64,000 bases of DNA from Escherichia phage MIZ4. The stretch is from sequence record OR167180. One strand, given 5' to 3'. The translations under genes and the position numbers were made by a program. Below are positions 1-64,000 of this stretch, one piece after another. The stretch's first letter is position 1, and each line of letters begins with the position of its first letter. The notes under the pieces are model-generated. The model saw nothing but the letters and a program-made list of their open reading frames with translations, ran no database searches and was not told where the DNA came from.

Positions 1-1215
1 TCCACGGTGATATTTTTCAAGAACTAGCTTTGATTTTTCATTAGTAATCTCTACCAGTTCGTGTTCCAGTTTAGCAAGTTCTTCGGAATTGTCAACCCTT
101 TCTTTTTGTAATTCCTGAATTGCTTTCTGGATCTGTTTAGCCCGACCTACAGATGCCGTTAAATTCGCTCTCTGTGACTCTATAGCGCGTTTAATTTCCA
201 AGACCTTAGTTTGTGCTGTCTGGAAAGAATTGGCCTTCTCTGCGTATTCTACGCGTTTCTCGTCAATCAGAGACAGTTTATGTTCTGCTTGTGCTTTTTG
301 TTCGCGTACAGCTTGATCATTACCCTGAATGATCGGTTGTGTGCACGTAGGACAGACCCCGCCTTTCTCATGCATATGAATAACACGGTCAAAGTTCTGG
401 ATCTGCGCACCAATCTGTGCGATAGCCGTATTAATTTTAGCCAATGCCGCGCTAGGATCTTCCGGCATAACAACAGCCAATAGCTCATCGGTCAAGCGCG
501 TTTCTTCGGCTTTAAATGCTTTAGCCGATTCTACCTCTTTATCATACATATTCTGTAAACGCTGGAGATTCTCGGCACTCGCCTTGCTAGCGTCTTCTAT
601 GTACTTTTTATGAGTGTTGATTTGTTGCTGAACGTGATTAGCTTTCATTTCCTGCATTTGGATATTCTGGGTTATCTCGCGCACATACGCTTTATTCAGT
701 TTATCCATTTCTCCCAATGTGGCAATATCAAGCAAATCCTCGACCAGCTTACGGCGACCCGCTGCCGGAAGACTCATAAACGGAACATAACCAGCAGTGC
801 CTAAAACAACGATCTGTTTAAAGCTGGCTAGGTTCATGCCTATGATACCTTCAAAATATTCCTGAAAGTCTTTGGTGCTTGCGCTCTCGTCGATCTTTTG
901 TCCGTCGCGATGCACTTCGAATACTTCCGGCTTTTGTCCACGTTTAATATAAAATTCTTTCCCGTCCAGTTCAAACCAGACTTCGACTAACAGTTTCTTT
1001 TTGTTGACGCTGTTAATCAATTGGCCTTTCTTGATACTACGAAACGGTTTACCAAACAATACAAAGCAAAGCGCCTCAATCATGGTCGATTTACCAGCAC
1101 CGTTAACACCAGTGATTAGTGTCTTTTTGAATCCGTCTAGCTGAATCTCAACAGGTTCAGCACCCACGCTCATTATATTTTGATAGCGCAAGGTTTTAAA
1201 ATTTAACTTTGCCAT
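1..1215 (-). CDS. 46: Recombination endonuclease subunit gp46 (Rad50/SbcC-like ATPase), N-terminal ~405 aa; C-terminus lies beyond window start
   Basis: Minus-strand translation from ATG at 1213-1215 reads MAKLNFKTLRYQNIMSVGAEPVEIQLDGFKKTLITGVNGAGKSTM with Walker A motif, matching recalled T4 gp46 N-terminus; absent from ORF track because truncated at window edge; downstream of gp47 as in T4. Confidence 0.85.
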   Translation of the reverse strand, partial: MAKLNFKTLRYQNIMSVGAEPVEIQLDGFKKTLITGVNGAGKSTMIEALCFVLFGKPFRSIKKGQLINSVNKKKLLVEVWFELDGKEFYIKRGQKPEVFEVHRDGQKIDESASTKDFQEYFEGIIGMNLASFKQIVVLGTAGYVPFMSLPAAGRRKLVEDLLDIATLGEMDKLNKAYVREITQNIQMQEMKANHVQQQINTHKKYIEDASKASAENLQRLQNMYDKEVESAKAFKAEETRLTDELLAVVMPEDPSAALAKINTAIAQIGAQIQNFDRVIHMHEKGGVCPTCTQPIIQGNDQAVREQKAQAEHKLSLIDEKRVEYAEKANSFQTAQTKVLEIKRAIESQRANLTASVGRAKQIQKAIQELQKERVDNSEELAKLEHELVEITNEKSKLVLEKYHRG

Positions 1216-1459
1216 TAATCCACTCCGCAATCACACATTCCATAATATTAAATGCTAACACATCTTCATCAATGTTGTAAACACTTGCCGCCTTCACTTT
1301 AACTAATGTGTCTCTGCGATCTGGCAACATGATCACATAATCCAGTGTCGCCGGATCATATGTCATAAAGGGATCAACATAAATCCCTTTATTCAATGCC
1401 AGATATTCGCGAAGACCTTCTATAACCCTGTGTCTAAGGTAGGTCATCGATAGAATCAT
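1196..1459 (-). CDS. Hypothetical protein (87 aa) between gp47 and gp46
   Basis: ORF track; same strand and tightly packed with neighbours; overlaps gp46 start by ~20 nt; no recognisable motif. Confidence 0.5.
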   Translation of the reverse strand: MILSMTYLRHRVIEGLREYLALNKGIYVDPFMTYDPATLDYVIMLPDRRDTLVKVKAASVYNIDEDVLAFNIMECVIAEWINGKVKF

Positions 1460-2052
1460 TTTAGTTTATGTTCCTCTAAAAATTCTTCAATTTCACCTTG
1501 CAGGTCTTCCGCTTGTTGTTCCAGAATATCGCGAAATTCACCTACAGTCAAGCGGTAATCACACTTCACTAGTCGATGCGGGAGAATATACCCTTTATAC
1601 ATTGTCTCTGACGCTTCCAGGAATACCCCACTATGCATGACAGAGATCCAACCTGTTAGCGTCAATGGAGTATTCGGAAAATAATACTTGCTGGATTGTT
1701 TCCACTGGACGAAAGCACCATATACAATCGGATTATATTCACCAACCACACTCTTAATAATGGATTCTACTTTGTCTTTTACAAAGTCGCCAATGCCCAT
1801 AGTCACCATCAACTCTTGTGGGTGAATCACTTTAAGGTAACGACGGTAGCCGTCATCATACCACAGCTTAACCACTGGCTGACCCCACATTTTAGCAATA
1901 CGCGCTTTCAGATAACCATAGATCGGATTCTTGTAATATGATTGTTTTAGTGTGTATGCGTGCACCAATTCAATAAAATATTCCATTGCTATCGAATCAG
2001 GATCAGCCGCGACCATAGTCGTATTCATAATATGTTCCTCGTTCAATTTCAT
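1456..2052 (-). CDS. Hypothetical protein (198 aa)
   Basis: ORF track; long ORF in compact minus-strand array; no recognisable motif. Confidence 0.55.
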   Translation of the reverse strand: MKLNEEHIMNTTMVAADPDSIAMEYFIELVHAYTLKQSYYKNPIYGYLKARIAKMWGQPVVKLWYDDGYRRYLKVIHPQELMVTMGIGDFVKDKVESIIKSVVGEYNPIVYGAFVQWKQSSKYYFPNTPLTLTGWISVMHSGVFLEASETMYKGYILPHRLVKCDYRLTVGEFRDILEQQAEDLQGEIEEFLEEHKLK

Positions 2053-2320
2053 ATTGTTTCAGGTCTTCTAAAAGTTCATCCACTGCTTGTTTCAGTGTAT
2101 GACGCAGCGTAAAGTAATAGCTTTCATCAAATTCTATTTCCGCGCGAGGAATAGAGCGAATCTTACACTTAACAGTAGTATCGGTGAGTCGCTTTTCGAC
2201 CATCATCCGAACTTCTTCATGCTCTTTGGAATACCATACATCAACGGAGATTCCCTTACGGCGAGCGAACATAGGCAACGCTGCATTAAATTCCATTACT
2301 TTTTGTGCAAGTGTTTTCAT
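2003..2320 (-). CDS. Hypothetical protein (105 aa)
   Basis: ORF track; overlaps downstream ORF by 50 nt so true start may be internal. Confidence 0.45.
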   Translation of the reverse strand: MKTLAQKVMEFNAALPMFARRKGISVDVWYSKEHEEVRMMVEKRLTDTTVKCKIRSIPRAEIEFDESYYFTLRHTLKQAVDELLEDLKQYEIERGTYYEYDYGRG

Positions 2321-2580
2321 CGTACAGACTCCATAGATCCACGGGCAATTACATTCTGGGTAATATCAGCAATCTTACGGGATACGATATTTGTTAGCCC
2401 CTCTTTGGTGATATTTTCACGATCAAATGGGATTTCGTCATGAGTCCATAAACCATAGTTAGACCGAAATGATAGCATATACTGACCATCTCGCACAACC
2501 TCAAATACATGGATCTTAGTGAATTTCGATAAACCTTCGTTGATTTCTTTCAGTGCATTAGTAATCATAACAACCTCCAA
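2317..2580 (-). CDS. Hypothetical protein (87 aa)
   Basis: ORF track; ATGA-type overlap with next gene; preceded by promoter-like cassette at ~2595-2625. Confidence 0.5.
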   Translation of the reverse strand: MEVVMITNALKEINEGLSKFTKIHVFEVVRDGQYMLSFRSNYGLWTHDEIPFDRENITKEGLTNIVSRKIADITQNVIARGSMESVR

Positions 2581-2622
2581 TCAATTTTTATAGAGTATAA
2601 CGGGGATTTCTCCCCGCGTCAA

Positions 2623-3657
2623 CTAACTTTTTGCGCTATTTACTTCGGCTAAAAGTTCATCAGAAATACGCTTGACCGCCGCAAGTTCTTCCGGTTCTAG
2701 GTTTTGTTCTTCCAGATATTCATAGACCATCTGAATAGTGCTTTTAACTTCAATAACACCTGTTTCCTGTGATGCGCTACTCTCCAGCTTATGGACCACT
2801 TTTAGCTTGTGTACAACGGCCTCTAACGCGCTTTCTAACTTAGTTAACCCATTATCAGCGACCGTTGCGATAAGACGCACACTAAGCCCCTTAAAGCGTT
2901 CTACATCGATTTTATCATCTGACGGGTAAGTGATACGCACATGATAAGTTTTGTCATTCTGGATAAACTCTTTTTTGTGTGTATCGGTATCGAATACCCA
3001 AAACCCACGCGGATCGTTTTCGTCACCCGCCGTTAGTGTGTATGGTGTACCTATATACGTTACGTTACCGCCATCACTGATAGTATGAAAGTGACCCGAA
3101 AACACTTCACGGTATTTCTTTAGGAAGTCCGCGCTATAACCTTCGGATTTTAGCCCTTTATAGAAATAGTAACCGGACAATTCCCAATGGCCTACACAAT
3201 ATTCGCTGAATGAGTTTTGAATAAACTCTAAAATCTCTGATTTATTGTCATCACAAAACCACGGGAACAGATCAAATGATACACCATCAAAGGTGACTGT
3301 TTCCGGCTTATCAATAACCTTAATGCAATCATACTGGCTTAACACTTCACGCGGTGCGTTAGGCTGGATCTTGTTTCGTTTAAACATATCATGATTCCCA
3401 ACCGTGATATAACAAGTAATACCAGCCTCTTCCAGTAGCGGGATGATTTTCGTTCTATTAAAACGCATAGTTGCATGTGTGATTGCTTTTCGGCAATCAA
3501 ACCAGTCCCCTGTCTGAATCCATGCCTTAATATTATGTTTTTTTGAATAATCGACTGCCTTTTTAATAGTATCAAGAATATACTCATGTATCCACGGATC
3601 ATCGTTGCCGATACCAGTATGCAGATCACCCAAAAGCAAAATTTTCATATTATACAT
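2623..3657 (-). CDS. 47: Recombination endonuclease subunit gp47 (Mre11/SbcD-like phosphoesterase)
   Basis: MKILLLGDLHTG...IQTGDWFD...GNHD calcineurin-like phosphoesterase motifs; N-terminus aligns with recalled T4 gp47; true start may be the internal Met at ~3648. Confidence 0.9.
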   Translation of the reverse strand: MYNMKILLLGDLHTGIGNDDPWIHEYILDTIKKAVDYSKKHNIKAWIQTGDWFDCRKAITHATMRFNRTKIIPLLEEAGITCYITVGNHDMFKRNKIQPNAPREVLSQYDCIKVIDKPETVTFDGVSFDLFPWFCDDNKSEILEFIQNSFSEYCVGHWELSGYYFYKGLKSEGYSADFLKKYREVFSGHFHTISDGGNVTYIGTPYTLTAGDENDPRGFWVFDTDTHKKEFIQNDKTYHVRITYPSDDKIDVERFKGLSVRLIATVADNGLTKLESALEAVVHKLKVVHKLESSASQETGVIEVKSTIQMVYEYLEEQNLEPEELAAVKRISDELLAEVNSAKS

Positions 3658-3663
3658 AATCTC

Positions 3664-4218
3664 CTAAAAATTTTTAACACCATATTCACCAAAATAAAGA
3701 TCAACCGCTTTGTCATAAGCTCTGGCCGCATCTTCTTCGTTGACATAATACCCAAGAGATATTAGTTTATCATTATTTCGTATTCTTGCAACCCATTTCT
3801 TCGTATGTTTATGCCAGCTAACCCCTTTATACTTGCTTGCTTTATTCTTGTACTTTCCAACGTTACAAGCATTTTTCTTTGCGTCGGACTCTCTAAGATT
3901 GCGTGGTGCGTTGTTTAAAGGATTTCGGTCTATATGATCTATAATTTCTGGTTGTGTTCCATGCTCAAGAAACCATACAATACGATGTACATATGGCTTT
4001 AAAACCCTCCCATTATCCATAACAATTGCAATTTGGAGATGATCCTGACTTTTAAAAGTTTTTACTTTATCTCCTGCCTTATAAAACTTTCCTTCGTAAT
4101 TCTTTCCTCCGGCTCGGCTATTCTTTAAATGATAAAGAATACCATCGTCGTCATGTCTATATCTTTCTCGTATAATTCGTTGCGTTTCTTCATCCCACAA
4201 TTTGGAACGTCTACTCAT
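3664..4218 (-). CDS. HNH homing endonuclease with C-terminal AP2-type DNA-binding domain
   Basis: HNH motif IDHIDRNPLNN followed by AP2-like YKGVSWHKHTKKWVARIRNNDKLISLGYYVNEEDAARAYD; SD GAGGAAG upstream; sits where T4 carries alpha-gt. Confidence 0.75.
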   Translation of the reverse strand: MSRRSKLWDEETQRIIRERYRHDDDGILYHLKNSRAGGKNYEGKFYKAGDKVKTFKSQDHLQIAIVMDNGRVLKPYVHRIVWFLEHGTQPEIIDHIDRNPLNNAPRNLRESDAKKNACNVGKYKNKASKYKGVSWHKHTKKWVARIRNNDKLISLGYYVNEEDAARAYDKAVDLYFGEYGVKNF

Positions 4219-4308
4219 AGTCTCTTCCTCTCTTCGTTTTCGATGCTCTCACTATATCACAGAAAAATAAAAAGGGAAACCCCTTTCAGAGTCTCCCTTA
4301 TAAAGCCA

Positions 4309-4596
4309 TTACAGCATACTTAATACCGTTTGCCGTGTACTAATCCACATAGCAGAAAGCAGTTCTGGTGTGTGTGGCTGTTTGTAGATATCACGTAATT
4401 TTCCGATAGCGTAGATATACGCATCACGATTATCATCGATGATAGCTTGCTCAGCCCACCGCTTAAGTCGTGCAATCTCTCGCGAGTTCTTACGCAAGAT
4501 CTTTTCCGCTTTCTTAGCGGCTTTAGCCTCTAGTTCTGCTTGTACTTTGTCTACTTCATTCACTGCAATCTTGTCATGCTGTTCATTGCAAGTCAT
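4309..4596 (-). CDS. Hypothetical protein (95 aa), charged/coiled-coil
   Basis: ORF track; minus-strand array; no motif. Confidence 0.5.
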   Translation of the reverse strand: MTCNEQHDKIAVNEVDKVQAELEAKAAKKAEKILRKNSREIARLKRWAEQAIIDDNRDAYIYAIGKLRDIYKQPHTPELLSAMWISTRQTVLSML

Positions 4597-4597
4597 A

Positions 4598-4831
4598 TTA
4601 TTTTACCTCTGGGATATAATCAATTATTAAAGAAAATTCATCTTCTGATACATTATAGCTATGTGAGATTGTACCCGTCAAGACCTCAAGATCCGGTGAT
4701 TTGATATTGCACGGATCGATAATCACCGGAACGCCGCAATCTCTCAAAAATAATTTGGCGAAATACGGCACAAGGTCAGTTTCAAACTCTGCTTCTTCCA
4801 GCAAACGGGAAATGTTAATTTTCAATCTCAT
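4598..4831 (-). CDS. Hypothetical protein (77 aa)
   Basis: ORF track; abuts neighbours on same strand. Confidence 0.45.
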
Positions 4832-5348
4832 AAAATTGGTCCAGGCTAGGCAATTCCTCGGTCAATACATCTTCAACCTTTGGCGCTTTCGGTTTATTGA
4901 CCGATTCCTCGTAGTTGTTGATTTTATCGTAAATGTCCTGTATGAATGCCTCATCAGCAATCTGGCACATATCAGCGTCGCGTTCGTCATATACATGATG
5001 CACAAAATATTTGTATTTTGCGGCTGTCGCTGTTCTTTCTTTTTTAATGCGCTGCACAAAAGCATTAAAGCACGCTTGCGTGATGTAAGCATGAGGATTT
5101 TTATACTTTGTCTCGTCAAAATTAATCAAACCCTTGACCGCCGCTTCGATTCCATCGTCGATCATTTCTTCGCGCCATGTTTGACTATAGCCAGAAAAGT
5201 TAAAACGCCGTGATAGATTTTTAGAGATTTGCATAATTGCCAGGCCGATTTGGTCACTCATTGGCACTTGCCGACCTTCTGCTGCAATTCGTTGTTTCCA
5301 ACGGCAAATTTCTTCGTAAAGCTCTTTATTGTTTACATAATCAGACAC
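4815..5348 (-). CDS. 55: Late-transcription sigma factor gp55
   Basis: Central region [57 protein letters not shown] is nearly identical to recalled T4 gp55. Confidence 0.93.
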
Positions 5349-5388
5349 TTCGCACCCTCGCTATTATTTAGGAAATAACCCTTTCGGG

Positions 5389-6858
5389 CTATTCCCCATT
5401 ACCATTATACTTTCTTTGCTTAGTTATCCACACTCTAACCATCTCTACTGATTCACCGTCAGAGGGATCAAGAGTTTTTCCTTTTTTCTTCATGCGGTAC
5501 TTAAATCCGTTAAATCTTGCATTCTCTTGCTCGTTAAAGTCGAACATCTTTTTAAATGATTTTCTCCCTTTACGCTCACCGCATTCTAGCGGAATCATTC
5601 GGTCTGTTATTACATTGGCATTAGGTAGAAACGTTTTTAGATAATCTACCAACGCCCAATCAGGAACATATAGATTAACATTCTCCTTGCTCTCGTTGTC
5701 TCTCAGGTTACAACGCAAACATAATTGAAATGCTGGTTCCAGATAATCAGACACATGACGCGCTTTCAAAAACTCATTTGTCGGGAGATCACAACTATTA
5801 GCAAGACCTTTTAAAATATCAATCTCCCATCGTTGAGGGTTAAAGCTGAACATCACAGCAACATTTTTATGATGAATGTAAGAGTTAAGACCATAAGATC
5901 CGTAAGGTATCCGCTCACCAATACCATTTGTACACGCTTCACGGTCCCGATTCACGGTATAAATGAAGTCATCACCACATTCATTTTTAACCATATCAAC
6001 CAGACGTTCAAAGGTATTGTTTGTTTCTGACTGGTGACGCGACCATCGTTCGGAGTCCGTCATAAGGATGATGTTAACTCTATCTGTATTTTTATACTCT
6101 TTGAAATATAGTCTGGATTCTAGCGCACTCGGAACAAAATCGCAATTTGCATAGTATCGTAGATACTTCCCACTATATGTATCAAAGAGATTTGCACATG
6201 CTATCGTAACCTTTTTAAAGTCTCCCCACGTACCGTGTTTGTTATCGTTCAAGAAAACAATTTTCGACCCATTCTTCCGGTGGCCTTCGTTATGTTTTAC
6301 CATAACGTTGATTTTCTTCTCTAATAACGCCTCATAAAGCCCTCTAAGAGAAGAATCGATCATATCAGTACCATCCTTTGCACTTTCTATCTTTTCTTTG
6401 ATAGCGGCCTTCTCAGAGTCTTTTAGAACTAAGTTCTGTAGGCATTCCGATTCGTCGGCGATTGGTTCGCAATGCTTCGTGATAAGTTCAAGATTAGACT
6501 TAAACGGATACTCATTAAATTCAACCAGTTGAGGAACTTCATCAATGTAAAGAGCATAATCACCAAACATTTTTGAACGTTCCATATTAGATAACGCTGT
6601 ATGTGTAATGAATATCACATCAGCACCATCTTTAACTGATTGCATTATCGACGCTTGCACTGTCTTAAGGCTTCTTAGTCTTGTGCTATCAATCAAGACA
6701 GCACGACCGCCCATTCTTTTAAACTTATTGTAAGATTGTTCACTTAAAACACGAGATGGCGAAGCAATAACCGCTTTTTCTTTTGTCTCTAGGACGTGGG
6801 AAAGTATAGCATCAGTTTTCCCCGCCGCTGGCAATGCGATTAATGTTTCAATCTTCAT
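5389..6858 (-). CDS. P-loop NTPase of unknown function (489 aa)
   Basis: N-terminal Walker A-like ALPAAGKT and Walker B-like ALYIDEV; remainder Cys-containing with no recognised fold; not resembling T4 alpha-gt. Confidence 0.6.
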   Translation of the reverse strand: MKIETLIALPAAGKTDAILSHVLETKEKAVIASPSRVLSEQSYNKFKRMGGRAVLIDSTRLRSLKTVQASIMQSVKDGADVIFITHTALSNMERSKMFGDYALYIDEVPQLVEFNEYPFKSNLELITKHCEPIADESECLQNLVLKDSEKAAIKEKIESAKDGTDMIDSSLRGLYEALLEKKINVMVKHNEGHRKNGSKIVFLNDNKHGTWGDFKKVTIACANLFDTYSGKYLRYYANCDFVPSALESRLYFKEYKNTDRVNIILMTDSERWSRHQSETNNTFERLVDMVKNECGDDFIYTVNRDREACTNGIGERIPYGSYGLNSYIHHKNVAVMFSFNPQRWEIDILKGLANSCDLPTNEFLKARHVSDYLEPAFQLCLRCNLRDNESKENVNLYVPDWALVDYLKTFLPNANVITDRMIPLECGERKGRKSFKKMFDFNEQENARFNGFKYRMKKKGKTLDPSDGESVEMVRVWITKQRKYNGNGE

Positions 6859-7163
6859 TAGAAACCCTTACGTCGTGCTTTCTGGCATTTCTTGATCATT
6901 TTATCAGAAATTTCGCGCTTAGGTGCAATCTCTTTCACACCGAAAGCACTAATGCCAAATTCAGAGAGAATATATTCAACTAACAATTCACGCACACGCG
7001 CTTTACCGATATTCACGCCGTTATTTTTCAGATATGTCTGGCCTTCGACTTGCATCAGATCTAAATCAGCGTCGGTAATATTGATTTCTTCCATGCGCCC
7101 AAATCGAGAATAAACCATGTGTGCGATTGCATTGTGTACTAACATAATATATTCCTCACTCAA
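6858..7163 (-). CDS. Hypothetical protein (101 aa)
   Basis: ORF track; stop/start overlap with downstream P-loop gene. Confidence 0.5.
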   Translation of the reverse strand: MSEEYIMLVHNAIAHMVYSRFGRMEEINITDADLDLMQVEGQTYLKNNGVNIGKARVRELLVEYILSEFGISAFGVKEIAPKREISDKMIKKCQKARRKGF

Positions 7164-7164
7164 G

Positions 7165-7326
7165 AATTACTTAATGATACTTACTTTACCAGATCCATGA
7201 CAATGAGCGCAACACCCATCACCACGCAATCCTGTTCCGTTACAGTGTTTACACTTCTTCAACGGTAAAGCCATTATAGCAAATAAAGCAATAATGAACA
7301 CCGAAACTAAATTCTCAATAATCATA
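7165..7326 (-). CDS. Putative small membrane-anchored zinc-finger protein (~54 aa), not in ORF track
   Basis: Manual translation MIIENLVSVFIIALFAIMALPLKKCKHCNGTGLRGDGCCAHCHGSGKVSIIK: hydrophobic N-terminus then two CxxCxGxG repeats like a DnaJ-type zinc finger; start overlaps stop of upstream gene; coordinates approximate. Confidence 0.3.
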
Positions 7327-7584
7327 AATCTCCCTCAGTTCTTTATAGCCTCCAATGTGCTCGTTGTCAATGAATATCTGGGGGTATACAAATCGGAGGC
7401 TCTTTGAGTTCAGCCTCCCCGCCAGTTCTTCAATCATATCACGGTCGGGAATAATGTCAACCCCAACCTGCTTGAATACTGGTTTAAGTGTATACGGAAT
7501 ACCCAGATCATCCAGTAGCTTCATTGCACTAATACAACCATAACAATGATAAGCCTCTTTCGGTATGCCGTATATCTCGATCAT
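7315..7584 (-). CDS. nrdH: Glutaredoxin-like protein (NrdH-like redoxin)
   Basis: CxxC motif HCYGC near N-terminus, YPQIF and IGGYKEL motifs typical of glutaredoxin fold; positioned near nrdG/nrdD as in T4. Confidence 0.6.
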   Translation of the reverse strand: MIEIYGIPKEAYHCYGCISAMKLLDDLGIPYTLKPVFKQVGVDIIPDRDMIEELAGRLNSKSLRFVYPQIFIDNEHIGGYKELREIYDY

Positions 7585-8102
7585 TTCTCAGCCTTTAATC
7601 TTTCTAGTTCTTCTTCCAGTTCCTTGATCCGTTGGTCACGTTCAAAGTCACGCTGCAACTTAGTGGCGAATACTCGTTTAAACTGATTGTAATCATCGAT
7701 TTTAAACACTTCTTCTTCGCCATAGCGACGCACAGAAACTTCGTAGTTGTTGAAAAATTGTTCCAACATTGCATCAGTAGTCAGTTCTGACGACACCACT
7801 TTAAAATAACGTTCTTCGGATTGCAAAAACCAGTTGTGCGCGTATTCCCGTACATCATCAACATCTCGACAGGTGTATGTTTTTCCATCAATTTCAATCG
7901 CAGAAACATATTCGATATCTGATGCAATTTTTTCAAAAGCGATAACTTTAAATGTACGGTCACCGATAAAGTCTGCTATTGCATCATTTGCAACACTGGT
8001 TGCAAAGGCTTTCCGCGCTCGCTCGTTTTTCCACTGATAGGTCATACCAACAACAAACATATTACCATCAACAAACATATTACCATCCTCGCTCTTTACC
8101 AA
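7581..8102 (-). CDS. Hypothetical protein, member of paralogous family A/B with C-terminal coiled coil
   Basis: Shares VGMTY.WK, IEIDGKTYT and ERYFKVV blocks with the ORFs at 8080-9922 and 14285-16374; C-terminal RIKELEEELERLKAEK coiled coil. Confidence 0.55.
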   Translation of the reverse strand: MVKSEDGNMFVDGNMFVVGMTYQWKNERARKAFATSVANDAIADFIGDRTFKVIAFEKIASDIEYVSAIEIDGKTYTCRDVDDVREYAHNWFLQSEERYFKVVSSELTTDAMLEQFFNNYEVSVRRYGEEEVFKIDDYNQFKRVFATKLQRDFERDQRIKELEEELERLKAEK

Positions 8103-8904
8103 TCAAAAATTCAACTTCACGACGTTTAATGTCTTCTTGAAGGTCTTTAATCTTCTGGCGATCTTGCATTATTTCGTCCATCTTGTCAAGTGCTGCGATG
8201 AAATCATCGAAACGTTCAAAGGTTTTACCTTCATTTGCTTCGCCAAATTTAACCATTGTCAGGCCGTAACGACTACTAAACAGACGTTTCAACTGTCCAA
8301 CGATTTTAGAATCAGTGGTTATAACTTCCAATTCTTCTACTTCACGAAAGAATTTTCTATCAGAATCAATAAACCAGCTAGTTCCTTTATGGTTGCTATC
8401 TTCGGTTGCACTCATTAGAGTATGGTCTTTACCATCAATTTCAATTACATCAATTTGCCCACATGGACGAACATTTTTAACAGTAAAAGGTCTATAATTT
8501 ATTGCTCGTGCAATAACATAATTAAGATTAGATACGTTTTCAGCATAATGGCAGAAGTCGGTCATAGCATTCACGTCTTTCCAAGTATAAGTTTTACCAA
8601 CTTCCCATTTCTGGGGAACTTCTTCAACTTCACGAAAGAATTTTCTATCGAATGGACTAAAGAAATATGTTGCAGTCCAAATGTCTTTTCCTGTAGCAGT
8701 TTTCGCCGTATGATAAACACCGTCTAGCTCTATTGCATTAATCCAACCGTTGCCATCGATCTCGATGATGGTAAATGGCTTGTCACCAATAGCTGCACTA
8801 ATATCGCTGTTAAGTGGAGAAAGAACACCTTCTCCGTTAGTAATAAACTCAGTTTTAGCGTTTACATCTTTCCAAGTGTAAGTTTTACCAATTTCCCATT
8901 TCAT
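8080..8904 (-). CDS. Hypothetical protein with two tandem copies of the family A domain
   Basis: Internal duplication: MKWEIGKTYTWKDVNA...FDRKFFREVEE and KWEVGKTYTWKDVNA...DRKFFREVEE; C-terminal coiled coil. Confidence 0.6.
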   Translation of the reverse strand: MKWEIGKTYTWKDVNAKTEFITNGEGVLSPLNSDISAAIGDKPFTIIEIDGNGWINAIELDGVYHTAKTATGKDIWTATYFFSPFDRKFFREVEEVPQKWEVGKTYTWKDVNAMTDFCHYAENVSNLNYVIARAINYRPFTVKNVRPCGQIDVIEIDGKDHTLMSATEDSNHKGTSWFIDSDRKFFREVEELEVITTDSKIVGQLKRLFSSRYGLTMVKFGEANEGKTFERFDDFIAALDKMDEIMQDRQKIKDLQEDIKRREVEFLIGKERGW

Positions 8905-8916
8905 AATATATTCCCC

Positions 8917-9396
8917 TTAACCGATTTTATCAAGTTCGTTTAATGCTTTCTCAGCTTCCTGTATAGCTTGCACCCTTTCCGGCATTTTGTCAAGAAAATC
9001 TTTCAACTCTTCAAAACTGGAGATATGACGCAAGGCATTAGCACCGATAGCCGCATGTGATTTGCATTCAAAGCGAATTTTATAATTATCCATAGCCAAT
9101 TTGAGAAGATCAATTAATTTAGATTCTTCTGGAATAATAATTTCTTCAAATCTGCTACGGTCATGATCCAGAAACCAACAAGATAGACCTACATCGGTTG
9201 AACTCATATAAGTTCCATCATGAAGATAAACAGACCGCACGTATCCTTTTTTCGCATCAACCGACGCAACTTTAAACGGTAATCGCAGATATTTCAAATA
9301 ATCAACATCATACCATTTAAAAAATTGATTTGCATCTTTTACATCTTTCCACGCATAGGTCTTACCAGCTTCCCATTTCATAATATCATCTCTCAT
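8917..9396 (-). CDS. Hypothetical protein, family A paralog
   Basis: N-terminus MKWEAGKTYAWKDV; C-terminal coiled coil LKDFLDKMPERVQAIQEAEKALNELDKIG. Confidence 0.6.
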   Translation of the reverse strand: MRDDIMKWEAGKTYAWKDVKDANQFFKWYDVDYLKYLRLPFKVASVDAKKGYVRSVYLHDGTYMSSTDVGLSCWFLDHDRSRFEEIIIPEESKLIDLLKLAMDNYKIRFECKSHAAIGANALRHISSFEELKDFLDKMPERVQAIQEAEKALNELDKIG

Positions 9397-9922
9397 TTTT
9401 GATACGTGATTCTAATTGGATCATACGGTCGCGCGTTTGTTTGTATTCTCGGATAGCACCGATCCGGCTAGGCATACCATCCAGTACGCTCTTAATACCT
9501 TCTAGGGTAGTAATTTTGGCAATGCTATTATGTAACCCCATCTTATCGATCAACTGAATGTCGTAGGCTTCCATAAGCAGACCCAGGCGTTCTAAAGTTA
9601 GGTCTTCTTCTTTTTCTTCCGAATCTGGAATCTTATGTTCAATAGTAACTTCGGTAAAGAAACGACGCTCACCCGACCAAAACCACACGCCGGAACAGCC
9701 AATAGGGGATTCTTTTAACGTCATAGAGTCGAAATTACTACCAATAATAGTAATTTCTCTAACATCACCATCATCGTCAAGGTCTTCTACCCTAAACGGG
9801 CGACCAGCCAACAAGTCAACAATACATCTGTTAATAGACGACGAAAATTTAGTCAGTTCGGCTTTCGACGCTTCGCATTCAATCTTGTAAGTTTTACCAA
9901 CTTCCCATTCCATAATAATCAC
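9386..9922 (-). CDS. Hypothetical protein, family A paralog
   Basis: N-terminus MEWEVGKTY; RRFFTEV block; C-terminal coiled coil. Confidence 0.6.
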   Translation of the reverse strand: MIIMEWEVGKTYKIECEASKAELTKFSSSINRCIVDLLAGRPFRVEDLDDDGDVREITIIGSNFDSMTLKESPIGCSGVWFWSGERRFFTEVTIEHKIPDSEEKEEDLTLERLGLLMEAYDIQLIDKMGLHNSIAKITTLEGIKSVLDGMPSRIGAIREYKQTRDRMIQLESRIKNER

Positions 9923-9923
9923 C

Positions 9924-10433
9924 TCAAATAATTTTCACTGGAATACTATTAACAATCTTGTATTGTACTTGATTGTCAGACCCCCGCCACGGCTTCTTCG
10001 TTGGCATATCTTTAATATAACGCCCATCGATGAACATGTCAACTGATTCTACAATTTTTCTTTGCTCATCATTCAATTGGTCAAGGGTATAACCAGACCA
10101 TAGCCAAATATCTTTATTTGGCATCCATGATTTTACTTCATCGATGATCCGCTGTACACCCTTTAAATTGCGTTTATACAGTGGATCGCCACCTAAGAAT
10201 GTTAGCCCCTGAATAAAATCAGGTCTAAGCAGATCCAGAATCAATCCCATTGTATCATCGGTGAATGGTTCCCCGTTCTTAGGATTGAGTAGGCTAGCAT
10301 TAAAGCAACCATCACATGCGTGTGAACATCCGGTAACGTAAAGGGAGACTCTCACTCCCTCACCGTTCACCATATCACAATCTTTAATATCGGCATAGCG
10401 TAGTTTGCCGTATGTATCAGAACTCATATTCAA
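9924..10433 (-). CDS. nrdG: Anaerobic ribonucleotide reductase activating protein NrdG (radical SAM)
   Basis: CxxxCxxC radical-SAM cluster motif CSHACDGCFN; LTFLGGDPL and KDIWLWSGY blocks match recalled T4 NrdG. Confidence 0.9.
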   Translation of the reverse strand: MNMSSDTYGKLRYADIKDCDMVNGEGVRVSLYVTGCSHACDGCFNASLLNPKNGEPFTDDTMGLILDLLRPDFIQGLTFLGGDPLYKRNLKGVQRIIDEVKSWMPNKDIWLWSGYTLDQLNDEQRKIVESVDMFIDGRYIKDMPTKKPWRGSDNQVQYKIVNSIPVKII

Positions 10434-10569
10434 TTACCCCGAACTCGTTTACAATCTGCGCTTTATAGTAACCACCGCGAGATGCTAATAGATAAGCTGG
10501 GCTTAGGTATTCGTATTCACGGATTTCTACTTGTGCGTTTTCAGTTTCCCAAATCAGTAAAGTCCACAT
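10417..10569 (-). CDS. Hypothetical small protein (~50 aa)
   Basis: Track ORF 10417-10644 trimmed to the ATG that follows the conserved GGAGAATCAAAT leader; the longer reading runs through the upstream promoter cassette. Confidence 0.4.
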   Translation of the reverse strand: MWTLLIWETENAQVEIREYEYLSPAYLLASRGGYYKAQIVNEFGVIEYEF

Positions 10570-10644
10570 ATTTGATTCTCCTGTAAAGTTGTATCTCGTC
10601 TTGATGAATATAGTATAGGGGATCTCGTGATCCCCGTCAAGCAT

Positions 10645-11178
10645 TTATTTTAAATTTTTTCGAATGTATTCAGACCATTCCTTCCCTGTCATTTCGGACC
10701 CATTCTGGAAACTGAAATATTCATACGGCATCGAGTCAAGATAAAACAGGATCATACATCGCGCCATATAATACCAATCACGATTAAAGTAAACTACGTT
10801 ATCGCCAGTACCATCAACCCCTTTATCATAACCATCGCGGGTACGGGCGACCCATTGAATAGTATCAGTTTTCTCACGGATAGTAACAGGTTCCCAATAT
10901 CCAGCACATCCAGCATGACCACACGAACAAGTAAGGAAATATTGACCTTTTGCTTTGTTGTCATCCCATTCACGATGAATTGGTTTGATTTCGTGAAACA
11001 GTGCCAAACAATCATGATTATGCAACACTGGCTTACCATCAATCAATGCATGGAATGTATACAAACGACCCGTAGACAAATAGCTATCCTCACGCTCAAC
11101 CAGTTCAATAGCAATCTTTTTAGCTCGTTCTTTGTGTCGTTGTGCTTTACGTTTACGGTTTAATGATTTCATAGTCAC
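10645..11178 (-). CDS. Hypothetical Cys/His-rich protein (177 aa)
   Basis: ORF track; HNHDC and CSCGHAGC clusters suggest metal binding; no confident family. Confidence 0.55.
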   Translation of the reverse strand: MTMKSLNRKRKAQRHKERAKKIAIELVEREDSYLSTGRLYTFHALIDGKPVLHNHDCLALFHEIKPIHREWDDNKAKGQYFLTCSCGHAGCAGYWEPVTIREKTDTIQWVARTRDGYDKGVDGTGDNVVYFNRDWYYMARCMILFYLDSMPYEYFSFQNGSEMTGKEWSEYIRKNLK

Positions 11179-11189
11179 CTCACATTATT

Positions 11190-11729
11190 TCAAAGATCGC
11201 GATATTGTACATTATGAAAATGAGAACTTGCATTACCAATATTGTAGATAACAAATTCTTCATCCGGCGCTTGCGCTACAAATTGAGTATGAGCAACCGC
11301 TACGACTTTAAAAATACGATCCGTGATCTTGTGCTTAATTTCTGCCCCTACTTCCATAGGAACATATTCATTTGTTTCTGTTTCAGTCGCAAAACAGCCA
11401 TCTTCTTCATAAGCACGAACAAATCGGTCGCAATCAGTACGCTTAACAAATTCAAGAGTATATAATTCTCGTGAATTGTCGGTATAGACCAATACAGAAT
11501 TATTATGATAGCGAATCACATACAGGTTATTATCATCGTCAATTACGCAAAAGCTACGGATTCCTTCGCCTTGACTCCAGCAGACATTAACCACCGTTCC
11601 TCTAATAAAAAAACTTTCCTTTAAATTAAAACTAGTCAATGTGCTAGCGTGCATTTTAACAACAACACCATCACCAATTTCCAGTTTACGAAGTTTAACT
11701 TCTTTGCTCAGTACACAAAACATCATCAT
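11190..11729 (-). CDS. Hypothetical protein (179 aa)
   Basis: ORF track; start MMMFCVLSK directly after promoter cassette at 11758-11786. Confidence 0.55.
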   Translation of the reverse strand: MMMFCVLSKEVKLRKLEIGDGVVVKMHASTLTSFNLKESFFIRGTVVNVCWSQGEGIRSFCVIDDDNNLYVIRYHNNSVLVYTDNSRELYTLEFVKRTDCDRFVRAYEEDGCFATETETNEYVPMEVGAEIKHKITDRIFKVVAVAHTQFVAQAPDEEFVIYNIGNASSHFHNVQYRDL

Positions 11730-11789
11730 GTTGTCCTCTCGTTGTTTTCGATGTGAGCATTATACATTAGCTAATCATATTGTCAACAC

Positions 11790-11821
11790 CCCAAAACGAA
11801 AAGCCGACCCTTTCGGATCGG
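11790..11821 (-). terminator. Intrinsic terminator downstream of nrdD
   Basis: Hairpin GCCGACCC-TTTCGG-ATCGGC at 11802-11821 followed on the minus strand by TTTTCGTTTTGG. Confidence 0.6.
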
Positions 11822-11828
11822 CTAAAAA

Positions 11829-13691
11829 TTACATGTGCTTAACGCGGTTTACCATCTCGGAGTGTTTCCCGTGGTTGAATGGACGCAGATCAACAGATCC
11901 AAGATATCCACTAACGCGACGGATAACATTCATCTTTTCCAGATTGTCATTGCCGCAATCAGGACAAACAAAACCAGACTCGGTCGCTCTCATTTCCTTA
12001 GTAGATCCGCATACATGACATACATCAGAAGGAGTATTAACACCGAAGTAGTGCAATTTATCCATTGCATAATCGACTACAGTTTCAAGACCTTTCAGGT
12101 TGTTTTTCATGTCTGGGAACTCAACATAAGAGATCATGCCACCGGACGCCAGCCAGTGATAATCTTTCTCAAAGTCGATTTTCTCAAATGGAGTGACTTT
12201 CCGGTCTACGTCAAGGTGGAATGAGTTTGTGTACCAGTCTTTATCGGTAGCACCCTTAACAATACCAAACTGCTCTCTGTCCAGTCGATTAAATCGATAG
12301 CAAAGGCTCTCGGCTGGCGTACCGTAAAGACTAAACCCAAGTCCGGTTTCGTCCTTCCATTTTTCAGTATAATGACGCAAGATCTTAAGAATATGTTTAC
12401 CGTATCGCTGCGCATCTTCCGAATCAAACGGATGAACACCAAACAGGACGCTCAATACCTCATGTAAACCAATATATCCAAGAGAGATACTAGCGCGACC
12501 ATCTTTCAACACTTCCAAAATTTCATCGTTTTGATGAATACGGAAAAATGCACCTTCTGTATACAGCACCGGAGCAACATTGGCTTTAGCCCCTTTTAAA
12601 GCGTCTACGCGACTCATGAGCGCATCAAAGCAAATATGCATACGATTAGCTAGCTCTTGTTCGAATAGCTCAATTCTGCGCATTACAGACGCTTTACCAG
12701 CACGACGAGCGGCAATAAGGGCAATACGCGGAAGATTCAGAGTCACAACACCTAAGTTATTACGTCCGTCTAATACTTCCTCGCCTTTCTCATTATGCCA
12801 CACACCCAGGAAGCTACGACAACCCATCGGGCTAACCGGAACACTAGATCCAGTGATGCTACGGTTATTCTTCGCAGAGATATAATCAGGGTAAAGACGC
12901 TTACTAGAACATTCCAATGCAAGTTGCTTAATGTCGTAGTTCGGATCTTCCGGTTTAAGGTTTAATCCTTCTTCTAAGAACATCACCAGCTTAGGAAACA
13001 CCGGAGTGATACCATCTTTACCTAAACCTTTAGTTCGAACGTTCAGGATCGCTTTCTGAATCAGTTTTTCTTCCCAGCTAGTACCCATACCAAAGGTTAA
13101 AGTCACAAAAGGCGTTTGACCGTTGGTGGAGAACAAAGTGTTGATTTCATATTCCAACGCTTGATACCCGTCTAGCGTTTCTTTTTCTGTCTTCTCTTGT
13201 GCATAGAGAGTATCAGCTTTGATTCCGTAGGTCTCGGCATCAGCAAGGTGTTTATGATATGTTTTCTCAACGTATGGCGCTAAAACCTGATCGATGTTTG
13301 CAATTGTGGTCCCGCCATATTGATGACTTGCCACCTGTGCGATAATTTGAGCGGTTACAGCACAAGCAACGCCGATTGATTTCGGACTTTCGATTTGTGC
13401 GCTACCCAATTTAAAACCATTCTCTAACATGTCTTTGAGATTAACAAGACAGCAGTTAGTAAACGGCATAGCGGGTGCATAATCCATATCATGATAATGA
13501 ATGTCACCGTCTACATGCGCTTTATAGATGTGCTCAGGTAACACGGTTTTAGCAATCTGTTTAGACACAGCACCAGCAATCAGATCTCGACGTGTCGGGA
13601 ATGTTCGCGCGTCTTTGTTCGCGTTCTCTTTGCTTACTTCGTTTTCTTTACCCGTTGCGATCTCTGTAATGTCTTTGATTAGTTTTTCCAT
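11829..13691 (-). CDS. nrdD: Anaerobic ribonucleoside-triphosphate reductase NrdD (glycyl radical enzyme), uninterrupted
   Basis: 620-aa ORF aligns along its length with recalled T4 NrdD; C-terminal zinc ribbon CHVCGS...CPDCG and glycyl radical motif RRVSGYLG; no intron (T4 nrdD carries a group I intron). Confidence 0.95.
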   Translation of the reverse strand: MEKLIKDITEIATGKENEVSKENANKDARTFPTRRDLIAGAVSKQIAKTVLPEHIYKAHVDGDIHYHDMDYAPAMPFTNCCLVNLKDMLENGFKLGSAQIESPKSIGVACAVTAQIIAQVASHQYGGTTIANIDQVLAPYVEKTYHKHLADAETYGIKADTLYAQEKTEKETLDGYQALEYEINTLFSTNGQTPFVTLTFGMGTSWEEKLIQKAILNVRTKGLGKDGITPVFPKLVMFLEEGLNLKPEDPNYDIKQLALECSSKRLYPDYISAKNNRSITGSSVPVSPMGCRSFLGVWHNEKGEEVLDGRNNLGVVTLNLPRIALIAARRAGKASVMRRIELFEQELANRMHICFDALMSRVDALKGAKANVAPVLYTEGAFFRIHQNDEILEVLKDGRASISLGYIGLHEVLSVLFGVHPFDSEDAQRYGKHILKILRHYTEKWKDETGLGFSLYGTPAESLCYRFNRLDREQFGIVKGATDKDWYTNSFHLDVDRKVTPFEKIDFEKDYHWLASGGMISYVEFPDMKNNLKGLETVVDYAMDKLHYFGVNTPSDVCHVCGSTKEMRATESGFVCPDCGNDNLEKMNVIRRVSGYLGSVDLRPFNHGKHSEMVNRVKHM

Positions 13692-13702
13692 TGTATCACC
13701 TA

Positions 13703-13726
13703 TGAAAAAGCGGGATTTCTCCCGCT
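13703..13726 (-). terminator. Hairpin/weak terminator between ORF 13736-14230 and nrdD
   Basis: AGCGGGA-TTTCT-CCCGCT hairpin at 13709-13726 followed on the minus strand by a 5-nt U run. Confidence 0.4.
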
Positions 13727-13735
13727 CGTTGATAG

Positions 13736-14230
13736 TTATTTTACCAGTTCTGCTAATTCTTTTTCCGCCGCTTCCAGTTCAGCTTTAAGCTGTTTAATCT
13801 CTTGTCGCTTCTTATTAGCGGCTTCCTGCTTACTATTTCGGATAACCTGATCTAGATACAACTCCCAATCCTGAATATTTTTGATAATGTATCCGTCAAC
13901 ATTAATTGGTCGGAGATTCAGTACAGCTTCCAGTTTAGTCGCAAAAACTTTAATTGCTGGTGTGAAGTATTCATATTCGTTATCTTCAAACCAATAACCT
14001 AGACTTGCATTATCAATACGAAGACGAAGTTTAAGATCAAGGTCTTTATCGTCGGTGTAAAGATCTTTCACCTGCCCCATCGAGCTAACAACAACTTTAA
14101 AACGAATTTTATCTACACCGCCAAAAACATCTTCAAGAATATCAGCAATTGAGCTATTAGCGCAAGATTGGTCGCTGAATGCGTCAAGGTTTTCTTTAGT
14201 TACAGTATACCAAACATCTTGTACCCACAT
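13736..14230 (-). CDS. Hypothetical protein with C-terminal coiled coil (164 aa)
   Basis: ORF track; C-terminal KQLKAELEAAEKELAELVK; weak resemblance to family A/B. Confidence 0.55.
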   Translation of the reverse strand: MWVQDVWYTVTKENLDAFSDQSCANSSIADILEDVFGGVDKIRFKVVVSSMGQVKDLYTDDKDLDLKLRLRIDNASLGYWFEDNEYEYFTPAIKVFATKLEAVLNLRPINVDGYIIKNIQDWELYLDQVIRNSKQEAANKKRQEIKQLKAELEAAEKELAELVK

Positions 14231-14260
14231 AATATAATCCTCTCGTTGTTAAGTGGGAGT

Positions 14261-14288
14261 ATTATAGCATACTCCCTTCGCATGTCAA
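14261..14288 (-). promoter_or_regulatory. Sigma70-type early promoter (repeated cassette) for ORF 13736-14230
   Basis: Minus-strand TTGACA (14283-14288), 16-nt spacer, TATAAT (14261-14266); -10 lies inside palindrome GGGAGTAT..ATACTCCC. Confidence 0.5.
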
Positions 14289-15463
14289 GCACTAACTTTT
14301 TTCTTTACTGCTTTCACCTTCTGGCGAATTGCTCGAATCTCTTCGATCTCTTTTTCAGTATCTTTAACAATTTCTTTGCGATTCTGAATATCTTTATCGA
14401 GATTATCATCAAGTTTAGGCAGCATGTCAATCAAGAACTTTTTAAGGTCTTTCAGGTTGCGAATAACAGTACCTTCACCCATTACCGCCACGCCTACACC
14501 ATCCGGCAGATCACCAAACAGTTTAACCAGTTCAGACAGATGATCATGATCTTCTAGTGCTTCTTCCGGTTCAGATGGCAGTTCAACAAAGTAATAACGT
14601 TCATCATTGCTGATCAGGTGATACCAGCAAAGCCCAAAAGATTTAGGAGTATATTCTACACCACCAACTTCAACTGCGTCAACACTTCCATAATCATCTA
14701 CTTTAGTTACCTTAAATCCTTGTCCCAGCTTTTGAACAATTTCAACAACATGACTTGATACAGTTTCAGCGGTAAACCAATATGGCAAATTATGCTGATT
14801 TGGCTTGTAGCGTTCACCTACTTTAAATCTCTGACCAGCCGCTTGCATAGAATGAAATTGTTGTTTCGTGATTTCCGCGAAGTATTCAAATTCGCCACCA
14901 TCAAACACACAAGCCCATTGATCACAAAAACGATCTGCCTTAACAGTTTCACCTTTCGCGGTGATCATGGTAGCTGATCCGTGCAATTCTTCTTCAACTA
15001 AAAAGCCATATTCGACAAAATCAACAAGTTTCATAGCTTCTTTGTGATCTGGATCATGCTCTCCCCAGAATCGCTTAAATTCTTGCAAACCTTCTGGGGT
15101 AAACGAATAACATTTACCTTTTTCAAAGTAAGTCGGCATTGCATCCTCTTTCTTGTTCATCGCTTCGTATGCCTCTTTTGAGATGCGTTTAAAGTATTTA
15201 CGCTCATTGTGCATAATCATAGTAGCCCAATAATCAACAATATCATTAGCGGAATAAACTACATCTCCAGCTTCAATAGTAATAACATGACCGTGGTCAT
15301 CTTTTTCTAATACTTTAAAGCCCTTTTCTACGATTTCAGCAACTCGAATATGACCACGGCGCGAAGCATCGGTCAGAATAATTGAATAGCGAGAAAAGTC
15401 TAGAAACTCATCTTTACCGCCTTCACGGAATGCATAGTAATGACCTTCAAAGAATTTAGCCAT
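14285..15463 (-). CDS. Hypothetical protein (392 aa), family B, several domain repeats plus C-terminal coiled coil
   Basis: Contains NERKYFKRISK block shared with 15527-16105, and repeated F.KG..Y.F / GFKV..VD..G modules. Confidence 0.6.
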   Translation of the reverse strand: MAKFFEGHYYAFREGGKDEFLDFSRYSIILTDASRRGHIRVAEIVEKGFKVLEKDDHGHVITIEAGDVVYSANDIVDYWATMIMHNERKYFKRISKEAYEAMNKKEDAMPTYFEKGKCYSFTPEGLQEFKRFWGEHDPDHKEAMKLVDFVEYGFLVEEELHGSATMITAKGETVKADRFCDQWACVFDGGEFEYFAEITKQQFHSMQAAGQRFKVGERYKPNQHNLPYWFTAETVSSHVVEIVQKLGQGFKVTKVDDYGSVDAVEVGGVEYTPKSFGLCWYHLISNDERYYFVELPSEPEEALEDHDHLSELVKLFGDLPDGVGVAVMGEGTVIRNLKDLKKFLIDMLPKLDDNLDKDIQNRKEIVKDTEKEIEEIRAIRQKVKAVKKKVSA

Positions 15464-15526
15464 AATATAATCCTCTCGTTGTTTAGATGGGAGTATCTTA
15501 CTACTCCCGTTTCATCATGTCAAGCG

Positions 15527-16105
15527 TTAAAGTGACTTTTTAATCTCTTTCAGTTCTTCCACTTTCTCGGCGCTGAATTTAGCGTAGGTATCATGTCGAA
15601 TAATTTCACTTTCAAGAAAGGTTTCCAGTCGAGATCTATTTTCAATAAGGAACTCTTTCAGGTCTTCCGCGTTCTTGACAAAGATTTTATTGTCGGTAAT
15701 GTCATCTTCAATCGCAAAGGAGATAGAGCGAACTTTACCAAACAAGTTAATCAGATCTTCCAGAGATTCTTCTTTCTTAACTGGTTTCATTTCTTCAAAC
15801 TGCTTTTTAGTGATGCGTTTAAAGTATTTGCGCTCGTTTGCAGCAATCAGAACAGATGCACCTTCATACCCATGAGTTTCTACCAGATACACACGCCCCA
15901 TCGCATCAACAGTGAGAACTTTAAAGCCGTTACAAAGCACGTCATACAAGAACTTATTATGTTGCGGACATCGTTTGATAAATTCTGCGGCTGTTTCTGC
16001 ACTACGGAAAGTGTAATAACGACCTCGTTCAAAAACAGCATCATTTGAAGACTTAGCCGGATACAATTTATACATTTTCTGTACCATAATATAATCCTCT
16101 ATCAT
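15527..16105 (-). CDS. Hypothetical protein (192 aa), family B paralog
   Basis: GRYYTFRS...GFKVLTVDAMGRV...ANERKYFKRITKKQFEEM; C-terminal coiled coil. Confidence 0.6.
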   Translation of the reverse strand: MIEDYIMVQKMYKLYPAKSSNDAVFERGRYYTFRSAETAAEFIKRCPQHNKFLYDVLCNGFKVLTVDAMGRVYLVETHGYEGASVLIAANERKYFKRITKKQFEEMKPVKKEESLEDLINLFGKVRSISFAIEDDITDNKIFVKNAEDLKEFLIENRSRLETFLESEIIRHDTYAKFSAEKVEELKEIKKSL

Positions 16106-16374
16106 TTCACTAATTGAACAGCACGAAACAGAATGCGGTCACACGGAAGCAGCATAAATTCCCAACGCGGATCAAAGTCTTTAGCGGTGTATGTTTTCCC
16201 ATCAACAGAGATTTCACTTACATAACCAATAGGTGACACTTTAAGAACAGTAAATCCATTCTTGATTGCTTCGTAGGTATCTTTCAGACCTTCGTAGTCA
16301 TCCTCTAGGAAGTCTTTACGTGCTTGCTCAGATTTAAAAACATAGGCCACACCAGCTTTAAACATCTTACGCAT
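16102..16374 (-). CDS. Hypothetical protein (90 aa), single family A/B domain
   Basis: FKAGVAYVFKS...GFTVLKVSPIGYVSEISVDGKTYTAKDF...ILFRAV. Confidence 0.55.
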   Translation of the reverse strand: MRKMFKAGVAYVFKSEQARKDFLEDDYEGLKDTYEAIKNGFTVLKVSPIGYVSEISVDGKTYTAKDFDPRWEFMLLPCDRILFRAVQLVK

Positions 16375-16437
16375 TGTTGATTCTCCTTCTTGATTAGATG
16401 GGAGTATTTTACTACTCCCGTTTCATGTTGTCAACTC

Positions 16438-16926
16438 CTATCTTAATCTTTGTATGAATTGTTTCTTATACTTCTTCGTGATTTCTTCTCGTGTATCAGC
16501 GTCGCAGTATTCGAAACCTTCTGCGTCCATAATATCAACCATCTCCGCGCGTGTCAAGCGTGAAAATCGTTTTACTTTATCAACAGCATATTGAGGATGT
16601 AAATGATTGTTGGTGTAGTCTCCTTTGATGTAATTAACATAGTTTGTAGCCCAAACAACGAAATCAGCACCTAAAGCACCAACACCAAACCGTTTAAAGT
16701 CTCCGGTCAACGATCCTTCTAGGCGGTTGCAACACGAATGAAGCAATCCCCTTACGCGGCCTTGCCCTTTCCCATCTAGATCATGATCATGGTCAAGATG
16801 GTTTTTGCTCATATCCTCAAAAAGTGGCAATTGACAAAGGGGGCAAATGCCCCCCTGTTTTTCGAATAGTTCTTGTTTGTACTCTTTAGCACTCTTAGCA
16901 GTCAGTAACATAAATTCACCCTCCAA
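16438..16926 (-). CDS. 49: Endonuclease VII (Holliday junction resolvase gp49)
   Basis: NHLDHDHDLDGKGQGRVRGLL, KGDYTNNHLHP and FSRL blocks match recalled T4 endo VII; zinc-binding Cys pattern. Confidence 0.9.
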   Translation of the reverse strand: MEGEFMLLTAKSAKEYKQELFEKQGGICPLCQLPLFEDMSKNHLDHDHDLDGKGQGRVRGLLHSCCNRLEGSLTGDFKRFGVGALGADFVVWATNYVNYIKGDYTNNHLHPQYAVDKVKRFSRLTRAEMVDIMDAEGFEYCDADTREEITKKYKKQFIQRLR

Positions 16927-16935
16927 AGAAGGTAT

Positions 16936-17229
16936 TTAACCATTAATCTTGTTTTTGACTACAAAGGATCTGAACTCATCAAAACCACCTATATAATCAC
17001 CATTATAGAAAATCTGCGGCATGGTGGCAATAACTTCTACCCCTGCGCGATCCTGAATGTCGGCAATGATAGAATCAATCTTTACCGGACGACCGTTTTC
17101 GTCCACACCATCATTAACCGGAATGTAGATGTAAGGGATCTTACGCGATTCACAAAGGCGCTTTGCATTCTGGCAATACTTACAGTTGTAACCTTCAAAA
17201 CCAAAAATTTCTACCATGTTATACCTCAA
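16936..17229 (-). CDS. nrdC: Thioredoxin/glutaredoxin NrdC
   Basis: CKYCQNAKRL (T4 CVYCDNAKRL) and TMPQIF...IGGFDEFR match recalled T4 NrdC. Confidence 0.8.
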   Translation of the reverse strand: MRYNMVEIFGFEGYNCKYCQNAKRLCESRKIPYIYIPVNDGVDENGRPVKIDSIIADIQDRAGVEVIATMPQIFYNGDYIGGFDEFRSFVVKNKING

Positions 17230-18038
17230 TCTACGTTAGTTACATAAACTTCTTGCGTATCAGAAGACTTACCACCTGAACGATCTAGGCAATAGGTCTT
17301 ATTCAACAAGACGCAGTTTAAATCATTCCGCTTGATAAAGTCAAGAAGATGATCATTTACCTTTCCCTTATGATGTGTGACATTACTGATACCAAACTGA
17401 AAACCACGCGCCATAATAGATTCTACCCACTGATAGAATTTAATCTCTTCTTCTTCACTCCAGAACTTATTATATTCTGCCGATGTGATCCAATATGGCG
17501 GGTCCAAATAAACGAAATCACCTGGCAAGATCTCGATCTCGTCATAGCGACCAGACGTAAAACTGATTCGACCGTCTTTGTTTTCTTCCTTAAAATTCAG
17601 GACACGCTCTACCGCGTTTTCGTTAAAAGTCCGGCGACCAAAATTAGCATTAAATTCTCCCTTCCTGTTATGGCGGTTAATGTTGCTAAAACTGTGCTGA
17701 ATCAGAACAAACAGAGATAGCGGATCTGGATTCTCATTATACTTCTTACGGAATGCCATGTAAGCGTCTTTATCTTCGCGAGACAAACCATTTTCGGCAA
17801 TAATACGCTTGATCGTAGAAACCGGATCAGGACACTCGTCAATCGCTTTGTACGCGTCAATTAAGCGGTGATCATAGTCATTAGCCAGCACATCCCCTTC
17901 TACGTACAGAGACACGCTCAAGCCACCACAAAAGGCATCGACAAAGCGGTTATAGTGCTTAGGGAAATACTTACTAACACCAGGCAATAACTTTTCCTTA
18001 TTGCCCGTATAGGGAATTAAACCTAATGCTTTCTTCAT
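17226..18038 (-). CDS. dam: DNA N6-adenine methyltransferase Dam
   Basis: YTGNKEKLLP, FVDAFCGGLSVSL (AdoMet motif), GDFVYLDPPYWITSAEYNKFWSEEEE (DPPY) match recalled T4 Dam. Confidence 0.9.
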   Translation of the reverse strand: MKKALGLIPYTGNKEKLLPGVSKYFPKHYNRFVDAFCGGLSVSLYVEGDVLANDYDHRLIDAYKAIDECPDPVSTIKRIIAENGLSREDKDAYMAFRKKYNENPDPLSLFVLIQHSFSNINRHNRKGEFNANFGRRTFNENAVERVLNFKEENKDGRISFTSGRYDEIEILPGDFVYLDPPYWITSAEYNKFWSEEEEIKFYQWVESIMARGFQFGISNVTHHKGKVNDHLLDFIKRNDLNCVLLNKTYCLDRSGGKSSDTQEVYVTNVD

Positions 18039-18469
18039 TATCCCTTCCTCAAATAAGTTCGCTCAATCTCTACCAGTTCGAAAAATTCATCCCAATCACA
18101 CGGAAAGTTGCAGTTTCCAAAATGGTCTTCGTTATAGAGTTCTTTACCGGATGGCAGCTTAATATCTGTTACAGTATACCAACCGCAACAATCGCAATCA
18201 CCCTCAGCAACAGAAACCTTCGTAGGAATTTGCATCATTGCCAGATAGGTCGGTACGTCAGACTGCTCAAAGATCATGTAACCTTCATGGTCAAACGAGA
18301 CAAAATTGTCATCACCCAAAAAAGGAATGTAATGGTCATAATCGGTTACAGGTTGACCGTGCAATTCCCATTCTACAATTTTAACATTACCACTAAACTT
18401 TATACCCATCATATCAACCATAAAATGGGTATCATCAATGTAAATCTTACTAGGAGTTGGATAAACCAT
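18038..18469 (-). CDS. Hypothetical protein (143 aa)
   Basis: ORF track; compact minus-strand array. Confidence 0.5.
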   Translation of the reverse strand: MVYPTPSKIYIDDTHFMVDMMGIKFSGNVKIVEWELHGQPVTDYDHYIPFLGDDNFVSFDHEGYMIFEQSDVPTYLAMMQIPTKVSVAEGDCDCCGWYTVTDIKLPSGKELYNEDHFGNCNFPCDWDEFFELVEIERTYLRKG

Positions 18470-18479
18470 TATATAATCC

Positions 18480-18776
18480 TCATATCTCAGAGAATAGAAT
18501 CTCTGTTAGCTTCACTGACTGCTCTCTGAATGTTAGCGTATACTCGAAAGGAAAGTCAACACCTAATTTCAGAAGAGAATAGCCTACCGCCTCTTTATGC
18601 TTATCGGTTAGGGCGATCCTAACCAATTCCCGTTGAATCTCTTTAGGAGGTGAATGGATAGTAACACGGGTATCATGCAATGTCCAGTCACCATTACGAA
18701 TCAAGATTAACGGTTTATCGTCATTGAAGATCACCGACCCCTTTCCGGTCGGTGAGTGTTTTATACTAATCATCAA
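18480..18776 (-). CDS. Hypothetical protein (98 aa)
   Basis: ORF track. Confidence 0.5.
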   Translation of the reverse strand: MMISIKHSPTGKGSVIFNDDKPLILIRNGDWTLHDTRVTIHSPPKEIQRELVRIALTDKHKEAVGYSLLKLGVDFPFEYTLTFREQSVKLTEILFSEI

Positions 18777-18987
18777 ATTCTAAGAAATATTCTGGAACGA
18801 TATAACCGTTAAAGTCATTACACTTATAAAAATGTGGTGCATTTAATGCTGGATGAGCATTAGTAAAGAGTTTACCCTCTAGAAACAGAATGTAATTAAT
18901 AGGTCTAATACCTACAGAATCAGGGTCTAAACCTTTTTCTTTCAGTTCAGCCAGCGTTAAAACTCGTCCAGATCGTAACTTAGCCAT
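18766..18987 (-). CDS. Hypothetical protein (73 aa)
   Basis: ORF track. Confidence 0.45.
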   Translation of the reverse strand: MAKLRSGRVLTLAELKEKGLDPDSVGIRPINYILFLEGKLFTNAHPALNAPHFYKCNDFNGYIVPEYFLEFDD

Positions 18988-19273
18988 GATTTACCCCTAA
19001 TTCATCAAGATTATGTCGCAGCATTTCAGAGTATTTTTCTACTTCCTTGATCTTAGTGTGGATCTCCACGATCTCATCTTCACTATCAGATAGTTTAATG
19101 GCAATCGCGAGCGTGCTTTTACCAGCCTTGATCGCTTCTTTCAGTTCAACCAACATGTCCGCGTGTTTCAATAGCAATTCTTCACGTCGAACATAAGCGA
19201 CGGTCAAAGCCTCATCAGCGATTTCTAAAGCATTTTCAGCGACACCAACAACCATTTTACGAGTAGACAGCAT
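18980..19273 (-). CDS. Hypothetical coiled-coil protein (97 aa)
   Basis: ORF track. Confidence 0.5.
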   Translation of the reverse strand: MLSTRKMVVGVAENALEIADEALTVAYVRREELLLKHADMLVELKEAIKAGKSTLAIAIKLSDSEDEIVEIHTKIKEVEKYSEMLRHNLDELGVNHG

Positions 19274-19287
19274 AAATTCACCTCACA

Positions 19288-19596
19288 TTATTTCACATTA
19301 ACGCCGTTATCAATCCAGCCGACGCTATTTGGTTTAACAGTTTTACCATAGGATGCATACTTAATCAAGCATGGTTTAACATAATTATCAAATCTTCCTA
19401 AACGTACTCCCAAATCAGGAATATCCATGTATGCGGCTTTATATCCCCATGTGCCATATTCAGAATCAATCTCAACCGGACGGCCTTTAAAAGCATAAAC
19501 TACACCGTGACGGTCAACGATAACATAACAATAACCAGCCGGAAGATACACAGTTTCGCCGTAAACTTTAACTGGAGTAGCAGAAGAGATAAACAT
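19288..19596 (-). CDS. Hypothetical protein (~103 aa)
   Basis: Track ORF trimmed to MFISSATPV, the ATG after the GAGGATTATATT leader. Confidence 0.5.
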   Translation of the reverse strand: MFISSATPVKVYGETVYLPAGYCYVIVDRHGVVYAFKGRPVEIDSEYGTWGYKAAYMDIPDLGVRLGRFDNYVKPCLIKYASYGKTVKPNSVGWIDNGVNVK

Positions 19597-19630
19597 AATA
19601 TAATCCTCACATCGTTCATTTGATGCGGTC

Positions 19631-19659
19631 ATTATATGATAACCGCATTTTCATGTCAA
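19631..19659 (-). promoter_or_regulatory. Sigma70-type early promoter cassette
   Basis: Minus-strand TTGACA (19654-19659), 17-nt spacer, TATAAT (19631-19636); flanked by inverted repeat ATGCGGT..ACCGCAT. Confidence 0.5.
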
Positions 19660-19665
19660 CAGTTT

Positions 19666-20040
19666 TTAAAAATCTTCTTCCGGTTTATATCGACCGTCAT
19701 CGACTGGTTTTGGACTGAATCCTTTATGTGTGCGCGGCTTCGCTTCCGGTTTACCAGCAATCATCAAACCAAAACATTTCAGCCCTTTATAACACATAAC
19801 AATATTAACCACGGTCCAAGTTATAGGCCATATAATAGAACAAATGGCATATGCTCCAATATCGACCTCTTTGGTGTCCTTGTCGAATCTGGCGTACAAG
19901 CAAATTATAAGATAGGTGATCATTGCACCAGTAGGCCAAATATAAAGCACATTAACAATATCTTGTGTTGTCACGTTATCCTCCTTACATGTCTTGCAGT
20001 GCATAAAAGCATTTTTCTTCGTAGTCATAGAAAATGTCAA
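19666..20040 (-). CDS. Hypothetical membrane protein (124 aa)
   Basis: ORF track; two or three hydrophobic segments. Confidence 0.5.
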   Translation of the reverse strand: MTFSMTTKKNAFMHCKTCKEDNVTTQDIVNVLYIWPTGAMITYLIICLYARFDKDTKEVDIGAYAICSIIWPITWTVVNIVMCYKGLKCFGLMIAGKPEAKPRTHKGFSPKPVDDGRYKPEEDF

Positions 20041-20263
20041 AGTATGCTTTTTCTACATACTCACCATTGATCCAAGCGGCAGTAACAATCAGAGTGGTCC
20101 AGTTAGATCCGCTCTCAACGGTAAAGGTTTTAATACCCAGCTTAACAGCCAAGTCACGAGCAAACTGGTCGCAACCACGGCAGGAAGTGATATTGGAAGT
20201 TTTGATTTTAAAGCCACCGCGAGTTTTAGAAATTTCTACTTTAGCGAAAGACAGGTTGCTCAT
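19985..20263 (-). CDS. Hypothetical protein (92 aa)
   Basis: ORF track; start follows conserved leader after promoter at 20307-20335. Confidence 0.5.
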   Translation of the reverse strand: MSNLSFAKVEISKTRGGFKIKTSNITSCRGCDQFARDLAVKLGIKTFTVESGSNWTTLIVTAAWINGEYVEKAYFDIFYDYEEKCFYALQDM

Positions 20264-20342
20264 TTTTGATTCTCCTTAAGAAAGTATGTTTCGTTTTGAT
20301 GTGTGTAGTATAGGGGATACGTGATCCCCTGTCAACAACTTT

Positions 20343-20648
20343 TTATGATTTTAGTGAATTAACTAATACATCAAAATGATGTACAGAGCACACCTTATTA
20401 AACACATATTCATCATGTTTAGGAATAGCGCCTAACCGCTTTATTTCGCTCGTTGACACGATAAACCGTTTATCCGGTGCATTTACCTTATATGCTTCAA
20501 CAACGCACGGGAAACGCGTTTCAGAGAGTTCTGGATAGTTTTCTGAATCCATCAGGACAATGAATACCCTGTTACATTGATTGTAGAATCCTGTTTTTGA
20601 TTTCATCAAGTTTTCTTCTCTGTACAATTCGTGCAATCTTCCTTTCAT
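20343..20648 (-). CDS. Hypothetical protein; start uncertain
   Basis: Track ORF 20343-20672 begins at a GTG; first ATG at ~20648; overlaps upstream ORF in a different frame. Confidence 0.35.
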   Translation of the reverse strand: MKGRLHELYREENLMKSKTGFYNQCNRVFIVLMDSENYPELSETRFPCVVEAYKVNAPDKRFIVSTSEIKRLGAIPKHDEYVFNKVCSVHHFDVLVNSLKS

Positions 20649-20913
20649 GATTTCGTTGGTTCTTGTCTTCACAGTTTACCCACTCAACAAGATCTTTACC
20701 TAACTCGAAAGCCCATTCTCGGTCTTGCTTTACATTTTGTAGGTATGGACTTTCCGACACTCGACGAAGTGATCTTGTCGTAACAAGAATGATCCCAGGA
20801 ATGTTCGGATGTTCCTTTCCATATACAATAGGACGCGAGTCACTATCAATACCCTGTAAGAAGGTGTATCCTGAATCACTTAGGATCATATACATTTTCA
20901 TTTCATCCATCAC
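20572..20913 (-). CDS. Hypothetical protein (113 aa); overlaps next ORF by ~77-100 nt
   Basis: ORF track; unusually long out-of-frame overlap with ORF 20343-20672. Confidence 0.4.
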   Translation of the reverse strand: MMDEMKMYMILSDSGYTFLQGIDSDSRPIVYGKEHPNIPGIILVTTRSLRRVSESPYLQNVKQDREWAFELGKDLVEWVNCEDKNQRNHERKIARIVQRRKLDEIKNRILQSM

Positions 20914-21167
20914 AGTTTCCTCAACCAGTTATTAAAGCGAGTAAACCATGATGCTTTTCGTGCTTCTTTTACTTTATATGCACGCAAACCACTGAAACAC
21001 CATTCATAATCATCACTGAAACATGATTCAACAGGAACACCCGCATTTCGTAGTTCTCTGGTCTTTATCATAAATCCTTGACATAAGGGGCGACCTTCAA
21101 CAATGATAGGAAGTTTAACTTTTTCCATGAAAGTATACCCAGCACGGTCAATAATTTCAATCTTCAT
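20910..21167 (-). CDS. Hypothetical protein (85 aa), family C paralog
   Basis: MKIEIIDRAGYTFMEKVKLPIIVEGRP closely resembles 21186-21389. Confidence 0.5.
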   Translation of the reverse strand: MKIEIIDRAGYTFMEKVKLPIIVEGRPLCQGFMIKTRELRNAGVPVESCFSDDYEWCFSGLRAYKVKEARKASWFTRFNNWLRKL

Positions 21168-21185
21168 AATATAATCCTCAATTGA

Positions 21186-21389
21186 TTACACTTCCCAGGC
21201 TTCTTTGCTAAGAAAACACCATTTATACTCAGGAGAATAACCTTTAATCGGTACTCCAGCTTTTTGTAATTCCTGCGTTTCAACAACATAATCATGCCCA
21301 TACGGTCGGCCTTCCACGATGATAGGAAGTTTAACACCTTTCATGAAAGAATATCCACCATCGTCAAAAATTTCAATTTTAATTTTCAT
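21186..21389 (-). CDS. Hypothetical protein (67 aa), family C paralog
   Basis: MKIKIEIFDDGGYSFMKGVKLPIIVEGRP. Confidence 0.5.
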   Translation of the reverse strand: MKIKIEIFDDGGYSFMKGVKLPIIVEGRPYGHDYVVETQELQKAGVPIKGYSPEYKWCFLSKEAWEV

Positions 21390-21634
21390 TTTACATTATC
21401 TCCATAGATCTTTCCATCAATATCAATTTCACCAGCGCGAACATCTAGGATAAGATGCGGTAGGTGTATGCAATTTTCCCAACCAATGCGCTTCATTTCT
21501 TCTACGGTAACGTAAGCCCACCCGTTCGCTGTAATAAAGTCTACTTCAACCTTGAGAGGAAAGCAAGACTTTTCTATGTTTTCAAATCCGATAATGTGTT
21601 TTGTCGTTGAATATGGAATATATCCGGTGATCAT
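21386..21634 (-). CDS. Hypothetical protein (82 aa)
   Basis: ORF track. Confidence 0.5.
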   Translation of the reverse strand: MITGYIPYSTTKHIIGFENIEKSCFPLKVEVDFITANGWAYVTVEEMKRIGWENCIHLPHLILDVRAGEIDIDGKIYGDNVK

Positions 21635-22065
21635 TTTGTGATCTCCTTATACTCAACACACCATAAGCGGGTAGCCCATGATAAACGCTCATAACGCTGG
21701 CAGAAATCGGACCATAGATATTGTTTACCGTCTTGCATAGTTGAAATATGCGTTTTCTCGCCTACTTTCACGAAAGAAGTATTCGATTTTGTGATCTCGA
21801 CCGGAGTATATCCGAAAGCGGGTTCCAAGTCAACATCTAAACTAAATGCCAATTTAACAGAATTTGTTTTTCTGACCGCTGTCCGGTTTCCTTCTGGGTA
21901 TAGCACAGCAGGTTTAGCGCCTAAGCGGATAAACTCAGTATTTTTAATGAACAGAATATCATGATCACCGTCATATTCCGACACTTCCATAGTAACAGGA
22001 AAATCGATATGTGCTAAACCTGGTAGATCTCGCATATCATGAAATGTAGCCATCAACTTTTTCAT
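21631..22065 (-). CDS. Hypothetical protein (~144 aa)
   Basis: Track ORF trimmed to MKKLMATFHD, the ATG following an SD-like GAGGAATACAGG. Confidence 0.5.
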   Translation of the reverse strand: MKKLMATFHDMRDLPGLAHIDFPVTMEVSEYDGDHDILFIKNTEFIRLGAKPAVLYPEGNRTAVRKTNSVKLAFSLDVDLEPAFGYTPVEITKSNTSFVKVGEKTHISTMQDGKQYLWSDFCQRYERLSWATRLWCVEYKEITK

Positions 22066-22075
22066 CCTGTATTCC

Positions 22076-22312
22076 TCACTCTTCTGTTTCATTTCTTTTA
22101 TATGGTACTATAACAGGATTAATACAGCAAGCACCAATTACGTTATGAGCACCACAATTTAAGCATTTATAATCATGGAACTTATTAAGGAATCGCCCGA
22201 ACTCATAACCGACTAACGCCGCGTGTACTTGAGTCTCGATCTCATCCATATCAGCCAATGTTTTAACCTTCATAATATAATCCTCAAATACTGGTTTTGC
22301 GAAGATGGTCAT
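22076..22312 (-). CDS. Hypothetical Cys-containing protein (78 aa)
   Basis: ORF track; CLNCGAH...CC pattern. Confidence 0.45.
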   Translation of the reverse strand: MTIFAKPVFEDYIMKVKTLADMDEIETQVHAALVGYEFGRFLNKFHDYKCLNCGAHNVIGACCINPVIVPYKRNETEE

Positions 22313-22574
22313 TACATGATTTTAATGCATCAGTCGAGGTGTCATAGCGAGTATTATCATAGCACCAATAACCATCTGTCAACTGATAAATTAATCCATC
22401 CTTTTTAGCGTCGATGAAAGACAATTCTTTGAAAGTTTCTACTTTCTTTGCTGATACTCCACGGTCACGGCGTTTATAGAGTTTAGCTAAAACGCGTTCA
22501 GCTTGTTCCTCTTTATCGCCAGACAGATCCCAGATGACGTTTCTGATATGCTTGATTAATTGTTCAGTGGTCAT
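22284..22574 (-). CDS. Hypothetical protein (96 aa)
   Basis: ORF track; start follows promoter cassette 22605-22632. Confidence 0.5.
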   Translation of the reverse strand: MTTEQLIKHIRNVIWDLSGDKEEQAERVLAKLYKRRDRGVSAKKVETFKELSFIDAKKDGLIYQLTDGYWCYDNTRYDTSTDALKSCNDHLRKTSI

Positions 22575-22604
22575 ATTTGATTCTCCTTAGTTGGTATGGT
22601 TATC

Positions 22605-22632
22605 ATTATACGGGGATTTCTCCCCGTGTCAA
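22605..22632 (-). promoter_or_regulatory. Sigma70-type early promoter cassette with palindromic spacer
   Basis: Minus-strand TTGACA (22627-22632), spacer CGGGGAGAAATCCCCG (perfect palindrome), TATAAT (22605-22610). Confidence 0.55.
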
Positions 22633-22635
22633 CAA

Positions 22636-22858
22636 TTAAATGATCTCTGCTTCACCGTTAAGGAAGAAGGACCATGTTTTGTTAGGATAACGAAGCGCCC
22701 ATGATTCAGCAGTTTTAACACCAGCTTCGAACAATTGACGGCTGGTTACTTTAGCCATACCATCTTCGATGGCAACGTTTTCAATAATCATCGGGTACTT
22801 AGCGCCACGCATGAAACCGAAGCCAGCGGAAGATTTGATAATTTTAACAGTTGCCATT
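22636..22858 (-). CDS. Hypothetical protein (~74 aa), family C paralog
   Basis: Trimmed to MATVKIIKSSAGFGFMRGAKYPMIIEN; the track start at 22911 runs through the upstream promoter. Confidence 0.5.
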
Positions 22859-22943
22859 TTTGATTCTCCTAGAAAGTGTCGTGTTTCGATGGGTGTATTA
22901 TGCAATAACACCGGATCGCTGTCAACACTTTATAAGAAAAATT

Positions 22944-23228
22944 TTAAATTAATCGAATATAACCAAGAATTTCAGCGCCTTTAGCCAGTCCTAAAACTTC
23001 CCATTCAAGGTCGCCGTAGTCATAATTTGCAACCATCAACTGACCATTTTTCATGCAGCAATCATGAGAGAAAATTTGCCCAGCATAAACTACGATAGTA
23101 ATAAACTTTCCTGATTCTGGCGGTGTGGAAGACAAAGCGACCATATGACCATTCAGCTTAGTAACCAGTGATGGAACAATAAAATTCGGGCTTACCTTAA
23201 TACCGTTAAATTCGTTTGTGTCTTTCAT
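22944..23228 (-). CDS. Hypothetical protein (94 aa)
   Basis: ORF track. Confidence 0.5.
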   Translation of the reverse strand: MKDTNEFNGIKVSPNFIVPSLVTKLNGHMVALSSTPPESGKFITIVVYAGQIFSHDCCMKNGQLMVANYDYGDLEWEVLGLAKGAEILGYIRLI

Positions 23229-23575
23229 GCCAGACCTCGCAAAACACTAATAGCATAATCATGCTGGTTATTCATAATATCAATTGCATTGTGATAACGA
23301 GCTAAACCATCAAGGATAAATTCTTGTTTATCCTGTTTCAGTTTGGTATCACGCGCAGCCATAAGAGCATCGAGAACAGGTCCAAAGTGATTATCTAATT
23401 CATCTTCGGTTGCAATGTTTCCTATTGCCTCGTCGATCCGTGATTCTAATGCTTGCTTTTCGTTGATCACTTGCTGGGTATATTCCAACACATCAAGAAT
23501 ATCGCGGGTAACGTCGCCATGATAAGGTATTCCCGCATGAAGATGATCAATTAATCGCTGAATATCAATGTTCAT
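23225..23575 (-). CDS. Hypothetical protein (116 aa)
   Basis: ORF track; ATGA overlap with neighbours. Confidence 0.5.
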   Translation of the reverse strand: MNIDIQRLIDHLHAGIPYHGDVTRDILDVLEYTQQVINEKQALESRIDEAIGNIATEDELDNHFGPVLDALMAARDTKLKQDKQEFILDGLARYHNAIDIMNNQHDYAISVLRGLA

Positions 23576-23910
23576 TTGTAACCCTCCTCTGAAAGCACAT
23601 CCCAGATCGTTGAGTCAAGATGCATTAAATTCCACATAATAGAGTCATAACTACCGAAGCCAGAAGTAAAAATTACATCACACTGGCGATAGGTCTTATG
23701 AAAATCGGTGGCTGTCTCTGCATCAATAGGCATATCGTCACCGGAAAGCACCAGACATTTAAGAATCATAACTCTGTTAGCCGTTGGCGCTTGCTTAGTC
23801 TTTTCAGCATATTTTTCGATGATCCGTTTTGCCTTTTCTTCTTTGATACGTCCAGACCAAATCCGGTTTCGGTATTGATTCATAATAATTTCAATCACAT
23901 CATTTTGCAT
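23572..23910 (-). CDS. Hypothetical protein (112 aa)
   Basis: ORF track. Confidence 0.5.
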   Translation of the reverse strand: MQNDVIEIIMNQYRNRIWSGRIKEEKAKRIIEKYAEKTKQAPTANRVMILKCLVLSGDDMPIDAETATDFHKTYRQCDVIFTSGFGSYDSIMWNLMHLDSTIWDVLSEEGYK

Positions 23911-24109
23911 TCTTCACGGTCTCCATAATTGTTTTGTAAGCCAGTTTAAGATGATCACCGAAAAACTTTGCATTGTTACCCTTCGGATCGCGGAGCATGG
24001 TTTCTACGATCTCATAGGCAGTAACAATTTCTCCTTTCTTTGCTGCATGTTCTACCATATACTTCAAAGTTTCTTCGGAGGAAAGTGCTGCGGCTACTGG
24101 ATTAATCAT
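23900..24109 (-). CDS. Hypothetical protein (69 aa)
   Basis: ORF track; start directly after conserved leader of promoter cassette. Confidence 0.5.
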   Translation of the reverse strand: MINPVAAALSSEETLKYMVEHAAKKGEIVTAYEIVETMLRDPKGNNAKFFGDHLKLAYKTIMETVKNAK

Positions 24110-24138
24110 TTTGGTTCTCCTTTGTTGTCGATGTGTGC

Positions 24139-24167
24139 ATTATGCTATACCATATTCCGGTTGTCAA
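24139..24167 (-). promoter_or_regulatory. Sigma70-type early promoter cassette
   Basis: Minus-strand TTGACA (24162-24167), 17-nt spacer, CATAAT (24139-24144), immediately downstream of terminator hairpin. Confidence 0.55.
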
Positions 24168-24171
24168 CACC

Positions 24172-24207
24172 TAAAAACGAAAAAGCCACCCTTTCGGATG
24201 GCTTTTT
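24172..24207 (-). terminator. Intrinsic terminator (hairpin flanked by A and T runs)
   Basis: GCCACCC-TTTCGG-ATGGC hairpin at 24185-24202 with flanking AAAAA/TTTTT; terminator plus promoter forms a PeSL-like unit. Confidence 0.6.
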
Positions 24208-24437
24208 GATTATATTTTATTCACGTCCATTTGTATAGTAGTGTTTGAATCGACCTTTGCTAAACTCGTTAAACATAGTAACCAATTCACCATCCCTTTC
24301 CAATGATAAACCTTCCTCGTCTTAGACGGGTCTTCCGATTAGGTAGTAATTGAACACGCGAAAGTATGAGGAAGCCAAATAGTTGTGTTAATGCTAGTAT
24401 TCTTTTACTTCTGGTATGCATCCCACAGTGACTAACA

Positions 24438-24836
24438 TTAAGCCAGTCGAGTGAGTTTATAAATTGTTTTAAAGCATAGAGCTTTGATATCGTCTAAAAC
24501 GCTCTGTAACGAGCTATCAACATCATTATAAATCTCACTAGCCATTTGCGTTAACTCTTGCAAATAGGCAATTTCGCTAATCTCCTTGCGGACGACCAAC
24601 TTTGGCTGATAACGACCAGTGATCCCAATATTGGTTTCAGTGAAATTATCAACCAATTCTTGCATTTCAAGATAGAACTCTTCTAGAGCCTTATGTTTTG
24701 CATAAGATCCAGGACCAGTTACCCCAAAATGCGCAGAATGCATATAAGTAACACTCATCAGACATTCACCGATAAAGCGGTCAACTTTATTAGCCTTTCC
24801 CTCTTCGGACGTCTTTAGAAAATCACTGAATTTCAT
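24438..24836 (-). CDS. Hypothetical protein (132 aa)
   Basis: ORF track; followed by ~230 nt ORF-free spacer. Confidence 0.5.
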   Translation of the reverse strand: MKFSDFLKTSEEGKANKVDRFIGECLMSVTYMHSAHFGVTGPGSYAKHKALEEFYLEMQELVDNFTETNIGITGRYQPKLVVRKEISEIAYLQELTQMASEIYNDVDSSLQSVLDDIKALCFKTIYKLTRLA

Positions 24837-25125
24837 GTTCTCGATTCTCCATATTATTCAACAGAACAAATTGTTGTGCGGCATATCCCCCCATAATAAA
24901 ACACTGCCTAGAATCCATACATTTACTACGAGCATACATCTTCATAATATGGGCATGAAATTTCTGGCTGGTTTCAATGGAAGGAGATATTTTGTTTACA
25001 TATACTATCATTGCGCCGTCGAAATAATCAGTAAAGTCACCAGTTGGATCATATTGATCAGCACTGACACTTCCGACCGCAGTCAAGCATATTGCCGCTG
25101 TTAGAGTTTTACGAATAAATGACAT
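24823..25125 (-). CDS. Hypothetical secreted protein (100 aa) with N-terminal signal peptide
   Basis: MSFIRKTLTAAICLTAVGSVSADQ looks like a Sec signal peptide with AxA cleavage site. Confidence 0.5.
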   Translation of the reverse strand: MSFIRKTLTAAICLTAVGSVSADQYDPTGDFTDYFDGAMIVYVNKISPSIETSQKFHAHIMKMYARSKCMDSRQCFIMGGYAAQQFVLLNNMENREHEIQ

Positions 25126-25193
25126 AAGTCATTCCCCCAGATTGAAAATATTCAATTATATTTATAATCTGGGGCTTTATTTATGATTAACTC

Positions 25194-25790
25194 TTATTTG
25201 GTAGTACCGTCAATAAAATGTTTACGGCACACAGAAACATATTTATCCTCTGCACCAACTTCTATTTGAGCACCATCGCGAATAACATTACCCTCTTTAT
25301 CTACACGAAGGACCATTGTTGCTTTCTTACCACAATGACAAATACCCTTCATTTCGACCAGTTTATCAGCAAATGCCATTAATGCCGCAGATCCTTCAAA
25401 TAGATTGCCCTGAAAGTCAGTGCGAAGGCCATAGCACAGTACAGGGATATTAGCATCATCAACAAGCGCACACAAGCCTAAAACATGCTCTTTAGTCATA
25501 AATTGGGCTTCGTCTACAAAAACTGCATCTGGACGCCATCGATCCGGTCTACGCTTACCTAACGATTCACGATAAACCAAGTCGAAAAGATCATCCGATT
25601 TAGTGAAGGTGATCGCTGGAGCACTTAGACCAATTCGGGAAACGACTTCACTTTCTGAATCTCGATTATCAATCGCTGGCTTAAGAATTAATACTCGCAT
25701 ATCACGTTCGGTATAGTTATAAGCACTTTGTAACAGGGAAGTTGATTTGCCAGCGTTCATAGATGCATAGTAGAAATATAATTGCGCCAT
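25194..25790 (-). CDS. tk: Thymidine kinase
   Basis: YASMNAGKSTSLL (P-loop), VLILKPAIDNRDS, VFVDEAQF, GLRTDFQGNLFEGS, CHCGKKAT, VCRKH match recalled T4 Tk. Confidence 0.93.
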   Translation of the reverse strand: MAQLYFYYASMNAGKSTSLLQSAYNYTERDMRVLILKPAIDNRDSESEVVSRIGLSAPAITFTKSDDLFDLVYRESLGKRRPDRWRPDAVFVDEAQFMTKEHVLGLCALVDDANIPVLCYGLRTDFQGNLFEGSAALMAFADKLVEMKGICHCGKKATMVLRVDKEGNVIRDGAQIEVGAEDKYVSVCRKHFIDGTTK

Positions 25791-26083
25791 TAATTAATCT
25801 CCAAAAATCCAGCAAGACCTAAACCGATATAAGTCCAGATACAAAGGAAAAAGAAGCAAACACCCATAGCAAAGATAAATCCGCGTAGTGTCTTTGGATA
25901 ACCTACCCAATATTCCCGACCATCTTCTAACCGGATCAGTTTATTTCCTTGCGAGTCCATATCAACTACAACATGTTTATTTCGAGATTGCAATAGATAT
26001 TGTTTTACAATCTCAATACCCGCCATAATAACAATAACGAAAATAAAAGTCCACACAACAAGATTAATGATAGTCTCAAGCAT
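25790..26083 (-). CDS. Hypothetical membrane protein (97 aa)
   Basis: ORF track; two hydrophobic helices. Confidence 0.5.
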   Translation of the reverse strand: MLETIINLVVWTFIFVIVIMAGIEIVKQYLLQSRNKHVVVDMDSQGNKLIRLEDGREYWVGYPKTLRGFIFAMGVCFFFLCIWTYIGLGLAGFLEIN

Positions 26084-26318
26084 TTTCTATCACCTCCACC
26101 CAATCAGGTGTTTCCTGAAAGACTCCTTCACCTTCATGATGGTCACAACCTTTATTGCTGCAATACATCCACCAATCCCACATTCCCCACGGTAAACGCT
26201 GCATATCGTCGTTACAGCAAGTGAATATAATAGGCCAACCACATCTAACACATTGGCAGTTTTCTTTCATGTGAGCGGTATTCGGCTTCTTCATAGATGA
26301 CTCCAATATAATCGACAT
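26076..26318 (-). CDS. Hypothetical Cys/Trp-rich protein (80 aa)
   Basis: ORF track; CQCVRCGW...CCNDD...CSNKGCDHH suggests zinc binding. Confidence 0.45.
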   Translation of the reverse strand: MSIILESSMKKPNTAHMKENCQCVRCGWPIIFTCCNDDMQRLPWGMWDWWMYCSNKGCDHHEGEGVFQETPDWVEVIENA

Positions 26319-26521
26319 TTACATTTAGGGCAATGCGGTTCTTTAATATAATACCCGTCTGTCTTTGGAACACTAACAGGAGCGGTTTTTATATTGTATT
26401 CAGTGAAACAACGAAAACAAGTTACGTTTTCTACAGACTGACGTTTCACCCAATCACCGGAATATAGATCATTTTTATTTGTCATATTCAACCACCACAA
26501 TGTTAATGTCTGGAGTAGCAA
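26291..26521 (-). CDS. Hypothetical zinc-ribbon protein (76 aa)
   Basis: ORF track; CFRC...CPKCKC pattern. Confidence 0.45.
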   Translation of the reverse strand: MLLQTLTLWWLNMTNKNDLYSGDWVKRQSVENVTCFRCFTEYNIKTAPVSVPKTDGYYIKEPHCPKCKCRLYWSHL

Positions 26522-26930
26522 TATTAATGATCTCTTCTACACATTCCCACTCAAGGCCACCGATACCGCAACCGATTTTAGGAATATAGAAAGGCTGTAT
26601 AGCACCTTCAAAAACATCATTGATAGTCTCAAATCCTTTCAGGATAGCACCATATTCAGCATTTGGACCCGGTCGGAATTGGGTATATAGATTCACCCCG
26701 CACCAGTTATAACCATTAACTTGATGCGTCCAGACACTAAACCAACCCAGCTTTTCTACCTTACCGCGAGAAGTTTGCTTGTCAATCTCTAACGTTTGCG
26801 GGAACTCTTTCGCGATCTTTGCAGCAATACCAGCGCCCATAGTATGAAAACAATTACAACCATGAATTAAATGACCGTTTCCTTGTTTAAACAGGGCGAT
26901 GAGATCGCCCTTTACAGTATCAATAATCAT
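26475..26930 (-). CDS. Putative macro-domain (ADP-ribose binding/processing) protein
   Basis: GDLIALFKQGNGHLIHGCNCFHTMGAGIAAKI resembles macro-domain N-terminal Gly-rich ADP-ribose loop; second Gly-rich loop IPKIGCGIGGL; motif-level only. Confidence 0.5.
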   Translation of the reverse strand: MIIDTVKGDLIALFKQGNGHLIHGCNCFHTMGAGIAAKIAKEFPQTLEIDKQTSRGKVEKLGWFSVWTHQVNGYNWCGVNLYTQFRPGPNAEYGAILKGFETINDVFEGAIQPFYIPKIGCGIGGLEWECVEEIINIATPDINIVVVEYDK

Positions 26931-26945
26931 AATATAAACCTCTCA

Positions 26946-27305
26946 TTAGTCACGGGAAGACAACCCAGCCATAAAACGGCTTAACAGTGTGTCGCGATAA
27001 GCAAAGCATAATTGCTTATCAGGGGCAGTATCACAAAGGTTGCGTTTTGTTTTAGCAAAGCTGGCAATACTCAGATCCCACGCTCGATTTTTTCGTTTTT
27101 CGTCTCGACCTTGTTTGTATGCTTCATCAAGTTCGAGCGCGATAAAATCACTACACATGTTATCATCATCACAGAAAGTTTTAATGATCTTTTTGTTGAT
27201 CTCAAATCCTTTGTATTCAAACTTTGGATAAGGGCGCTCATTACTAGCAAGCGCACCAGCCGAGAACATCATAGCAATCATAGCAATTATTGTCAACTTT
27301 TTCAT
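26946..27305 (-). CDS. Hypothetical secreted protein (119 aa)
   Basis: N-terminal signal peptide MKKLTIIAMIAMMFSAGALASNE; several Cys. Confidence 0.5.
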   Translation of the reverse strand: MKKLTIIAMIAMMFSAGALASNERPYPKFEYKGFEINKKIIKTFCDDDNMCSDFIALELDEAYKQGRDEKRKNRAWDLSIASFAKTKRNLCDTAPDKQLCFAYRDTLLSRFMAGLSSRD

Positions 27306-27312
27306 ATATTCC

Positions 27313-27903
27313 TCAATAGCGTTTAGTCTTAAGAATGCCTTTACTCTTTAGATGGTTAGCCTTTTTTAGTACGTCATCAGCATAACCTAATCCGGCTTTA
27401 TAGTTCCATCCAGCATTGTAAGAAGCTAGCGCGAGTCGGATATTACCGTTTCGAACATCCAGCCAGTATGCTAACTCATCCATCGCGTAGAATGCAGAAA
27501 CCTCGCGATTCATGATAAAGTTGATAGTCTGGCGATCACTCATTTTAACACCGCGCTTTGCATTTTTCGCTTTCACCGTTTTAAGGTAATTTTGAAATAA
27601 TCCATAAGCATGATGATTTTTCTTTGGTGCTAAGTTTGCACCCGCGCTTGATTCTTGCCATGCGATACCCGCCAGGATGTGACCTAAACCCTTTCCGTTA
27701 TAGCGAATATTCGGATGGTACTTTTTCAACTTACCGCTTTTCTCGAATTGCTCGCCGTATTGATAGGCGAAATGTAAATTATCTAGTTGGTGTGCTGTAA
27801 AGTTGTCTATCGGCGCTTTTTTGATCGGTGCGCTAGTCGATGCGTGTGTAGCACCAACGGCTAGTGACAGACTCAATACTATCGCTTTTAGAACTTTTAA
27901 CAT
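27313..27903 (-). CDS. Secreted SLT-domain lytic transglycosylase-like protein
   Basis: Signal peptide MLKVLKAIVLSLSLAVGATHAST; catalytic-type motifs AWQESSAG (E-S), AYGLFQ, ASYNAGWNY. Confidence 0.65.
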   Translation of the reverse strand: MLKVLKAIVLSLSLAVGATHASTSAPIKKAPIDNFTAHQLDNLHFAYQYGEQFEKSGKLKKYHPNIRYNGKGLGHILAGIAWQESSAGANLAPKKNHHAYGLFQNYLKTVKAKNAKRGVKMSDRQTINFIMNREVSAFYAMDELAYWLDVRNGNIRLALASYNAGWNYKAGLGYADDVLKKANHLKSKGILKTKRY

Positions 27904-27988
27904 TAATTTCTCCTGTTTGGCTTAACTTTCTGATTCCATAATATAGCCCTATCACCAGAAAGTCAAGCATTATTTTAACCAATTTCCA

Positions 27989-28411
27989 TTATTGGTCTAC
28001 CTTCAAAACAACCGCCGACATTTTACCCGCCAGTCGTTTTGGATTCTCTATAATCATTCGGCAGCATAGACCGTGATATGGCTTACCCTCTTCGATTAGA
28101 TCTACTGTCATCCCGATCCACATGTTACCGTCAGTAATTTCTAATCGATTCGGTCGGTCTTCCATTTTCAGGAAGTCGAAGATCTCCGGCAAACGAGTTT
28201 CTATCTTATTGAATAGTTCCATTGTCTTATGTTCATCGATATGACGATCGGTTAGACGGTCGATCATATGCGGACTAAATCGAATGAAAATATACTCACC
28301 GTAACCATCATTCAAGCACTTTTCTTTGATCTGCGCATTGGTTTTGCGCATTTCGGTTTCGAAGAATCTACGCAGCTTACTACGGCGAACATGTACGTTA
28401 ATTGTTTCCAT
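27989..28411 (-). CDS. regB: RegB-like sequence-specific endoribonuclease
   Basis: Trimmed to METINVHVRRSKLRRFFETE...NRLEITDGNMWIG, which resembles the recalled T4 RegB N-terminus and RLEITDGNLW block; position between tk and the endolysin fits T4. Confidence 0.5.
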   Translation of the reverse strand: METINVHVRRSKLRRFFETEMRKTNAQIKEKCLNDGYGEYIFIRFSPHMIDRLTDRHIDEHKTMELFNKIETRLPEIFDFLKMEDRPNRLEITDGNMWIGMTVDLIEEGKPYHGLCCRMIIENPKRLAGKMSAVVLKVDQ

Positions 28412-28415
28412 TTTA

Positions 28416-28751
28416 TTATCCTTTCTTAAACAAATTGCGAAGCCAGTATACAAACGGGATTTCTTTAAACTTGAATTTCTCAATAGTTAATTCTTTAGTA
28501 GCAAGATGAATACCATAAGCATCATGTGTAACTATATGCCATTTTCTATAGTCCAAATGTGAACAACCGTCTGGATCTAGGTTAATAAGAGTTTCTCGCT
28601 CACTAGGATTATTTTTCCACAATTTTGTAATAGGATCGCACATAATTCGACCTAGCGTACCATGAATAATCTCACAACGGTAAAGTTTTCCAGCAGTGAG
28701 ATAGGCGCACCCGTCATAGTCGGTATAAACAAACACTTCTTTAACACTCAT
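28416..28751 (-). CDS. Hypothetical protein (~111 aa), family D paralog
   Basis: Trimmed to MSVKEVFVYTDYDGCAYL; shares CSHLDYRKWHIV-type C-terminal block with the next two ORFs. Confidence 0.5.
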   Translation of the reverse strand: MSVKEVFVYTDYDGCAYLTAGKLYRCEIIHGTLGRIMCDPITKLWKNNPSERETLINLDPDGCSHLDYRKWHIVTHDAYGIHLATKELTIEKFKFKEIPFVYWLRNLFKKG

Positions 28752-28782
28752 TTTAATACTCCTTTGTTGTTTCGATGGGGGT

Positions 28783-28811
28783 ATATTACTACCCCCGATC
28801 ATGTGTGTCAA
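28783..28811 (-). promoter_or_regulatory. Sigma70-type early promoter cassette
   Basis: Minus-strand TTGACA (28806-28811), 17-nt spacer, TAATAT (28783-28788) within palindrome GGGGGTA..TACCCCC. Confidence 0.45.
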
Positions 28812-29072
28812 CTACTTTTTCAAGATTTTTTTAATTGCATTCCAAAGACCTTTATTCCCAGGTTGTTTTGGTTCTTCGATCAGTGTCCATGTTCGACCGT
28901 CTAAGTGTGCACAATTTTTAAGACAAATAAAAATCTGGTGTCCTTTATCATCACGGATATAACCACTATTCGCAAATCTTTCATGTGGTGTATATTCATA
29001 CAGTGTATTTGGTGTAATATACTTGCGGTTACTATAAGGTGTCATCACATACATCATGGTACTAACTCCCAT
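28812..29072 (-). CDS. Hypothetical protein (86 aa), family D paralog
   Basis: YEYTPHERFANSGYIRDDKGHQIFICLKNCAHLDGRTWTLI. Confidence 0.5.
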   Translation of the reverse strand: MGVSTMMYVMTPYSNRKYITPNTLYEYTPHERFANSGYIRDDKGHQIFICLKNCAHLDGRTWTLIEEPKQPGNKGLWNAIKKILKK

Positions 29073-29248
29073 TTATCACCGCGAAGATGAGAACATACAC
29101 CATCAAGAAGGATCGTAATACGATAACCTATATCATCTTTGATGTAACCGATTGTCGGTGGATGTTCGTCGTCTCGTGCCGGGGTAAAATCATACATCTT
29201 TCCAGGCGTAATATCTTGTCCTTTATTGCTATTGGTATAAACTTGCAT
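29054..29248 (-). CDS. Hypothetical protein (64 aa), family D paralog
   Basis: YDFTPARDDEHPPTIGYIKDDIGYRITILLDGVCSHLRGDKWELV. Confidence 0.5.
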   Translation of the reverse strand: MQVYTNSNKGQDITPGKMYDFTPARDDEHPPTIGYIKDDIGYRITILLDGVCSHLRGDKWELVP

Positions 29249-29269
29249 TTTCTTAATCTCCTATATTAA

Positions 29270-29968
29270 CTAACCACGGGTATAGTGTTCCAGAACAACT
29301 GTCAGATGAATATATTCTAATAGATCTTTCCAAAAGTCAACATCTGGTTCTTCCGGCATACCGTTTTTCTTTGCCTCTTCACGCGCGAGTTTAACACGCT
29401 CGTAGAGATCTTTCAATTCTTCCCGCACATTATCAAAGGTTCTTTCTCCTAACTTACACGCTAAAATAGAAGAACGTCGCGCGAGCGGGAATTGTAGATC
29501 ACCAGTTTGATAGATTTCAAGTAGCTGATAACCAACACGCAGAGCATGAGAAAGATCTTTCCAGTTACTGAAATACTTTTCAGATTTTGCTACCTGTTTC
29601 TTGAGATAACCAGACAAACCCCACATCCCAACATGATAGAATTTATCGCGATGTGTTCGGATGTATTCCCATTCTCTGGAGGATTCAACCAACATGTTAC
29701 TAGGCGCGTGCACCATATCAATAGCGCCGATATCACCTTTACATGCCAGATTGATAAACCGTTTTAGACTGAACATATTAACGTCAATATCGTCTTTGGT
29801 GTTCTTGATACCTTGACCGCTAGTGCTTTGGTCATAGTGTTCTTTCATAGATCCTAAGATAATTTCTTTCGCAGTCGGAACAAAGATACCACGATAATCT
29901 TTATCTGAATTTTCAGTATCAAGGCCGTACAAGTGAGATCCGAAGACCATTTTAACCATTGTATGCAT
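29270..29968 (-). CDS. Predicted pol-beta-superfamily nucleotidyltransferase
   Basis: N-terminal FGSHLYGLDTENSDKDYRGIF fits the GS-x(9-13)-DxD minimal nucleotidyltransferase signature. Confidence 0.55.
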   Translation of the reverse strand: MHTMVKMVFGSHLYGLDTENSDKDYRGIFVPTAKEIILGSMKEHYDQSTSGQGIKNTKDDIDVNMFSLKRFINLACKGDIGAIDMVHAPSNMLVESSREWEYIRTHRDKFYHVGMWGLSGYLKKQVAKSEKYFSNWKDLSHALRVGYQLLEIYQTGDLQFPLARRSSILACKLGERTFDNVREELKDLYERVKLAREEAKKNGMPEEPDVDFWKDLLEYIHLTVVLEHYTRG

Positions 29969-29986
29969 AATTAAACCCTCAGTTGA

Positions 29987-30580
29987 TTAAACGTATTCAG
30001 CAACAACATTATGTTTAAAATTACCGCTCCTTTTTGGATTTGGATTTTTCAATCGACTATGTATTAAATTTTTGTTGTATCCGGTTGCTTTAGACGCTTC
30101 GCCAATACTTTGATAAACAACACCATTAACACGAATCGGACGAGACTTATTAAACAGTTTATTCAATCCGGCATCATATGCATGGTTTTGGTTTTCTTGC
30201 CTCGTTGCGATCTCAAGATTCCAAACACAATTACAAGATTTTACCCCACTTTTATGATTAATTTCAAGACCTTCACAATCACCTATAAAGTGTTCAGCAA
30301 CTAGTCTATGAATATAGCGATATTTCTTACTTTCCCCATCATGCAAGCATACATTATAATAACCATCACCAGCGCGTTTAGGTCGGAGTAGTTTACCTTT
30401 AACACGTTTTATAGTAGGGAACTCACCAAATTGATTTCTCTGGATAAACGGAATCTCGCGGTCTAATGAACGGATTCGACCATAGTTAGACACTTGATAA
30501 AAACTTTCATATCCTTTAATTGGCTTCCATATCTCAGGGATTTCTACACCATCAATAACAACAAGTTTAAATTCTTCCAT
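29987..30580 (-). CDS. HNH homing endonuclease (NUMOD4-HNH-NUMOD1-like architecture)
   Basis: YQVSNYGRIRS (NUMOD4-like), HNH region CLHDGESKKYRYIHRLVAEHF...INHKSG...NLEIATRQEN, C-terminal VNGVVYQSIGEASKATG helix-turn-helix-like. Confidence 0.8.
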   Translation of the reverse strand: MEEFKLVVIDGVEIPEIWKPIKGYESFYQVSNYGRIRSLDREIPFIQRNQFGEFPTIKRVKGKLLRPKRAGDGYYNVCLHDGESKKYRYIHRLVAEHFIGDCEGLEINHKSGVKSCNCVWNLEIATRQENQNHAYDAGLNKLFNKSRPIRVNGVVYQSIGEASKATGYNKNLIHSRLKNPNPKRSGNFKHNVVAEYV

Positions 30581-30587
30581 ACTTCAC

Positions 30588-30622
30588 CTCATAAAAATAA
30601 AGCCAACCCTTTCGGATTGGCT
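30588..30622 (-). terminator. Intrinsic terminator downstream of GrcA-like gene
   Basis: AGCCAACCC-TTTCGG-ATTGGCT hairpin at 30601-30622 followed on the minus strand by TTATTTTTAT. Confidence 0.55.
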
Positions 30623-30628
30623 TGTTGA

Positions 30629-31042
30629 TTACATAGATTCCGTAAAGGTACGGGTGATAATATCAAGTTGTTGTTCGCGTGTCAAGGCGTTGAAGCGGGT
30701 AGCATAACCACTGATTCGAATTGTAAGCTGCGGGTACTTCTCAGGATGTTCAACCGCATCAAGAAGAGTCTCCCGACGCAGTACATTCGCGTTGAGATGA
30801 TGACCCGCGTTACTATTTACCCCGTTATCAATTGCTAAAGGACGGAAGCTAGTTGTGTGCAGTTCCAGCGAATCGACGTCTTCTGCGGTGATCACATGAT
30901 CTTCTGCGAAAGTTTTACTAACAATTACTTTAGCGCCGATCAGTGCTTTCGGTTCGGATACCAGAATCATAGGCGCGAAATGTCCACCGATAATAGTACC
31001 TTTATGCTCACCTTTCATGATTTGAATTGCTTTAAATTCCAT
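30629..31042 (-). CDS. Autonomous glycyl radical cofactor (GrcA/YfiD-like, PFL C-terminal domain homolog)
   Basis: C-terminal [29 protein letters not shown] matches the PFL/GrcA glycyl-radical signature; a T4 YfiD homolog is known. Confidence 0.85.
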
Positions 31043-31177
31043 AATTCACCTCTTATAGATCAGGACGTTCGTCATTAATTTTACCAACCAAAACCCCATA
31101 GAGTTTATCAGGTTGGACTTTACGATTCTTATTGATTGTAGCACGGAATCGACGAGCCACGCTATCTTTATTTTTCA

Positions 31178-31663
31178 TTAGTTGATACCTAAGCCAATGA
31201 AAATAGGTTGGTCTTCTACATTACCCATCCCAACACTAAGTCGATTTACTTCTAAAAACTGCAATACGCTGTCAGTAAATCCGCGCATGGTAGTATCTAG
31301 GATAAAAATTGTTTTGTCAAGACTACGACCTCGCCATGTGATCGGATTCAGGAAAGTTCGGATCGACGTACAATCTACATTTGAAATATTTACATTTTCA
31401 CCGCGACCGCGATCTCGGATCGTTTTTGCATGTTCCCGCGTCGTTGAAACGATAAAGACACTATAGCCTTTTCTCGTATAATGGTCATATAACTTGATTG
31501 TAGCGTCTGTATGCCCTGTCTGACGGCCTAAATTGATTGAGACAATGGAATCTAGGTCATCAGCAAAATTGCGTCGCTTACGACGTTCTATGATGCCATT
31601 TACGGCAGAAATACACGCAGCATAAATCAAATCTTTACTTTCTAATTTTACATCAATATTCAT
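31178..31663 (-). CDS. Hypothetical protein (161 aa)
   Basis: ORF track; no motif recognised. Confidence 0.55.
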   Translation of the reverse strand: MNIDVKLESKDLIYAACISAVNGIIERRKRRNFADDLDSIVSINLGRQTGHTDATIKLYDHYTRKGYSVFIVSTTREHAKTIRDRGRGENVNISNVDCTSIRTFLNPITWRGRSLDKTIFILDTTMRGFTDSVLQFLEVNRLSVGMGNVEDQPIFIGLGIN

Positions 31664-31725
31664 GGTAAAGTCTCCAGTGAACGGGGAGAGATCCTTAGAT
31701 TGTCTCCCCGTTGATGGTTAATATT

Positions 31726-32115
31726 TTATTTTGGATCTGGGTATTTGCTGTGTGGTAGCTGAAAATGAACACCGTCTTTAAAACTAGTCCAATCCCCACC
31801 CCATTCAACAGGAACACCCAATTCTCGACCAGCTTGTTTAAATGCATCCGCGATCATGCGGTAGTATTTCATGTTCCATGTATCCTTATCTTTCGGATAC
31901 GCTACAACGTCAACCGCGAAACCGTGAAGATGACGAGATTTCATAGTCTTAGATTTACCTTCCGCAACATATTTCTTTTGCGTTTCTAGACTACGTACAC
32001 CTTCCGTAATACCAAAATCGACCGGAGTCAGTTCTAACGCACGATGAACGACTTTTACCAGGTCAGGATGCACACCAACAAGCCGATCTTTGCTTCTTTG
32101 AGATAATTTAAACAT
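31726..32115 (-). CDS. Endolysin, peptidase M15 family (L-alanyl-D-glutamate endopeptidase-like)
   Basis: Zinc-ligand pattern SRHLHGFAVDV ... DGVHFQL; overall resemblance to recalled T5-type endolysin; replaces T4 lysozyme e at the equivalent position. Confidence 0.8.
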   Translation of the reverse strand: MFKLSQRSKDRLVGVHPDLVKVVHRALELTPVDFGITEGVRSLETQKKYVAEGKSKTMKSRHLHGFAVDVVAYPKDKDTWNMKYYRMIADAFKQAGRELGVPVEWGGDWTSFKDGVHFQLPHSKYPDPK

Positions 32116-32143
32116 TATTCACCCCCTTTGTGAGTGATAATAT

Positions 32144-32335
32144 TTAGATTCCGGCGATCCTGCATAGATTTCTTGTATTAGCACCAATCAGGATCGCATT
32201 AACGACAACCATTCCCCAATCAACCCACTGATTATTATAAATGCTAAACCCGTTTGCAAGACCAAATACAAGCATTCCGGTCCACATACTCAGAGCAATA
32301 ATCAACATCAAAGTAAAACCAAATGCAAATTTCAT
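32144..32335 (-). CDS. Small hydrophobic membrane protein (63 aa)
   Basis: ORF track; two predicted TM helices. Confidence 0.5.
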   Translation of the reverse strand: MKFAFGFTLMLIIALSMWTGMLVFGLANGFSIYNNQWVDWGMVVVNAILIGANTRNLCRIAGI

Positions 32336-32336
32336 A

Positions 32337-32603
32337 TTATTTTCCTTTTCTCTGTTTACGTTTATAAAAGTAATACATTACCTCATCACGTCCGGTGATC
32401 CAACATGCTAGGGCGGTAAACAGGTTTACAATTCCCAACACACCTACTGACGCGGCGCTGTCAACAGACATAGGAACAGTAAAGGCCATAGATAACATAG
32501 CAACGCCACAAATGACATTAAGCACCATTATAATAAGACCGAAGAAAACCATTGTCAATCCTCCGACACAAGAAAACCAACAATCACGCCAGTGATAAGA
32601 CAT
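32337..32603 (-). CDS. Small hydrophobic membrane protein (88 aa)
   Basis: ORF track; hydrophobic core, basic C-terminus KRKQRKGK. Confidence 0.5.
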   Translation of the reverse strand: MSYHWRDCWFSCVGGLTMVFFGLIIMVLNVICGVAMLSMAFTVPMSVDSAASVGVLGIVNLFTALACWITGRDEVMYYFYKRKQRKGK

Positions 32604-32746
32604 GATGCGCCGCTAATCAGACAACCCGCACCAAGTGATTCCCACCAGATCAGAGAAGCGACAACAACACAGAATCCCCATACTACCGCAATCACAACAT
32701 AGACAAGGGTCGCCCACAACATATATTTGTTCATAATAAATCCCAT
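32555..32746 (-). CDS. Small hydrophobic membrane protein (63 aa)
   Basis: ORF track; overlaps neighbour so start uncertain. Confidence 0.45.
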   Translation of the reverse strand: MGFIMNKYMLWATLVYVVIAVVWGFCVVVASLIWWESLGAGCLISGASCLITGVIVGFLVSED

Positions 32747-32919
32747 TCACCAAACAAATAAGAAAAAAGCCATATCAACAGAAACGAGGCAATTGATCCG
32801 GCAAGCAAAATGATATTAGAGAATCCGCCGTCTATCCAGGCGACAAAACAGAATACGCCAGTATAGAAGCATAAACCAATTACAAAGCATACTATAAGCA
32901 ACCATAGACAAAACGCCAT
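32731..32919 (-). CDS. Small hydrophobic membrane protein (62 aa)
   Basis: ORF track. Confidence 0.45.
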   Translation of the reverse strand: MAFCLWLLIVCFVIGLCFYTGVFCFVAWIDGGFSNIILLAGSIASFLLIWLFSYLFGEWDLL

Positions 32920-32980
32920 AGAAAGCCCTCCATCGAGATAAATTAGTGCGGGTAGGGGACTGCACTACCCGCTTTGTTAA

Positions 32981-33139
32981 TCATCGCAGAGCTTCTTCTA
33001 GCGCGATCCCAAACCATCCACAAACAACTCCCATACAGACAGCTACAAGAAGATTCATTCTCTCTTTAGGGATCATTGCAATCATAACAACAACCATACA
33101 GAAAGCCATTACCATTGAAGTTAACATTTGTTCAACCAT
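32981..33139 (-). CDS. Small hydrophobic membrane protein (~52 aa), not in ORF track
   Basis: Manual translation MVEQMLTSMVMAFCMVVVMIAMIPKERMNLLVAVCMGVVCGWFGIALEEALR; coordinates approximate. Confidence 0.3.
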   Translation of the reverse strand: MVEQMLTSMVMAFCMVVVMIAMIPKERMNLLVAVCMGVVCGWFGIALEEALR

Positions 33140-33141
33140 TA

Positions 33142-33480
33142 TCACACCTTTAAAGTCATAGACGCATAAACATTAATGCCAGGCCAGTTAGGATCGCAAT
33201 TATACTCAACATCCCACAAATAAAGCGGTTTAGATGTATCAGCCAAGTTTTTAAAATCTTCTACCCACATTTCAAGGCTATATGATGGATAAACTAGGCT
33301 ATCATATCCGCCGTAACGTTGGCCTACTGGTCGGTCAGTAAAAACTACATCAAGATCCGGTAATTCTTTTTCAAGGATAACCGCCAGCGCATAAATCAGA
33401 CGGTCTTCCTTGTTACGCTGCCGTAGGACCGTTGTCAGTTGGTTTTTCTGGTTCACTAGCAAGCACCTCCACATTTTCAC
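33142..33480 (-). CDS. Hypothetical protein (112 aa)
   Basis: ORF track; overlaps upstream ORF by ~68 nt so start uncertain. Confidence 0.45.
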   Translation of the reverse strand: MKMWRCLLVNQKNQLTTVLRQRNKEDRLIYALAVILEKELPDLDVVFTDRPVGQRYGGYDSLVYPSYSLEMWVEDFKNLADTSKPLYLWDVEYNCDPNWPGINVYASMTLKV

Positions 33481-33733
33481 AGAATGAAATTTTCACAGAC
33501 ACAATTTTACCATAAGTGAAGAATGAATATACATTATCGATATATTCAACGTCACCTACAATCACATCAAACTGCGGATCAGCAACCGCCGCAACATATT
33601 CTACCAGTTCATCAAGAGAATGCAACTTAATTTCATCAATTCGGCTGTATTTGGTTGCATCTTTGATTTTAAAACCACGTTCTTTCAGCTTATCAATTAG
33701 AATTTCACGCGGAGTTTCAAACAGTTTGCTCAT
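33413..33733 (-). CDS. Hypothetical protein (106 aa)
   Basis: ORF track. Confidence 0.5.
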   Translation of the reverse strand: MSKLFETPREILIDKLKERGFKIKDATKYSRIDEIKLHSLDELVEYVAAVADPQFDVIVGDVEYIDNVYSFFTYGKIVSVKISFCENVEVLASEPEKPTDNGPTAA

Positions 33734-33755
33734 AGTATAATCCTCACATAGTTAA

Positions 33756-33950
33756 TCAATGGTCAATAATCTTGCACATTATAACAGAAAGAACAAAGAC
33801 CGCAACCCACATATAGATCCCAGCAATCAATGCAATTTCAATATCACAATATCCAAGATATACAACAGGAATAAAAACAAACATACAGACCAGCGCAAAG
33901 AAACTAGCAAAGGCGCTAGAAAATCCGATAGCAGTATTAGTAATATTCAT
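33756..33950 (-). CDS. Small hydrophobic membrane protein (64 aa)
   Basis: ORF track. Confidence 0.5.
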   Translation of the reverse strand: MNITNTAIGFSSAFASFFALVCMFVFIPVVYLGYCDIEIALIAGIYMWVAVFVLSVIMCKIIDH

Positions 33951-33951
33951 A

Positions 33952-34134
33952 TTAACAATCCTCGCGGCTTAAGTCAACAGCAATTGCATACAGCATAATG
34001 AATATGCTAGCCGATCCGAGAATCAATACACCCTCACATTTTGAAACTCGCTCATCAAAATGTAACATTATCCATCCGAGGATGTTAAAGGCGCAGACCG
34101 CGCCTATGTTCGCTAACCAATTAATCTTTTTCAT
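33952..34134 (-). CDS. Small hydrophobic membrane protein (60 aa)
   Basis: ORF track. Confidence 0.5.
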   Translation of the reverse strand: MKKINWLANIGAVCAFNILGWIMLHFDERVSKCEGVLILGSASIFIMLYAIAVDLSREDC

Positions 34135-34142
34135 AATATACC

Positions 34143-34469
34143 TTAGAAAGAAACAGTTTTCAAGAAATCCAGATTTTTAGTACCGAAAACAGAAAAGTAG
34201 TGTTTTCCTTTTTCGGTTTTAGAGAAAGCGATTGTCTTCTCTACATGGTGACGGAAGCCAGACAGACGATCACCCAGGTCAAGGCGGCAAGCGTAAGTAG
34301 TGCCGTTTTCGAAAGTAACCTCGATTTGAGTTTTGTCATATTCGCTTTCATAGGCTTTTGCTGCCGCTTCCAGTGCTTTACGCTCGAAGTCTTCGAAGTG
34401 GAATACTTCGTTTGCGTTAGCGAATACAGAAGATTCAGAGAAGATAACTTTAACAGATACTGGTTTCAT
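34143..34469 (-). CDS. Hypothetical protein (108 aa)
   Basis: ORF track; start directly after conserved leader GGAGTATCAAA. Confidence 0.55.
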   Translation of the reverse strand: MKPVSVKVIFSESSVFANANEVFHFEDFERKALEAAAKAYESEYDKTQIEVTFENGTTYACRLDLGDRLSGFRHHVEKTIAFSKTEKGKHYFSVFGTKNLDFLKTVSF

Positions 34470-34511
34470 TTTGATACTCCTTAGTAGTTCGTGTTTCGTT
34501 TCGATGGGTGT

Positions 34512-34540
34512 ATTATGCTATACACCCTCTCGCGTGTCAA
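34512..34540 (-). promoter_or_regulatory. Sigma70-type early promoter cassette
   Basis: Minus-strand TTGACA (34535-34540), 17-nt spacer, CATAAT (34512-34517); palindrome GGGTGTAT..ATACACCC spans the -10. Confidence 0.55.
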
Positions 34541-34548
34541 CAACTTTT

Positions 34549-34737
34549 TTAGTATTTTTTCATAATTTCTAGAGCAGTTTCTACAGCACCTTTCCAACCT
34601 TCCCACATAATGGACATAGTAAGGAAGTTAAAGCACCCGCAGGAATCAACCTTTTTAGAGATAAACCATTCTACAAACGCTTCGCTCATACCATGCTCTT
34701 TAGCGGATTCGCGTAATTGTTCAATTTGGTCTTCCAT
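34549..34737 (-). CDS. Hypothetical protein (62 aa)
   Basis: ORF track. Confidence 0.45.
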   Translation of the reverse strand: MEDQIEQLRESAKEHGMSEAFVEWFISKKVDSCGCFNFLTMSIMWEGWKGAVETALEIMKKY

Positions 34738-34746
34738 AGTATCACC

Positions 34747-34935
34747 TCAGCATTTAACATTATTCAAACGATTTTGAAAGTACACATAGCAAGCATAATT
34801 TTGCTTTGGCTGTACTGTATCAGATAAACATGCTTTTACAGCCTCGCGGTCCGATGGGTCTACACCCTCAGCTTTAAGTAATGCTAAAATCTGGTTATAG
34901 CGTACTCTTAGTTGCACTAATGGTTTCTCCCCCAT
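34747..34935 (-). CDS. Hypothetical protein (62 aa)
   Basis: ORF track. Confidence 0.45.
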   Translation of the reverse strand: MGEKPLVQLRVRYNQILALLKAEGVDPSDREAVKACLSDTVQPKQNYACYVYFQNRLNNVKC

Positions 34936-34945
34936 ATTACCCCCC

Positions 34946-35167
34946 TTATAGTTGGTCAGCGATGTAAGCGTGACAAGCGCGGAGTTTCATTAATGCACTA
35001 CCTTTCACTTCGCCTACGATGTTCATAACTTCTAAGCGGTCGGATGGATTCATCTTAGAGCACCAGATCTGGTTAGCCAATTCCAGTTTACTCATATTTG
35101 GTTCCATCTCAAACAGTTCACGCTCAAAGTCGATAATTTCTTTTGCTGCGTCTTTAAAGTTAATCAT
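34946..35167 (-). CDS. Hypothetical protein (73 aa)
   Basis: ORF track; start after conserved leader GGGAGAATCAAA. Confidence 0.5.
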   Translation of the reverse strand: MINFKDAAKEIIDFERELFEMEPNMSKLELANQIWCSKMNPSDRLEVMNIVGEVKGSALMKLRACHAYIADQL

Positions 35168-35233
35168 TTTGATTCTCCCGTTTCGTTGATGGTTGTATTG
35201 TAGGGGAGTTATCCTCCCCTGTCAACACTTTTA

Positions 35234-35419
35234 TCAGAAATATGCAATATAGTTTGCCAGTCCTACAGAGTCATCATTCGGCATTGCTTTTACTGCCAGT
35301 TCAAACCCTGCTTCAACTTTCTGTTTAGCGGATTCTTCGTTATAACCCCAGATTACCAGAATAGCTACTACGTTTTCTTTGCTTACTGCTTTCAGTGCTT
35401 TAGTGATGCGACGTGCCAT
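35234..35419 (-). CDS. Hypothetical protein (61 aa)
   Basis: ORF track; start after conserved leader. Confidence 0.5.
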   Translation of the reverse strand: MARRITKALKAVSKENVVAILVIWGYNEESAKQKVEAGFELAVKAMPNDDSVGLANYIAYF

Positions 35420-35471
35420 AATTTGATTCTCCGTTTAAGAAAGTGTGTTTCGTTTCGATGGGTGTATTATG

Positions 35472-35500
35472 CTATAGGCCGGATCTGGTGTCAACAACTT
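35472..35500 (-). promoter_or_regulatory. Sigma70-type early promoter cassette
   Basis: Minus-strand TTGACA (35495-35500), 17-nt spacer, CATAAT (35472-35477), then conserved leader CATCGAAACGAAACAC...GGAGAATCAAATT-ATG. Confidence 0.55.
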
Positions 35501-35515
35501 TTTTAAAAAAATTTT

Positions 35516-35547
35516 AGGCAATAAAAAAGCCACTCCGAAGAGTGGCT
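35516..35547 (-). terminator. Intrinsic terminator
   Basis: GCCACTC-TTCGG-AGTGGC hairpin at 35529-35546 followed on the minus strand by TTTTTTATTGCC. Confidence 0.65.
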
Positions 35548-35695
35548 TATAGGGAAGGTAGCGAATCTTCCTTGTCTCCAACCTGCTAGCGGCCTAGCAA
35601 GTGAATGCTTTAGCGTACCGGGTCGCCCATACGCTGTAATAAATGCGGCTAGGTGACGTCCAAATCATTCTAACCGCGCTGTCTTTAGTTCACTA
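35548..35695 (-). ncRNA. Candidate structured non-coding RNA / structured 3' UTR (uncharacterised)
   Basis: ~150 nt ORF-free segment between ORF 35696-35914 and the terminator; relatively GC-rich with several short inverted repeats (GGAAG..CTTCC, TGCTAG-CGGC-CTAGCA, GCGTA..TACGC, GCGG..CCGC); no tRNA-like T-loop. Confidence 0.25.
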
Positions 35696-35914
35696 TTATT
35701 TATATCGCTTTCTCTCGCGACGTTTTTGATCTTCTTCCTTGATAGAGTTAAATGCATCAAAAAGACACATGACACTAATAATAAACATAACCGTATTTTC
35801 TACGATATCCCACGGCTTCGCATCAGTACAGATCCCCCAAACGGTAAGAAATGCAAATAGTGCAGAAGAGATCACAAGCATGATACTTGCTAAGATATAA
35901 AAAGTCATTTTCAT
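35696..35914 (-). CDS. Small hydrophobic membrane protein (72 aa)
   Basis: ORF track; TM helices; basic C-terminus. Confidence 0.5.
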   Translation of the reverse strand: MKMTFYILASIMLVISSALFAFLTVWGICTDAKPWDIVENTVMFIISVMCLFDAFNSIKEEDQKRRERKRYK

Positions 35915-36105
35915 GGTTTTACCTCAATTCTTCGATATTCATCACACATCCACACAGTAAGCAAGAATCCCAACACATAAGCAACAAAATACGTTAATAC
36001 TTCTTCTGGTTCGGTGCTATGCGCCATCATCAGACCAGCGAGAAAGGTCTTAACAATTACATTTAAAATAATTAGCCACGCAAATAATTTCATCGTTTGC
36101 CCCAT
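35911..36105 (-). CDS. Small hydrophobic membrane protein (64 aa)
   Basis: ORF track. Confidence 0.5.
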   Translation of the reverse strand: MGQTMKLFAWLIILNVIVKTFLAGLMMAHSTEPEEVLTYFVAYVLGFLLTVWMCDEYRRIEVKP

Positions 36106-36329
36106 TTCGGTCGAGTCTTTTCAAACTTATACATTCCGTAACAATCTCGAATCATCCACGTAACAAGAGCACCAGTCAACACCGACAATACACAGAAGAA
36201 GTAAAACGGTCCGGTTGCATTATCAACATGAGCAAGCCAGGTAAAGAAAACACATGCTAAGAATGTAAAGAACATCATAAAGCACAAGAAAGCGAAATAT
36301 TTTATACTACTCATAGCGCCACCATACAA
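36090..36329 (-). CDS. Small hydrophobic membrane protein (79 aa)
   Basis: ORF track. Confidence 0.5.
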   Translation of the reverse strand: MYGGAMSSIKYFAFLCFMMFFTFLACVFFTWLAHVDNATGPFYFFCVLSVLTGALVTWMIRDCYGMYKFEKTRPKWGKR

Positions 36330-36417
36330 CAGATCATAAGAAACCCCAACGCAATAAGAATTGCATCAAATTTAGTGAACTCCGGTCCACCTATCAACAT
36401 CATTCGTTCCTGTTCAT

Positions 36418-36615
36418 TCATAGATCACAGAGCCATCTTAAAGCACCACATAAAGCGAGCAGAATACTAGGTATAAACGAGACTAAAACAAGTTTACAAA
36501 AATCATCTAAGGTAACACCGGAATAGCTACCTACTGTAACAACACCGATCATCAGACACAGAAAGAAAACAAATGCAATCAGAAACAAAGTATTGCTAAA
36601 CAGTTTAGTGATCAT
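36418..36615 (-). CDS. Small hydrophobic membrane protein (65 aa)
   Basis: ORF track. Confidence 0.5.
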   Translation of the reverse strand: MITKLFSNTLFLIAFVFFLCLMIGVVTVGSYSGVTLDDFCKLVLVSFIPSILLALCGALRWLCDL

Positions 36616-36639
36616 TAGACACCCCCACGACGATCAATT

Positions 36640-36810
36640 TCAAAAACTTTTTTTACCATCAACGAAGCATGTCACAACTGCCTCGTTGACTTCCGCAAAT
36701 TGTTGTGTTACCCACTTAAGGTCAGATCGAAACAATGTTCTATTAATAACAAATGTTTTACCGCTCTTATCCTTACCCATAAATTTTGCTTTAACCATAT
36801 CCAATTCCAT
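36640..36810 (-). CDS. Hypothetical small protein (~56 aa), not in ORF track
   Basis: Manual translation MELDMVKAKFMGKDKSGKTFVINRTLFRSDLKWVTQQFAEVNEAVVTCFVDGKKSF preceded by SD AGGTGA; coordinates approximate. Confidence 0.35.
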   Translation of the reverse strand: MELDMVKAKFMGKDKSGKTFVINRTLFRSDLKWVTQQFAEVNEAVVTCFVDGKKSF

Positions 36811-36819
36811 ATTATCACC

Positions 36820-36978
36820 TTATTTGCTAATCGCTAAACCTAATCCGAAGAGAGCACCCGAGGCTACAGTATACCCGAAAGTTTCAAAGGCAGTAAAGAC
36901 ATCTAAGCCACCAGCTAACAGAGTTGCAGTAAACAGAGTACCAGCTACGAACATAAAAGTTTTACCGATAAATTTCAT
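36820..36978 (-). CDS. Small hydrophobic membrane protein (~52 aa), not in ORF track
   Basis: Manual translation MKFIGKTFMFVAGTLFTATLLAGGLDVFTAFETFGYTVASGALFGLGLAISK directly after the conserved GGAGAATCAAA leader; coordinates approximate. Confidence 0.4.
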   Translation of the reverse strand: MKFIGKTFMFVAGTLFTATLLAGGLDVFTAFETFGYTVASGALFGLGLAISK

Positions 36979-37044
36979 TTTGATTCTCCTTTCGTTTGTT
37001 TGTGGGGGTATCTTACTACCCCCGTTTCATGTTGTCAACTATTT

Positions 37045-37422
37045 TTAAGAATATTTTACTTCGTCTACAATGTCTTTCATGACATTGATTTCCATTCCGG
37101 TCAGAACACGTTGGAACATGTGCTGCACATACGCTTTCAGGTATTCATTTGATGGCTTACTATCGAAAGTCTTTTTAGTGTAGTAGTCATCACCGAAAGC
37201 TACTGTAATTACATTTTCGTCGTCGTTCCAAGCGATATAAGCAAATTTGCCGTTATCCCAGAAGCGAGCACTAATTGCTACTTTTGTTGAATCGAATCCT
37301 ACTTCGCTGTGAGATTCAAGAACTACTTGCGTACCAGTTTCTTTATGAATGTAGTAGCGGGATACTAAGTCAAAGTTACGGGTGTAGTGACATTCGAATT
37401 TATCTTTAAACATCATCATCAT
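37045..37422 (-). CDS. Hypothetical protein (~125 aa)
   Basis: Trimmed to MMMMFKDKFECHY, the ATG after the GGAGAATCAAA leader; the track start at 37491 runs through the promoter. Confidence 0.5.
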   Translation of the reverse strand: MMMMFKDKFECHYTRNFDLVSRYYIHKETGTQVVLESHSEVGFDSTKVAISARFWDNGKFAYIAWNDDENVITVAFGDDYYTKKTFDSKPSNEYLKAYVQHMFQRVLTGMEINVMKDIVDEVKYS

Positions 37423-37459
37423 TTTGATTCTCCTAAGTGTGTTTCGTTTCGATATGTGC

Positions 37460-37488
37460 ATTATGCTATAGTCGTTTATGGTTGTCAA
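37460..37488 (-). promoter_or_regulatory. Sigma70-type early promoter cassette
   Basis: Minus-strand TTGACA (37483-37488), 17-nt spacer, CATAAT (37460-37465), immediately downstream of terminator hairpin. Confidence 0.55.
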
Positions 37489-37493
37489 CACCT

Positions 37494-37524
37494 AAAAACA
37501 AAAAACCCCGAAAAATTTTCGGGG
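37494..37524 (-). terminator. Intrinsic terminator downstream of 57B-like gene
   Basis: CCCCGAAAA-ATTTTCGGGG hairpin at 37506-37524 followed on the minus strand by TTTTTTGTTTTT. Confidence 0.65.
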
Positions 37525-37531
37525 TATAAAA

Positions 37532-38002
37532 TTACAGTTTGGTCGTCCACTCCAGGTCTAGATCTTCGACATACTCATGAGATCGGACAATCTCTAAATC
37601 GAACTCTAGGTCAGTGCCAAATTTACGCGCACCAACATCATAAGAAAGCGTGATATGCGGTACATATTCAGGATAATCCCACGTCGCACCTAAAGCAGTG
37701 CCGATATCGTGTCTGAATTGCATGTAGTCGCTTTCAAATGCCAGCACAAGCGCATTAGTACTGGATTGAGTTTCAAACACTTTCAGATGGCATAGAGAGC
37801 CTAAGAACTTCTCCCCTTCTTCTGGGATAAACGGAACATAGACACGAGAATATAAGATAGTGCTATGCAGTTTATCACGAGGAACGGCATTAGGCAGATC
37901 GTAGAACTCCTGCAATTTTTCAATGCGGTCTAGTGTATCCTCAGTGAATTTAACCGCAGCATATGTACCTTTAACGGATTCTCGAAACGGGGTCATAATC
38001 AA
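37532..38002 (-). CDS. 57B: 2H-phosphoesterase family protein, gp57B-like (candidate Acb1-type cyclic-oligonucleotide phosphodiesterase)
   Basis: Two H-x-T/S-x motifs (HSTILYS and HITLSY) spaced as in 2H phosphoesterases; position immediately before 57A and gene 1 matches T4 57B. Confidence 0.55.
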   Translation of the reverse strand: MIMTPFRESVKGTYAAVKFTEDTLDRIEKLQEFYDLPNAVPRDKLHSTILYSRVYVPFIPEEGEKFLGSLCHLKVFETQSSTNALVLAFESDYMQFRHDIGTALGATWDYPEYVPHITLSYDVGARKFGTDLEFDLEIVRSHEYVEDLDLEWTTKL

Positions 38003-38265
38003 GCCTCCGTGATCAGTTCTACTTCCTCTTCTGCTTCTTCTGCGGCTTCGTCTTTAGGGAGAAGTGCTTTCACTTCTTCGACGATAGCATCAAGGGAAAC
38101 AGTCCCGTTTTCGTCTGGCTGAATACCCAGAATGCGTACCAGTTCCATCAATACACGCTCACGATCTTTCAGTTGGCCTTCTAAGAATGCGGCCTTTTCT
38201 TGAGTGTCAAACAGACGTACTTTCAGGACATTAATCATTTGTTCATGCTGATTGGACATATTCAC
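37999..38265 (-). CDS. 57A: gp57A-like tail-fibre assembly chaperone (small coiled-coil protein)
   Basis: 88-aa coiled-coil with acidic C-terminus; positional equivalence between 57B and gene 1; similarity not verified. Confidence 0.5.
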   Translation of the reverse strand: MNMSNQHEQMINVLKVRLFDTQEKAAFLEGQLKDRERVLMELVRILGIQPDENGTVSLDAIVEEVKALLPKDEAAEEAEEEVELITEA

Positions 38266-38291
38266 ATCTCCTACTTGTTGATAACTTTTTA

Positions 38292-38948
38292 TTAAATGTT
38301 CGCGAGAATCGCGCTTTCAAATTCTTCTAATGTACCATTATTTATGATAATGGTTTCACCGTCAATAGGCAAAATTCCTTTTTCGGTGGAGTGAGTCGAT
38401 ACAATACCAGTATCACGCTGAATATGCAACACCTTAGCACCCATAGCACGCACGAGAGCAATTTCAATAGGCTGACGCACATCAACCACTACAAAATAAC
38501 CTTCTTCATTTTTGCGCTTCATAAACTCATTCACGAAGAGATTACACCAATAAAGCGGATTGATCAAGTTAACCATTATATCAGTACCGAGAGTGGTTAA
38601 CATGAGACGAATAGACCAGACGTTATTATGTTTTTCGCCGATCTCATTAACGACCTTGTAAATCTCAGCCAGACAATCACAAGTAAAGGAACTACCGCCA
38701 TACTTCGAATCTAGCATAAGCAGACACTGAATAAACCACTTATGCGCGGTATAGGTATCAATACCTAGATCGGCTTCTCTGTCACGCCCTAACCCGTCAA
38801 AGTCAAGATAAGTCAGACCTAAGTCTGGTTGACATTCGCATAAGATTTCTTTGATCGGTGCTGCCAGTTGATAACTGTGTCCATCAATGATTAACGCGGC
38901 AGTGTCTTTTCCTACTCGCTTTTTACCACAAAGTGCAATCAATTTCAT
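38292..38948 (-). CDS. 1: Deoxynucleoside monophosphate kinase gp1
   Basis: MKLIALCGKKRVGKDT (P-loop), QLAAPIK, SIRLMLTTLGTD, VVVDVRQ...ALVRAMGAKVLHIQRD match recalled T4 gp1. Confidence 0.9.
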   Translation of the reverse strand: MKLIALCGKKRVGKDTAALIIDGHSYQLAAPIKEILCECQPDLGLTYLDFDGLGRDREADLGIDTYTAHKWFIQCLLMLDSKYGGSSFTCDCLAEIYKVVNEIGEKHNNVWSIRLMLTTLGTDIMVNLINPLYWCNLFVNEFMKRKNEEGYFVVVDVRQPIEIALVRAMGAKVLHIQRDTGIVSTHSTEKGILPIDGETIIINNGTLEEFESAILANI

Positions 38949-38963
38949 TATATAAGCCTCTTA

Positions 38964-39554
38964 TTACTTTCTAAAAGCAGGGTGCATAGCTTTAATACCT
39001 TCCACCCGCTGACGATCCGCCGCCTGAATTGCTGGGCGAGGAACGATCAGTTGACCATCACGTTCAATGCTCATTGTCTTAAATGGAAGAATTGCAGTAC
39101 ACACCAGAGATTCATGCATATCATCGGTGTATGTTAACTCAAGTTCCCCCAATTGTGAACACCAACAACCATAAAAGTTAAAAGTGCACACAATGTTACG
39201 TCGTTCATTGTCCATCATATGAACTTGAACGGCTTCCGGCATTGAATCCTTCCACGCTGTGGAGTTACCGTTATTATAGTCTACTATAGAAAGCATCCAT
39301 GTGTAAAGGTTTAGATAGCTTTCCAAATGCTCATCGACAATAAACCGGACTACCAACGGGTCAAACTCCACATGACTAGACGGATAATCAGCGACCGCCA
39401 AACCATATTGACCAGCAACTTGCTTAGTCGGTGGAATGGTTATAGCCGGAAGTGTAACACCTTGACAGTTTAAAGTAAAGCCTTTTGTTAGTTGACCATC
39501 TGGAATGGCAATCTGCCAGTTGCTAGGGTTAGCATAGTTAAAGAGATTAGACAT
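38964..39554 (-). CDS. 3: gp3-like tail completion / sheath stabiliser (positional assignment)
   Basis: 196-aa ORF immediately after gene 1 as in T4; assignment is positional only. Confidence 0.5.
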   Translation of the reverse strand: MSNLFNYANPSNWQIAIPDGQLTKGFTLNCQGVTLPAITIPPTKQVAGQYGLAVADYPSSHVEFDPLVVRFIVDEHLESYLNLYTWMLSIVDYNNGNSTAWKDSMPEAVQVHMMDNERRNIVCTFNFYGCWCSQLGELELTYTDDMHESLVCTAILPFKTMSIERDGQLIVPRPAIQAADRQRVEGIKAMHPAFRK

Positions 39555-39743
39555 TACTGATTCCTCAAATGAAAATATTTATTAACAATTGTCGCTTTGC
39601 GACGTGCCGTAGGCACTGACTACTTTTTAACCGAAACAAATTTTTATTATTCTAAAGATCTTTCTTCGTTTTGGTTATGTTTTAACCAATAACTATATTT
39701 TTATACAGTAATAAATAAAACGGGTACTATACGAGGACTTCTT

Positions 39744-39998
39744 ATGACAGAAGACATTTTGTTAAAACTCTATGATCGTTTGGATAACGAATTAGCAACA
39801 TTGCGGGGTGAAGTTCTCTATTTGTCGAAATGCAATACAGATCTGCTTAAGCAGATTGCAGAAAGGGATGATCAAATAAAATCCCTTTCAGGTGCATTAC
39901 GTGATCGCGACAAGGCATTAGAGATTTTACAGCGTGTTACCAATAAGGAAGAATTAAAAGACTTCTTACATGGTTATGCTCATGCCATCGATCTATAA
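39744..39998 (+). CDS. Hypothetical coiled-coil protein (84 aa), plus-strand gene inside minus-strand block
   Basis: ORF track; SD GAGGA before ATG; upstream TAATAAATA late-promoter-like box; no equivalent between genes 3 and 2 in T4. Confidence 0.35.
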   Translation: MTEDILLKLYDRLDNELATLRGEVLYLSKCNTDLLKQIAERDDQIKSLSGALRDRDKALEILQRVTNKEELKDFLHGYAHAIDL

Positions 39999-40023
39999 TA
40001 AAAAAGCCCGTCATTGACGGGCT
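39994..40023 (-). terminator. Intrinsic terminator after gp2 (bidirectional hairpin)
   Basis: AGCCCGTCA-TTG-ACGGGCT hairpin at 40005-40023 followed on the minus strand by TTTTTTATTAT. Confidence 0.6.
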
Positions 40024-40028
40024 TAATC

Positions 40029-40850
40029 TTATGCATCCTTCCACACCTTCCTTGCATCATAGTTTTTACCTTTAGAAACAAATTTATATGTGTTAAGGTA
40101 GATAATATTGCTCCAGTCTTTCGGGCTAATCTCAACAAGTTTTGTTTTAATGTGTCCCGGTAGATATGCTTTGATCATGTGATCACTTCCACGCATACCT
40201 TTTACATCGCTCCATTTGATTTTTAAGCGTGTTTTATTGCTCAAGGTAGGAGTAGATGCATATTGCTTTAAAAGTGCTTCCAGAAACTGCTGACGGGCTT
40301 TAGGCGTTACATAGTGTAAGTTAAGACCCAGCATTACAGTATTACCCGCCTTTGTCTTAGAATCACCCAGACAAATGATCAGCGGGAAAACATCCCAATA
40401 TGGCAAAGTGTCTTTATACTTCGCATCATACATAAAGGTATAGATTCGCCCTACTTGCGGTTTTACAATCTGGTGTCCCTTTATTCCCGCTTTTATTGTT
40501 TTAGTAAACCACTCCTGTGATTTTTCTTTAGGACGACTCTTTGATACAGCACGCATAGACGCACGAAAATCATTAATCATCATCATTGCGCGTTGCTGCT
40601 TATTGAGACCCTTTGCGCCTTTCCCTTTTAGTTTTTCAACTTCTATTGCTGTTTTAATTTCGCTAGCATAACGAGACATACTTTTAGTGAAAGTCGCATA
40701 GGCTATTCCCTTAGAATCTGCAAATGCTTTAGCTGTCATGCCTTTGGCTTTTGCTTTCGCAAATTCTACACCCAATTCGACCCACTGTTTAGACTTTCGT
40801 TTTTGGGGAGACGGCTTTTCGTCTTCGGTGATTATTTCAAATACGCTCAT
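40029..40850 (-). CDS. 2: gp2-like DNA end protector protein
   Basis: 273-aa basic protein (T4 gp2 is 274 aa) directly downstream of gp4; positional and size match, sequence similarity not verified. Confidence 0.55.
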   Translation of the reverse strand: MSVFEIITEDEKPSPQKRKSKQWVELGVEFAKAKAKGMTAKAFADSKGIAYATFTKSMSRYASEIKTAIEVEKLKGKGAKGLNKQQRAMMMINDFRASMRAVSKSRPKEKSQEWFTKTIKAGIKGHQIVKPQVGRIYTFMYDAKYKDTLPYWDVFPLIICLGDSKTKAGNTVMLGLNLHYVTPKARQQFLEALLKQYASTPTLSNKTRLKIKWSDVKGMRGSDHMIKAYLPGHIKTKLVEISPKDWSNIIYLNTYKFVSKGKNYDARKVWKDA

Positions 40851-40861
40851 AATATTATCCT

Positions 40862-41335
40862 CTATTTGTTAAGCCCTTTAAAACCAAACACTTTCTTTAA
40901 TGCATGTTCGGTTATGATCTTAAACTCCATGTTATGCTTTTGGCATAATTTCACGGCAGCTAACCATTTTTCAGTATTTTTTGTGTACGTCCACACTTCA
41001 TGCATATATCGTTGCTTTGTCTTCGCGGTCATTCTTTTTGGCTTTTCCGGTGGCCTTGTCTCTTTAGCTGGTTTAACTTCCCATAAATGCTCCTTGCCAT
41101 CATCAAACTTAACGTAAAAATCCATAAAGTATCTGTGTCTTTTCCCGTCTGTTGATGACTCATAAGGAATTACTACGGTCTCAGATCCCCATTTTGCAAC
41201 TCTAGGATTGCGGTCTAGCCACTGCATGATCCATCTTTCCCAGCTTGAACGGTATGTGATCTTACGTATATCCCCTTTATACTTTTCCTTATTCTCAGGA
41301 ACATACTTGCCCTTATAAGTGTTAGATCCTCCCAT
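40862..41335 (-). CDS. 4: gp4 head completion protein
   Basis: YKGKYVPENKEKYKG...YRSSWE...VIPYESSTDGKRHRYFMDFYVKF...EVKPAKETRPP resembles recalled T4 gp4; divergent from gp53 as in T4. Confidence 0.7.
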   Translation of the reverse strand: MGGSNTYKGKYVPENKEKYKGDIRKITYRSSWERWIMQWLDRNPRVAKWGSETVVIPYESSTDGKRHRYFMDFYVKFDDGKEHLWEVKPAKETRPPEKPKRMTAKTKQRYMHEVWTYTKNTEKWLAAVKLCQKHNMEFKIITEHALKKVFGFKGLNK

Positions 41336-41350
41336 TTTAGCACCCTTTAT

Positions 41351-41358
41351 TATAAATA
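41351..41358 (+). promoter_or_regulatory. T4-type late promoter box TATAAATA upstream of gp53
   Basis: Exact TATAAATA 33 nt upstream of the gp53 ATG; lies between the two arms of an 11-bp inverted repeat TTTAGCACCCT/AGGGTGCTAAA. Confidence 0.6.
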
Positions 41359-41390
41359 CATAATACTATTTATCAATTGAGGGTGCTAAA

Positions 41391-41945
41391 ATGCTCTTTT
41401 CTTTCTTCCCTGCCATTGAATACAACGGCAAGATGATTACTGACATTGTGCGCAATTACCGCGCATATTTCAACGCAATAATTTCTGATTATAACATACA
41501 AACATATTACATTCAAGGTAGTCCACGACCGGAACAAGTTGCATATGAAGTATACGGAAACCAACAACTTTACTGGATCTTGCTGATGCTTAATGACGTA
41601 TACGATCCGTTCCATGACTGGATCACCGATCAAGAGACAGCATATGAATCAGCCGAACAACGATATGCAAATGTAGGAGGAAATCAAGTATTATACCACG
41701 TTGATATTGACGGAAACAAGTATTGGAATCTTACCGAATATCCGAAAGGATCAAGCAATTGGTATGATAAAGGGGATATTCATCATCGTCATTTGCAGTT
41801 TCAAGGTGCATTATCGGCGGTAGACACACTGGAAGATGCGATCCTCCGCAATGAGGAACGACGCAAGATCAAGATCATAGATCCTACACAAATTAAACAA
41901 TTTATTAACGCATTCATACGAGAAATGGAAAAGGCTGATGTGTAA
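41391..41945 (+). CDS. 53: Baseplate wedge protein gp53
   Basis: 184-aa ORF immediately upstream of gp5; size and position as T4 gp53. Confidence 0.75.
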   Translation: MLFSFFPAIEYNGKMITDIVRNYRAYFNAIISDYNIQTYYIQGSPRPEQVAYEVYGNQQLYWILLMLNDVYDPFHDWITDQETAYESAEQRYANVGGNQVLYHVDIDGNKYWNLTEYPKGSSNWYDKGDIHHRHLQFQGALSAVDTLEDAILRNEERRKIKIIDPTQIKQFINAFIREMEKADV

Positions 41946-41956
41946 GGTGATTAATT

Positions 41957-43756
41957 ATGCTAATGTTTAATAACTCCGTTAAATGGTTTACCGGAATTGT
42001 AGAAAACAGGGAAGACCCATTAATGCTGGGGCGTGTTCAGGTTAGGATTCATGGTATACATCCCTCGCTATCCGCACACGGTGACATTCAAGGTCTTCCA
42101 ACCGAAGATCTATTATGGATTACGCCAGTACAAGATATTACAAGCGCGGCGATCTCCGGTATAGGTCAAAGCCCTACTGGTATTGTTGAAGGTTCAATGG
42201 TATTTGGTTTGGCTTTAGATGAACGTTATTTAAACTGCGTTATTCTTGGTACTATTGCCGGACAATATACAGAGAAACCACTTACTACAGAGGGTTTTTG
42301 CGACCCTTCTGGTGCATATCCTCGTTATATTGGTAATGATGTTAATATTCTTGCTCGTGGCGGTATTAACCCAGAAACCGGACAAACAACAAAACCTGAT
42401 AGTGTCTATATTCGAGATGAAAACACTGGAGTTGCAGTAAATCCAGACGACGAGCCATTAGACCAAATTCCGGTTGATGATAATCCTGATTTTACAATCG
42501 AAAAAATGCTGCGGGGCGATGAGGGATATCGCGAGAAATGGTATCTTGATTCAGAAGGATATCCGACAATAGGCATCGGGCATTTGATCATTTATAAGAA
42601 AACCAGTGATCTGGGTATTATCAATAATGAACTTTCTAAGCTGGTAGGGCGTGAAGTTACAAACGGAAGACTTACCGCCGAAGAAGTTAGTAAAGTATTT
42701 GCTGACGATATAGAAAAGACTCGTCGTGATATGCGCAAACATCCACGAATTGCACCTGTCTATAATAAATGTAATGCCTCACGTCGTATGGCATTAGAAA
42801 ATATGGCGTTTCAAATGGGTGTTGGAGGATTGGGTAAATTTAAGAATAGTCTTGCTGCGATGTTAGCGGAAGAATGGAAACAAGCCTATGATGGATTACG
42901 TCAATCGGTATGGGCTAACCAAACTCCAGGACGCTCCAGCCGTGTTTCTAAAATTATTTTAACTGGTAACTTAGAATCATATGGCGTAATTGCTCCAAAG
43001 AAAGAGGAATCAATTTCGGATGATCCGCGAGCACGTTTGAGAAATGCCCGTATTGCTGCCTATAAGACGCAGAGAGCAGAAGAAGACCCAGAAGCACCGT
43101 TTACCCCACAAGACACACGAATCATGTTTAAAGAGCCTAAGAGTTCGTATTCTGCGAGGTATCCTTATAACCATGTGTACGAGTCAGAGAGCGGTCATAT
43201 TATCGAGATTGATGATACTCCTTCTCATGAGCGATATCATCGTAAACATCCTTCTGGTACATTTGAAGAAACCAGACCGGACGGAACGAGGGTAGAAAAG
43301 ATTGAAGGTGATGACTATTTGATCGTTAAGCAAGGCCGCAAAGTCAACGTTAAAGGCAATCTGCAAGTTGTTGTTGAAGGTGACGCGCAAGTTTATTATA
43401 TGGGTAATGTAATGCAAACCGTTGATGGTAACGTCACGGAATTTATTCGTGGCAATGTTAATCAGACCGTTGAGGGTACAGCTAATATGCATGTTGTAGG
43501 TGATGTTACCGCACAGCTTGACGCTAATTTGACGGCTAACGTCAAGGGTAATGCTGAATTAATGATCGAGGGTAACACTACCGAAACAATTAAAGGTAAC
43601 TATGATTTAACCGTTGAGGGTAATTTTAATATGACCGTCAATGGCACTAAATCAGATCAGGTTAATGGTGACTGGTCCCGTAATTGTGGTGCAAGCGTTA
43701 AAGATATTGCATCTGGTACAGTTAAAATTGATGGTAGCCGTATTGATCTTGGGTGA
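41957..43756 (+). CDS. 5: Baseplate hub and tail lysozyme gp5
   Basis: N-terminus VKWFTGIVENREDP...SAAISGIGQSPTG, lysozyme block GYPTIGIGHLI, and C-terminal beta-helix VxGx repeats match recalled T4 gp5 architecture. Confidence 0.93.
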   Translation: MLMFNNSVKWFTGIVENREDPLMLGRVQVRIHGIHPSLSAHGDIQGLPTEDLLWITPVQDITSAAISGIGQSPTGIVEGSMVFGLALDERYLNCVILGTIAGQYTEKPLTTEGFCDPSGAYPRYIGNDVNILARGGINPETGQTTKPDSVYIRDENTGVAVNPDDEPLDQIPVDDNPDFTIEKMLRGDEGYREKWYLDSEGYPTIGIGHLIIYKKTSDLGIINNELSKLVGREVTNGRLTAEEVSKVFADDIEKTRRDMRKHPRIAPVYNKCNASRRMALENMAFQMGVGGLGKFKNSLAAMLAEEWKQAYDGLRQSVWANQTPGRSSRVSKIILTGNLESYGVIAPKKEESISDDPRARLRNARIAAYKTQRAEEDPEAPFTPQDTRIMFKEPKSSYSARYPYNHVYESESGHIIEIDDTPSHERYHRKHPSGTFEETRPDGTRVEKIEGDDYLIVKQGRKVNVKGNLQVVVEGDAQVYYMGNVMQTVDGNVTEFIRGNVNQTVEGTANMHVVGDVTAQLDANLTANVKGNAELMIEGNTTETIKGNYDLTVEGNFNMTVNGTKSDQVNGDWSRNCGASVKDIASGTVKIDGSRIDLG

Positions 43757-43764
43757 GGTAACTA

Positions 43765-44334
43765 ATGGTTGAAATTCTTCCGATGAGTTCAAAATTGGAG
43801 GATATCAGCGAGCGAGAAATCTTTGAGGTGGTGTTCTCTTATAAAGCAACGCCACCGGATGCAAATACCACATACACGATTAAAGAGTTTAAGATCAGCG
43901 AGTATCGCCCTAATAAGGGCGTTACCGTTGAAGAAACTAAAATATCTGGTGAGTATCGGGATAGTTTTTCGCTTGGCGCGGATTCTCTTAAATATATAAC
44001 GAAAGATAGAATTAAAAAATCTGCCGGAAGTTTTGATGATTTACCAGATCCAACTACCGCAGATCTATATTATTTTAACGCTCCTACACGTCTACAGGAG
44101 GTTTATACTTATAAAGTAACCCTAACCTATATCCAATCTGTTTCAGAGTCTTCTGGTGGTTCTGATGAAGGAAATAGTGGTGGTTCCAATAGCCGAGAGG
44201 GTGCTGGTGAAACTAATCCGCCTCCGGTAGTAACCGAGCACACAATAGAGAAAGTTTATACTCAAACCGTTTTTGGAAATTGGGATGTGTGGAGTAAACA
44301 GTTAAGAGATTATGTTAGAAGAAGTGAGGGATAA
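43765..44334 (+). CDS. Hypothetical protein (189 aa), at the T4 5.1 position
   Basis: ORF track; Ser/Gly-rich segment; positional only. Confidence 0.5.
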   Translation: MVEILPMSSKLEDISEREIFEVVFSYKATPPDANTTYTIKEFKISEYRPNKGVTVEETKISGEYRDSFSLGADSLKYITKDRIKKSAGSFDDLPDPTTADLYYFNAPTRLQEVYTYKVTLTYIQSVSESSGGSDEGNSGGSNSREGAGETNPPPVVTEHTIEKVYTQTVFGNWDVWSKQLRDYVRRSEG

Positions 44335-44335
44335 T

Positions 44336-44875
44336 ATGATTGAAGTAATTCATTACACCAAAGAAGATGAAATTTTATATAATAGACTACATGAACTATT
44401 TTATGAAGTTGACGGAAAGGTTTATAGAAGGTTCTCTCGTGGACGTTCTAAAGCCGGAAGTCTAGTTGGTGGATTGAAGATAAATCCATGTGGATATAGA
44501 TATTGGAGACTTGCTGTTGATGGTAAAGAGTTTCAGAGGTCTCATGTTGTTTATCATATGCATCACGGACACACTCCGAGAAAACCACTACAAATAGATC
44601 ATATTAACACAAACTCCCTTGACGACCGAGTTAGCAATTTAAGACCAGCAACCGTTACCCAACAAATGTACAACCAAAATAAACAATCCGATTGCACATC
44701 TTCATATATTGGTGTTAATTGGAATAAAAATTCCAAAAAATGGGAAGCTAGAATTAGAGCTAATGGAAAACGAATCCGTTTAGGTCTATTTGATAATGAA
44801 ATTGACGCTGCGATTGCCTATAACACCGCTGCATTATCTAGAGATTCAAAAGTTAACAAATTAAACAATGTATGA
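44336..44875 (+). CDS. HNH homing endonuclease with AP2-type DNA-binding domain
   Basis: HNH motif HVVYHMHHGHTP...IDHINTNSLDD and AP2-like YIGVNWNKNSKKWEARIRANGKRIRLGLFDNEIDAAIAYN; start set at ATG 44336 (SD GAGGGA 5 nt upstream); same architecture as ORF 3664-4218. Confidence 0.75.
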   Translation: MIEVIHYTKEDEILYNRLHELFYEVDGKVYRRFSRGRSKAGSLVGGLKINPCGYRYWRLAVDGKEFQRSHVVYHMHHGHTPRKPLQIDHINTNSLDDRVSNLRPATVTQQMYNQNKQSDCTSSYIGVNWNKNSKKWEARIRANGKRIRLGLFDNEIDAAIAYNTAALSRDSKVNKLNNV

Positions 44876-44890
44876 AGATGGGGGTGTTTA

Positions 44891-45184
44891 ATGGCTGGAT
44901 TATCCTACGATAAAGCTAAAACTACAGGGCACGGAAACTACCCACCTACTGTAATTAATGCAACTCAATCTAAGGTATTTGTTGAGGGTATCCCTGTATT
45001 AGTCGAAGGAGACCCAATTACACCACATACAAAAACAACAAAGCCTTATGATACACACGGGGGAACTACGGTCGCCAGTACCCCGAAAGTATTTGTTACC
45101 GGAAAGAAAGCAATTCAAATGGCAGATCGTATTAGCTGTGGCGATACCGTCGCTATGGCATCACCGAAGGTATTCATAAAATGA
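44891..45184 (+). CDS. 5.4: PAAR-repeat tail spike tip protein gp5.4
   Basis: 97 aa (same as T4 gp5.4); PAAR-like repeats [18 protein letters not shown]...[19 protein letters not shown]. Confidence 0.8.
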
Positions 45185-47085
45185 CAAAGCAAAAGATTAC
45201 ACAAATTCCTGATATTTTTAATGCTGCTACATTCGATGAAATTAAAAGCGCATTAACAGACTGGATGAGAAACCAGGAAGAATTTAAAGATTTTGATTTT
45301 AATGGTGCTGGTATTAACGTATTGATGGACTTGCTCGCATATAATACCCTTTATATTCAGCAATTCGCCAACGCCGCGCTATATGAATCTTTTATCAGAA
45401 CGGCAATTAAGCGTAGTTCAGTTGTTCAAGCCGCGCAAGATTTAGGATATTTGCCAGCAAGTAAAACTAGTGCATCGACTACAATTATGTTGCATGTATC
45501 ACATCCGCGAAATCCGGCAAGTATTCGAATCCCACGAGGAACTAAATTTATTGCAAGTGTGGATCGCCAGACGTCTTATCCGTTTGTGACTACAGAAGAC
45601 GTTGTGAGCGTTTTAGGTTCAATTGGTTTATATACGCCTATGCTTAAAGTCGCACAAGGTCGTATTGTTCGTACAGAAATGTTATTTGATCCGAAGAAAC
45701 AAATTCTGATCCGCGATCCTGATATTGACCGCGCTCAGGTTAAGTTGTGGGTAGACGGCGCTGAATGGAAAGACTGGACGCGAGAAAGCATTGTTAATGC
45801 AACTGGCGCTAGTAATATTTTCTATATGCGTGAAACCGTAGACGGTCATACAGAAATCTTCTTTGGTGAGGGTGAATCAACTTTATCTGCTGCTGGCGGT
45901 GCACTGGAAGCAAATTATATTGGTGGACTTAAGCCGTCAACTGGCGCTAATATTGTTATCGAATATATCAGCACTAAAGGCGCGGAAGCAAACGGTTCAG
46001 TTAATTTCACATACGCGGATACCCTTGCATCTATCTCTATTGTTAAAATTATTGAGAATCCGACAAATGACCGTGATTATGTCGGTGCGGATGGTGGTGG
46101 TGATCCTGAATCAATCGAACGTATCCGTGAACTTGCTCCGGTAATGCGTGAATCTCAGCGTCGTTGTGTAACTGCTTCCGACTATGAGGCTTTTGTGTCT
46201 AGCCGTTTTGGTAGTATTGTTCAGGCGGTACAATGTTTCACCGACCGAGAAAAACCGGGTTATGCTTTTGTTGCTGTTAAGCCTAAATCTGGCTTGCGCT
46301 TGACAACCGTTCAAAAAGAAGATATGCGGGATTATCTGGCAAAATATAACCTTGCCCCTATCACGCCGAGCATCATTGACCCTAACTATCTGTATATTAA
46401 ACAGAATATTAAAGTTTCCTATTCAATCAACGACTTGTCAGAATCAGAGCAGTGGTTGCGCGGTGCGGTTATTGATCAGATTGATGCATATTATACCGAC
46501 GAAGTGGAAATTTTTAACCAGACCTTTAGTAAGTCTAAAATGCTTGCGCGTATTGACAAAGCTGATGTATCTGTGATAGGTTCTAGTGCAGAAATCGAGA
46601 TGGTGCGAGAGATCGACAACTTCTATAAAGCACCGATGGCTGGAATCAAGTTTTTAAACCAGTATAAGAGCGGAATCAAGTCTAGTTCATTCAACTTCGA
46701 AAAGGACGACAAGCAATATCCGATCCATTATGTAAGTACAGAAATGAACAAAGAATCCGGTTTAGCTAAATTGCTGGTTGGACCTTTCCCTGTTGATTCT
46801 ACAATCGCTTTACCGCACTATTCCGGCACTGATTTTGATAAAGAGGTTATCGACGGTGCGGACCTATACTTTGAGGTTGGAGAGGTTCAGCATTATGACG
46901 ACCTTATTTCATGGGATCTGGGTAAACTGAATATCAATAGCGATCGCTTTACTGGTTCATATATTGAGTTGACAGCTAAACCGATTGCTGATAACATCTT
47001 TACTAAAGACGGTTCTTTGATCGTGTTTGAAAACGATCTCCGTCCTCAGTACACAACTATTAGTCTGGAGGCAATTGCTCAATGA
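45181..47085 (+). CDS. 6: Baseplate wedge protein gp6
   Basis: [47 protein letters not shown] nearly identical to recalled T4 gp6. Confidence 0.93.
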
Positions 47086-50000
47086 TTAAAGCGCCTAGTG
47101 TAACTAGCTTGACAATAGAAAAATTGTCTGCTAATCAGGCGTATATCACATGGGATGACGTAGGCGAAAACTTCTTTTATTTTGTGGAGTTAGCCGAAAC
47201 CAGAACACGAGACGGGGAGATCATCCCCGTCGATGAGTTAAGCTGGGTAAACCTGGGATATACTGCCGAACAAAACTGGTTTGAGGATAAAAACCTTTTT
47301 CCAGAATATTATTACAAGTTTCGTGTAGCAGTAGCCGCAGAAGGATTTGAACAAAGTAAATGGGTTGAGACCGAAGAGTTTCAGACATTTAAAACAAACG
47401 CATATAATTTTTCTATGATGCGAGAGTTCAACCTTGCAAACGAGTTTATAAAGGAAAAATTTACATACGATAATCGAGAGTATGTCAAGTTTAATACCGA
47501 CCTTATTCAAGCATCATTGATGAAGGAAGATTTTGTCTTTAGTCCTGAATATGCAAACATGACAAATATCTCAAACTACATTGTAGTTGATGAGAACTTT
47601 CATGAAATACAGGACCACATAGAAAAAGTTTGTACTGATATAAACCGCACAATGTTAGCGGAAATGAACGGTGTTTTGTACCTTTTCGAACGGTTCCAGC
47701 CGATCGTGAAAGTGTCAAATGATAAAGGTCAATCATGGAAAGCATACAAGGCTTTTAATGATCGTGTAGGCAATCCGGTTTCCCGCACATGCGTTTATCA
47801 GTCTAAAACCACTACTTACGTTTTAGGATATGACCGAATCTTTTACGGACGACAAGCTAGCGATACTCGATGGAGCGCGGACGATGTTCGATTTAGTGAT
47901 GATACGATCACTTTTGCAAAGGTTGGTGACGAGAACGATTTAGGATTTGACGTTGAGGTCTTTGGTGTATTTTCCAGATTAACAGGGGACACCACAAAAT
48001 ACGCCGAAGCTATGGCGTGCAGTGATGACTATTTGTGGGTTGGTGCTAAAGATGTTATTCGCCGGATTCGTCTTAAGAATACTCCTGTTGATACCGTACA
48101 GGGTTCTCCTACGTTTGGAGAAAAAATATTCGATCCTGATGTTATCCGAGTAACAGGAAATGATAAAGCTGTCATTCAGAAAATGGATGTGATCGACGGT
48201 AAATTGCTTGTATTTGTTACTGGTGAAGTTAAACAGCGTTATCAAGATCCGACTAAACCTGAAAACGTTGTCCCGTCAGACGATGCGGGTGTATACTTAA
48301 TTGGGAGTGATGGTCTGTCTTTTCAGAGAGTATTTGGCAACACTCCGCAGGAAAGGGAATATATTCAGCATGGGTTCAGTAATATGTCAACAAACGGTGA
48401 TGAGGTGTTCATAAGCCATTATAATCATCACTTCGAAAGCATTTTACCAGATCCAGAAACTGCCGCGAAATATGAATTAAGCGAAGCTGTAAAATATTCT
48501 CAGGAGCCAACTTATCTAACTGATAAGAAAATACATCAAACTACTTTCAGAGCAAGTTATGATGATTTGCGTATTTGGGAATTAGGACCGCAAGCGTATT
48601 ATAATGAGGCTGATTATACATGGATGCGTCGAAACGGTGTTCGTGTATGGATCACAAATGATAATCGCCCGTTGGTTGTTTATCCAGAAGTTGTCTATAC
48701 GCAGGAAGTTGATACTTCCGGCATTCTTGATAAAAACAGAATTAACCGTGAAGTTTATGATAAAGGGACCGTGACCTGTTATCTTAACAATGTTAAATTT
48801 GAAGGATTCAAACAATATGCATCCGGTGTAATGTTCCATAAAAACACGGGGGAGATCATTGGGTTCTATCAATTTAACTATCGCGTTCGTGATCAGGTTG
48901 GTGTATATTGGAAACCTACAAATGTAGCATTTGTAGCTGAATTGCAAAATCAGGTTCGGGAGGTTCCCTGGGTTCCGGTTCACTACGATCGAGAGCAAGA
49001 TCCAGATTTGCGACCTTTACTGAATAAGATGACACCGGATAGCTTTTTACTTGAGAACGAAAATTTCAGAAAATTCTCTGAATATTATCTGCAATTCTTA
49101 AGTGATGGTTCAGGAACATATTATAATAAACTAAAAAATCTGATTAAAAACAAATATCCACGCGAGCAAGATGCATATGAGTATCTTTGGTCAGAGATGA
49201 ACAAACGAAACATCTATGCAGATAAAAACAAGCGAGATGCGGTCGTAAGATTCTTTGAATCCCGCAAATCAGATTTTTATTCCACTAAGGGCGTGGAGGC
49301 TTCTTACAAGTTCTTGTTTAAGTTACTTTATAATGAAGATGTGGAAATTGAGGTTGAATCACAAGCCGGACTAGAGTATGATATTGTTGTTAGTTCAACG
49401 AACATTGACGAGGATATCGTAGGTCGCACGATTTATACTCCAACCGGACGGGCTAACGTGACGTATCTTGAAAGGGAATATGAAGGTGGACGTCTACGCT
49501 GGCGAGTAACCATTCATAACCTGATCGGGCGGTTTGAAGAAGGTCAAGTGATCAAATCAGAGAAAACAGCGTTTGAGGGGATGATCCTTGTTGGTGTACG
49601 TGGTAAAGAGTTGTTGAGTAGTTCAATCGACTATATCAACCGCTCACGAAGCCAATACACCATGAAGATTAAAAGTGCATTGCCAGTTTCGCGCTATGCA
49701 AATGATGTAATGCGATTCGTTCATCCTGTCGGCTTTGGGTTTATCGGTGTTACCCTGCTTACGATGTTCATTAACAGTGGGTTGAGCATGAAGCACACCG
49801 AGACTATAATTCAATCTCTGAAAAATTATAAGTTTGACAGCGGATTGCCTAGCGTGTATCCTGATCGGGTGGCAGACCTTGACGTTGACGGAAACATTAA
49901 GAAAGACCCGCTTACCGGAAAAGCATTATACTTAACGTCACCGACAATGGGCGAAGAGTTCCCCGTTCCTCCTGAATATGATCAGGAGAACAGCGAATTG

Positions 50001-50168
50001 TTCCACGGACTTAAAGCAAGCGAACGAAGATTTGCAATGAGTCCACTGTTTGACCAGTCGGCGGTAACATTCTCTATGTTCCGTGAACTTGTAGATAAAC
50101 GGTTGAAGGATAATATAGGAAATCCACGCGATCCGAAGAATCCGACACAGAGGAAAATTAATGGCTAA
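47082..50168 (+). CDS. 7: Baseplate wedge initiator gp7
   Basis: 1028-aa ORF (T4 gp7 1032 aa) between gp6 and gp8 with overlapping start/stop codons. Confidence 0.88.
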   Translation: MIKAPSVTSLTIEKLSANQAYITWDDVGENFFYFVELAETRTRDGEIIPVDELSWVNLGYTAEQNWFEDKNLFPEYYYKFRVAVAAEGFEQSKWVETEEFQTFKTNAYNFSMMREFNLANEFIKEKFTYDNREYVKFNTDLIQASLMKEDFVFSPEYANMTNISNYIVVDENFHEIQDHIEKVCTDINRTMLAEMNGVLYLFERFQPIVKVSNDKGQSWKAYKAFNDRVGNPVSRTCVYQSKTTTYVLGYDRIFYGRQASDTRWSADDVRFSDDTITFAKVGDENDLGFDVEVFGVFSRLTGDTTKYAEAMACSDDYLWVGAKDVIRRIRLKNTPVDTVQGSPTFGEKIFDPDVIRVTGNDKAVIQKMDVIDGKLLVFVTGEVKQRYQDPTKPENVVPSDDAGVYLIGSDGLSFQRVFGNTPQEREYIQHGFSNMSTNGDEVFISHYNHHFESILPDPETAAKYELSEAVKYSQEPTYLTDKKIHQTTFRASYDDLRIWELGPQAYYNEADYTWMRRNGVRVWITNDNRPLVVYPEVVYTQEVDTSGILDKNRINREVYDKGTVTCYLNNVKFEGFKQYASGVMFHKNTGEIIGFYQFNYRVRDQVGVYWKPTNVAFVAELQNQVREVPWVPVHYDREQDPDLRPLLNKMTPDSFLLENENFRKFSEYYLQFLSDGSGTYYNKLKNLIKNKYPREQDAYEYLWSEMNKRNIYADKNKRDAVVRFFESRKSDFYSTKGVEASYKFLFKLLYNEDVEIEVESQAGLEYDIVVSSTNIDEDIVGRTIYTPTGRANVTYLEREYEGGRLRWRVTIHNLIGRFEEGQVIKSEKTAFEGMILVGVRGKELLSSSIDYINRSRSQYTMKIKSALPVSRYANDVMRFVHPVGFGFIGVTLLTMFINSGLSMKHTETIIQSLKNYKFDSGLPSVYPDRVADLDVDGNIKKDPLTGKALYLTSPTMGEEFPVPPEYDQENSELFHGLKASERRFAMSPLFDQSAVTFSMFRELVDKRLKDNIGNPRDPKNPTQRKING

Positions 50169-51156
50169 TGAAAATAGTGTGATCTATCGCTCAATCATTA
50201 CTAGCAAATTCAGAACAGAAAAACTTCTGAACTTCTATAATTCTGTAGGCGATGGAGCAAATCAAATTACAATTTATGGAACGTTTGGACGTTCGGAGCC
50301 GTGGTCAGAAAACGAAAAAGAGGTGGGCTTTGCCCCACCTTATCCGACCGATTCAACGGCTGGTGTTGTTGACATGTGGACCCATATGATGGGGGCGGTT
50401 AAGATTAACAAATCACTTCTTGATGCGGTTATCCCTCGTAAAGATTGGGGTGATACCGGACAGGATAACCCGCGCACGTTCTTTATCAATGACATTGTTG
50501 TCGTAAACTCAGCACCATATAACCGAACTGATGTTGGTAGCGGCTGGATGGTGTATCGCGTAACCGATGTTCCTGATCGCGGTTACTGCTCGATTTCAAG
50601 CATTGACGCTAAAGTAGAGTGTTTGAAGTTGGGCGGAAAGTGGACCCCCACTCATGAATCAATTGCGCCACCTGTAGGAAAGGGCGATTCTATTGATATG
50701 GGTGATGGGTATCGTTGGGAATATCTGTACACAATTCCACCTGATGCGGCGATCAACCGTTGCACCAATGAACATATTGTTGTACCGTTCCCCGATGAAC
50801 TGCGACAAGATCCGGCGCGTTGGGGCTATGACAATGTGATCACCTGGTATAATGACTATAATCTGCTTTATCGGCTGAAAGTAGTAACTTTGCGTTTTCA
50901 GGCTTATATGGACTCTGCGCAATTCCCAACTACCGCGTTAGTGGGTAATACTGGTTTCCGTCAGTTAAGCATTATCCTTAACCCATTGGAAAAGAAAGCA
51001 CGCCCTAGCGATCCAGACGTTAAAGCGGTCAAAGATAAGTACCGACCGCAAGACTTAGAGCCACACTCAGGCGAAATGATCTACATGGAAAACCGACAAC
51101 CTATCGTTCGGTCATTAGATCAAACAGAACTTGTTTCTGTATTGTTTGAGTTCTAA
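50161..51156 (+). CDS. 8: Baseplate wedge protein gp8
   Basis: SVIYRSIITSKFRTEKLLNFYNSVG, FGRSEPWSENEKEVGFAPPYPTDS, CLKLGGKWTP, SGEMIYMENRQPI match recalled T4 gp8. Confidence 0.95.
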   Translation: MANENSVIYRSIITSKFRTEKLLNFYNSVGDGANQITIYGTFGRSEPWSENEKEVGFAPPYPTDSTAGVVDMWTHMMGAVKINKSLLDAVIPRKDWGDTGQDNPRTFFINDIVVVNSAPYNRTDVGSGWMVYRVTDVPDRGYCSISSIDAKVECLKLGGKWTPTHESIAPPVGKGDSIDMGDGYRWEYLYTIPPDAAINRCTNEHIVVPFPDELRQDPARWGYDNVITWYNDYNLLYRLKVVTLRFQAYMDSAQFPTTALVGNTGFRQLSIILNPLEKKARPSDPDVKAVKDKYRPQDLEPHSGEMIYMENRQPIVRSLDQTELVSVLFEF

Positions 51157-51170
51157 GTGTATGATTTTAA

Positions 51171-51206
51171 AAGCCAATTCGAGAGAGTTGGCTTTTCCAT
51201 TTTTGG
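51171..51206 (+). terminator. Intrinsic terminator after gp8
   Basis: AAGCCAA-TTCGAGAGAG-TTGGCTT hairpin followed by TTCCATTTTTGG. Confidence 0.55.
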
Positions 51207-51208
51207 TG

Positions 51209-51236
51209 TTGACAATCTTATTTGGTAAGGTATAAT
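51209..51236 (+). promoter_or_regulatory. Near-consensus sigma70 (early) promoter driving the methyltransferase cassette
   Basis: TTGACA (51209-51214), 16-nt spacer, TATAAT (51231-51236), ~30 nt upstream of ATG 51266. Confidence 0.65.
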
Positions 51237-51265
51237 ACACACATCTAAACAACGGAGGATAAATT

Positions 51266-51523
51266 ATGGCACGTCGTAAATTTACAGATAATTGTGAAGC
51301 AATTCAGGTATCCCCTTGCGGTTGGGATGTGATCGCGAACGGTGAAAAGATTGGAGAGATCATCGATCATACTCATTCATCACTAGCCGATTACACCGAT
51401 GAACTATGGGAGGGTATCAACTTCATGAATGACACTAAACGATTCAAGACTATCGACGAAGCTATCTATTTTGTGTATAATCCAACTTTCGGTATGTGGG
51501 GAACTAGAAAATGGCACGCGTAA
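51266..51523 (+). CDS. Hypothetical protein (85 aa), first gene of inserted cassette
   Basis: ORF track; SD GGAGGA; starts MARRKF as do the next two genes. Confidence 0.55.
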   Translation: MARRKFTDNCEAIQVSPCGWDVIANGEKIGEIIDHTHSSLADYTDELWEGINFMNDTKRFKTIDEAIYFVYNPTFGMWGTRKWHA

Positions 51524-51840
51524 ATATTAAACTGCATTATACAATGGGTAAACCAAAACATCCAATGCATAAAGTGTTTTGGGGCTTGCATCTTCAAGAA
51601 AAATGGCATGATAACTATTGGTTTTGTGACCATGATAAGAAGTGGCATTCTCAAGATGAAGTTAATGCGATGATGGAACAGGGTATCAAATTTAATTACT
51701 CTAATTATGACCATAGCATTACTTGTATTCGAAAATTGAAACGGTTTATTCGAAAGAATCCGCAATTTAAAAACTTTGTGTTCTTTATGTCTCATGTTTA
51801 TTTGGGGCATAGCGTTACCGTAACAGTAAAGGTTAAATAA
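51511..51840 (+). CDS. Hypothetical His/Trp-rich protein (109 aa), second gene of inserted cassette
   Basis: ORF track; overlapping start/stop with neighbours. Confidence 0.55.
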   Translation: MARVNIKLHYTMGKPKHPMHKVFWGLHLQEKWHDNYWFCDHDKKWHSQDEVNAMMEQGIKFNYSNYDHSITCIRKLKRFIRKNPQFKNFVFFMSHVYLGHSVTVTVKVK

Positions 51841-52679
51841 TGGCACGACTTTCTAAACAAGAGCAAAAATTACACGATCGGGCGATGGAGTTGATTAATT
51901 CAGATCGTCCATTGACATTTGAAGAAAAAGAATTTTGCTATAACAACTATCATGGCGATGGACTAGGTGGTTCCGGTGCATTCTTTACCCCAGAATGGCT
52001 TGCCTGGGATTTTACCATTGATGCATATTGCACCGGAAAAGTATTAGATCTTTGTGCGGGGATCGGTCGCTTATCTTTTTGTATGTTACATCGTTGTAAG
52101 CCAGAAAAGATCGTATGCGTCGAACTCAATCCAGAATTTGCGCGGATTGGCAAGCGACTATTACCGGAGGCAGAATGGATCACCAGCGATGTATTCGAAT
52201 TTGAGTCAAACGAAAAATTCGATGTGGTGATCAGCAATCCACCTTTCGGTAAAATCAATACTACAGACACAAAGGATGTATTTGAATATACTGGCGGTGA
52301 GTTTGAATTTAAGGTTATGACGTTAGGCCAGAAGTTTGCCGATGTAGGTTATTTTATTGTTCCTGCTAGTTCCGCTGGGTTTGCTTATTCCGGCAGACCT
52401 TATTATGATGAATCAGTGAAGTCTAATAAATATCTAAAATGGAGCAAACAAACTGGTTTGGTGACTTACGCCGGATGTGGGATCGATACATCAATCTATC
52501 GCGATGAATGGCATAGTACCAACGTTTTAACAGAAGTGGTTGAGGTTCGGTATTACGAGAAAGAAGCCGTAGAAGCGCCTAAATCACGTCCCAACGAACA
52601 AATAGAAGAAAGTAAGGAGATTACCTTACCGAAACAGGAAAGCGAGTCTGGGACGCTCTCAGATTTGTTTGACATTTAA
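51840..52679 (+). CDS. Gamma-class amino-methyltransferase (probable DNA N6-adenine MTase), orphan
   Basis: Motif X GAFFTPEWL, motif I VLDLCAGIGRLS, motif IV VISNPPFG in X-I-IV order; no adjacent specificity or restriction subunit. Confidence 0.7.
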   Translation: MARLSKQEQKLHDRAMELINSDRPLTFEEKEFCYNNYHGDGLGGSGAFFTPEWLAWDFTIDAYCTGKVLDLCAGIGRLSFCMLHRCKPEKIVCVELNPEFARIGKRLLPEAEWITSDVFEFESNEKFDVVISNPPFGKINTTDTKDVFEYTGGEFEFKVMTLGQKFADVGYFIVPASSAGFAYSGRPYYDESVKSNKYLKWSKQTGLVTYAGCGIDTSIYRDEWHSTNVLTEVVEVRYYEKEAVEAPKSRPNEQIEESKEITLPKQESESGTLSDLFDI

Positions 52680-52683
52680 TTAT

Positions 52684-52709
52684 AAGCCGTCCTTGTGGGC
52701 GGCTTTTTT
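52684..52709 (+). terminator. Intrinsic terminator closing the methyltransferase cassette
   Basis: AAGCCG-TCCTTGTGGG-CGGCTT hairpin followed by TTTTTT. Confidence 0.65.
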
Positions 52710-52719
52710 GTATGTATTT

Positions 52720-52727
52720 TATAAATA
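52720..52727 (+). promoter_or_regulatory. T4-type late promoter box TATAAATA upstream of gp9
   Basis: Exact TATAAATA ~28 nt upstream of gp9 ATG at 52755. Confidence 0.6.
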
Positions 52728-52754
52728 ATACATCATAACATGAGGAATTAAACA

Positions 52755-53609
52755 ATGGCACAAGTTCCAAAGAAAAGAATAGACACAGGTACTGTCGGCA
52801 ATCCATCGACTGGCGATATCTTATATGATGGCGGTAATAAAATTAACGATAACTTTGATTCAATATATGACGCATTTGCTGATCAACGGTTTAAAGACGT
52901 AGACCACGGCGTAGGAAGAATGGTTATTCATGCAACCGGATACTATCAGAAACATCCACGTCAAAGCTACGCTGGGTCCGCTGTTGAGATTGGGAGTCTA
53001 CACGATATCGATACAACTCAAGGCGCACTTATTGCTATTCTACCTAAAGCAAAGGTTGGTGAGGGTGTTGTATTCATAAATAGTAACGGTAGCTTTTCAA
53101 CGACGACACCGCTCAATATTAGAACTCAAGCAGGTGATTCTATTAGCGGGTATTCCGGTGATGCTATAATAACACAACCATTTTCAAAAGTCACTGTTTG
53201 GTGTACTGCCGTTGAAGGTAGTCGCGTAACATGGCGATTGGGTATCGAAAGTATGTTTACCGATACAACAACGCCATTAGATAAAACAGTTAACGTAACT
53301 GGAGTAGCAACAAACGTTGCTATTTCCGCAAAAACAGAATACGTTTCCATCAAATTATTAACTACCGCTAGCAATACATCCGGTTCAAAAATGCGTTCAA
53401 GTGAAACGCTACTGATGATTGATTCTAAAGCCGGAAAAGTTTATGCGACGGAATATGCAGTTTTGCAGAAGACAGAAGATGAGCTATACACGGTTCGTTA
53501 TTTCATCGGTTCCGGCGATAAAGTATATGCAGAGTATAAGGCTACTGGCGAAAATATTCGTTTAGCAGTTAAAGCCGTAGACACTATTAAAATCGGGGTT
53601 GCTACATGA
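52755..53609 (+). CDS. 9: Baseplate wedge tail-fibre connector gp9
   Basis: KKRIDTGTVGNPSTGDILYDGGNKINDNFDSIYDAF, IHATGYYQKH, NSNGSFSTTTPLNI match recalled T4 gp9. Confidence 0.93.
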   Translation: MAQVPKKRIDTGTVGNPSTGDILYDGGNKINDNFDSIYDAFADQRFKDVDHGVGRMVIHATGYYQKHPRQSYAGSAVEIGSLHDIDTTQGALIAILPKAKVGEGVVFINSNGSFSTTTPLNIRTQAGDSISGYSGDAIITQPFSKVTVWCTAVEGSRVTWRLGIESMFTDTTTPLDKTVNVTGVATNVAISAKTEYVSIKLLTTASNTSGSKMRSSETLLMIDSKAGKVYATEYAVLQKTEDELYTVRYFIGSGDKVYAEYKATGENIRLAVKAVDTIKIGVAT

Positions 53610-55408
53610 AACAATTAATTAATATCGGTAACGTTGTTGATGACGGTACAGGTGATTATCTAAGAAAAGGCGGTCAAAAGATTAATGACAACTTTTCTGA
53701 ACTTTATACTAAGCTGGGGGACGGTGATATCCCTCATGCATCCGGAGCGTGGAAAACTCACACACAACCAGTATTAAAACCAAATTTTGGTGATGCATGG
53801 GCGATTAATACAACGAACAACGCTGTTTCTGTTGAATTGCCTAAAGGAAGCGCGAGTGATTACAATAAAACAATTAAACTTCGTGATGTTTGGCGCTCAT
53901 GGGCTGCACATAACGTAACATTGAAGCCAGCACAAGGTGATACCATTAAGGGATCTCCAATCGACCGTGAGTTGTATAAAGATTTTATGGATGTTGAACT
54001 GGTTTATTGTGCGCCTGGACGCTGGGAATATATCGAAAACAAGCGAGTTGACACGATCACCACGTCTGACCTAAGCACAGTAGCTAAGGAAGTTTATATT
54101 GCCACAGAAGGGCAAACAGATTTCCCTAATGTATTTGGTTCTAACACATATAACACTCGAAATGTTGAAGTATATTATCGAGGAAACCTTTTATATTATG
54201 GCAAGTCTTTTAGTAATGACTCTAACTACGGTTCAATTGGTGAGGATGGATCACTTGTTGAACTTGATGGCAAAAGCATAAAACTTCGTTTTCCTTGTTC
54301 GGCTGGGGATACCGTTCAAATTATTACATATATGGACGGAATTGCATCATTCCGATCTAGTTATATCACACACACAATTAGAGTGTATGATACCGGAATG
54401 ACAGCACTAGAAACTATTCCGGGTGAAGTGTGGGTAGGTGATTTATCGACGAAAAAAGAATTTACCAATGCTGATTTGGGAGTTAGTAAACGTGATATAA
54501 TTAACCCAAATTCATTTGAGTTATTAATAAATGGTACTCAAATGATTAAAGCTGGTGATGCTGATCTTCCTTCGTTTGTTTGTGAAGGTGCTGACGGAGA
54601 AACCGAAGAGAGTTGCGCACTTGCTGGCGGTCAGTGGGTACAGTCTGGAGAAGATTATTCACTGGTATTTGATGAGAATAGCATTGTAACAGGGATTAAA
54701 TTAGCTAAAGCGTTGGACAATAGAGATACTATAACAATTCGTTGGTTTAATAACGATATCGGAACTCTATTAGAATGGGATGGTGTCGGCGGAATTAAAG
54801 AAAAAGCAGACAAGATTTATCTCAATAACGAAGACGAAGTTAATTTAACAAAACAAATTGAATATACTGACTTCCAGAATCCTAGCCAGAAAAACACTCG
54901 TCCGGCAGAAGAGTATTCAGGTCGAATTATGGATATATATGCACTGTTTGATATTTTCCATCCGATCGGCACGATATACGAAAACGCACATAACCCAGCT
55001 AACCCAGCGACCTATATGGGGTTTGGTATCTGGGTTCGGTATGCGGAAGGAGAATTTCTTGCTGGTTGGTCTTCCGATGCCAACGACCAGAATTTTGCAT
55101 TAAACAATAACGATCTTGATATTCATGGACAACCTACACACACCGCTGGTGGTACTGGTGGTGAAGTTGCCTATCAAATCAAGAAAGATATGATTCCTGA
55201 ATTACAATCCAGCGATCGTGTTTTGGTGAAAGACGATACAGGGTCAATTATCATTGGTGGTTGTCAAGTTGATCCTGATGCGGCAGGTCCAGCGTTTACG
55301 AAATATAGAGAGGATATCGTAAAAGTTAATTCTGGAAATGCTGATCCATCAATGATGGGTATTCTTCCTCCATATCGCACCGTTCATCGCTGGTTAAGGG
55401 TAGGTTAA
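53606..55408 (+). CDS. 10: Baseplate wedge subunit and tail pin gp10
   Basis: MKQLINIGNVVDDGTGDYLRKGGQKINDNFSELY, ELVYCAPGRWEY, TIRWFNNDIGTLL, IGTIYENAHNPANPATYMGFG, NFALNNNDLD, HTAGGTGG, TKYRE match recalled T4 gp10. Confidence 0.95.
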   Translation: MKQLINIGNVVDDGTGDYLRKGGQKINDNFSELYTKLGDGDIPHASGAWKTHTQPVLKPNFGDAWAINTTNNAVSVELPKGSASDYNKTIKLRDVWRSWAAHNVTLKPAQGDTIKGSPIDRELYKDFMDVELVYCAPGRWEYIENKRVDTITTSDLSTVAKEVYIATEGQTDFPNVFGSNTYNTRNVEVYYRGNLLYYGKSFSNDSNYGSIGEDGSLVELDGKSIKLRFPCSAGDTVQIITYMDGIASFRSSYITHTIRVYDTGMTALETIPGEVWVGDLSTKKEFTNADLGVSKRDIINPNSFELLINGTQMIKAGDADLPSFVCEGADGETEESCALAGGQWVQSGEDYSLVFDENSIVTGIKLAKALDNRDTITIRWFNNDIGTLLEWDGVGGIKEKADKIYLNNEDEVNLTKQIEYTDFQNPSQKNTRPAEEYSGRIMDIYALFDIFHPIGTIYENAHNPANPATYMGFGIWVRYAEGEFLAGWSSDANDQNFALNNNDLDIHGQPTHTAGGTGGEVAYQIKKDMIPELQSSDRVLVKDDTGSIIIGGCQVDPDAAGPAFTKYREDIVKVNSGNADPSMMGILPPYRTVHRWLRVG

Positions 55409-55409
55409 T

Positions 55410-56054
55410 ATGATTTCTAAAACACGTTCTAAAGCAAGCGTATTTTCTAGCGACGCAGCATTCATTTCATACGATCCGGGGTCGAAAGACCCCATTATTG
55501 GTGACATTCGCCCAATTGGTGGATTAAACGTAGACCAATCTCGCAAAGGTTCTTTTATTAACAACGTACAATCAGCCATTGATGATTTGTATAGCATTTC
55601 TATGCTTAATGTCGGTGATGTATTGGTAACTACAAATTCAACTCCACCGGAAGCGGCTGGACAAATAGAAACTCTTTCTTTCACTGGAACGGTAACAAAT
55701 AAACACGATCCAGCCGCGACAAAAGTTGTAATTGAAGTTTTGGGTTATCCATTTGTTGTTAATGTTGGAACATCGAATGTTGCATTATGCGAAATGGTCA
55801 CAACAAAATTTACTGAATTGAAAGACAAAAGTATCTTATTCTCTAAAGTTGAGAGGAAAGGTACTGGTAATGATAAAATAGAGATTCAGTATATTGATTC
55901 AAACGCACACGAAGCAACGGTCGTAGAAAAATATGGTATTAGCGTTCGTGGGGAAATAAATTCCCCTGCTCGTTATGGTTATGGTGCATGGTCCAGATTG
56001 GGAACGGAAGAAAAATTTGATTCAACACTATTTTATTTTAAGCGTATTGCGTAA
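55410..56054 (+). CDS. 11: Baseplate wedge subunit and tail pin gp11
   Basis: 214 aa; C-terminal YGYGAWSRLGTEEKFDSTLFYFKRIA resembles T4 gp11 C-terminus. Confidence 0.9.
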   Translation: MISKTRSKASVFSSDAAFISYDPGSKDPIIGDIRPIGGLNVDQSRKGSFINNVQSAIDDLYSISMLNVGDVLVTTNSTPPEAAGQIETLSFTGTVTNKHDPAATKVVIEVLGYPFVVNVGTSNVALCEMVTTKFTELKDKSILFSKVERKGTGNDKIEIQYIDSNAHEATVVEKYGISVRGEINSPARYGYGAWSRLGTEEKFDSTLFYFKRIA

Positions 56055-56065
56055 GGTGTAAAATT

Positions 56066-57469
56066 ATGAATAACACTATTAATCACGTAAAAGACGATGC
56101 ACAGTATGTTAAGTTTGACCCTACCGGAAATTGGCCTAGCAATATAAAAAACGTACAAGCGGCATTAGCCGCTATTCAGGGATTTGCTATTGCAGGTCTT
56201 CCAACGGCAACCGAAGAAACAGCGGGTATTGCTGAAATTGCTACTCAACAAGAAGTAGATGATGGGTTGGATGGAACTAAAATTGTTACCCCCAAAACAT
56301 TGGCTGTTAAGCTGTCAAGACCGGACGCAACAAAACTTGTCAAAGGGATCACTCGCTATGCTAATAACGATGAAGCTATGGGCGATACTCCAAATATTGC
56401 AATTGGTCCTGATACATTAACCCATGTATTCGAGAACAAGAAAGCAACGGAAACCGTACAGGGTACAATTAAAATCTGTTCTATGGATGCGGCAAAAATA
56501 GGTAGCGATGACACTATGGCAGTAACTCCTAAAAAGATGCACGCTGCTATTGCTCAGATTGTTCCAGGGTTGATTCCAGAACAAAACACGGCGACCGAGT
56601 CCCGTGAGGGTTTAGTTAGACTGGCGACAAGCCAACAAACGCTTGCTGGTATTATCAGAGAAGGATTTGCCGTTAGTCCATATGCATTTTCCAACGCAAG
56701 AGCCAATGAAAATCAGGCGGGTACTGTTAAAATTGCCTCATCCCAACAAATGATTGACGGCAATGACAACACAGTAGTAGTATCAGCACAAAAATTTGCG
56801 AACACTAAAGCAACCACTGGACAATTCGGTGTTGTTAAGCTAACAGATAACCCAGGATCAGGCGAGGCAAACACAGCACTGTCGGCAAATGCTCGTGTAT
56901 TGCCTCTAAGTGGTGGTGTCGTTACTGGTGATGTGTATCGTCATAGCGGAGGCGACGGAAACCAGTTTATCATTAAAAATGAACTGGATGGTCTTTGTAT
57001 GCCTATTGGTGGCATCATTCTTACAGCATTTAACAGTTTCGACCACGCACAATTCAAAATCTGTAACGGTCAATGGTTAAATAAACACCAATATCCAGTA
57101 TTATTTTCACGAATCGGTTTCACTTACGGCGGAGATGGCGGAGACAACTTTGCTCTACCCGATATGCGAGGGCTTGTTGCTAGAGGATGCGACCACGGTC
57201 GAGGACTAGACCCAGGTCGTGGATTTGGTACTTATCAAGACGACACCATGCAACATATGACAGGTAACTTCCCTGTAGCTAACCGTTGGCGCGGTTGGAC
57301 TGGTGGTGCATTTACCATCACAGGTGGTCAATGGAGCACGAACTATAAAAACGGTGGTGGTGATGATTGGGGTAGTATTGTTAACTTTGACAGCGCAAGA
57401 CAGGTTAGAACGTCTGGCGAAACTCGCGTTAAAAGCCTTGCATTAAACTACATGATAAGGGTACAATAA
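56066..57469 (+). CDS. 12: Short tail fibre protein gp12
   Basis: 467-aa ORF at gene 12 position; repetitive Gly/Thr-rich fibre sequence. Confidence 0.85.
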   Translation: MNNTINHVKDDAQYVKFDPTGNWPSNIKNVQAALAAIQGFAIAGLPTATEETAGIAEIATQQEVDDGLDGTKIVTPKTLAVKLSRPDATKLVKGITRYANNDEAMGDTPNIAIGPDTLTHVFENKKATETVQGTIKICSMDAAKIGSDDTMAVTPKKMHAAIAQIVPGLIPEQNTATESREGLVRLATSQQTLAGIIREGFAVSPYAFSNARANENQAGTVKIASSQQMIDGNDNTVVVSAQKFANTKATTGQFGVVKLTDNPGSGEANTALSANARVLPLSGGVVTGDVYRHSGGDGNQFIIKNELDGLCMPIGGIILTAFNSFDHAQFKICNGQWLNKHQYPVLFSRIGFTYGGDGGDNFALPDMRGLVARGCDHGRGLDPGRGFGTYQDDTMQHMTGNFPVANRWRGWTGGAFTITGGQWSTNYKNGGGDDWGSIVNFDSARQVRTSGETRVKSLALNYMIRVQ

Positions 57470-59238
57470 TGATCGAACAGTTAAACATTCGAAAGATCCC
57501 TAACGTCGATGGTGTCCCTGGAGAGGGACAGCATTCTATTAGCTGGATTAAAAATGGTGAATGTCTAAGCGCAGCAACCACAGAAACAGGACACGAGGGG
57601 ACGCTTAACCGCGCCCCTTATGCGATTCAAGAAAATATTGTTCGTCTGGATGAAAATTCTAAGACAACGGTAACAAAAGTTAACGAAGTTGTTACAGCAG
57701 TTAATGATATTAAAACTACTTTAGGCGCGGTTGCTGATGGTAGTATTATTGATATTGTCAATCAAACTATTTCAAAGGTTGAGTCTGTAGAAGAAAATTT
57801 AGGAGAAACTTCAAGGACATTACAAACCACAGTAGATGAACTGGCGGAGACCGGAAAGAAAATTGGTGTTCGTCCGGCAGCAGATCCGAGCACACGAACA
57901 ATATATGGTGATATTTCTTTCATCAAACAAGAATTGGGCGCTTTCCCTAACTTCAATATCAACGGTTATCCAGATCCAGGTAGTTCCGGTTCCGGTATCA
58001 AATATCGAGTTATCCAGAATACGGAAGCATTAAACAACCACGGTCAGCGAATCCGCCAACTAGAAAACGACTGGCAAGATTCTGACGTTGGAGAGCTAAC
58101 AGAACAAGTTAACAAAATGCGAAGCGAGCTAGGCGACACATCACTAGCAACACAGGACAATGTTTATCTTCGTCTTCGCACAAATACTCGCAATATCGCT
58201 AGTATATCAAACGAAGTTCAGGAAGTAAAGAAAGCGATTCGATTTGAATCAATTCCTGATATCGGTACTAAAGTAACTAAGCTACAATCTGATTATACAC
58301 AGCTTAATGATGAAGTCAACGGCGTTGACGCTGGTATCCGTCCTCGTTTAACTCTTCTGGAAAATACGATTGGCAGTCCTCAAGCCGCTGGAAGTATTGA
58401 TTATCGATTGACTAATCAAGAAAGGGAATTTGTAGATCTTAAATCTATTGTCGGTGTTAGTGGTGCTGATGGCCTACGTGGTGAGGTTGCACGAATCTCT
58501 AACACAGTTGGTACTGATAGTGAGCGTCATACTATCGCAGGTCGTCTAAAAATTGTAGAAAATACACAGGGACGACTAGAAGCTAGCGTACAGGATATCG
58601 AGCAAATGATCGGAGATCGAGATTCCGGTCTAACCGCCGGGGTTATTAAGCTGTCAAGCGACATGTACGGCAATCCAGAAGGAAGCACGCAGCTTGAACA
58701 AGATGGGATCGTGAAAACTGTTAAGGAATTGAGCACATCAAATGCAAGCAAGGTAACAGACGTTCCTGATGATGGTTTCCATTATCTACGTAAGCACGGG
58801 GAATGGGTTCAGGTCGCATGGGCGGCTGGTACATTTAAAAACACCGCTCAGATTGATATTACTCTCGACGGACAAGATCAATACAAAGGAATCCCGCTAA
58901 ACGATATGACCGAAGAAGTTCCTGCGCGTGGAATGGTTAAGAGCGAATCTCTTGTTACGGTTAACGACAAAGGCTTATTCCGTTGTGATTTCCGTTGTTC
59001 TGTACATGCGGCAAATAACGCTACTTTCGTAGTCGGTATTGCTAAAAATGGTCTGATTGTACATGAGGTACGAAATGGTCATTATGGAACTGATGATTTA
59101 ATTAGCTATTCTACCAGTGCTTTCCTAAATATTGAAAAGGGCGACCGGATCGATATTCGCATTAAGGGCGTATCCGAAGAAACATTAGCGCAACAGCTAC
59201 AAATTAAAGAGTTCCTCTTTGGAATTTCTCCGGTATAA
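57469..59238 (+). CDS. wac: Fibritin (whisker antigen control, Wac) with extended C-terminal domain
   Basis: N-terminus PNVDGVPGEGQHSISWIKNGE matches recalled T4 Wac; long coiled-coil middle; foldon-like GFHYLRKHGEWVQV followed by an extra ~110 aa. Confidence 0.88.
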   Translation: MIEQLNIRKIPNVDGVPGEGQHSISWIKNGECLSAATTETGHEGTLNRAPYAIQENIVRLDENSKTTVTKVNEVVTAVNDIKTTLGAVADGSIIDIVNQTISKVESVEENLGETSRTLQTTVDELAETGKKIGVRPAADPSTRTIYGDISFIKQELGAFPNFNINGYPDPGSSGSGIKYRVIQNTEALNNHGQRIRQLENDWQDSDVGELTEQVNKMRSELGDTSLATQDNVYLRLRTNTRNIASISNEVQEVKKAIRFESIPDIGTKVTKLQSDYTQLNDEVNGVDAGIRPRLTLLENTIGSPQAAGSIDYRLTNQEREFVDLKSIVGVSGADGLRGEVARISNTVGTDSERHTIAGRLKIVENTQGRLEASVQDIEQMIGDRDSGLTAGVIKLSSDMYGNPEGSTQLEQDGIVKTVKELSTSNASKVTDVPDDGFHYLRKHGEWVQVAWAAGTFKNTAQIDITLDGQDQYKGIPLNDMTEEVPARGMVKSESLVTVNDKGLFRCDFRCSVHAANNATFVVGIAKNGLIVHEVRNGHYGTDDLISYSTSAFLNIEKGDRIDIRIKGVSEETLAQQLQIKEFLFGISPV

Positions 59239-59244
59239 GAAATT

Positions 59245-59273
59245 AAAGGGGCGTTAAGCCCCTTTTCCGTTTA
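59245..59273 (+). terminator. Intrinsic terminator after wac
   Basis: AAAGGGGC-GTTA-GCCCCTTT hairpin followed by TCCGTTTAT. Confidence 0.6.
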
Positions 59274-59284
59274 TAGGTGATATT

Positions 59285-60217
59285 ATGTCAGGATATGTAA
59301 CCAATAACCCAAGAGAATTAAAAGACGCTATTCTGCGTCGTTTAGGCGCACCAGTAATTAACGTAGAAGTCACAGAAGACCAGATTTACGATTGTATTCA
59401 GAGAGCACTAGAACTCTATGGGGAATATCATTTCGATGGTGTGAATAAAGGATATAAAGTATTTCGTGTTAGTGCAGAGCAAGCTCAACACGGGGTATTT
59501 GATTTAAGCGATTCTGGTGTATTCGCAGTAACTAAAATAATTCGAACAAACGTAGGTAGCGCGGCTACGATGGATGGTACTGCCGTTTATCCGTGGTTTA
59601 CTGACTTTCTGTTGGGTTTAGCGGGTGTAAATGGCGGTTTAGGATCTGGCTGTAGTAAATTTTATGGTCCAAATGCGATGGGCGGTGATCTGGGATATTT
59701 CGAACAGCTTATGAGCTATCGCGCAACTATGCAAAACATGCTTAATCCGCTGCCAGATTATTGGTATAATAGCGCAAACGGACAACTTAAGATCACTGGT
59801 AATTTTCGAGAAGGTGATCTCATTGTTGTTGAATTATATGTTAAAAGCTATGTAGACGTTCCTGATATGATCGGCGCGGTTGCTGGTTATGCTCATGCGG
59901 GAGGATGTTCTACCGCTGGCGGGATTAGCGCCGTTTATGATAATCCAACTGCTGGTTTAAGCGGGATTGTTGCGGGCATGGGACCAATTAGAGAAAACAA
60001 GCAGGGCGCATATAATAACCGTTGGGTTAAAGACATGGCAACCGCTTTCACTAAGGAGGTGTGGGGGTCCATCATGGCTAAACATCAAGGTCTGCAATTG
60101 CCCGGCGGTGTCACTGTTGATGGTATACGAATCATTGAAGAAGCACGCGCCGACATTGAGAAATTGCGGCAAGAATTACTTGACTTAGATCCACCATTTG
60201 GTATACTAATGATATAA
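59285..60217 (+). CDS. 13: Neck protein gp13
   Basis: [72 protein letters not shown] match recalled T4 gp13. Confidence 0.95.
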
Positions 60218-60270
60218 AATAAATATGGGTATATGTTATCATATACCCTATGTTATATCGGAGATACTAA

Positions 60271-61086
60271 ATGGAACATTATGTGTACAAAATAACCAAC
60301 AAAATAAACGATAATATTTACGTGGGTGTTCGGTCTTGTGATGGATTGGCAGAAGACGATACAAAATACATGGGAAGCGGAAAAATAATAAAACAAGCTA
60401 TTAAGCATCACGGATTAGAAAATTTCACTAAAGAGATATTGTCAAAATTTGATAGCAGAGAAGACGCTGATAAAGAAGAGGCAAGGATTGTTACGGTTGA
60501 TTTTGTCAGGAGAGAAGACACATATAATATAGCAGAAGGCGGTGGCACTGTTTGTATGTGGAAGGTTTCTGATGAAGCAAAGATAGAAGAAATGAGAAAA
60601 AAGATCTCAGAGAAAAATACCGGCAGAAAACATACTAAAGACGCAAGACAAAAGATGTCCGCATCTCAAAAGGGAAGGAAGCACACGGAAGAAACAAAAG
60701 AAAAGATGAGGCAAAATAACTTAGGAAAAGTTATTGCAGAAGAGACAAAAGAAAAGTTAAGGATGATTAATTTAGGAAAAAGACATACAGAAGAAACGCG
60801 AAGAAAAATGTCTGATTCACATAAGGGTCTATCGTTATCCGATGAGGTGAAAGATAAGATAAGACAAAAACACACCGGACGTGTTTTTACTAAAGAATGG
60901 AGAGAAAGAATTAGTAAATCTAGACTCGGAATAACTAGCACTAGATCAAGAAGAATAAGCATCAACGGAGTGATATACAATAGCATAGGAGAAGCTGTTA
61001 TAAAATTAAACGTTAAGCGAGGATTGATTGTCGGAAGACTTAAATCAAATACCGATAAAAACAAAAATTATTTCTTCGTAGATTAA
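60271..61086 (+). CDS. GIY-YIG homing endonuclease (Seg-like) with repeated NUMOD3-type DNA-binding motifs
   Basis: N-terminal YVYKITNKINDNIYVGVRS...YMGSG GIY-YIG-type module; four KHTEET/RHTEET repeats; inserted between genes 13 and 14. Confidence 0.8.
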   Translation: MEHYVYKITNKINDNIYVGVRSCDGLAEDDTKYMGSGKIIKQAIKHHGLENFTKEILSKFDSREDADKEEARIVTVDFVRREDTYNIAEGGGTVCMWKVSDEAKIEEMRKKISEKNTGRKHTKDARQKMSASQKGRKHTEETKEKMRQNNLGKVIAEETKEKLRMINLGKRHTEETRRKMSDSHKGLSLSDEVKDKIRQKHTGRVFTKEWRERISKSRLGITSTRSRRISINGVIYNSIGEAVIKLNVKRGLIVGRLKSNTDKNKNYFFVD

Positions 61087-61122
61087 TAAATTGGGGGAGT
61101 ATTCCCCCATTTGGAGTAACAT

Positions 61123-61863
61123 ATGTTTAACAACACTCTTTTTGCTCGCCTTGAATCGCAGAAGGACTACGAGAATACACGACAAACAGAGATTCTTAAT
61201 CCTTATGTGAACTTTCACAAATATACAAATACTCAGACGTTAGCCGACGTTATGGTCGCCGAAGCTATTCAGATGCGAGGTGTAGAATTATATTACATCC
61301 CTCGTGAATTTGTCAAACCAGATATGATCTTTGGTGAGGATGTTCAAAGCAAATTTACTAAAGCATGGAAATTTGCGGCTTATATTAACTCATTTGATGG
61401 GTATGAAGGAGCGGGTAATTTCTTCTCTAGTTTCGGGTATCAAGCTAATGATGAACTAACTTTTACGGTTAACCCCAACCTATTCAAGCATCAAGTAGAT
61501 GATCAAGAGCCAAAATCAGGTGACTTAATTTATATTCCTATGAGCAATGATTTATTTGAAATCTCATATGTAGAGCCATATCAGCCGTTTTTTCAGGCTG
61601 GCAAAAATGCCATGCGTAAAATTATTGCAGAGAAATTCGTGTATAGCGGTGAGGAATTGCGACCAGAATTACAACGCAATGAGGGAATTAATGTTGATGA
61701 GTTTGCGGATCTGGATCTTGCACCGATCACTAATCTGGACGGGTTAACAGATATCAACTTAGATCAGTACAAAGAAGATAAGCAATTCAGAAGCGAAGGA
61801 CAAGATTTTATTGATCCGTTTGATCCTATTAATGGCAAGGGTTCACCTTTCGCCGATTTTTGA
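61123..61863 (+). CDS. 14: Neck protein gp14
   Basis: [81 protein letters not shown] match recalled T4 gp14. Confidence 0.95.
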
Positions 61864-61903
61864 TAAATACTTGTATTGATATAATATAAGGATCTAATGA
61901 CTT

Positions 61904-62659
61904 ATGAAAAACTATTATCTATACGAAATAAAGAACAATATAAATGGTAAGATATATGTTGGCATTCGTGGGTATGATGGTGACATAAGTCAAGATCCTT
62001 ATATGGGTAGTGGATTGACTCTTAAGAGGTCTATTAAAAAGAACGGGATAGAAAACTTCACAAAAACAATTCTCAAAACGTTTGACTCATGGAAAGAGGC
62101 AAGGAAAGCAGAAAGAGAAATAGTTACAGAGGAATTTGTAAAAAGAGAAGATACCTATAATGTTTCGGTTGGTGGACAAGGTGGAAATACTCACGCTGGG
62201 ATGAGCGAAGAACGAAGAAAACTTGCAAGCGAAAGACACGCAGAAGCAAACCGAAATAGAGTATGGAAGCAAGAATCTAGAGATAAGGTTAGCGCAAGAT
62301 TCAAAGGTCATAAGCTATCACAGAAGCAGATAGACGCGCTAAAGAAGGCAAACACAGGAAGAAAGTTCACAGAAGAACACAAGTTCAAAATAGGTAAAAC
62401 GTGGCGAGGAAAGAAACGACCAGATATAGGAGAGAAGGTTGCGGCAAAATTAACAGGGAGAAAACTACCCCCAGAACATGTGGCAGCAATAACGCAAAAT
62501 ACACCGAGAGGAAAACAACACTTTAGGGCAAAAAGATTCTTCATCGACGATATGGAATTTTATATTTTGAGTGATGCAGCTAAAATGTTTGATATAAGTT
62601 ATAAAACGGTTAAAGCTAGACTTCTCTCAGATAAGTTTCCTACATGGAGATATGAATAA
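61904..62659 (+). CDS. GIY-YIG homing endonuclease (Seg-like)
   Basis: N-terminal YYLYEIKNNINGKIYVGIRG...YMGSG; related to ORF 60271-61086; inserted between genes 14 and 15. Confidence 0.8.
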   Translation: MKNYYLYEIKNNINGKIYVGIRGYDGDISQDPYMGSGLTLKRSIKKNGIENFTKTILKTFDSWKEARKAEREIVTEEFVKREDTYNVSVGGQGGNTHAGMSEERRKLASERHAEANRNRVWKQESRDKVSARFKGHKLSQKQIDALKKANTGRKFTEEHKFKIGKTWRGKKRPDIGEKVAAKLTGRKLPPEHVAAITQNTPRGKQHFRAKRFFIDDMEFYILSDAAKMFDISYKTVKARLLSDKFPTWRYE

Positions 62660-63493
62660 ATGTTTTCACATTTTTACAATTCGTCAATTAGACGGTATAT
62701 TGTATTGCTGGGTAATTTATTCTCCGGCGTACAAATTAAAAGGGTGCGTAGCGACGGTGAGCGTTTTATTAAAGTTCCTATCACCTACGCAAAGAAAGAA
62801 AAATTCATGATGAGTCTAGACAAATATAACAATATCTTAAGCGAGGAAGACGTCGCAAAGGTAGAAACTATTTTACCTCGTATGTGTCTTTCTTTGATTG
62901 ATATGACATACGCCCAGAACTTTAAAACAAATATTGCAAATAAGACAGTACCAAAATATACAGCGGATGGAATCAGGAGCGTAACACAATATAATCCTGT
63001 ACCATATAAGTTTACTTTCGAGTTAGGGATTTATACGCGCAACGAAGATGATATGTTTCAGATAATTGAACAGATTCTTCCTTACTTCCAGCCTCATTTT
63101 AACTGTAAGATTAAAGAACTACACGGTAATGATGTATGGATTGATCGAGATATTCAGGTCACAATTAGTTCTATTACTCCAGATGAACAGGTAGGCGAAG
63201 ATAAGTTTTCTCGTCGTCGTCTTGAGTGGACCATTATGTTTGAGTTCATCGGGTTTATCTATCCTCCAGCTACCGACGTTAAGGGGGAAATCAGAACGAT
63301 TTATCTTGATTTTCATGCTAATTCTCGTGAATTAAATCCTAGCGGTAATTTTGAATCAGTGGACCATGAAGTTGTTAAACGTGACGTCGAGCAAGAAGAA
63401 TGGGATGGAACTGTCAAAGAATCATATTCTAGTGATATTCCAATACCAGTTGCACCGACTCCACCGGGTCCACGTATTGTAAGAGAATTTTAA
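62660..63493 (+). CDS. 15: Tail sheath stabiliser / connector protein gp15
   Basis: FIKVPITYAKKEKFMM, EDVAKVETILPRM, DDMFQIIEQILPYFQPHFN, SRRRLEWT, TPPGPR match recalled T4 gp15. Confidence 0.95.
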   Translation: MFSHFYNSSIRRYIVLLGNLFSGVQIKRVRSDGERFIKVPITYAKKEKFMMSLDKYNNILSEEDVAKVETILPRMCLSLIDMTYAQNFKTNIANKTVPKYTADGIRSVTQYNPVPYKFTFELGIYTRNEDDMFQIIEQILPYFQPHFNCKIKELHGNDVWIDRDIQVTISSITPDEQVGEDKFSRRRLEWTIMFEFIGFIYPPATDVKGEIRTIYLDFHANSRELNPSGNFESVDHEVVKRDVEQEEWDGTVKESYSSDIPIPVAPTPPGPRIVREF

Positions 63494-63506
63494 GAGGTAA
63501 TTTATT

Positions 63507-64000
63507 ATGTCAGATCTAGGCTTAGATATGAAGCAATTAATGAATTTCGAAAGTCTAGGTCTTCCGGGGACATTCGACGCGGAAGAAGATCGAGTGAGCT
63601 ATGATCCGCTCGTCTTGACTCCGGTCGAAAGCCATCCAGAAGATCGTAATATTGACTTACAACGAGATTATAATGAGGCACGTCAGAATATTCATTTTCA
63701 GAATCAGATGATGATGGACGCAGCAAAGATTTATCTTGAACTTGCAAAAAACAGTGAGTCTCCGAGGTTCTTACAAGCATTTAACGGCCTCATGCAGCAA
63801 ATGAGCAACAACAATAAAGAATTGCTGAATATCCATAAGGATATGAAGAAAATCACCGAGCAAGCTGGAGAGAAAAAGAAAGATAATACTCCAGCCGCAC
63901 CAGTTAATATCCAGAATGCGACCGTCTTTATGGGTTCTCCTAGTGATTTAATGGATGAAATCGAAGACGAGGAAGCGCGAGTTATTGAAGGCGAGACAGT
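63507..64000 (+). CDS. 16: Terminase small subunit gp16 (N-terminal part; continues beyond window end)
   Basis: Translation from ATG 63507: MSDLGLDMKQLMNFESLGLPG...NIHFQNQMMMDAAKIYLELAKNSESPR...HKDMKKITEQ...NIQNATVFMGSPSDLMDEI matches recalled T4 gp16; the track lists only an opposite-strand shadow ORF. Confidence 0.9.
   Translation, partial: MSDLGLDMKQLMNFESLGLPGTFDAEEDRVSYDPLVLTPVESHPEDRNIDLQRDYNEARQNIHFQNQMMMDAAKIYLELAKNSESPRFLQAFNGLMQQMSNNNKELLNIHKDMKKITEQAGEKKKDNTPAAPVNIQNATVFMGSPSDLMDEIEDEEARVIEGET

What the first reader, a model, noticed from the sequence alone, without database searches (positions are those of the whole stretch)
37532..38002. 57B-like 2H phosphoesterase, a candidate anti-CBASS cyclic-nucleotide phosphodiesterase (Acb1-type)
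Two HxT/S motifs (HSTI, HITL) define a 2H phosphoesterase at the T4 57B position. T4 57B has been characterised as Acb1, which degrades CBASS cyclic oligonucleotide signals. This homolog is diverged and would be worth testing for substrate range.
Basis: partly seen in the sequence, partly recalled or inferred. Interest (0 to 1): 0.45.

Follow-up and report, generated by a model that had tools for sequence, protein, structure and literature searches.

The report
Known phage anti-CBASS nuclease Acb1

Summary
The ORF is real. It lies on the minus strand at 37532-37996, 154 aa. The ATG at 37996 is the better start than the TTG at 38002. It carries two HxT motifs, H44-S-T46 and H114-I-T116.

It is a full-length member of Pfam PF23474 (Acb1): 172.5 bits against a cut-off of 27. 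It is 51% identical to the crystallised FBB1 Acb1 (PDB 7T26/7T27, E 1e-42) and 46-47% identical to T4 Acb1. All nine published catalytic and ligand-contact positions are kept, as is the C-terminal Trp lid. An AlphaFold model (pLDDT 91) superposes on 7T26 at 0.9 Å, TM 0.97. E. coli LigT gives only TM ~0.5, and the LigT-type profiles fall below their cut-offs.

The gene order 3 – 1 – 57A – 57B matches T4, T2 and FBB1. The window is a Krischvirus, 100% identical over the 2.6 kb compared to Escherichia phage MIZ5. The gene is 97-100% identical in 58 public genomes, where it is labelled 57B, "RNA ligase" or "hypothetical protein".

The most likely function is metal-independent cleavage of adenine-containing cyclic di- and trinucleotides. 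Activity of this particular orthologue has not been tested. The finding is already known and of low interest.

The parts
37532..37996 (-). acb1 (gene 57B orthologue), 154 aa plus stop; a 2H phosphoesterase with H44-x-T46 and H114-x-T116
   Evidence: ORF and translation. Pfam PF23474, 172.5 bits. PDB 7T26/7T27, E 1.3e-42. Residue mapping. Model and Foldseek.
37997..38013 (-). Translation-initiation region. GGAGG sits 7 nt upstream of the ATG. The 57A stop codon TGA (37999-38001) lies 2 nt before the acb1 ATG, so the two genes are probably translationally coupled.
   Evidence: Read directly from the sequence. The coupling itself is an inference.
37999..38259 (-). Gene 57A (tail-fibre assembly chaperone), immediately upstream and co-directional
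   Evidence: Pfam GP57, 27.7 bits. phrog_1002 tail fiber chaperone, E 4.5e-26. JSE annotation.
38292..38948 (-). Gene 1 (dNMP kinase), upstream member of the same co-directional gene string
   Evidence: Pfam DNMK, E 2.2e-67.
38964..39554 (-). Gene 3 (tail completion / sheath stabiliser), first gene of the 3-1-57A-57B string
   Evidence: Pfam Phage_T4_gp19-like, 31.5 bits. JSE and T4 annotation.
37497..37525 (-). Intrinsic-terminator-like hairpin (9-bp stem ACCCCGAAA/TTTCGGGGT, then TTTTTTGTTTTT). It begins 7 nt after the acb1 stop codon and ends the transcription unit.
   Evidence: Terminator scan. RNA fold -14.1 kcal/mol, z = -2.65.
38337..38365 (-). Sigma-70-like promoter match (TTGACG-17-AATAAT, 10/12) inside the 3' end of gene 1, about 75 nt upstream of 57A. 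It is a candidate early promoter for 57A-acb1.
   Evidence: Consensus scan only; function not shown.

Best explanation
The gene encodes the Krischvirus (RB49-like phage) orthologue of T4 Acb1 (gp57B), a small 2H phosphoesterase made during infection.

By homology it binds CBASS second messengers that contain at least one adenosine: 3'3'-cGAMP, cUA, cAA, cAAA, cAAG, and probably 2'3'-c-di-AMP. The ligand would sit in a U-shaped pocket lined by Y12, F74, Y108 and the lid residue W150, with E144 contacting adenine N6. The C-terminal lid closes over it. The H44/T46/H114/T116 tetrad then performs metal-independent acid-base cleavage 3' of adenosine, through a 2',3'-cyclic phosphate intermediate, giving a linear product that cannot activate CBASS effectors. 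The phage thereby escapes CBASS abortive infection.

Shown here: the ORF, its family membership, residue conservation, predicted fold, synteny, purifying selection and transcript-end signals. Inferred from T4 and FBB1 biochemistry: substrate list, chemistry and in-vivo role.
For: - Pfam PF23474 Acb1: E 5.8e-51, 172.5 bits against a cut-off of 27, covering residues 9-152 of 154.
- phmmer to 7T26/7T27 (FBB1 Acb1): E 1.3e-42.
- BLASTP to T4 Acb1 (NP_049750): 46% identity, E 3e-46.
- All 63 database homologues carry PF23474, and some are named 'Anti-CBASS protein Acb1' by UniRef.
- Functional residues named by Hobbs et al. 2022 (PMC9117128; the numbering matches T4 Acb1 in alignment A1, not FBB1) map to window residues as follows: H44 to H44, T46 to T46, H113 to H114, T115 to T116, Y12 to Y12, W74 to F74, F107 to Y108, E141 to E144, W147 to W150. 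F74 and Y108 are the residues found in the crystallised FBB1 protein.
- Across 61 family members H44, T46, H114 and T116 are invariant. Y12 is present in 60/61, E144 in 56/61 and W150 in 47/61.
- AlphaFold2 model: pLDDT 91.2, pTM 0.84.
- Foldseek: 7T26 E 2e-16, rmsd 0.9 Å, TM 0.97 normalised to the target; 7T27 rmsd 1.7 Å. LigT gives TM ~0.5 and rmsd ~7 Å.
- Synteny 3-1-57A-57B is identical to T4, T2, FBB1 and JSE.
- Against JSE there are 8 synonymous and 1 non-synonymous codon differences, which indicates purifying selection.
- Hobbs et al. report that all 9 further Acb1 homologues they cloned cleaved 3'3'-cGAMP and cAAA.
Against: No enzymatic or genetic data exist for this orthologue or any Krischvirus Acb1 in the literature I could search. 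An RB49-like phage, vB_EcoM-G2494, has a gene 99.4% identical at the nucleotide level. It was in the Hobbs lysate screen, but its individual result is only in a figure I could not read.

The protein is only 46-51% identical to the characterised enzymes. Doherty et al. 2025 (bioRxiv 10.1101/2025.08.21.671373) show that core differences within the same structural group can shift substrate preference, so the exact substrate list is not secure.

GenBank, RefSeq and PHROGs label the gene 'RNA ligase'. That is a legacy 2H-superfamily name and no experiment supports it.
Confidence: 0.9

Rival explanations
1. It is a LigT/ThpR-type 2'-5' RNA ligase or RNA 2',3'-cyclic phosphodiesterase acting on RNA ends (for example in tRNA repair), as the 'RNA ligase' label in RefSeq and PHROGs implies.
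For: It belongs to the same 2H superfamily. Weak sub-threshold hits exist to 2_5_RNA_ligase2 (19.6 bits), LigT_PEase (14.1 bits) and TIGR02258 (13.5 bits). phrog_755 is labelled 'RNA ligase'. LigT structures appear in the Foldseek list at E ~1e-3.
Against: All LigT-type profiles fall below their curated cut-offs (27, 23.3 and 65.7 bits), while Acb1 scores 172.5 bits. Structural match to LigT is TM ~0.5, rmsd ~7 Å and 11-13% identity, against TM 0.97, 0.9 Å and 51% for Acb1. The Acb1-specific ligand-stacking aromatics, E144 and the C-terminal Trp lid are all present. The T4 orthologue was shown to be the cyclic-oligonucleotide nuclease (PMC9117128).
Confidence: 0.03
2. It is an Acb1-fold enzyme whose substrate range has shifted. 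It might spare the Panoptes decoy 2'3'-c-di-AMP, or target other signals such as 3'2'-cGAMP, cGG or cA4, so it would not behave like T4 Acb1 against the same defence systems.
For: Identity to the tested enzymes is only 46-51%. Position 106, two residues from the stacking residue Y108, is Trp here but usually Tyr in the family (W in 4/61, Y in 44/61). Doherty et al. found that product profiles and 2'3'-c-di-AMP preference differ within T4 Acb1's structural group, and that the core, not the lid, decides this.
Against: All named contact residues are conserved. The model superposes on FBB1 Acb1 at 0.9 Å. The lid is C-terminal as in T4 and FBB1, unlike PDE-9 with its N-terminal lid. All nine homologues tested by Hobbs et al. 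cleaved both 3'3'-cGAMP and cAAA. The 2-residue longer 127-135 loop is the common length in the family, not a peculiarity.
Confidence: 0.1
3. It is an inactive or decaying remnant that is conserved only because it sits in the 57A transcription unit.
For: Two Krischvirus records, Cognac and TB34, show frameshifts in this gene. Natural acb1 loss-of-function alleles exist in T4-like phages, for example the Bas43 nonsense mutation (PMC12657230). T4 Δacb1 grows normally without CBASS.
Against: The reading frame in the window is intact, and every catalytic and binding residue is present. Substitutions against JSE are 8 synonymous to 1 non-synonymous. In tblastn, 53 records encode a protein at least 99% identical.
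Confidence: 0.02

Closest known systems
T4 Acb1 (gp57B, NP_049750), the founding anti-CBASS nuclease (Hobbs et al., Nature 2022, PMC9117128)
   Same: Orthologous position directly after 57A in the 3-1-57A-57B string. Similar length (154 aa against 152). The HxT/HxT tetrad, Y12, E141 (E144 here) and the lid W147 (W150 here) are all kept. Member of the same Pfam family PF23474.
   Different: Only 46% identical. F74 replaces W74, Y108 replaces F107 and W106 replaces H105. The 127-135 loop is 2 residues longer and there is one extra residue at position 81. The downstream neighbour is not ipI: an unknown 124-aa ORF follows, then dmd. Activity is untested.
Erwinia phage FBB1 Acb1 (PDB 7T26 apo, 7T27 with 3'3'-cGAMP product)
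   Same: 51% identity. The model superposes at 0.9 Å with TM 0.97. It has the same F74 and Y108 stacking residues and the same synteny.
   Different: The host genus and phage genus differ (Roskildevirus against Krischvirus). The 127-135 loop is 2 residues longer in the window protein.
2H PDE-9 of Burkholderia phage BCSR5 (PDB 9Q2Y/9Q2G; Doherty et al. 2025 preprint)
   Same: Same structural group of viral 2H phosphodiesterases. Third-best structural match (TM ~0.7).
   Different: 15-17% identity. PDE-9 has an N-terminal lid, whereas the window protein has a C-terminal lid. PDE-9 disfavours 2'3'-c-di-AMP.
E. coli LigT/ThpR (PDB 5LDI etc.), a cellular 2H phosphoesterase
   Same: 2H fold with two HxT/S motifs.
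   Different: TM ~0.5 and 11-13% identity. Profiles are below cut-off. It acts on RNA 2',3'-cyclic phosphate ends, not on cyclic-oligonucleotide immune signals.

Membership tests
Acb1 (Pfam PF23474, anti-CBASS nuclease) | Whole-length match to the curated family profile above its gathering score | tested here: met
   172.5 bits against a cut-off of 27, E 5.8e-51. Residues 9-152 match profile positions 1-143 of 144.
Acb1 (Pfam PF23474, anti-CBASS nuclease) | Catalytic HxT/HxT tetrad (T4 H44, T46, H113, T115) | tested here: met
   Window H44, T46, H114, T116. These are invariant in 61/61 homologues.
Acb1 (Pfam PF23474, anti-CBASS nuclease) | Aromatic nucleobase-stacking residues (T4 Y12, W74, F107) and the adenine-N6-contacting Glu (T4 E141) | tested here: met
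   Window Y12, F74, Y108, E144. F74 and Y108 are identical to the crystallised FBB1 protein. Column make-up: F 41 / W 20; F 41 / Y 15; E 56 of 61.
Acb1 (Pfam PF23474, anti-CBASS nuclease) | Short C-terminal lid carrying the stacking Trp (T4 residues 145-152, W147) | tested here: met
   The window C-terminus is L148-E-W150-T-T-K-L154. W is present in 47/61 homologues. The last three residues of the model have low pLDDT, which is consistent with a flexible lid.
Acb1 (Pfam PF23474, anti-CBASS nuclease) | Compact 2H fold superposable on solved Acb1 | tested here: met
   AlphaFold2 model with pLDDT 91.2. Foldseek: 7T26 rmsd 0.9 Å, TM 0.97 normalised to the target, 0.86 to the query. This is a predicted structure, not an experimental one.
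Acb1 (Pfam PF23474, anti-CBASS nuclease) | Orthologous genome position in T4-like phages (after 57A, in the 3-1-57A-57B string) | tested here: met
   Window genes identified by Pfam and PHROGs. Same order in T4, T2, FBB1 and JSE.
Acb1 (Pfam PF23474, anti-CBASS nuclease) | Metal-independent cleavage of 3'3'-cGAMP and cAAA 3' of adenosine | not testable with these tools
   Needs recombinant protein and TLC or HPLC. No published assay of a Krischvirus Acb1 was found.
Acb1 (Pfam PF23474, anti-CBASS nuclease) | Protects the phage from CBASS in vivo | not testable with these tools
   Needs a deletion phage and CBASS-carrying hosts.
LigT/ThpR 2'-5' RNA ligase / RNA 2',3'-cyclic phosphodiesterase | Match to LigT family profiles above the curated cut-off | tested here: not met
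   PF02834: 14.1 bits against 23.3. PF13563: 19.6 against 27. TIGR02258 equivalog: 13.5 against 65.7.
LigT/ThpR 2'-5' RNA ligase / RNA 2',3'-cyclic phosphodiesterase | Close structural similarity to solved LigT | tested here: not met
   Foldseek TM 0.45-0.59, rmsd 4.6-10.8 Å and 10-13% identity for 5LDI, 5LDJ, 5LDK, 5LDM, 5LDO, 5LDP and 5LDQ. Only superfamily-level resemblance.

The most novel reading that the evidence does not exclude
The Krischvirus Acb1 clade is a tight group, at least 95% identical within itself in all but one phage record and about 50% identical to other phage Acb1 proteins. Its core substitutions, for example W106 near the stacking residue Y108, might give it a shifted substrate profile. 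It could, for instance, spare the Panoptes decoy 2'3'-c-di-AMP, or cleave signals that T4 Acb1 handles poorly such as 3'2'-cGAMP or cGG. That would change which defence systems these phages evade or trigger.
Probability: 0.1. Interest if true: 0.4.

Novelty: already known. Interest (0 to 1): 0.12.

Why it matters
The practical value is in annotation. In most of the 58 public Krischvirus genomes this gene is labelled 'hypothetical protein' or, misleadingly, 'RNA ligase'. It should be named anti-CBASS nuclease Acb1.

For phage-therapy candidates of the RB49 group, it predicts resistance to adenine-containing CBASS signals. By analogy with T4 Acb1, it may also predict sensitivity to decoy-signal systems such as Panoptes.

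It opens no new biological question beyond the routine one of this clade's substrate range.

Tried and rejected
- **LigT/RNA-ligase reading.** Tested with Pfam, NCBIfam and Foldseek. Rejected: all below cut-off, TM ~0.5.
- **TTG 38002 as the start codon.** Rejected in favour of ATG 37996 (Shine-Dalgarno spacing, 57A stop position, database annotation).
- **The 2-residue 'insertion' relative to T4 and FBB1 as a clade peculiarity.** Rejected: that loop varies in length across the family, and many homologues have the window's length.
- **Literature on a tested Krischvirus Acb1.** Nothing found. MM02 and Bas46-47, named with Acb1 in PMC12657230, are not among the 58 near-identical Krischvirus records, so that work does not cover this clade.
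- **The RB49-like phage G2494 in the Hobbs screen.** It is listed, but the per-phage outcome is only in a figure I could not read.
- **A second anti-CBASS gene in the window.** tblastn with T4 Vs.4/Acb2 found nothing at E <= 1. This is low-sensitivity and does not cover the rest of the genome.
- **T4-type late promoters.** TATAAATA occurs 4 times in 64 kb against 6.25 expected, and none lies upstream of this operon. Expression timing remains unknown.

Full report
**Observation**

The minus strand carries an uninterrupted ORF from 38002 to 37532. The mechanical ORF call begins at a TTG that overlaps the TGA stop (37999-38001) of the upstream gene. Two codons further in, at 37996, there is an ATG preceded by GGAGG with a 7-nt spacer. 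The orthologous '57B' CDS of phage JSE is annotated with exactly this 465-nt extent. I therefore take the gene as 37532-37996, 154 aa.

As bare patterns they are weak evidence, since composition predicts 0.7 HxT/S matches in a protein like this. The significance comes from whole-length comparisons.

**What it is**

- hmmscan gives Pfam PF23474 'Anti-CBASS protein Acb1' at E 5.8e-51. The score is 172.5 bits against a gathering cut-off of 27, and the match covers residues 9-152.
- The only solved-structure relative by sequence is Acb1 of Erwinia phage FBB1 (7T26 apo, 7T27 with cleaved 3'3'-cGAMP), at E 1.3e-42.
- BLASTP against T4 gp57B/Acb1 gives 46% identity, E 3e-46. A five-way alignment gives 47% to T4 and T2, 51% to FBB1 and 99% to JSE.
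- A search of the 5.8-billion-protein collection returned 63 homologues. All carry PF23474, and some are named 'Anti-CBASS protein Acb1' by UniRef.
- PHROGs places it in phrog_755, labelled 'RNA ligase'. This is the source of the label seen in RefSeq records.

**Functional residues**

Hobbs et al. 2022 (PMC9117128) define three features of Acb1:
- an HxT/HxT catalytic tetrad (H44, T46, H113, T115);
- four nucleobase-stacking aromatics (Y12, W74, F107, W147);
- a Glu that reads adenine N6 (E141), plus a C-terminal lid (residues 145-152) that orders over the ligand.

In alignment A1 this numbering fits T4 Acb1 rather than FBB1. The figure legend also gives T4-equivalent positions in parentheses. 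The window protein has H44, T46, H114, T116, Y12, F74, Y108, W150 and E144 at these positions. F74 and Y108 are exactly the residues of the crystallised FBB1 enzyme.

Across 61 family members H44, T46, H114 and T116 are invariant. Y12 is found in 60/61. Position 74 is F (41) or W (20), and position 108 is F (41) or Y (15). E144 is found in 56/61 and W150 in 47/61.

Relative to T4 and FBB1 the 127-135 loop is two residues longer. That loop varies in length in the family, and the window's length is common.

**Fold**

An AlphaFold2 model built on the 61-sequence alignment has mean pLDDT 91.2 and pTM 0.84. Only the first five and last three residues have low confidence.

| Foldseek target (PDB) | rmsd | TM | Identity / E |
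|---|---|---|---|
| 7T26, FBB1 Acb1 apo | 0.9 Å over 138 columns | 0.97 (target), 0.86 (query) | E 2e-16 |
| 7T27, FBB1 Acb1 with product | 1.7 Å | | |
| 9Q2Y/9Q2G, Burkholderia phage PDE-9 | | ~0.7 | 15-17% |
| E. coli LigT | ~7 Å | ~0.5 | 11-13% |

LigT-type profiles are all below their curated cut-offs: PF02834 14.1 against 23.3, PF13563 19.6 against 27, and TIGR02258 13.5 against 65.7.

**Context**

The window is a Krischvirus (RB49-like, Straboviridae). The 2.6 kb around the gene is 100% identical to Escherichia phage MIZ5 and 98-99% identical to 57 other records, including RB49, JSE and Phi1.

Upstream and co-directional lie three genes:
- gene 3 (38964-39554);
- gene 1, dNMP kinase (38292-38948, Pfam DNMK E 2e-67);
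- gene 57A, the tail-fibre chaperone (37999-38259).

The order is the same in T4, T2, FBB1 and JSE.

The acb1 ATG lies 2 nt after the 57A stop, which suggests translational coupling (inference). Seven nucleotides after the acb1 stop there is a 9-bp GC-rich hairpin followed by TTTTTTGTTTTT (-14.1 kcal/mol, z -2.65). It is followed by a strong sigma-70-like promoter (TTGACA-17-CATAAT) for the next gene. So acb1 ends its transcription unit. A sigma-70-like match inside the end of gene 1 (38365-38337) could drive early 57A-acb1 transcription, but this is only a consensus hit.

Downstream the locus differs from T4. There is no ipI. Instead there is an unknown 124-aa ORF (phrog_15253), a 52-aa ORF, and then a Dmd homologue at 36640-36810.

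**Selection**

Against JSE the gene differs at 9 nucleotides in 9 codons, 8 synonymous and 1 non-synonymous (S79G). In tblastn, 53 records encode a protein at least 99% identical, while nucleotide identity ranges from 97 to 100%. This is the pattern of a gene under purifying selection. Outside the Krischvirus clade, all but one of the 1,473 matching phage records fall below 60% identity. The metagenome collection does hold intermediates of 78, 70 and 62%.

**Mechanism (inferred)**

By homology with T4 and FBB1 Acb1 (PMC9117128), the protein should:
- bind cyclic di- and trinucleotides containing at least one adenosine;
- close its C-terminal lid over the ligand;
- cleave 3' of adenosine by metal-independent acid-base catalysis through a 2',3'-cyclic phosphate intermediate.

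This removes the CBASS signal before effectors fire. T4 Acb1 also degrades 2'3'-c-di-AMP and thereby triggers Panoptes (PMC12657230; Doherty et al. preprint). The window protein shares the C-terminal-lid architecture, so the same liability is plausible but untested.

**Novelty**

The family is curated in Pfam, named in UniRef and structurally solved. All nine additional homologues tested by Hobbs et al. were active. This exact gene is in GenBank, and has been labelled '57B' since the RB49, JSE and Phi1 annotations.

An RB49-like phage, vB_EcoM-G2494, whose gene is 99.4% identical at the nucleotide level, was in the original lysate screen. I could not read its individual result. I found no paper that assays a Krischvirus Acb1 on its own.

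The verdict is: already known, and of low interest. The only open point is the substrate range of this roughly 50%-diverged clade. I give about 10% probability that it differs materially.

Noticed in passing
window 36640-36810 (-): A Dmd homologue (the T4 antitoxin that neutralises the RnlA/LsoA defence toxins) lies about 720 nt downstream of acb1 (Pfam PF17587 E 2.4e-11; phrog_2102). In T4, dmd is elsewhere and ipI sits next to acb1. Krischviruses thus have a different small anti-defence cluster at this spot.
   Followed up: partly
window 37045-37419 (-) and 36820-36978 (-): Two ORFs of unknown function lie between acb1 and dmd: 124 aa (phrog_15253, with a weak sub-threshold Gp30.7-like hit) and 52 aa (phrog_16462). 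The first has its own strong sigma-70-like promoter (TTGACA-17-CATAAT, 37488..37460). By position they are candidate anti-defence genes.
   Followed up: partly
window 28416-29248 (-): Three tandem small paralogous ORFs (111, 86 and 64 aa; 28-40% identity; shared pattern Y..T...G.I...C.HL...W) occupy the position where T4 has vs.3, vs.4 (Acb2) and vs.5, between regB and the GrcA-like vs.6 gene. They have no Pfam hit. tblastn found no T4 Acb2 homologue anywhere in the window.
   Followed up: partly
window 29270-30580 (-): An RlaP-family nucleotidyltransferase (PF10127, 54 bits; 29270-29968) sits next to a NUMOD4+HNH homing endonuclease (29987-30580). Both lie just before the glycyl-radical GrcA-like gene (30629-31042).
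   Followed up: no
L006 (phage Cognac MZ504877) 301-764; L007 (phage TB34 OX001802) 301-767: Two Krischvirus records carry frameshifts in acb1. Cognac has a 1-nt deletion at nt 191, which splits the gene into two annotated CDSs. TB34 has two 1-nt insertions. These may be sequencing errors (TB34 has 547 features in 165 kb) or natural loss-of-function alleles like the Bas43 acb1 nonsense mutation linked to Panoptes resistance.
   Followed up: partly
window 39998-40029, compared with L001 (JSE) 6028-7170: JSE has a 1143-nt 'endonuclease' CDS between the 84-aa plus-strand ORF and gene 2. The window lacks it, so this looks like a mobile homing-endonuclease insertion that is polymorphic among Krischviruses.
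   Followed up: no
window 40029-40850 (-): The gene 2 (DNA end protector) ORF is 273 aa. An N-terminal ~75-aa segment matches a separate PHROG (phrog_32288, 'HTH DNA binding protein') ahead of the phrog_429 end-protector part. JSE annotates only 248 aa.
   Followed up: no
window 35696-36615 (-): A run of four or five very small, strongly hydrophobic ORFs (64-79 aa, PHROGs of unknown function), with overlapping stop and start codons, lies downstream of dmd.
   Followed up: no
whole window: The T4 late-promoter motif TATAAATA occurs only 4 times in 64 kb (6.25 expected by chance). The sequence upstream of gene 3 has TAATAAATA instead, so late promoters in this phage may not follow the strict T4 consensus.
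   Followed up: no

What the first reader, a model, noticed from the sequence alone, without database searches (positions are those of the whole stretch)
51157..52727. Self-contained early-promoter cassette with an orphan gamma-class amino-methyltransferase inserted between baseplate genes 8 and 9
In T4, genes 8 and 9 are adjacent. Here a 1.5-kb unit is inserted: terminator hairpin (51171-51206), near-consensus sigma70 promoter TTGACA-16-TATAAT (51209-51236), three co-oriented genes all starting MAR (85, 109 and 279 aa), a strong terminator (52684-52709), then the late promoter TATAAATA for gp9. The 279-aa protein has motifs X (GAFFTP), I (DLCAGIGRLS) and IV (NPPFG) in gamma-class order, like HsdM/M.TaqI-type N6-adenine MTases, yet has no room for a typical target-recognition domain and no HsdS/HsdR partner. 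The two small upstream proteins have no recognisable motifs and could be specificity, regulatory or unrelated anti-defence partners. An early-expressed module embedded in a late structural operon, giving the phage a second amino-MTase besides Dam, is a strong candidate for an undescribed anti-restriction or epigenetic system.
Basis: partly seen in the sequence, partly recalled or inferred. Interest (0 to 1): 0.78.

Follow-up and report, generated by a model that had tools for sequence, protein, structure and literature searches.

The report
Clamp-tethered phage DNA methyltransferase cassette
A small early-expressed gene block inserted among the tail genes of an RB49-like E. coli phage encodes a probable DNA adenine methyltransferase that ends in the same short peptide the phage's own DNA polymerase uses to grip the sliding clamp, which suggests that methylation is physically coupled to DNA replication.

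Summary
The window is a Krischvirus (RB49-like; 100% identical to phage MIZ5). Between baseplate genes 8 and 9 lie a hairpin, a perfect sigma-70 promoter, three translationally coupled ORFs (85, 109 and 279 aa), a terminator and the gene 9 late promoter. Most of this is already known in kind. The hairpin-plus-promoter is a published PeSL element. The block is present in all 58 Krischvirus records, and its regulatory signals are already annotated in one of them. The two small ORFs are separable ORFans, not methyltransferase partners.

The new finding is in the methyltransferase. It has a one-domain adenine-N6 fold, a disordered linker, and the C-terminal peptide TLSDLFDI. The phage's own DNA polymerase ends in SLTDLFDI, which aligns with the RB69 polymerase C-terminus (the clamp-binding peptide, from memory). 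Across the wider family, unrelated linkers end in clamp motifs that match the carrier. Pseudomonas megaplasmids and many viral contigs carry the bacterial beta-clamp motif QLSLF. Prophage-edge copies have no tail.

Best reading: an early, clamp-tethered orphan DNA adenine methyltransferase. Binding, substrate and target sequence are untested. I found no prior description in the literature I could search.

The parts
50161..51156 (+). Gene 8, baseplate wedge subunit (left border of the insertion).
   Evidence: Pfam Phage-Gp8 1.1e-143 and phrog_977.
51169..51206 (+). Stem-loop (51169-51196) plus T-rich tract. This is the stem-loop part of a PeSL and the likely terminator or attenuator for gene 6-8 read-through.
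   Evidence: 12-bp stem, dG -17.3, z -4.6, 0 of 200 shuffles fold as well. 68% identical over 112 nt to the PeSL at 11727-11838(-), with a compensatory change in the stem; the best random segment reached 43%.
51209..51236 (+). Sigma-70 promoter TTGACA-N16-TATAAT (the early-promoter part of the PeSL).
   Evidence: 12/12 consensus. There are 6 perfect matches in the window against 0.11 expected. It is annotated as a promoter in the GEC-3S record. Activity of other PeSL promoters was shown in PMC2839356.
51266..51523 (+). ORF1, an 85-aa ORFan (phrog_16603), preceded by an SD sequence (GGAGGA).
   Evidence: Found only in Krischvirus and 3 rV5-like phages. Split by an 11-bp deletion in the RB49 reference. 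No Pfam, NCBIfam, PADLOC or PDB match.
51511..51840 (+). ORF2, a 109-aa ORFan (phrog_12630). It overlaps ORF1 by 13 nt.
   Evidence: Only 5 clusters in 5.8 billion proteins. Two alleles in Krischvirus (>95% and about 72%), and found in Vequintavirus. In FV3 the pair lies among rV5-specific genes with no MTase. The AF2 model is unreliable (pLDDT 52).
51840..52556 (+). Methyltransferase catalytic core (aa 1-239). It has an N-terminal helical extension and a Rossmann fold with motif X GAFFTP, motif I DLCAGIGRLS and motif IV NPPFG.
52557..52652 (+). Disordered acidic linker (aa 240-271).
   Evidence: pLDDT 48-65. The sequence varies even within Krischvirus, and linkers are unrelated across the family.
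52653..52676 (+). C-terminal peptide TLSDLFDI (aa 272-279), a predicted gp45 sliding-clamp-binding motif. Its last codons contain TTGACA (52669-52674).
   Evidence: RB49 and MIZ5 gp43 end in SLTDLFDI. The gp43 tail aligns with the RB69 polymerase tail ASLFDMFD(F). The peptide is invariant in Krischvirus and kept in homologues at 62-67% identity.
52684..52710 (+). Intrinsic terminator (9-bp GC-rich stem plus T6) that closes the early unit.
   Evidence: dG -15.9, z -4.6. Annotated as a terminator in GEC-3S.
52720..52727 (+). T4-type late promoter TATAAATA for gene 9.
   Evidence: Read directly from the sequence. The same hairpin + TATAAATA arrangement is found in the sister lineage L101.
52755..53609 (+). 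Gene 9, baseplate wedge tail-fibre connector (right border).
   Evidence: Pfam T4_gp9_10_N 3.8e-41.

Best explanation
The 1.5-kb block is a PeSL-type early expression cassette inserted between late genes 8 and 9 of a Krischvirus.

How the cassette is expressed:
- The upstream stem-loop stops transcription coming from genes 6-8.
- The adjacent consensus sigma-70 promoter is read by unmodified host RNA polymerase right after infection.
- It drives one translationally coupled mRNA for two dispensable ORFans and a 279-aa methyltransferase.
- A strong terminator insulates gene 9, which has its own late promoter.

What the payload does (proposed):
- The methyltransferase is a minimal, single-domain adenine-N6 enzyme that most likely acts on DNA.
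- A flexible 32-aa linker ends in TLSDLFDI, the same extreme C-terminal peptide as the phage's own DNA polymerase gp43.
- I propose that this peptide docks into the hydrophobic pocket of the trimeric gp45 sliding clamp. The enzyme would then ride on clamps at forks, or on clamps left on nascent DNA, and methylate phage DNA as it is made.
- This would protect progeny genomes, whose cytosines are unmodified in at least some krischviruses, from host restriction, or mark them as self.

Shown: the anatomy, conservation, fold class, identity of the tail with gp43's tail, and family-wide matching of tail type to clamp type.
Inferred: early timing, clamp binding, DNA as substrate, and the anti-restriction role. 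The target sequence is unknown.
For: Cassette:
- Hairpin, 12/12 promoter, terminator and late promoter are all present.
- Five of the six perfect sigma-70 promoters in the window have an associated stem-loop plus an SD and start codon. The element is 68% identical to the one at 11759(-).
- It matches the published PeSL definition. That paper states that such elements prevent spill-over of early ORFan expression into late virion genes.
- The same architecture occurs in sister lineages with 0 or 1 different upstream ORF.

Enzyme:
- Invariant GAFFTP, GxG and NPPFG motifs.
- Confident AF2 model.
- The best profile hits are DNA MTase families in PADLOC and PHROGs.
- The family lives on phages, prophage edges and plasmids, not in core genomes.
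- DNA-centred neighbourhoods: between helicase gp41 and primase gp61 in KP15, directly after a DnaB-like helicase in L068, and between an MT-A70 and a C5 DNA methylase in L087.

Tail:
- MTase ...GTLSDLFDI* versus gp43 ...ASLTDLFDI* in both RB49 and MIZ5.
- A loose C-terminal pattern matched 4 of 732 stop-to-stop segments in 113 kb of MIZ5; only gp43 and the MTase share the DLFDI ending.
- The codons for [ST]L[ST]DL differ (8 of 15 nt match), so this is not a fresh DNA copy.
- The gp43 tail aligns with the RB69 polymerase C-terminus. The RB49 gp55 tail aligns with T4 gp55's SLDFLYEA. The LDFL-type C-terminal clamp motif is documented in PMC9690074.

Family-level short-motif behaviour:
- 33 of 37 distinct viral-contig tails end in the motif, against 1.9 expected from shuffling.
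- Among representatives at 50% identity or less, 52 of 88 tails have it, against 11.2 expected.
- In long tails the motif is in the last 16 residues in 15 of 29 cases and in the first 16 residues in 0 of 29.
- Pseudomonas megaplasmid copies have an ~85-aa Pro/Ala linker ending in FAQLSLFDAA*. This is the canonical beta-clamp motif, on replicons that use the host clamp.
- Prophage-edge copies have no tail.
Against: - There is no physical evidence of clamp binding, and I could not run a complex prediction.
- The last 12 nt of the MTase gene and of gene 43 are identical (TTTGACATTTAA) and contain TTGACA. RB49's annotators marked that hexamer as a -35 box. Part of the identity could therefore be a promoter or recombination footprint.
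- In KP15-type phages the MTase tail (SDLFTFTIE) shares only the DLF core with the polymerase tail (SLNDLFGDW).
- Aeromonas T4-like phages, jumbo phages and prophage copies lack any tail, so the enzyme does not need it.
- The Pfam N6_Mtase match is below its gathering score (15.8 against 20.4).
- HPLC/MS of Krischvirus TB34 DNA reported no detectable modified nucleosides (PMC13390438). This argues against dense adenine methylation. The study did not mention m6A at all although the genus encodes Dam, so sparse m6A may simply have been missed.
- Early timing rests on promoter type only.
Confidence: 0.55

Rival explanations
1. It is a free-diffusing orphan DNA methyltransferase used for anti-restriction, and the C-terminal similarity to gp43 has no function. 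On this view the similarity is a footprint of PeSL or -35-box recombination at the 3' end of the gene.
For: The last 12 nt are identical to the 3' end of gene 43 and contain TTGACA, which is annotated as a -35 box in RB49. PeSLs are proposed recombination substrates. Tail-less family members exist.
Against: The five residues upstream of the shared 12 nt are conserved with divergent codons. The motif is invariant while the linker drifts. Homologues at 62-67% identity keep an equivalent motif. In unrelated carriers the tails end in the beta-clamp motif, far above shuffled expectation and only at the extreme C-terminus.
Confidence: 0.2
2. It is an RNA or protein methyltransferase (rRNA/tRNA m6A or m2G, or glutamine-N5 like PrmC) that reprograms the host translation apparatus early in infection.
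Against: The NCBIfam scores are far below cut-off (36.9 against 199 for PrmC). The PADLOC and PHROG DNA-MTase hits are stronger. Clamp-binding tails and replication-gene or DNA-methylase neighbourhoods make no sense for an RNA or protein enzyme.
Confidence: 0.12
3. The tail binds the clamp mainly for regulation. It would compete with gp43 or with gp33/gp55 for gp45 pockets to time replication or late transcription, and methylation would be secondary.
For: The tail is a near copy of the polymerase's own clamp peptide. The clamp is also the late-transcription activator. Phage Mu's MuC shows that phage proteins exploit clamp motifs for transcription.
Against: The catalytic motifs are invariant across hundreds of diverged homologues. 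The same enzyme core carries beta-clamp tails on plasmids, which have no late-transcription programme. The cassette is a dispensable-type insertion.
Confidence: 0.08
4. It is a three-protein system in which ORF1 and/or ORF2 give the domain-poor methyltransferase its sequence specificity or regulate it.
For: The three genes are co-transcribed and translationally coupled. The MTase has no separate target-recognition domain.
Against: The ORF1-ORF2 pair occurs without any MTase in FV3. The MTase sits at the same junction alone (L101) or with an unrelated 154-aa ORF (L104). ORF1 is disrupted in RB49. ORF2 has been swapped for a 72%-identical allele while the MTase stays above 95% identical. Hundreds of homologues lack both ORFs.
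Confidence: 0.05

Closest known systems
PeSL (promoter-early stem-loop) + ORFan cassettes of RB49/phi1 (Arbiol et al. 2010, PMC2839356; Comeau et al. 2014, PMC4122927)
   Same: A near-perfect sigma-70 promoter next to a stable stem-loop, with an SD and start codon downstream. It is repeated in the genome, flanks non-essential genes, and insulates late genes. The stem-loop lies upstream of the -35 box, which is one of the five described subclasses.
   Different: It sits inside the conserved baseplate module rather than in a hyperplastic region. The spacer is 16 nt rather than 17. The papers do not discuss this junction or the methyltransferase (0 occurrences of 'methyltransferase' in both).
C-terminal gp45-clamp-binding peptides of T4/RB69 gp43, gp33 and gp55
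   Same: An extreme C-terminal, short hydrophobic/acidic peptide after a flexible segment. Six of eight residues are identical to the cognate gp43 tail. The gp43 tail is homologous to the RB69 polymerase C-terminus, which was crystallised in the gp45 pocket (Shamoo & Steitz 1999, from memory).
   Different: It is attached to a methyltransferase, which is not a known clamp client in phages or bacteria. Binding is untested.
DNMT1-PCNA (a PIP-box-tethered maintenance DNA methyltransferase in eukaryotes)
   Same: The concept is the same: a DNA methyltransferase recruited to newly replicated DNA through a short clamp-binding motif.
   Different: The catalytic family is unrelated (C5-cytosine versus adenine-N6). 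This is a viral or plasmid orphan enzyme. The motif is C-terminal and is swapped to suit a gp45-type or beta-type clamp.
Gamma-class N6-adenine DNA methyltransferases (M.TaqI, type I HsdM, Eco57I-like)
   Different: There is no target-recognition domain and no HsdS partner. The protein is only about 240 aa. The Pfam N6_Mtase match is below threshold.
METTL5 / PH1948 small rRNA m6A methyltransferases
   Different: There is no TRMT112-type partner. The carrier is a mobile element, the contexts are replication genes, and many members have clamp-binding tails.
T4-type Dam orphan methyltransferase
   Same: A phage-encoded orphan adenine MTase thought to protect DNA from restriction. The window also encodes one, at 17226-18038(-).
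   Different: It belongs to a different class (alpha/D12, DPPY) with a known GATC target and no clamp motif.

Membership tests
PeSL regulatory cassette (Arbiol 2010) | Near-consensus sigma-70 promoter (TTGACA-N17-TATAAT). | tested here: met
   12/12 hexamer match with a 16-nt spacer at 51209-51236.
PeSL regulatory cassette (Arbiol 2010) | A stable stem-loop adjacent to or overlapping the promoter. | tested here: met
   A 12-bp stem starting 40 nt upstream of the -35 box, dG -17.3, z -4.6. This is the 'upstream of -35' subclass described.
PeSL regulatory cassette (Arbiol 2010) | A repeated motif family within the genome. | tested here: met
   6 perfect promoters against 0.11 expected, 5 of them with stem-loops. 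68% identity to the element at 11727-11838(-), against a maximum of 43% for random segments.
PeSL regulatory cassette (Arbiol 2010) | Flanks variable, non-essential ORF(an)s. | tested here: met
   The slot holds 2, 1 or 0 unrelated ORFs in three lineages. ORF1 is broken in RB49 and ORF2 has been allele-swapped.
PeSL regulatory cassette (Arbiol 2010) | Promoter and terminator activity in vivo. | not testable with these tools
   Shown in the paper only for other PeSLs.
Gamma-class N6-adenine DNA methyltransferase | Motif order X - I - IV with (D/N)PP(Y/F/W). | tested here: met
   GAFFTP (aa 46-51), DLCAGIG (aa 70-76) and NPPFG (aa 133-137) are invariant in 35 homologues.
Gamma-class N6-adenine DNA methyltransferase | Class I SAM-dependent Rossmann fold that resembles solved N6-A MTases. 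| tested here: met
Gamma-class N6-adenine DNA methyltransferase | A C-terminal target-recognition domain or an HsdS specificity partner. | tested here: not met
   The model is a single domain ending near residue 240, followed by a disordered tail. No S or R gene is adjacent.
Gamma-class N6-adenine DNA methyltransferase | Curated profile score (Pfam N6_Mtase / Eco57I). | tested here: inconclusive
   N6_Mtase scores 15.8, below its 20.4 cut-off. Eco57I scores 26.5, just above its 25.3 cut-off. MTS scores 37.8, above its 23 cut-off.
Gamma-class N6-adenine DNA methyltransferase | Methylates adenine in DNA. | not testable with these tools
   No methylome data were found. TB34 HPLC/MS reported no modified nucleosides.
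gp45 sliding-clamp clients (T4-type C-terminal motif) | A short hydrophobic/acidic motif at the extreme C-terminus that resembles the cognate polymerase tail. | tested here: met
   TLSDLFDI* against gp43 SLTDLFDI*. The gp43 tail aligns to the RB69 polymerase tail.
gp45 sliding-clamp clients (T4-type C-terminal motif) | The motif is preceded by a flexible linker and conserved independently of it. | tested here: met
   pLDDT is about 50 for aa 250-279. The linker varies while the motif stays invariant.
gp45 sliding-clamp clients (T4-type C-terminal motif) | Physical binding to gp45. | not testable with these tools
Bacterial beta-clamp clients (QL[SD]LF / QLxLxL) - applies to relatives, not to the window protein | A consensus clamp-binding motif at a terminus. 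| tested here: met
   Megaplasmid copies end in FAQLSLFDAA*. About 40 viral-contig copies end in Q(L/A/P)(S/D)LF(G/D)xAA*.
PrmC/HemK release-factor glutamine methyltransferase (the name used in some GenBank records) | NCBIfam equivalog score. | tested here: not met
   TIGR03534 scores 36.9 bits against a cut-off of 199.1, and covers only the SAM-binding core, aa 66-137.
MADS Mad2 / defence-system methyltransferase | Full-length match and defence-gene neighbours. | tested here: not met
   The PADLOC mad2 hit covers only aa 30-139 of a 492-position profile. The neighbours are baseplate genes and ORFans.

The most novel reading that the evidence does not exclude
This is one member of a large, unrecognised family (about 1,000 representatives at 50% clustering) of replisome-tethered orphan DNA adenine methyltransferases on phages and plasmids. 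Their C-terminal short linear motif is exchanged to match the clamp of whichever replisome copies the element. Members carry gp45-type motifs in T4-like phages, where the Krischvirus motif copies the polymerase's own tail, and QL[SD]LF on elements that use the host beta clamp. That would make it a viral and prokaryotic counterpart of DNMT1-PCNA replication-coupled methylation.
Probability: 0.5. Interest if true: 0.78.

Novelty: new variant of a known kind. Interest (0 to 1): 0.64.

Why it matters
Krischviruses lack the hydroxymethyl-cytosine synthesis genes of the T-even phages, and at least one (TB34) has canonical cytosines (PMC13390438). How they escape restriction is therefore an open question.

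A methyltransferase that rides the sliding clamp would explain how a phage that copies its genome many times within minutes could get every new duplex methylated before packaging. It would also add a new class of client to the gp45 and beta-clamp 'tool-belt'.

The family-wide pattern gives a simple and testable rule: the tail type predicts the clamp used. It also flags an overlooked methyltransferase in therapeutic-candidate phages. Published KP15/KP27 analyses listed only Dam and Dcm (PMC5219037).

Practically, the 8-residue tail could be a portable tag for recruiting enzymes to phage replication forks.

Tried and rejected
1. Small ORFs as partners or known proteins. Pfam, NCBIfam, PADLOC and PDB sequence searches found nothing. 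PHROGs lists both as unknown function. ORF2's AF2 model had pLDDT 52, so no fold search was run. Partnership was rejected on distribution.

3. Type I or type II R-M membership. The genes adjacent to the cassette are not S or R genes, and the Pfam N6_Mtase score is below threshold.

4. A defence-system MTase (MADS Mad2). Only a partial core match.

5. Covariation of MTase and polymerase tails in the sister lineages P0003 and P0004. Their contigs do not include gene 43, and no complete genome of that type is in the phage collection.

6. In KP15 the MTase and polymerase tails share only DLF, so 'identical to own polymerase' holds for Krischvirus only.

7. Complex modelling of the tail with gp45 was not possible. 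gp45 lies outside the window and fusion sequences are not accepted.

8. Literature searches for a clamp-binding bacterial or phage DNA methyltransferase found none. They cover open-access papers and bioRxiv only.

9. A link to the unexplained cytosine modification of Krischvirus SAP. This is not supported: an NPPF amino-MTase is the wrong chemistry, and the unmodified sibling TB34 is 99.96% identical to SAP, so it almost certainly carries the gene as well.
Full report
IDENTITY AND OBSERVATION

The window is 100% identical to Escherichia phage MIZ5, a Krischvirus (RB49-like, 'pseudo-T-even'). The 2.1 kb around the finding is present at 94-100% identity in 58 phage records, all of this genus.

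- gp8 (50161-51156) and gp9 (52755-53609).
- A 12-bp hairpin at 51169-51196 (dG -17.3 kcal/mol, z -4.6).
- A 12/12 sigma-70 promoter at 51209-51236.
- Three co-oriented ORFs of 85, 109 and 279 aa. ORF1 and ORF2 overlap by 13 nt, and the ORF2 stop shares a base with the MTase start.
- A GC-rich terminator at 52684-52705 (dG -15.9, z -4.6).
- TATAAATA at 52720-52727.

Genes 8 and 9 are directly adjacent (10-63 bp apart) in a Tequatrovirus, a Pseudotevenvirus and an Aeromonas T4-like phage. The block is therefore a lineage-specific insertion. A Dam-type methyltransferase is encoded elsewhere in the window, at 17226-18038(-).

THE REGULATORY SHELL IS A KNOWN KIND

Perfect TTGACA-N15-18-TATAAT sites occur 6 times in the window against 0.11 expected. 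Five of the six have a strong stem-loop placed upstream of, between, or overlapping the hexamers, followed by an SD and a start codon. This is the published definition of PeSLs (promoter-early stem-loops) in RB49/phi1. That definition includes the 'stem-loop upstream of -35' subclass, and the paper remarks that these elements stop early ORFan transcription from spilling into late virion genes (PMC2839356).

The gp8-side element is 68% identical over 112 ungapped nt to the PeSL at 11727-11838(-), with a compensatory change in the stem. The best random segment reached 43%. The GEC-3S GenBank record already annotates the terminator, promoter and terminator here.

THE TWO SMALL ORFS ARE SEPARABLE ORFANS

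- ORF1 (phrog_16603) and ORF2 (phrog_12630) match nothing in Pfam, NCBIfam, PADLOC or the PDB.
- ORF2 has only five clusters among 5.8 billion proteins, and its AF2 model is unreliable (pLDDT 52).
- Both occur as an adjacent pair in rV5-like Vequintavirus phages such as FV3, among rV5-specific genes and with no methyltransferase.
- Within Krischvirus, ORF2 exists as two alleles (>95% and about 72% identity), while the flanking genes stay above 95% identical in the phages checked (MIZ2, FL38).
- ORF1 is split by an 11-bp deletion in the RB49 reference.
- In metagenomic sister lineages the same gp8/gp9 gap holds the methyltransferase alone. There it is preceded by its own hairpin and TTGACA-N16-TATAAT and followed by a hairpin and TATAAATA (L101). 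Another lineage has an unrelated 154-aa ORF upstream of the MTase (L104).

So the promoter-proximal slot is variable and the methyltransferase is the constant payload. I reject the idea that the small proteins are specificity subunits.

THE METHYLTRANSFERASE CORE

- The 279-aa protein belongs to phrog_3820 ('DNA methyltransferase', 5.6e-116). It matches Pfam MTS (2e-9) and Eco57I (8e-6), and PADLOC type II MTases and Mad2 (core only).
- GAFFTP, the GxG loop and NPPFG are invariant in 35 homologues.
- The AF2 model (pLDDT 85, pTM 0.80) is one Rossmann domain with an N-terminal helical extension, ending near residue 240.
- The PrmC naming used in some records fails NCBIfam's cut-off by a wide margin (36.9 against 199).
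- The family is large: 990 representatives at 50% clustering with E <= 1e-3. It lives on mobile DNA:
  - many T4-like genera, jumbo phages and Sinorhizobium phages;
  - the outermost gene of enterobacterial prophages and islands;
  - 115 Pseudomonas plasmid records among 187 plasmid hits; those listed are 300-580 kb megaplasmids.
- Its neighbourhoods are DNA-centred. It lies between helicase gp41 and primase gp61 in KP15, directly after a DnaB-like helicase in L068, and between an MT-A70 and a C5 DNA methylase in L087.

THE NEW OBSERVATION: A CLAMP-BINDING TAIL

After the core comes a 32-aa acidic, disordered linker and then the extreme C-terminal peptide TLSDLFDI (52653-52676).

Match to the phage's own polymerase:
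- RB49 gp43 and the C-terminal half of MIZ5's split gp43 both end in ...YEKVASLTDLFDI*.
- This tail aligns column for column with the RB69 polymerase C-terminus YEKKASLFDMFDF. That is the peptide crystallised in the gp45 clamp pocket (Shamoo & Steitz 1999, my recollection).
- RB49 gp55's SLDQFYEI aligns with T4 gp55's SLDFLYEA. The LDFL-type C-terminal clamp motif of gp33 and gp55 is documented in PMC9690074.
- In 113 kb of MIZ5, a loose C-terminal pattern matches only four of 732 stop-to-stop segments, and only gp43 and the methyltransferase share the DLFDI ending.
- At the DNA level only the last 12 nt are identical. The codons for [ST]-L-[ST]-D-L match at 8 of 15 positions.
- Within Krischvirus the linker drifts (KQESESG, EQETASG, EDKSPSG) while TLSDLFDI is invariant. 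Homologues at 62-67% identity, with unrelated linkers, keep TLTDLFDI or SLSMFDI.

Family-wide behaviour matches a short linear motif tied to the carrier's clamp:
- RB43/KP15-type T4-like phages end in (N/D)LFTFTIE. KP15's polymerase ends in SLNDLFGDW. These are the only two of 47 ORFs in that 29-kb region with DLF in the last 10 residues.
- About 40 loci on 16-90 kb viral contigs end in Q(L/A/P)(S/D/N)LF(G/D)xAA*.
- The Pseudomonas megaplasmid copies have an ~85-aa Pro/Ala-rich linker ending in FAQLSLFDAA*. This is the canonical bacterial beta-clamp motif QL[SD]LF (Dalrymple et al. 2001, my recollection).
- Prophage-edge copies stop right after the core.

Statistics:
- 33 of 37 distinct viral-contig tails carry the terminal motif, against 1.9 in shuffles.
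- Among representatives no more than 50% identical to each other, 52 of 88 tails carry it, against 11.2 in shuffles (0 of 2000 shuffles reach the observed value).
- In tails of 32 aa or more, the motif is in the last 16 residues in 15 of 29 cases and in the first 16 in 0 of 29.
- These sequences are related, so the shuffle counts are not probabilities. The non-homologous linkers and the positional control make common descent alone an unlikely explanation.

MECHANISM PROPOSED

1. Host RNA polymerase reads the PeSL promoter immediately after infection (inferred from the promoter type and from the published activity of other PeSLs).
2. The terminator keeps the unit separate from gene 9.
3. The methyltransferase accumulates before replication starts.
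4. Its tail docks on gp45 clamps at forks, or on clamps left on nascent DNA (inferred).
5. The enzyme methylates adenines on new phage DNA (inferred).
6. This protects progeny genomes from restriction. The genus lacks the hmC synthesis genes (PMC13390438).

The trimeric clamp can hold several clients at once, so sharing the polymerase's motif need not block replication.

CAVEATS

- The shared terminal 12 nt contain TTGACA. RB49's annotators read this as the -35 box of a promoter overlapping the end of gene 43, so a recombination or promoter footprint may explain part of the identity.
- Downstream of the MTase, TTGACA, the hairpin and TATAAATA resemble a PeSL, but the 45-nt spacing rules out a sigma-70 promoter.
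- Some T4-like and jumbo phages carry tail-less copies.
- HPLC/MS found no modified nucleosides in Krischvirus TB34. That argues against dense, non-specific adenine methylation. The study did not mention m6A at all, although these phages also encode Dam, so sparse sites may have gone unseen.
- No binding, activity or methylome data exist.

LITERATURE

Searches for clamp-binding bacterial or phage methyltransferases returned only DNMT1-PCNA and unrelated clamp clients such as MuC, Hda and transposases. The PeSL papers do not mention the methyltransferase. The KP15/KP27 papers list only Dam and Dcm and state that no other methyltransferases were found, although KP15_25 is a family member. Within the searchable literature the tail is undescribed.

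VERDICT

The cassette itself is an ordinary member of a known kind: a PeSL + ORFans + an annotated orphan methyltransferase, conserved across the genus. The methyltransferase is a new variant. It probably acts on DNA adenine, and it carries a clamp-binding tail that in this phage copies the polymerase's own. Overall interest is moderate to high (0.64). Confidence in the full mechanistic chain is about 0.55.

Noticed in passing
L013 41462-45254 (MIZ5 record 93461-97253, just upstream of the window): Gene 43 (DNA polymerase) of MIZ5 is split into two CDS of 468 and about 402 aa by an intervening HNH endonuclease gene. RB49's gp43 is a single 892-aa protein. This looks like a split polymerase created by a homing endonuclease.
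   Followed up: no
window 51511-51840; L098 1501-1833; L097 2501-2830: ORF2 exists as two alleles in Krischvirus: 19 records above 95% identity and about 39 near 72%. The flanking ORF1 and MTase stay above 95% in the phages checked. A third version (about 69%) is in rV5-like Vequintavirus phages. This points to a localised gene-sized exchange between unrelated phage families.
   Followed up: partly
L002 1867-2113 (RB49 record 73902-74148): In the RB49 reference ORF1 is split into two small CDS (RB49p140 and RB49p141) by an 11-bp deletion relative to MIZ5, phi1 and JSE. The gene is either dispensable or this is an old sequencing error.
   Followed up: partly
window 22605-22632 (-), 19631-19659 (-), 14261-14288 (-), 11759-11786 (-): Four more perfect sigma-70 promoters with stem-loops (PeSLs) lie in the early region. 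One is the textbook type with the stem between the hexamers: TTGACA-CGGGGAGAAATCCCCG-TATAAT. A sixth perfect promoter, at 61287-61316(-), has no stem-loop or start codon and lies antisense within the late-gene region.
   Followed up: partly
L011 15793-15803 (-) (RB49 gene 43 3' end); window 52669-52674: The codons for the polymerase's clamp-binding tail (…TTT GAC ATT TAA) contain TTGACA, annotated in RB49 as the -35 box of an early promoter for the next gene. A protein-interaction motif and a promoter element therefore share the same bases. The same 12 nt end the methyltransferase gene.
   Followed up: partly
L017-L038 (viral contigs); L007-L010 (Salmonella); L003-L006 (Citrobacter): The tail-less 236-247-aa enterobacterial copies are nearly always the outermost gene of a predicted prophage, within 0-50 bp of the contig or prophage end. 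They lie next to core genes such as mipA or yliH. In Salmonella the prophage is T7-like. This is a moron-like position at the attachment-site boundary.
   Followed up: no
Literature: PMC13390438 (Krischvirus SAP versus TB34): Two Krischvirus phages that are 99.96% identical differ completely in cytosine modification: SAP has glucosyl-hmC-type bases and TB34 has none. The genus has no known hmC or glucosyltransferase genes. The authors leave this unexplained. The MTase studied here is the wrong chemistry to account for it.
   Followed up: no
L012 14001-14777 (KP15_25); literature PMC5219037, PMC3620542: The published KP15/KP27 analyses of an 'unknown DNA modification' considered only Dam and Dcm and stated that no other methyltransferase was present. 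A family member with a tail sits between gp41 and gp61 in these phages.
   Followed up: partly
L067 and L079 (viral contigs): Two family members end in LDFGDWE(Q/A)(S/T)A*, which resembles the KP15 polymerase tail SLNDLFGDW*. This may be another clamp-motif dialect. The carriers were not identified.
   Followed up: no
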